Assembly (NCBI RefSeq): GCF_000143415.4 | Contig: NW_003314288.1 | Span: 424,917-442,246 of the forward strand | DNA from: Selaginella moellendorffii | Taxonomy: Eukaryota; Plantae; Lycopodiophyta | Length of the DNA stretch: 17,330 nt | Direction of reading: 5' to 3' | Shown: positions 1 through 17,330 of the stretch, in pieces | How positions within the stretch are numbered: the first letter of the stretch is position 1 | Layout of the letters: every line of letters starts with the position of its first letter | Translations under genes and position numbers: made by a program | Notes under the pieces: model-generated | Told to the model about the DNA's origin: nothing | Databases searched by the model: none | The model's input: only the letters and a program-made list of their open reading frames with translations

Positions 1-994
1 TCTAGCAAACCTTTTTCAAGAAAAACCTTCTCTAAGTAAATTGTAGCCAAGTTTTAGGCAGTGATACTCTTCCAAAGAGCTAACAACCGCACATACTTCA
101 TCACATGATCCACTATGACCCATACTTGCTCCTTTTGCCTTTGTATTCGTGGCACATAAGTGATGAAGTCCATAGAGATACTACACCAACGGCTATGAGG
201 AATAAGTAAAGGTTGCAAAAGCCCCATTGACTTCTCCTGTGGCACCTTTACCCACTGACAGAACTCATATGACTTACAATACTTGAGGATATCAGCCTTC
301 ATATTCCTCCAATAGAAATTGTGCTTAATCAACTCATATGTCTTCTTCCCCCCAAAATGACTGGCCTCTAGACGATCATGATAGTGAAATAAAACGTGAG
401 TAATTAACGCATCCACCCATAGCAAATACACATGGCCATTATAGTAAAGAATCCCATCCATCAATTCCATCTGGGCTTGCAACGAGACCACCTCAAAATC
501 TTGAGCTTGAGCATGCTCAACCAATTGCCCAAACTCGCAAACCACCTTACTCAAATGATGACAAAACCATGTTTGTAATACTATCACATAGTGAACATAA
601 GATAAAGCATCTGCCACCACATTCGATTTTCCCGGACAATACTTAATAGGAAACTCCCCAAACTCCATGAGTTTGACCATCGAACAAGGTTGCCTAGTGT
701 TCAACTCCTTTTGTATGAAAAGATACACAAGTGGTTTGCGATCTGTCAACACTATGAACATTGCACTATAAAGATAGTGCCACCACGTCTGCAAAGCATG
801 AACAATAGAGAGTAACTCTTACTCATATGTGGAATAGCATTGCTTTGTAGGATTCAAAGTTTGACTCTCATATGCAATACGTTGTCCCTCTTGCATGAAA
901 ACTCCTCCCAGTGCATAACCACTCGCATCATATGTCACCTCATAAGGTTTCATGGATCAGCAATGCAAAGCACTAGAGCCTCGCTCAACAATCA
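1..994 (-). mobile_element. Degenerate Ty3/gypsy LTR retrotransposon pol fragment (RNase H, integrase zinc finger, start of integrase core)
   Basis: Minus-strand translation gives RNase H motifs (YDASGYALGGVFMQEGQRIAYESQTL...YSTYE*ELLSIVHALQTWWHYL, TDRKPL, PGKSNVVADALS), then integrase HHCC (YHD..ASHFGGKKT...YCKSYEFCQ) and GLLQPLLIP..RW.SISMDFIT. RH-before-INT order is gypsy-type. Contains stops and frameshifts. Confidence 0.95.
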
Positions 995-1162
995 NNNNNN
1001 NNNNNNNNNNNNNNNNNNNNNNNNNNNNNNNNNNNNNNNNNNNNNNNNNNNNNNNNNNNNNNNNNNNNNNNNNNNNNNNNNNNNNNNNNNNNNNNNNNNN
1101 NNNNNNNNNNNNNNNNNNNNNNNNNNNNNNNNNNNNNNNNNNNNNNNNNNNNNNNNNNNNNN
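995..1162. other. Assembly gap (168 N)
   Basis: Run of N. Confidence 1.
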
Positions 1163-2061
1163 TGGATTGTGTGATGATGTTGGCTCACTTCTTCTTTGTG
1201 AAGACAAATGCTAATGCTTTTGACCTTGCTCAGCTGTATTTCTCTATGGGCTGCCTAAGGATGTTGTAAGTGATCAGGATCCCACATTCACTTTGGAGTT
1301 TTGGCAGATAGTGTTCCAGAAGCTTGAGACAAAGCTGAGTATGAGCATCCATAGTCAGATGGACAAATAAAACAAGTTAATTAGGTGCTGGAAGACATGC
1401 TGAGATCATTTGTTGGTCATTTGAAGAGATAAGGTATTTGGGAGAAGTACCTGCCTTTGTTAGAGTTTGCCCATAACTGTGCCTTCCATTTGGCTATTGA
1501 GATGGCTCCGTTTATGGCAATGTATGGCTTTCAACCTCGGTCCCCTGTTGGTATGAACTTGGCTTCTCTTAAGGTGCACCAGGCAAAGGAGTTGGCTGAT
1601 GAGCATTGTCAGCACAAGCAGTTTCAGGTTGGAGACAAGGTTTTCCTTTGGTTATCTGAAGCTCAGTGAGCTCTTCAAGGTGGAGGTAGTTCTAAGTTGT
1701 CGCCACAGTACTATGGGCCTTGGATTATTCTCAAACAAGTTGGAGACCTTGCCTATCAACTAGACTTGCCTAGTGGTGTGAAGATTCATCCCGTCTTCTA
1801 TGTAGGGAAGTTGAAGGCGTGTTTGCATTCTGGTAATATCTTGGACCAGTCTGCAATCAAAATTCCAGAGATAGATGTTTGAAGGTTGGCCCTACTTGTG
1901 TGTTATAGAACAGCTAGCGTGCACACATCGTAAGACTTGGACAGAGTTACTTGTTCAGTGGAATGGTTATTCTCCATATGATGCTACATGGGAAGCTGAG
2001 GATGATGTTGTTTCCTAATTTTGAGTATGACTTGGATGACATTCCAGAGGAAGAGGAGAAG
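1163..2061 (+). mobile_element. Degenerate chromovirus-type Ty3/gypsy fragment (integrase core, GPY/F module, chromodomain, probable PPT)
   Basis: DCVMMLAHFFFVKT..AFDLAQLYF, SDQDPTFTLEFW, LPLLEFAHN....AIEMAPF.AMYG, FQVGDKVFL, LSPQYYGPW.ILKQVGDLAYQLDLP...IHPVFYVGKLK. Chromodomain-like ELLVQWNGYSPYDATWE at about 1929-2018. Purine tract agaggaagaggagaag at 2046-2061. Many frameshifts. Confidence 0.92.
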
Positions 2062-2178
2062 TAGTCACTTGCTCCTATCCTTTCTTTCTTTTCTGACCCC
2101 GTTGATGGCTAGAGGTGTTGTATCACGTGAGACAGTTAGCAGTTTTGTTAGTGGGATGCTTTGCTAGCTTCTCTCTCC

Positions 2179-3749
2179 TCACCTACTGTTCATCATAGTT
2201 GGAGCAGAGGGAAAAATGTCACCGTATTTCGTGATGAACCAGCTGATTCTGGACCTAGTTCTCTGATCAAAGAGCCAAATACCAACTGCAAATTTGCATG
2301 TGAAGAGGTGTTCAAGCATCTCCACGGGGTTTTCATTGCATAGAATACACAGAGTTTTGTGACCTGTGAGCCAATCACCAACAGGGATGCTGTCCTGCAC
2401 AAGAAGCCAGCNNNNNNNNNNNNNNNNNNNNNNNNNNNNNNNNNNNNNNNNNNNNNNNNNNNNNNNNNNNNNNNNNNNNNNNNNNNNNNNNNNNNNNNNN
2501 NNNNNNNNNNNNNNNNNNNNNNNNNNNNNNNNNNNNNNNNNNNNNNNNNNNNNNNNNNNNNNNNNNNNNNNNNNNNNNNNNNNNNNNNNNNNNNNNNNNN
2601 NNNNNNNNNNNNNNNNNNNNNNNNNNNNNNNNNNNNNNNNNNNNNNNNNNNNNNNNNNNNNNNNNNNNNNNNNNNNNNNNNNNNNNNNNNNNNNNNNNNN
2701 NNNNNNNNNNNNNNNNNNNNNNNNNNNNNNNNNNNNNNNNNNNNNNNNNNNNNNNNNNNNNNNNNNNNNNNNTGGGGATAAAAAACAATACCTTGAGGTG
2801 ATGGGGTTGTTTCCATAACAAAGATGATTTGAGTCTCAGCACCATCAAGCATTATCCAATCACGAACCTCGATAACTTCAGTTTGTAAAGCAAGATGAAG
2901 GCGATCACAAGTGATGCTGCCTTAAGCTTTGATGTGGAGTTTTCATCCTGGGTTGTAATGGGTTGTCATGAGGCCATCCGATGAGCAAGGTTTTCCGTTA
3001 AACAAATACCTGACTTTACCTTTTTCATTGTATCATACCTTGTCCACTGCTGAGGAAGAAAAACAAGATCCCAACAAGAACTTTGCTGTACGTGATGGCT
3101 TGCTAGCTCTTTGTAGATCCAATAAGTCTTTGATCGAAGCTCCCACATTCCTATGCCACCTAGGCCAAAGACCTCTACCCAAGCCTGGAGCTGAACAGTC
3201 ACCTATATACTGTTGAGTACTGTTCTTATGCGCTACGTTGAAGAACAAGTGATCAGCTAATGCCTCTGTCAGATGGTCTGGTTCTTTCTGACTTAACCTG
3301 GGTAGGAGTGACTTCCATATCTTCAACATCTCTTTTGCTCTTCCATCCTGGACCTTCTTTGTGTTGAGAGGAGCAGTGCCAATCCATTCCTTGTTTCTAG
3401 TTACCACCCTGTCTAGGCAAGATCTTCTACAGCTGAGCGAAGAGGAGGTGCCAGCTCTGGTTTCGTGGATATAAACCTGACACAAGAACTTTGAAGAGAA
3501 GAGCTTTGGATTGAATTCCTGGGTGTGGCACATTCCGAATAACTGAATTCCACTCTACTTTTGCCCGGACTTTGCACCCGCTGGAGTTTCTAAAGTTTCT
3601 ACATATGTTGTTGGTGATCAAGTTTTGGTGAATTATCGGGTGTTGCGGATCCAAGGTTTTGCTGCGTAGGTCCTTATCACATCGTCCAACAAGTTAGTCC
3701 ACAAATCTATGTGGTGACACTCAATGCACAATGTCAAGAGAAGATCCAT
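2179..3749 (-). mobile_element. Degenerate, 5'-truncated non-LTR retrotransposon (L1/Tx1-like LINE) ORF2 3' part with zf-RVT zinc knuckle, spanning a gap
   Basis: At 2411-2270, WLLVQDSIPVGDW...CILCNENPVEMLEHLFTCKFAVGIW matches the zf-RVT pattern (W...D.LP.G...CxxC...E..EHLF.C.FA..IW). At about 3610-3490, CRNF...RAKVEWNSVI...QSKALLFK resembles the post-RT 'RNFLW...KVAW..V...ALL.K' block of plant LINEs. Same strand and correct order. Confidence 0.75.
2412..2772. other. Assembly gap (361 N)
   Basis: Run of N. Confidence 1.
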
Positions 3750-4464
3750 GTGAAGCGGTTAGCTCGATATTGTGTGTGAACGGATTGATGTAAGGATTCT
3801 ACCATATATTATAAGATTGGAATGCACTAACTTTATAATAATAATAAATTAACAATTTTTAATGTGTATTTATGGAGCCCACAAGAGTAGGAGTGAGGTG
3901 TTATCATATTATGAATCCCACAAGATCAAGAGTGAGAGGTGTTAATCACATTATTTATATGCTCCATATGATCCTGAGGTTTAGGGATATGAGGGAGTAA
4001 GTTTTATGGCCCAGGAAGGAAAAAAAAAGAATTAATTAGAGTGAAAATGCGAGTTATCGTGAAATTAGAGAGTTAAGAGTTAACACGAGCTAAGAGTAAA
4101 AACGTGATGTAGCAGCTTAAAAGAGGGAATCGGATGGAGTTCCACCAGGTAGAAAAGACAAGTCATAAAGCCTCGGATTGCTCCCAACCCCCTGCCTCCA
4201 CCCGGTTGCCTACTTTAACCAAGCCCCGAACCACCCAGCAGTCTTGGCGCACAGGGATGACATCAGCCCTAACCTCCTGCTCCACCGCTCCTACTTCTGA
4301 GCTGCTACCAGCTTCTTCCCCCCTTAAGAAAAAAGGTCTGTTGTTCTCTTGGAGTTCAAGAGGCATCCTCTTCACCGTCTCCTCTGTTTTTGCTAGCTAG
4401 TTAGCTCTTACAAGAAGGAGCACAAGCCAAGTTCAGCTCCATGCTCAGCTCTATCATCTCCTCT

Positions 4465-5341
4465 TTAAGACACCTCACCTCTTTGAAGCCATTCAGGAGA
4501 GCTAGCACGCTTCACGTATAGACGTCCCCCCCCCCCCCTTTTCTTTTTTGCGATTGTCTCTTCAAACTCATCATACTTATTTAACACACCAAACCTTACC
4601 AAGCCGAGTGCAGGTTTTGAAACCCCATGAGTCACCTTGGCCTTTTTCCATCTTCCAGTTGAGCTCTCCAACAATCTTGACGTGCGGATGCGTGCAAACT
4701 GCTCCTTGAGCCAGGACCATTTCTCCAGGAGATAACTTATGCTACAACACTCTCCACTCGACGATCTCAATGTGGAAAGATCCACAAAGCTGTCCCACTC
4801 ATCATAGTTGTAGAAGAAATCATCCTCATACTGCATCTGCAACCTTGCTTGAGCCCAAGCCTCTGCCATCGCAGGCTTCTCCCTCATCTTGATCAGCTCA
4901 CACTTGAGGCGGCAAAACAAGTCCAGGTCCTGAGGAACAACAATGGAATACACCTTCTCAGGTACCTGTCTCGAAACCTGTGAAAGCACAGTGGACGATG
5001 TGGTGTTTCAGATTGCAGCAGAATGATAACTTGATGGAAGCAACAAAACCATCGAGCTCGCTCTTTGGGGATCAATTATCATCTCCTCCTTTGAAGCAAT
5101 GAGCAGCAGGCCTTGATCGCATCCAGAAGTACTAGAGATAGTCTGCAAAAGCAAGTTTGACACCAGTTATTTTGGCAACACAGAAGAAAAAGAAGAAAAA
5201 TAAACTCAAGTTTCAAAATTTATAGAGATCCATACAATCCAAATCAAGATCAATCCTCCACGAACTTAATGCCGCTTTCAGCACCTCCAAGCTCTGCCGA
5301 AAAACGTAGCCACGGTATGCCACAATCGTTCGCTTGAAAAT
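4465..5341 (-). CDS. Uncharacterised spliced gene 'Y', copy A. Candidate exons 5341-5285, 5142-5050, 4977-4465; 5' end not determined
   Basis: GT-AG introns of 142 nt (5284-5143, polypyrimidine tract ending ttttgcag) and 72 nt (5049-4978) join three exons in phase 0 without stops: IFKRTIVAYRGYVFRQSLE / TISSTSGCDQGLLLIASKEEMIIDPQRASSM / VSRQVPEKVYSIVVPQDLDLFCRLKCELIKMREK...QYEDDFFYNYDEWDSFVDL... No domain recognised. Confidence 0.5.
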
Positions 5342-5803
5342 CTGAAGATGCCAATCGAAGCATGCAAGCAAAAACATGAAGTAAAGAAGCGCAGGTGGAC
5401 AACAAAGGAGATGAACTGAGCGAGGCCAAGAACACATATAAGGACTGAATGGAAGCACGTGAGGCCTCGCGCGGTTTTTTCCTCCATGTGTGGCTTCGGT
5501 AAGGTATGTTGCGGAGCAGCCAGAAACCCAGGGTGAATATAAGTACGTGAGGCCTTGTGAGGTTTTACCACTGCCCGAGGACTCCTGTGCATGGGCCCCG
5601 GGTGAGAGTCATTTGCGAAAGTGTTCTGCATGAAACTGGTGCCCTGAGGCTTCTGGCCGCGTCGCCCCATGAAGAGCATTTTTTATTTAATTTGTGTAGA
5701 GTGTGGTTTATTTTTGTATATTGAGTGTATCGATATCTTTTAGTTAGCAGATTATATTGAAGAACTGAAGACTACCTACAGTTAAGTGCATGCAGCAACA
5801 GAT

Positions 5804-7444
5804 TTTCTGGTGGGACAACAAGTTCAAGAAGAAAAAAAAGTTCTTCTCAGAGTCCTACCCGGATTTCAAACATGTTTCTACCGGAGAGAGGGATCGCCAA
5901 CAGGAAAACACCAACCTGGGTCTCTGCAAAACTCGAGTCGCTCGCTGACCCAGCTGCACCACGGCCCGCTACAAATCTCCACATACCCCACCTGTAGCTG
6001 GTGATGAACCGGTGAGTTTAGGGAGGCCGCGTGAGAGACTCAGCTGAGAGCAGATCCCTTTCTTTGGGAAAACAAGCCCATGACGCTGTGCTCAAGAGTG
6101 ATGAGCACAAAAGCAACATCTACTTGTTGACGGGATTGATCGATATGTACTGCAAGTGTGGCGAGCTTGAGGAGGCTCGCAAGATTTTCCACTCCATGGG
6201 AACTCGGAGTGTTGTCTCCTACACTGCGATCATCCAGGGCTGCAACACGAACGGGCAAGCTGAACTTGCTCTGGAGTACTACTCTGCCCTGAGAGCTGAT
6301 AACACCATTCAAGCTAATGCTTGCACCTCCACCTGTGTCCTTGTTGCTTGCGGGAGTGTGATGGCGATCAAGCTCGGGAGGGAGATTCACCAGCTGGCGA
6401 AGCATAAAGAACTGCTGAAAAACAATCCAGTTCTGGGCTCCAGCCTGGTGAGCTTCTACGGCAAATGCGGCAATGTTGATTCTGCTCAGGAAGCGTTTGA
6501 CGAGTGCCGAGCTCGGGACAACACGGGTCTCTGGAACTCTCTCATACAGGCTTACACTCTCCAGGGCCGATCGATCGAGGCCTTGGAGCGTTTCTATTCC
6601 ATGACTCAGGAGGAGGGCTGTAAAGCTGACGATGTGAGTTTTGTCTCGGTGTTGAACGCTTGCAGCCATGGTGGTCTGGTCGGGAAAGGAAGGCTGCTTC
6701 TGGATGAAATGCCCAAGCAGTATGGAGTCAAGCCACGTCTGGAGCATTATGTGTGCCTGATCGATATGCTCGGGCGAGCTAACCTCCTCGACGAAGCTGT
6801 GAGAGTTCTCAGAGCCATGCCTTTTGAACCGGATGCAGTGGTTTGGACGTCCCTGCTTGGAGCCTGCTGGAAGTGGAAGAATTACACGATCGGCAAACTC
6901 GCGTTTGAGTGTCTTGTGGAGATGGATCCCAAGAGCGGCACGCCCTACGCATTGATGGCCAATATATTTGGAAACCTGGGGATGCTCAGTGAAAGGGCTG
7001 CTGTTGTGGAGAGAATGAGAGGTGAAGGCAGCTTCAGGAGCCCGGGAGAAGCTGGTGGACGGATGTTAGCTCTCTTTCTCTTCCTCGGGTATGTCTTTTA
7101 GAACGTTGATCACATCGCTCATGTACCCTGCTCTTTCATTCTCAGCAACAATTGCTTGAGCTTGGCCGCAATCTCGTCGCTCTGTGAGTGACTCCTATCC
7201 CTGACAGAAAAAGAATGCACTTTTCCTGGATCACCTGTGCGGCCACGGTGAGAAGCTTGTGCTGGGGTGTGCTCTGGTGAAGTCACACCAGAAGGAGACC
7301 ATCAGAATTGTGAGAAATCTCCAAGTTTGTGACAATTGCCATGCGGCCACTGCTCTCATCTCTAAGCTGGAAAAAAAGGCTAATCATCTGCAAAGGGTTC
7401 ATGTGTTCCAGGATGGCAGATGTTCCTGTGACAACTACTTTTGA
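5804..7444 (+). pseudogene. PDF-PPR(PLS)-E-DYW pseudogene, copy A
   Basis: Homologous to 11279-13930. Lacks the equivalent of 10856-11278 (upstream region, ATG, start of PDF), has small deletions in the PDF region, lacks three PLS triplets, has a 1-bp deletion near 7037 and an inversion at 7072-7228. Ends HGEKL...CDNCH...RVHVFQDGRCSCDNYF*. Confidence 0.93.
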
Positions 7445-7684
7445 AAACATGTCAGTGCTCTTTCTTGCAGTTATCCCTGGTTTTAAACCCTCTGTGAGTC
7501 AAGCAGAAACATGGGCCGCTGAGTGAGCATGCCTCGTCAAAGTACCGCCACCAACCTGAACTTCACGGAGAAAAAATTAACATTTAAAAGTTAAAACTAT
7601 GCAAAAGGAGGATGACACATTGTCTTAAATTTAAATTTCTTTTTGGTAGCAGAATCGGGGAATGCTGACTAAACCTGCCAACAG

Positions 7685-8040
7685 GTGCCCCAAAACGGAG
7701 CGCCCAGATTCAAATAATAAGCCTTAGTATGAAGACTTGCCAGTACCCAAACTCTTTGCTGATAGCAAGTACCGCCTCATGTTCCGGGAGCAAGGTGATG
7801 GTGGCTTGCGGCATGACCAACTTTGGGTTTGTGCTCCTAGAGCACGTTGAAGACGTGTGGAAGCTGGTGATGACGGCATTTGTTTCTTGCGACGTACTCA
7901 CCAGTTCCTCGGCAACGTCTTCCTTCCAGATTTTTTGAGCTTGTCATGAGTGGTGACCTGCTTGCTCTCTCCTGTGACGACTTCTTCCAGCCTCTGGTGC
8001 CCAACCTCAAGGCTCTCTTCTGGATGGAGCTAGCCCTACA
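7685..8040 (+). other. Possible degraded exon of an unidentified gene
   Basis: GC-richer block after a ctgac...cag acceptor-like signal. ORFs 7729-7938 and 7880-8110 join into one reading if a 1-bp slip in the T6 run near 7931-7936 is allowed. No family recognised. Confidence 0.25.
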
Positions 8041-8098
8041 CAGTGTGTGTGTGTGTATCAACCAGCAGATGCACAAATTGTTGAGAATTAGCAACAAG

Positions 8099-8561
8099 TG
8101 TGTATCATAGGCTTAGTACATAGTGTACTAGTGTATATGTACATGTGTTTCAGCTAAATATAATGGGCCAAATACACCAAAGAAGTTTGTATAAGAAGAG
8201 TAGAAACAAATTAAGAAATGTATATTAAGAAGTGCAAAAGAAATGAAAATAAAAATTATCCATCCTCATCAGTTTGCTGAAATTAAGTTGGATTCAACTC
8301 TTCTAGCTCCAAATATTGTGTGATTGAGTTGTAAGTTAATTAATAGTAGAAAATATGATAAAAAACAAACATTGAAAAAATAGTATTATGAGTGCTTGGA
8401 ATATGGAAAGGAATATAGAAAATGTACATATCAATTAGCCTAAAAACCCTAGCTTATATACAAGAGTGAGTGATCCGAATTGAAACCAATCCGACAGCTA
8501 TCAAAATCTTACTATACTAATATTCATATATGGCATCATAGCTATAAATTTGGCCTTCACA
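8099..8561 (-). repeat. Probable 3' LTR of the adjacent gypsy fragment
   Basis: On the minus strand a polypurine tract gagaggaggaaa (8576-8565) precedes TGTGAAGG starting at 8561. AT-rich body with TATATAAG (8460-8453). A matching ...CACA end at 8099 coincides with the composition shift. The left boundary is tentative and no second LTR is in the window. Confidence 0.5.
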
Positions 8562-9348
8562 TCATTTCCTCCTCTCAGAATAACGGAAGACCATTAGGGT
8601 TCTTTTATAAATGGGTTGGGATCTGGAGGAATATCAGGAGAAGGCATTGGCGGATCTGTAGGTGGTATTATCTCCTCCTAATCCCTTTGTATGAAGCGTT
8701 TCAACTGCTGCATATGCACAATCTCTGGAGGATTGGCCTACTGGACGTTATGCCGAACCTCATAAACTTGTGGTCCCACTTGCCACAACACCTGATACGG
8801 TCCTTTCCACTAAGCAAGGAGCCCTTGAGATAAACCATATACCGTAAGGTGGGGAAAACAGACCAACACCAAGTCATTAACTGAAAAGGTCCTATAAGAT
8901 CAAATGCCACTAACTTAAATGGACGGGAAACTGAAATTGACTCCAACCATCCTTTCGCAGCACGAGGGGGAGTATTACGAGCTTGGCACCAAACGCAACT
9001 ACACACATACCAGATAATACCACATCGCATCTTTGACCAATAGAAAGACCTATGTAGCTTCTCGGTTACACGACAATGTCCCATATGCCCACCTATAATA
9101 GAAGAATTATGGTAGGCATGGAGAAACCACGGAATAAAGACAGAAGGCACCACCAGCTGTAAATGATCATCAGGATCAGTCCCTACAAAATAAAAAAGGC
9201 CATCTTCAAGGTGATATTGAGAATGTAAATGCCAGAAAGGCAAGTCATCAACAAGTGATGTAAGATTCTCAAACTCATCTTGAAGCTTTTGAATCCACGG
9301 CTCAATCTTTTGAGCCTTGAAAACCTCATCAAAAGAAGGCAGATCTTG
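8562..9348 (-). mobile_element. Ty3/gypsy integrase fragment with internal deletion (zinc finger joined to GPY/F tail and PPT)
   Basis: LVVP...LHAYHNS.IGGHMG..RVTEKL.RSFYW.KM...I..YV.SC.WCQ...SRPF.LVAFDLIGPF, then in another frame WKGPYQVLWQVGPQVYEV...IVHMQQLKRF. Most of the DDE core is missing. Confidence 0.9.
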
Positions 9349-9914
9349 GAGTAGGAGTGAGGTGTTATCATATTATGAATCCAACAAGATCAAGAATGAG
9401 AGGTGTTAATCACATTATTTATATGCTCCATATGACCCTGACGTTTAGGGATATGAGGGAGTCAGCTAAGTTAGAGGAAGGGAAAAAAAGAATTAATTAG
9501 AGTGATTGAGTTAAGAGTTCACACGAGCTAAGAGTAAAAACGTGATGTAGCAGCTTAAAAGAGGGAAGTAGGAATGCTCGGATGGAGTTCCACCAGGTAG
9601 AAAAGACAAGTCATACCTCAAGCCTTGGATTGCTCCCACCCTGCCTCCACCCGGTTGCCTACTTTAACCAAGCCCCGAACCACCCAGCAGTCTTGGCGCA
9701 CAGGGATGACATCAGCCCTAACCTCTTGCTCCACTGCTCCTACTTCTGAGCTGCTAGCAGCTTCTCCCCTCCTTAAAAAAAAAAGGTCTGTTGTTCTCTT
9801 GGAGTTCAAGAGGCATCCTCTTCACCATCTCCTCTGTTTTTGCTAGCTAGTTAGCTCTTACAAGAAGGAGCACAAGCCAAGTTCAGCTTCATGCTCAGCT
9901 CTATCATCTCCTCT

Positions 9915-10397
9915 TTAAGACAACTCACCTCTTTGAAGACATTCAGGAGAGCTAGCACGCTTCACGTCTAGACGTGCCGCCGCGCCCCCCCCCCCCCCCC
10001 TTCTTTTTTTTTTTGCGATTGTCTCTTGAAACTCATCATACTTATTTAACTCACCAAACCTTACCAGATCGCAGCGGAATGATAACTTGATGAAAGCAAC
10101 AAAACCATCAAGCTCGCTCTTTGGGGATCAATTATCATCTCCTCCTTTGAAGCAATGAGCAGCAGGCCTTGATCGCATCCAGAAGTACTAGAGATAGTCT
10201 GCAAAAGCAAGTTTGACACCAGTTATTTTGGCAACACAGAAGAAAAAGAAGAAAAATAAACTCAAGTTTCAAAATTTATAGAGATCCATACAATCCAAAT
10301 CAAGATCAATCCTCCATGAACTTAATGCTGCTTTCGGCACCTCCAAGCTCTGCCGAAAAACGTAGCCACGGTATGCCACAATCGTTCGCTTGAAAAT
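9915..10397 (-). pseudogene. Gene Y copy B, internally deleted
   Basis: Junction ccttacCAgatcgc at 10066/10067 removes the equivalent of 4602-5010 (409 bp, most of the large exon), with a CA microhomology. Confidence 0.65.
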
Positions 10398-11195
10398 CTG
10401 AAGATGTCAATCGAAGCATGCAAGCAAAAACATGAAGTAAAGAAGCACAGGTGGACAACAAAGGAGATGAACTGAGTGAGGCCAAGAACACATATAAGGA
10501 CTGAATGTAAGCACGTGAGGCCTCGTGTGGTTTTTTCCTCCGTGCGTGGCTTCATGTGCGAAGAGTTTGGTGTGGTAAGGTATGTTGTGGAGCAGCCAGA
10601 AGCCCAGGGTGAATATAAGTACGTGAGGCCTTGTGAGGTTTTACCACCGCCCAAGGACTCCTGTGCATGGGCCCGGACGAGAGTCATTTGCGAAAGTGTT
10701 CTGCATGAAACTGGTGCCCTGAGGCTTCTGGCCGAAGAGCATTTTTTATTTAATTTGTGTAGAGTGTGGTTTATTTTTGCATATTGAGTGTATCGATATC
10801 TTTTAGTTAGCAGATTATATTGAAGAACTGAAGACAAGTGCATGCAGCAACAGATCATATAAAAAATGAATGCAGAGAATAACAAATCGGGATTTCTAGG
10901 AAGTTCGTGCGTTTTGTTAGTAATAATAATAATAATCACAAAAACCTGATGTTCAGCCAGTTAGAAGATTGTCTGAAAATTATGCATGTACTGATTCTTC
11001 AGCTCTTGAGCAACTGATTGCTGCTGGCTCACTTTCTATATATATCAAAGAGATTATTTTTTAACAATAAACATCTAAGCTAGTTAAGCTGACATTGTAA
11101 AGTTTAAAAAGGAAAAGAATTAGAAAAAGAAAAAACAGAAAACACGAGCTTTTTACTACTACAGTTAAGTAATAACAAATCGGGATTTCTAGGGT

Positions 11196-14012
11196 ATGCG
11201 TGCGGCGCTAGGGTTTGTGTGGTGTCTGTCATTTCTCAACAATCTCATGGAGTGGAAAACGTTTTTCAGGGATCCCACTTTCTGGTGGGACAACAGGTTC
11301 AAGAAGAAAAACAAGTTCTTCTCAGAGTCCTACCCGGATTTCAAACATGTTTCTACCGGAGAGAGCCTGTGGATCGCCAACAGGAAAACACCAACCTGGG
11401 TCTGTGCAAAACTCGAGTCGCTCGCTGACCCAGCTGTAGGTAAGGCCACCACCGCCCGCTACAAATCTCCACATACACCGGTGAGTTTAGGGAGACTGAT
11501 ACACCGCGTGAGAGACTCAGCCAAGAGCAGATCCCTTTCTTTGGGAAAACAAGCCCATGAAGCTGTGCTCAAGAGTGATGAGCACAAAAGCAACATCTAC
11601 TTGTTGACGGGATTGATCAATATGTACTGCAAGTGTGGCGAGCTTGAGGAGGCTCGCAAGATTTTCGACTCCATGGGAACCCGGAGTGTTGTGTCCTACA
11701 ACGCGATCATCCAGGGCTGCGGCTCGAACGGGCAAGCTGAACTTGCTCTGGAGTACTACTCTGCCCTGAGAGCTTGTACCACCATTCAACCCAACGATCG
11801 GACACATGTCGCGGTGATCAGCGCCTGCTCCAGACTTGCTACCGAATCCAGCGAGAAGAGGAAGAGAGCTTTACGCATCGGGATGGAGATCCATTCAATG
11901 CTGAGCAAGGAGAAGAAACAGGTAGATCTGTTCGTGGCGACTTGCCTGGTAGACATGTACTGCAAGTGTGGCGAGCTTGAGGAGGCTCGCAAGATTTTCG
12001 ACTCCATGGGAACCCGGAGTGTTGTGTCCTACAACGCGATCATCCAGGGCTGCGGCTCGAACGGGCAAGCTGAACTTGCTCTGGAGTACTACTCTACCCT
12101 GAGAGCTTGTACCACCATTCAACCCAACGATCGGACTCATGTCGCGGTGATCAGCGCCTGCTCCACACTTGCTACCGAATCCAGCGAGAAGAGGGAGAGA
12201 GCTCTACTCATTGGGATGGAGATCCATTCAATGCTGAGCAAGGAGAAGAAACAGGTGGATCTGTTCGTGGCGACTTGCCTGGTAGACATGTACTGCAAGT
12301 GTGGCGAACTTGAGGAGGCTCGCAAGATTTTCGACTCCATGGGAACCCGGAGTGTTGTGTCCTACAACGCGATCATCCAGGGCTGCGGCTCGAACGGGCA
12401 AGCTGAACTTGCTCTGGAGTACTACTCTACCCTGAGAGTTTGTACCACCATTCAACCCAACGATCGGACTCATGTCGCGGTGATCAGCGCCTGCTCCACA
12501 CTTGCTACCGAATCCAGCGAGAAGAGGGAGAGAGCTCTACGCATCGGGATGGAGATCCATTCAATGCTGAGCAAGGAGAAGAAACAGCTAGATCTGTTCG
12601 TGGCGAATTGCCTGGTAGACATGTACTGCAAGTGTGGCGAGCTTGAGGAGGCTCACAAAATTTTCCACTCCATGGGAACTCGGTGTAGTGTTGTGTCCTA
12701 CACCGCGATCATCCAGGGCTGCAACACGAACGGCCGAGCTGAACTTGCTCTGGAGTACTACTCTGCCCTGAGAGCTGATAAAACCGTTCAAGCTGATGCT
12801 TGCACCTACACCTGCGTCCTTGTTGCTTGCGGGAGTGTGATGGCGATCAAGCTCGGGAGGGAGATTCACCAGCTGGCGAAGCATAAAGGGCTGCTGAAAA
12901 ACGATCCAGTTCTGGGCTCCAGCCTGGTGAGCTTCTACGGCAAATGCGGCGATGTTGATTCTGCTCAGGAAGCGTTTGACGAGTGCCGAGCTCGGGACAA
13001 CACGGGTCTCTGGAACTCTCTCATACAGGCTTACACTCTCCAGGGCCGATCGATCGAGGCCTTGGAGCGTTTCTATTCCATGACTCAGGAGGAGGGCTGT
13101 AAAGCTGACGATGTGAGTTTTGTCTCGGTGTTGAACGCTTGCAGCCATGGTGGTCTGGTCGGGAAAGGAAGGCAGCTTCTGGATGAAATGCCCAAGCAGT
13201 ATGGAGTCAAGCCACGTCTGGAGCATTATGTGTGCCTGATCGATATGCTCGGGCGAGCTAACCTCCTCGACGAAGCTGTGAGAGTTCTCAGAGCCATGCC
13301 TTTTGAACCGGATGCAGTGGTTTGGACGTCCCTGCTCGGAGCCTGCCGGAAGTGGAAGAATTACACGATCGGCAAACTCGCGTTTGAGCGTCTTGTGGAG
13401 ATGGATCCCAAGAGCGACACGCCCTACGCATTGATGGCCAATATATTTGGAAACCTGGGGATGCTCAGTGAAAGGGCCGCTGTTGTGGAGAGAATGAGAG
13501 GTGAAGGCAGCTTCAGGGAGCCCGGGAGAAGCTGGTGGACGGATGTTAGCTCAGGAAAAGTGCATTCTTTTTCTGTCGGGGATAGGAGTCACTCACAGAG
13601 CGACGAGATTGCGGCCAAGCTCAAGCAATTGTTGCTGAGAATGAAAGAGGAGGGGTACGCGAGTGATGTGATCAACGTTCTAAAAGACATACCCGAGGAA
13701 GAGAAAGAGGATCACCTGTGCGGCCACAGTGAGAAGCTTGCGCTGGGGTGTGCTCTGGTGAACTCGCACCAGAAGGAGACCATCAGAATTGTGAAAAATC
13801 TCCGAGTTTGTGACGATTGCCATGCGGCCACTGCTCTCATCTCTAAGCTGGAAAAAAGGCCATCTGCAAAGATGCCAGTCGGGTTCATGTGTTCCAGGAT
13901 GGCAGATGTTCCTGTGACAACTACTTTTGAAAACATGTCAGTGCTCTTTCTTGCAGTTATCCCTGGTTTTAAACCCTCTTTGAGTCAAGCAGAAACATGG
14001 GCCGCTGAGTGA
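11196..14012 (+). CDS. PLS-class pentatricopeptide repeat protein with N-terminal OSB-type PDF motif and E1-E2-DYW (WW-type) cytidine deaminase domain; C-terminus frameshifted at 13860/13861 (ancestral stop at 13930)
   Basis: 938-aa ORF. PDF motif aa 20-73. Repeated P/L/S motifs (LVDMYCKCGELEEARKIFD, VVSYNAII..., ACSHGGLV, HYVCLIDMLGRA), E1 (VWTSLLGACR), PG box PGRSWWTD, HSEKLA (13725) and KNLRVCDDCH (CxxC 13809-13820). The true start could be Met18 (11247). Confidence 0.93.
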   Translation: MRAALGFVWCLSFLNNLMEWKTFFRDPTFWWDNRFKKKNKFFSESYPDFKHVSTGESLWIANRKTPTWVCAKLESLADPAVGKATTARYKSPHTPVSLGRLIHRVRDSAKSRSLSLGKQAHEAVLKSDEHKSNIYLLTGLINMYCKCGELEEARKIFDSMGTRSVVSYNAIIQGCGSNGQAELALEYYSALRACTTIQPNDRTHVAVISACSRLATESSEKRKRALRIGMEIHSMLSKEKKQVDLFVATCLVDMYCKCGELEEARKIFDSMGTRSVVSYNAIIQGCGSNGQAELALEYYSTLRACTTIQPNDRTHVAVISACSTLATESSEKRERALLIGMEIHSMLSKEKKQVDLFVATCLVDMYCKCGELEEARKIFDSMGTRSVVSYNAIIQGCGSNGQAELALEYYSTLRVCTTIQPNDRTHVAVISACSTLATESSEKRERALRIGMEIHSMLSKEKKQLDLFVANCLVDMYCKCGELEEAHKIFHSMGTRCSVVSYTAIIQGCNTNGRAELALEYYSALRADKTVQADACTYTCVLVACGSVMAIKLGREIHQLAKHKGLLKNDPVLGSSLVSFYGKCGDVDSAQEAFDECRARDNTGLWNSLIQAYTLQGRSIEALERFYSMTQEEGCKADDVSFVSVLNACSHGGLVGKGRQLLDEMPKQYGVKPRLEHYVCLIDMLGRANLLDEAVRVLRAMPFEPDAVVWTSLLGACRKWKNYTIGKLAFERLVEMDPKSDTPYALMANIFGNLGMLSERAAVVERMRGEGSFREPGRSWWTDVSSGKVHSFSVGDRSHSQSDEIAAKLKQLLLRMKEEGYASDVINVLKDIPEEEKEDHLCGHSEKLALGCALVNSHQKETIRIVKNLRVCDDCHAATALISKLEKRPSAKMPVGFMCSRMADVPVTTTFENMSVLFLAVIPGFKPSLSQAETWAAE
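11253..11414 (+). other. PDF motif (OSB/PTAC9-type ssDNA-binding module) within the PPR ORF
   Basis: WKTFFRDPTFWWDNRFKKKN...YPDFKHVSTGESLWI....PTWV..KL matches the OSB PDF pattern W..FF..P..WWDNR..K.N...PDFKHK.TG.ALW.....P.WV...L. Confidence 0.88.
11622..12776 (+). repeat. Intragenic 333-bp tandem repeat, about 3.5 units, each one P-L-S triplet (111 aa)
   Basis: atgtactgcaagtgtggcga recurs at 11622, 11955, 12288 and 12621. Units differ by only a few substitutions. Confidence 0.98.
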
Positions 14013-14047
14013 GCATGCCTCGTCATTGAGCTCTCACAATGAGCTCT

Positions 14048-14827
14048 CTTTGATGTGGAGTTTTCATCCTGGGTTGTGATGGGTTGTCATGAGGCCATGT
14101 TTGCTCCAAGCGGACGTTAAACAAATACCTGACTTTACCTTTTTCATTGTTGTCCACTGCTGAGGAAGAAAAACAAGATCCCAACAAGAACTTTGCTGTA
14201 AGTGATGGCTTGCTAGCTCTTTGTAGATCCAATAAGTCTTTGATCGAAGCCTATGCCACCTAGGCCAAAGACCTCTACCCAAGCCTGGAGCTGAACAGTC
14301 ACCTATATACTGTTGATTACTGTTCTTATGCGCTATGTTGAAGAACAAGCGATCAGCTAATGCCTCTGTCAGATGGTCTGGTTCTTTCTGACTTAACCTG
14401 GGTAGGAGTGTGACTTCCATATCTTCAACATCTCTTTTGTTATTCCATCCTGGACCTTCTTTGTGTTGAGAGCAGTGCCAATCGATTCCTTGTTTCTAGT
14501 TACCACCCTGTCTAGGCAAGATTTTGTGCAGCTGAGCTATGAAGAGGAGGTGCCAGCTCTGGTTTCATGGATATAATTGAAGAGAAGAGCTTTGGATTGA
14601 ATTCCTGGGTGTGGCACATTCCGAATAACTGAATTCCACTCTACTTTTGCCCAGACTTTGCACCTGCTGGAGTTTCTAAAGTTTCTACATATGTCGTTGG
14701 TGATCAAGTGTTGGTGAGTTATTGGGTGCAAGGTTTTTGCTGCGTAGGTCCTTATCACATAGTCCAACAAGTTGGTCCACAAATCTATGTGGTGACACTC
14801 AATGCACAATGTCAAGAGAAGATCCAT
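14048..14827 (-). mobile_element. Duplicated piece of the LINE remnant (copy of 2927-3749), lacking the zf-RVT end
   Basis: Near-identical to 2927-3749 with additional small indels. Confidence 0.7.
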
Positions 14828-15513
14828 GTGAAGCGGTTAGGATATATTCTATGGTAGATATAGATAAACTCAACAAGATTGGAATACACTAACTTTTTAA
14901 TAATAATAAATTAACAATTTTTAATGTGTATTTATGGAGCCCACAAGAGTAGGAGTGAGGATCATATGAGCATATAAATAATGTGATTAACACCTCTCAC
15001 TCTTGATCTTGTGGGATTCATAATATTATAACACCTGAGGTTTAGGGATATGAGGGTATGGCCCAGGTAAGTTAGAGGAAGGAAAAAGAAGAATTAATTA
15101 GAGTGAAAATGCAAGTTATTGTGAAATTAGAGTATAAATGTGAGTTAAGAGTTAACACGAGCTAAGAGTAAAAACGTGAAGCTTAAACGGATGGAGTTCC
15201 ACCAGGTAGAAAAGACAAGTCATACCTCAAGCCTCGGATTGCTCCCACCCCCTGCCTCCACCCGGTTGCCTACTTTAACCAAGCCCCGAACCACCCAGCA
15301 GTCTTGGCGCACAAGCCCGAACCTCTTGCTCCACTGCTCCTACTTCTGAGCTGCTAGCAGCTTCTCCCCTCCTTAAAAAAAAAGGTCTGTTGTTCTCTTG
15401 GAGTTCAAGAGGCATCCTCTTCACCGTCTCCTCTGTTTTTGCTAGCTAGTTAGCTCTTACAAGAAGGAGCACAAGCCAAGTTCAGCTCCATGCTCAGCTC
15501 TATCATCTCCTCT

Positions 15514-16367
15514 TTAAGACACCTCACCTCTTTGAAGCCATTCAGGAGAGCTAGCACGCTTCACGTTTAGACGTCCCCCCCTTTTTTCTTTTTGCGATTG
15601 TCTCTTCAAACTCATCATACTTATTTAACTCACCAAACCTTACCAAGCCGAGTGCAGGTTTTGAAACCCCATGAGTCACCTTGGCCTTTTTCCATCTTCC
15701 AGTTGAGCTCTCCAACAATCTTGACGTGCGGATGCGTGCAAACTGCTCCTTGAGCCAGGACCATTTCTCCAGGAGATAACTTATGCTACAACACTCTCCG
15801 CTCGACGATCTCAATGTGGAAAGATCCACAAAGCTGTCCCACGCATCATAGTTGTAGAAGAAATCATCCTCATACTGCATCTGCAACCTTGCTCGAGCCC
15901 AAGCCTCCGCCATCGCAAGCTTCTCCCTCATCTTGATCACTTGAGGCGGCAAAACAAGTCCAGGTCCTGAGGAACAACAATGGAATACACCTTTGCCGGG
16001 TACCTGTCTCGAAACCTGTGAAAGTAGAGTGGACGATGTGGTGTTTCAGATCGCAGCGGAATGATAACTTGATGAAAGCAACAAAACCATCAAGCTCGCT
16101 CTTTGGGGATCAATTATCATCTCCTCCTTTGAAGCAATGAGCAGCAGGCATTGATCGCATCCAGAAGTACTAGAGATAGTCTGCAAAAGCAAGTTTGACA
16201 CCAGTTATTTTGGCAACACAGAAGAAAGAAGAAAAATAAACTCAAGTTTCAAAATCCATACAATCCAAATCAAGATCAATCCTCCACGAACTTAATGCCG
16301 CTTTCAGCACCTCCAAGCTCTGCCAAAAGACGTAGCCACGGTATGCCACAATCGTTCGCTTGAAAAT
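15514..16367 (-). pseudogene. Gene Y copy C, frameshifted
   Basis: Same exon and splice signals as copy A, but a 7-bp deletion near 15939 (ttgatcacttgagg vs ttgatcagctcacacttgagg) breaks the frame. A shorter C/T tract gives an earlier stop at 15551. Confidence 0.6.
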
Positions 16368-17109
16368 CTGAGGATGTCAATCGAAGCATGCAAGCAAAAA
16401 CATGAAGTAAAGAAACGCAGGTGGACAACACAGGAGATGAACTGAGCGAGGGACTGAATGTAAGCACGTGAGGCCTCACGCTGTTTTTTCCTCCGTGCGT
16501 GGCTTCATGCGCGAAGAGTTTGGTGTGGTAAGGTATGTTGCGGAGCAGCCAGAAGCCCAGGGTGAATATAAGTACGTGAGGCCTTGTGAGGTTTTACCAC
16601 CGCCCGAGGACTCCTGTGCATGGGCCCCAGGCGAGAGTCATTTGCGAAAGTGTTCTGCATGAAACTGGTGCCCTGAGGCTTCTGGCCGAAGAGCATTTTT
16701 TATTTAATTTGTGTAGAGTGTGGTTTATTTTTGCATATTGAGTGTAGTTAGCAGATTATATTGCAGAACTGAAGACTACCTACAGTTAAGTGCATGCAGC
16801 AACAGATCATATAAAAAATGAATGCAGAGAATAATAAATCGGGATTTCTAGGAAGTTCGTGCGTGTTGTTAGTAATAATAATAATAATCATAAAAACCAG
16901 TTAGAAGATTGTCTGAAAATTATGCATGTACTGATTCTTCCGCTCTTGAGCAACTGATTGCTGCTGGCTCACTTTCTATATATATCAAAGAGACAATAAA
17001 CATCTAAGCTGCTGCAGTTAAGCTGTGACATTGTAAAGTTTAAAAAGGAAAAGAATTAGAAAAAGAAAAAACAGAAACCACGATAATAACAAATCGGGAT
17101 TTCTAGGGT

Positions 17110-17330
17110 ATGCGTGCGGCGCTAGGGTTTGTGTGGTGTGTGTCATTTCTCAACAATCTCATGGAGTGGAAAACGTTTTTCAGGGATCCCACTTTCTGGT
17201 GGCACGACAGGTTCAAGAAGAAAAACAAGTTCTTCTCGGAGTCCTACCCGGATTTCAAACATGTTTCTACCGGAGAGAGCCTGTGGATTGCCCACAGGAT
17301 AACACCAACCTGGGTCTCTGCAAAACTCGA
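17110..17330 (+). CDS. PDF-PPR gene copy C, 5' part only (open to window end)
   Basis: MRAALGFVWCVSFLNNLMEWKTFFRDPTFWWHDRFKKKNKFFSESYPDFKHVSTGESLWIAHRITPTWVSAKL, no stop before the window ends. Confidence 0.85.
   Translation, partial: MRAALGFVWCVSFLNNLMEWKTFFRDPTFWWHDRFKKKNKFFSESYPDFKHVSTGESLWIAHRITPTWVSAKL

What the first reader, a model, noticed from the sequence alone, without database searches (positions are those of the whole stretch)
11196..13930. OSB-type ssDNA-binding PDF motif fused to a PPR-DYW deaminase
Seen: one uninterrupted ORF joins a WWDNR...PDFKH..TG..LW motif to a PLS array and an E1-E2-DYW domain with intact HSE and CxxC. The fusion occurs in all three tandem copies (remnant at 5804-5945, intact at 17167-17328), so it predates the duplications and is not a one-off chimera. 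Established: PDF motifs are the ssDNA-binding units of plant organellar OSB/PTAC9 proteins, and PLS-DYW proteins are site-specific organellar C-to-U RNA editors that normally carry only a transit peptide upstream of the repeats. Inference: this may be an editor tethered to nucleoid ssDNA or transcription bubbles/R-loops, one with a built-in nucleic-acid-binding cofactor, or a deaminase able to act on ssDNA. I do not know of a functional description of this architecture but cannot check the literature.
Basis: partly seen in the sequence, partly recalled or inferred. Interest (0 to 1): 0.9.

Follow-up and report, generated by a model that had tools for sequence, protein, structure and literature searches.

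The report
OSB-type PDF module on PPR-DYW editor
A spikemoss gene for an organelle RNA-editing-type enzyme (PPR repeats plus a DYW deaminase) really does begin with the small "PDF" single-stranded-DNA-binding module of plant OSB proteins; I found no paper describing this old, widespread combination, and this particular copy is damaged by a 4-base deletion.

Summary
The motif is real. An HMM built from 389 PDF motifs of non-PPR (OSB-type) proteins scores the N-terminus at 70 bits (E 4e-24). A confident AlphaFold model of it matches, in all of Swiss-Prot, only the PDF motifs of Arabidopsis OSB1-4.

It sits on the same transcript as a PLS PPR array and E1-E2-DYW, with no splice joints.

The ORF is not intact as described. 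A 4-bp deletion after 13860 shifts the frame and removes the last 22 residues of the DYW domain. Reads without the 4 bases exist, so it is not an assembly error. This copy supplies only about 5-10% of family reads. Copy 1 is a wreck, and copy 3 has lost an invariant Asp. Intact paralogs exist in the S. moellendorffii reference.

PDF+PPR proteins also occur in Sphagnum, Adiantum, Ceratopteris and a second Selaginella family.

New here: OSB genes (Marchantia, Sphagnum, Brachypodium) and PDF-PPR genes (Sphagnum, Selaginella) share a phase-0 intron at the same codon inside the motif. The window's family has lost it.

No paper in the library describes the architecture, and its function is untested. 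This scan had already found the architecture at eight or more other loci of this genome.

The parts
11196..14012 (+). Copy 2: the longest ORF (938 codons). It encodes PDF, linker, PLS array, E1, E2 and a DYW domain with an aberrant frameshifted tail.
11247..11249 (+). Probable start codon (MEWKTFF...). It places the PDF motif at residue 3 of the protein.
   Evidence: The upstream ATG at 11196 is in frame here and in L004 but out of frame in L001. RNA coverage begins at about 11200-11206.
11250..11429 (+). PDF motif (OSB-type): ORF residues 19-78.
   Evidence: 70.4 bits, E 4e-24 against an HMM of non-PPR PDF motifs. AF2 pLDDT 92.4. Fold matches only OSB1-4 in Swiss-Prot.
11430..11576 (+). Variable Ser/Thr/Ala/Arg-rich linker. 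Paralogs carry an extra 18 nt at 11476/11477.
   Evidence: loose ends at 11476/11477
11577..13355 (+). PLS-class PPR array.
   Evidence: Pfam PPR, PPR_1, PPR_2 and PPR_3, E down to 5.6e-66
11622..12776 (+). 333-bp tandem repeat, 3.5 copies at 96% identity. One unit equals one P-L-S triplet.
   Evidence: more units in L001
13359..13643 (+). E1 and E2 motifs.
   Evidence: PF20431 at residues 722-780 and PF20430 at residues 789-816
13654..13859 (+). In-frame part of the DYW deaminase domain, with HSE at 13725-13733 and CDDCH at 13809-13823.
   Evidence: PF14432 positions 1-69 of 93
13860..13861 (+). Site of the 4-bp (TAAT) deletion relative to intact paralogs. It causes the frameshift.
   Evidence: Alignment with L001. 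RNA reads with and without the 4 bases (table 4).
13862..13930 (+). Out-of-frame remnant of the DYW tail (ICKDAS...CSCDNYF) and its original stop codon (13928-13930).
   Evidence: compare the intact tails
5805..7523 (+). Copy 1: a degenerate remnant. The PDF motif is frameshifted after STGE, stops are present, most PLS triplets are missing, and 7072-7228 is inverted.
17110..17330 (+). Copy 3: the start of the gene, cut off by the window end. The PDF motif reads WWHDR in place of WWDNR.

Best explanation
SHOWN:
- The window holds a tandem triplication (unit about 5.9 kb) of a Selaginella nuclear gene family.
- Its protein is, from N to C: an OSB-type PDF module at the very N-terminus, a roughly 35-50-residue linker, a PLS-class PPR array, E1-E2, and a DYW cytidine deaminase.
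- The PDF module is homologous to that of OSB ssDNA-binding proteins in sequence, predicted fold and, in sister PDF-PPR genes, intron position.
- PDF-PPR proteins form an old family found in moss, lycophyte and ferns.
- The copy under study (copy 2) has a real 4-bp deletion that removes the last 22 residues of the DYW domain, including the CSC motif. It is transcribed at a low level next to intact paralogs.

INFERRED MECHANISM, for the intact family members:
- The PPR array binds an organellar RNA in a sequence-specific way, and the DYW domain deaminates a C just 3' of the bound stretch.
- PPR arrays bind RNA in parallel, N-terminal repeats to the 5' side. The N-terminal PDF module would therefore sit at the 5' edge of the footprint.
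- There it would act as a sequence-independent single-stranded nucleic-acid clamp. It would raise affinity and keep the target unfolded, as a built-in accessory factor in plants that lack the MORF helpers of seed plants (absence stated from my own knowledge, not tested here).

INFERRED STATUS of copy 2: most likely a decaying paralog, or at best a specificity-only factor without its own catalysis.
For: Identity of the motif:
- phmmer of residues 15-80 against 1.84 billion proteins gave 482 hits. Most are SSB(OB-fold) proteins with 1-13 motif copies, and NCBI names their relatives OSB1/2/4.
- An HMM of 389 non-PPR motifs scores the window at 70.4 bits, E 4e-24.
- All 4 invariant and 9 near-invariant columns of 115 aligned motifs are present.
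- The AF2 model has pLDDT 92.4. In Swiss-Prot it matches only Arabidopsis OSB1-4 PDF motifs, TM 0.71-0.78.

Same mRNA:
- Stranded RNA-seq coverage is continuous from about 11200 to 14025 with no splice joints.
- P0270 is a transcriptome ORF by its source name (EukProt) that carries 3 PDF motifs plus PPR. P0028 (3 PDF plus PPR) lies as one uninterrupted ORF on a single contig, L003.

Family and age:
- Intact paralogs are L001 (1235 aa) and L004 (1029 aa). L004's DYW aligns end to end with solved PPR-DYW structures 9kfx and 7o4e.
- PDF+PPR also occurs in Sphagnum, Adiantum, Ceratopteris and a second Selaginella family.
- Atlas PPR/DYW clusters of 127, 63 and 57 members match the PDF model.
- A phase-0 intron directly after WWDNRxxK is shared by OSB genes of Marchantia, Sphagnum and Brachypodium and by PDF-PPR genes of Sphagnum and Selaginella.
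- PPR-linked PDF motifs cluster on the tree. The tree that holds them as one clade has the higher likelihood, p-AU 0.81.

Deletion:
-.

ssDNA binding by PDF:
- Reported for AtOSB1 and AtOSB2 in reviews PMC6963530 and PMC4166229.
Against: - No binding, localisation or editing data exist for any PDF-PPR protein.
- OSB1/2 were reported to prefer ssDNA over RNA (PMC4166229). That favours a DNA-tether reading over an RNA clamp.
- The Selaginella DYW family has at most 0-17 residues ahead of the PDF motif. No canonical organellar transit peptide is evident, so organellar location is assumed rather than shown.
- All other PDF-PPR proteins I retrieved as sequences end in E motifs without a DYW domain.
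- The repeated, near-identical P-L-S triplets are odd for a site-specific editor.
- Reads carrying the extra TAAT sit close to the 97% likeness cut-off. The share of reads with the deletion is therefore only roughly known.
Confidence: 0.55

Rival explanations
1. Nucleoid tether. The PDF module binds single-stranded organellar DNA (transcription bubbles, R-loops, replication or recombination intermediates). It would hold the editing factor at the nucleoid so that editing happens co-transcriptionally.
For: The PDF motif of AtOSB1 is reported to suffice for ssDNA binding, and OSB1/2 prefer ssDNA to dsDNA or RNA (PMC6963530 and PMC4166229). The module in the PPR proteins keeps every conserved residue of OSB motifs and the same predicted fold.
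Against: There is no evidence of location or DNA binding for any PDF-PPR protein. Only one motif is present in the Selaginella family, whereas many OSBs have several copies and form tetramers.
Confidence: 0.22
2. The PDF module is a protein-protein or import module rather than a nucleic-acid binder in this context. It might dock onto OSB or other nucleoid proteins, drive oligomerisation, or act as an uncleaved N-terminal targeting element.
For: In the Selaginella family the module lies at the extreme N-terminus, where a transit peptide is expected. Other lineages have a 16-110-residue presequence in front of it.
Against: The conserved aromatic and basic residues of the OSB motif are all retained. 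This is expected if the ancestral nucleic-acid-binding role is kept. The N-terminal stretch has acidic residues (E2, D9, D15), which is unlike typical presequences.
Confidence: 0.13
3. The local array is simply a set of pseudogenes, and the PDF-DYW combination in this window has no function. The motif is preserved only because the duplications are recent.
For: Copy 1 has stops, deletions and an inversion. Copy 2 has the 4-bp frameshift in DYW. Copy 3 has lost an invariant Asp. Window-specific alleles and the window-specific 3' flank account for only about 5-10% of family reads.
Against: This applies only to the window's copies. Intact ORFs exist at L001 and L004, and the architecture is conserved from moss to ferns. 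The family as such is therefore under selection. Editing factors with a truncated DYW domain can work with a deaminase supplied in trans in angiosperms (my own knowledge, not tested here).
Confidence: 0.6
4. The PDF module presents ssDNA to the DYW domain, so the protein acts as a DNA cytidine deaminase.
For: Only the co-occurrence of an ssDNA-binding module and a cytidine deaminase in one protein.
Against: The PDF and DYW domains sit at opposite ends of a long PPR superhelix. The DYW, E1 and E2 parts are ordinary editing-factor sequences. Most PDF-PPR relatives lack a DYW domain altogether.
Confidence: 0.03

Closest known systems
PDF motifs of plant OSB proteins (Arabidopsis OSB1-4; Zaegel et al. 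2006, as summarised in PMC6963530 and PMC4166229)
   Same: - The same roughly 60-residue module with the signature W..P..WWDNR..K..PDFKH..TGE.LW..P.WV.
- The same predicted fold: TM 0.71-0.78, rmsd 1.4-1.6 A, 36-42% identity.
- The same phase-0 intron site in sister PDF-PPR genes.
   Different: - There is no SSB-like OB-fold domain.
- The module is N-terminal and single, not C-terminal and repeated.
- It is followed by PPR-E-DYW.
- The window's family has lost the intron.
Canonical PLS-E1-E2-DYW organellar C-to-U RNA editing factors (for example OTP86/At3g63370, PDB 7o4e; synthetic PPR-DYW, PDB 9kfx)
   Same: The PLS array, E1, E2 and DYW domain with HxE and CxxCH are all present. Paralog L004 aligns over the whole DYW domain, E 1e-38.
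   Different: - An extra PDF module stands where only a transit peptide is normally found.
- The terminal tripeptide is NYF or NCF instead of DYW.
- In this copy the last 22 residues are lost through a frameshift.
PPR proteins with accessory domains (RRM, SMR, NYN, LAGLIDADG, CBS, SAP), as listed for Physcomitrium in PMC9459714
   Same: The same principle: a PPR tract combined with a second nucleic-acid-related module.
   Different: PDF is not among the accessory domains listed there. Those accessory domains mostly occur on P-class proteins rather than on PLS editing factors.
Trans-acting editing helpers MORF/RIP and ORRM of seed plants (my own knowledge)
   Same: A possible functional analogy: extra, unspecific contacts that strengthen RNA binding by the PPR protein.
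   Different: They are separate proteins with unrelated folds. No homology is claimed.

Membership tests
OSB-type PDF motif (module level) | A conserved 50-60-residue signature including WWDNR, PDFKH and TGE.LW. | tested here: met
   70.4 bits, E 4e-24 against an HMM of 389 motifs from non-PPR proteins. All invariant and near-invariant columns are present.
OSB-type PDF motif (module level) | The same fold as the PDF motifs of Arabidopsis OSB1-4. | tested here: met
   The AF2 model (pLDDT 92.4) matches OSB1-4 PDF regions and nothing else in Swiss-Prot at TM above 0.25. Both sides are predictions. No solved structure exists.
OSB-type PDF motif (module level) | A phase-0 intron after WWDNRxxK, found in the OSB genes examined. 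| tested here: not met
   The intron is present in OSB genes of Marchantia, Sphagnum and Brachypodium and in PDF-PPR genes of Sphagnum and Selaginella P0113. It is absent from the window's family, which shows no joint in RNA reads. I read this as secondary intron loss.
OSB-type PDF motif (module level) | Binds single-stranded DNA. | not testable with these tools
   Reported only for AtOSB1/2 in the literature.
OSB protein family (whole protein) | An SSB-like OB-fold domain upstream of the PDF motif or motifs. | tested here: not met
   Pfam finds no SSB domain in the window's protein. OSB-type hits do have PF00436. The protein is therefore not an OSB; it only carries the module.
PLS-class PPR-DYW RNA editing factor | A PLS PPR array followed by E1 and E2 motifs. 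| tested here: met
   PPR families at E down to 5.6e-66; PF20431 and PF20430 matched.
PLS-class PPR-DYW RNA editing factor | DYW deaminase with the HxE and CxxCH zinc/catalytic motifs. | tested here: met
   HSE at 13725-13733 and CDDCH at 13809-13823.
PLS-class PPR-DYW RNA editing factor | A complete DYW C-terminus (CxC and the terminal DYW-like tripeptide). | tested here: not met
   A 4-bp deletion after 13860 puts the tail out of frame. Pfam covers positions 1-69 of 93. The feature is met in paralogs L001 and L004.
PLS-class PPR-DYW RNA editing factor | An N-terminal organellar transit peptide. | tested here: inconclusive
   Only 0-17 residues precede the PDF motif. No predictor was available. 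Relatives in other plants have 16-110-residue presequences.
PLS-class PPR-DYW RNA editing factor | Site-specific C-to-U editing of an organellar transcript. | not testable with these tools
   No target was predicted, and no organelle sequences were at hand.

The most novel reading that the evidence does not exclude
PDF-PPR proteins, with or without DYW, are a conserved class of non-seed-plant factors that physically couple RNA editing or processing to single-stranded organellar DNA. That would mean co-transcriptional editing at R-loops or transcription bubbles. In the Selaginella DYW branch, which lacks an evident transit peptide, they might instead act in an unexpected compartment or on DNA itself.
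Probability: 0.15. Interest if true: 0.85.

Novelty: new variant of a known kind. Interest (0 to 1): 0.62.

Why it matters
PPR-DYW proteins are the best-understood programmable C-to-U editors, and they are being engineered as tools. They are thought to need only a targeting peptide ahead of the repeats.

A conserved extra module, borrowed with its intron from organellar ssDNA-binding proteins and kept from mosses to ferns, points to an unstudied layer of how early-diverging land plants organise editing. These plants have thousands of editing sites and, to my knowledge, no MORF helpers. The module could be a built-in single-strand clamp or a link between the nucleoid and RNA maturation.

It also provides a natural accessory domain to test for improving designer editors. 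The paralog whose PDF motif is half deleted (L005), together with the intact paralogs, forms a ready-made natural comparison. The specific copy in this window is damaged and is of interest mainly as a record of family turnover.

Tried and rejected
- Pfam has no model for the motif. The N-terminal 101 residues give no hit at E<=1.
- The PDB has no relative by sequence or by fold.
- dN/dS across the PDF region among paralogs: only 1-7 nucleotide differences, too few to say anything.
- The word-indexed search with residues 1-110 found only two Selaginella models, because of its length and word limits. The exhaustive phmmer search was needed.
- Literature searches with 'PDF motif', pentatricopeptide, OSB/PPR/DYW, WWDNR and PDFKH found no description of the fusion. 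The Physcomitrium PPR review lists no PDF domain.
- A 32-nt loose end of one RNA contig in front of 11222 could not be placed in any fetched locus. It stays unexplained, and I did not treat it as an upstream exon.
- P0176 (Diphasiastrum OSB) was not on record for a gene-structure check.
- One search was a coordinate slip, corrected.
- The idea of an assembly error at the frameshift was rejected. 8-18 reads per run span 13860 without the 4 bases.
- I did not attempt a PPR-code target prediction, because no organelle sequences were available.
Full report
**What is in the window**

The window is Selaginella DNA. It is 91-97% identical to three loci of the S. moellendorffii reference GCA_000143415.2 (L001, L004, L005) and identical to none of them.

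It holds three tandem copies of one gene, with a unit of about 5.9 kb:
- Copy 1 (5805-7523) is a remnant. Its motif is frameshifted, it contains stops, most of the PPR array is missing, and 7072-7228 is inverted.
- Copy 2 is the ORF 11196-14012.
- Copy 3 starts at 17110 and is cut off by the window end.

**Check of the observation**

Copy 2 encodes, in one frame:
- the WWDNR...PDFKH...TGE.LW motif (11250-11429);
- a linker;
- a PLS PPR array, with Pfam PPR families at E down to 5.6e-66;
- E1 (PF20431) and E2 (PF20430);
- a DYW domain with HSE and CDDCH.

The frame opened at 11196 does not stop at 13930 but at 14012.

Alignment with the intact paralog L001 shows that 4 bases (TAAT) are missing after 13860. 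The authentic tail (ICKDAS...CSCDNYF, stop at 13928-13930) lies in another frame. Pfam's DYW model is matched only over positions 1-69 of 93. The last 22 residues, including the CSC motif, are therefore lost.

RNA reads settle whether this is an assembly error. In three stranded RNA-seq runs, 10-16 reads per run carry TAAT at that site, and 8-18 reads span it without an insertion (table 4). The deletion is real and a deletion-bearing copy is transcribed.

One caveat applies. A read with 4 extra bases sits at the 97% likeness threshold I set, so reads from intact paralogs are under-counted there, and depth dips in that bin.

Two window-specific signals suggest that copy 2 supplies roughly 5-10% of the family's reads:
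- the G at 11404 is seen in only 2-5 of 66-89 reads;
- the window's own 3' flank beyond 14025 has depth 7-9, against about 100 or more within the gene.

**Is the motif the OSB PDF motif?**

Yes, on four independent lines.

1. Exhaustive sequence search. A phmmer search with residues 15-80 against 1.84 billion representative proteins gave 482 hits at E<=1e-3, and most carry the motif 2-13 times. Those I examined have an SSB-type OB-fold (PF00436) upstream. Their relatives are named OSB1, OSB2 or OSB4 by NCBI. Some proteins, such as P0152, P0141 and P0145, appear in both lists.

2. I built an HMM only from 389 motif instances in non-PPR proteins. It scores the window's N-terminus at 70.4 bits, E 4e-24. 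In an alignment of 115 motifs, the window has all 4 invariant and all 9 near-invariant residues.

3. Predicted fold. With that alignment, AlphaFold2 gives a compact helix-strand-helix-strand-helix module (pLDDT 92.4, pTM 0.77). Against the predicted structures of all reviewed UniProt entries, the only real matches are the PDF regions of Arabidopsis OSB1 (185-241), OSB2 (308-358), OSB3 (376-426) and OSB4 (291-342). These have TM 0.71-0.78, rmsd 1.4-1.6 A and 36-42% identity. No solved structure resembles it by sequence or fold.

4. Gene structure, which is new here. OSB genes have a phase-0 intron exactly after the conserved Lys of WWDNRxxK. This holds in Marchantia paleacea (L007), Sphagnum jensenii (L009) and Brachypodium (L008). 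The same intron, at the same codon and phase, interrupts the PDF motif of two PDF-PPR genes:
   - Sphagnum compactum (L006);
   - the second Selaginella family, P0113 (L002 3079-3148, GT..AG).

   The module therefore entered PPR genes as genomic DNA, intron included.

The window's family has no intron there: the ORF is continuous and RNA reads show no joints. I read this as secondary loss, which fits the retroposition-driven spread usually assumed for PLS genes. That last point is inference.

**One mRNA?**

Stranded coverage (RNA on the + strand) is zero from 10600 to 11184. It begins in the 11185-11301 bin, with molecule ends at 11206. It then runs without splice joints through the PDF motif, the PPR array and the DYW domain to about 14025.

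The ATG at 11196 is in frame in the window and in L004, but out of frame in L001. The conserved start is therefore the ATG at 11247 (MEWKTFF). This puts the PDF motif at residue 3 of the protein.

In other species, P0270 is a transcriptome ORF by its source name (EukProt). P0028 lies as one uninterrupted ORF on a single 4.7-kb contig, L003. Each carries three PDF motifs and the PPR array.

**How widespread is it?**

- Intact PDF-PLS-E-DYW ORFs exist at L001 (1235 aa from MEWK) and L004 (1029 aa).
- L005 has lost the first half of the motif but keeps the PPR-DYW ORF.
- L004's DYW domain aligns end to end with solved PPR-DYW structures, 9kfx at E 1e-38 and 7o4e.
- PDF+PPR proteins also occur in a second Selaginella family (P0113/P0153), in Adiantum (P0105, P0271, P0273), in Ceratopteris (P0276), in Sphagnum (P0277, a cluster of 25 sequences), and in several assembled contigs or transcripts of unidentified origin.
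- Those retrieved sequences end in E motifs without a DYW domain.
- The ESM Atlas holds three PPR clusters (127, 63 and 57 members, two of them named DYW) whose representative matches the PDF model at TM 0.76-0.85.

A tree of 125 motifs is poorly resolved, but PPR-linked motifs cluster: 3 changes against 16.2 in shuffles. The tree that holds them as one clade has a higher likelihood than the free search (+20 lnL, p-AU 0.81). A single ancient fusion is therefore compatible with the data, though not proven.

**Mechanism**

Shown: the architecture, its transcription and its conservation.

Established elsewhere:
- PPR arrays bind RNA one nucleotide per repeat, in parallel orientation.
- DYW is the deaminase.
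- The PDF motif of AtOSB1 suffices for ssDNA binding, and OSB1/2 prefer ssDNA to dsDNA or RNA (PMC6963530 and PMC4166229).

Inference: in the intact proteins, the PDF module lies on the 5' side of the PPR footprint, far from the edited C. It probably serves as a sequence-independent single-strand binder. That could be an RNA clamp acting as a built-in accessory factor (my preferred reading), or a tether to single-stranded organellar DNA (the main rival). A direct role in DNA deamination is unlikely, given the geometry and the many DYW-less relatives.

An open problem is import. The Selaginella DYW family has at most 17 residues before the motif, while relatives in other plants have 16-110-residue presequences.

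Copy 2 itself lacks the C-terminal zinc-binding part of the DYW domain. It is most simply a decaying but still weakly transcribed paralog.

**Known or new?**

'PDF motif' in the OSB sense occurs in only a handful of papers in the searchable library, and none mentions PPR proteins. The catalogue of accessory domains of Physcomitrium PPR proteins does not include it. The proteins are in public databases, but only as generic 'pentatricopeptide repeat-containing protein' models.

This scan has already followed up the same architecture at eight or more other loci of this genome, with the same conclusion. I re-tested the core claims independently. New in this report:
- the shared intron position;
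- the Swiss-Prot-wide fold result;
- the status of this particular locus.

I place it as a new variant of a known kind: an editing-factor family with an unrecognised accessory module.

Noticed in passing
window 11622-12776; L001 10394-12562: The 333-bp unit (one P-L-S triplet, 111 aa) is repeated 3.5 times here at 96% identity, and about twice as often in paralog L001. NCBI gene models (P0001, P0002, P0009) splice these repeats out as false introns. Near-identical triplets would imply a 3-nt periodic RNA target.
   Followed up: partly
window 7072-7228 (copy 1) and reads at 13551/13709: Copy 1 carries a 157-bp inversion relative to copy 2 and to the reference paralogs. A few RNA reads per run show an 'opposite strands' joint at exactly the equivalent places of copy 2 (table 5). 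A copy with the inversion therefore appears to be transcribed too.
   Followed up: partly
L005 1977-1995 (GL377646.1): This paralog has the first half of the PDF motif replaced by a short unrelated stretch, yet the PPR-E-DYW ORF stays open. It is a natural 'PDF-less' variant, useful for comparison.
   Followed up: partly
window 54-794 (-) and 8701-9243 (-): ORF fragments with integrase zinc-binding (PF17921) and RT RNase H (PF17917) domains. These are LTR-retrotransposon debris between and beside the tandem units.
   Followed up: no
model m43594d333d38 (window 11238-11435): The Atlas fold search lists phage (Uroviricota) protein clusters at TM 0.50-0.67 to the PDF model. In one of them, 58% of members carry Rad52_Rad22, an ssDNA-annealing protein family. 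The match is short and weak: a lead on the origin of the PDF fold, not a finding.
   Followed up: no
P0003 (Kingdonia uniflora, 1160 aa), P0004, P0005: Proteins with 9-13 tandem PDF motifs, far more than the 1-3 (OSB4: 4) usually cited. P0035 (kinesin) and P0026 (ICR2-like) also carry PDF motifs, possibly through merged gene models.
   Followed up: no
window about 11222, run X1: One RNA-library contig continues upstream of 11222 with 32 nt that match none of the fetched loci. It may be another paralog's 5' region or a chimeric contig. Unexplained.
   Followed up: partly
window 11250-11417 versus flanks: The PDF-coding stretch differs by only 1-2 nt in 168 between copy 2 and L001/L004, while the surrounding DNA is 92-96% identical. 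This is compatible with purifying selection or gene conversion.
   Followed up: partly
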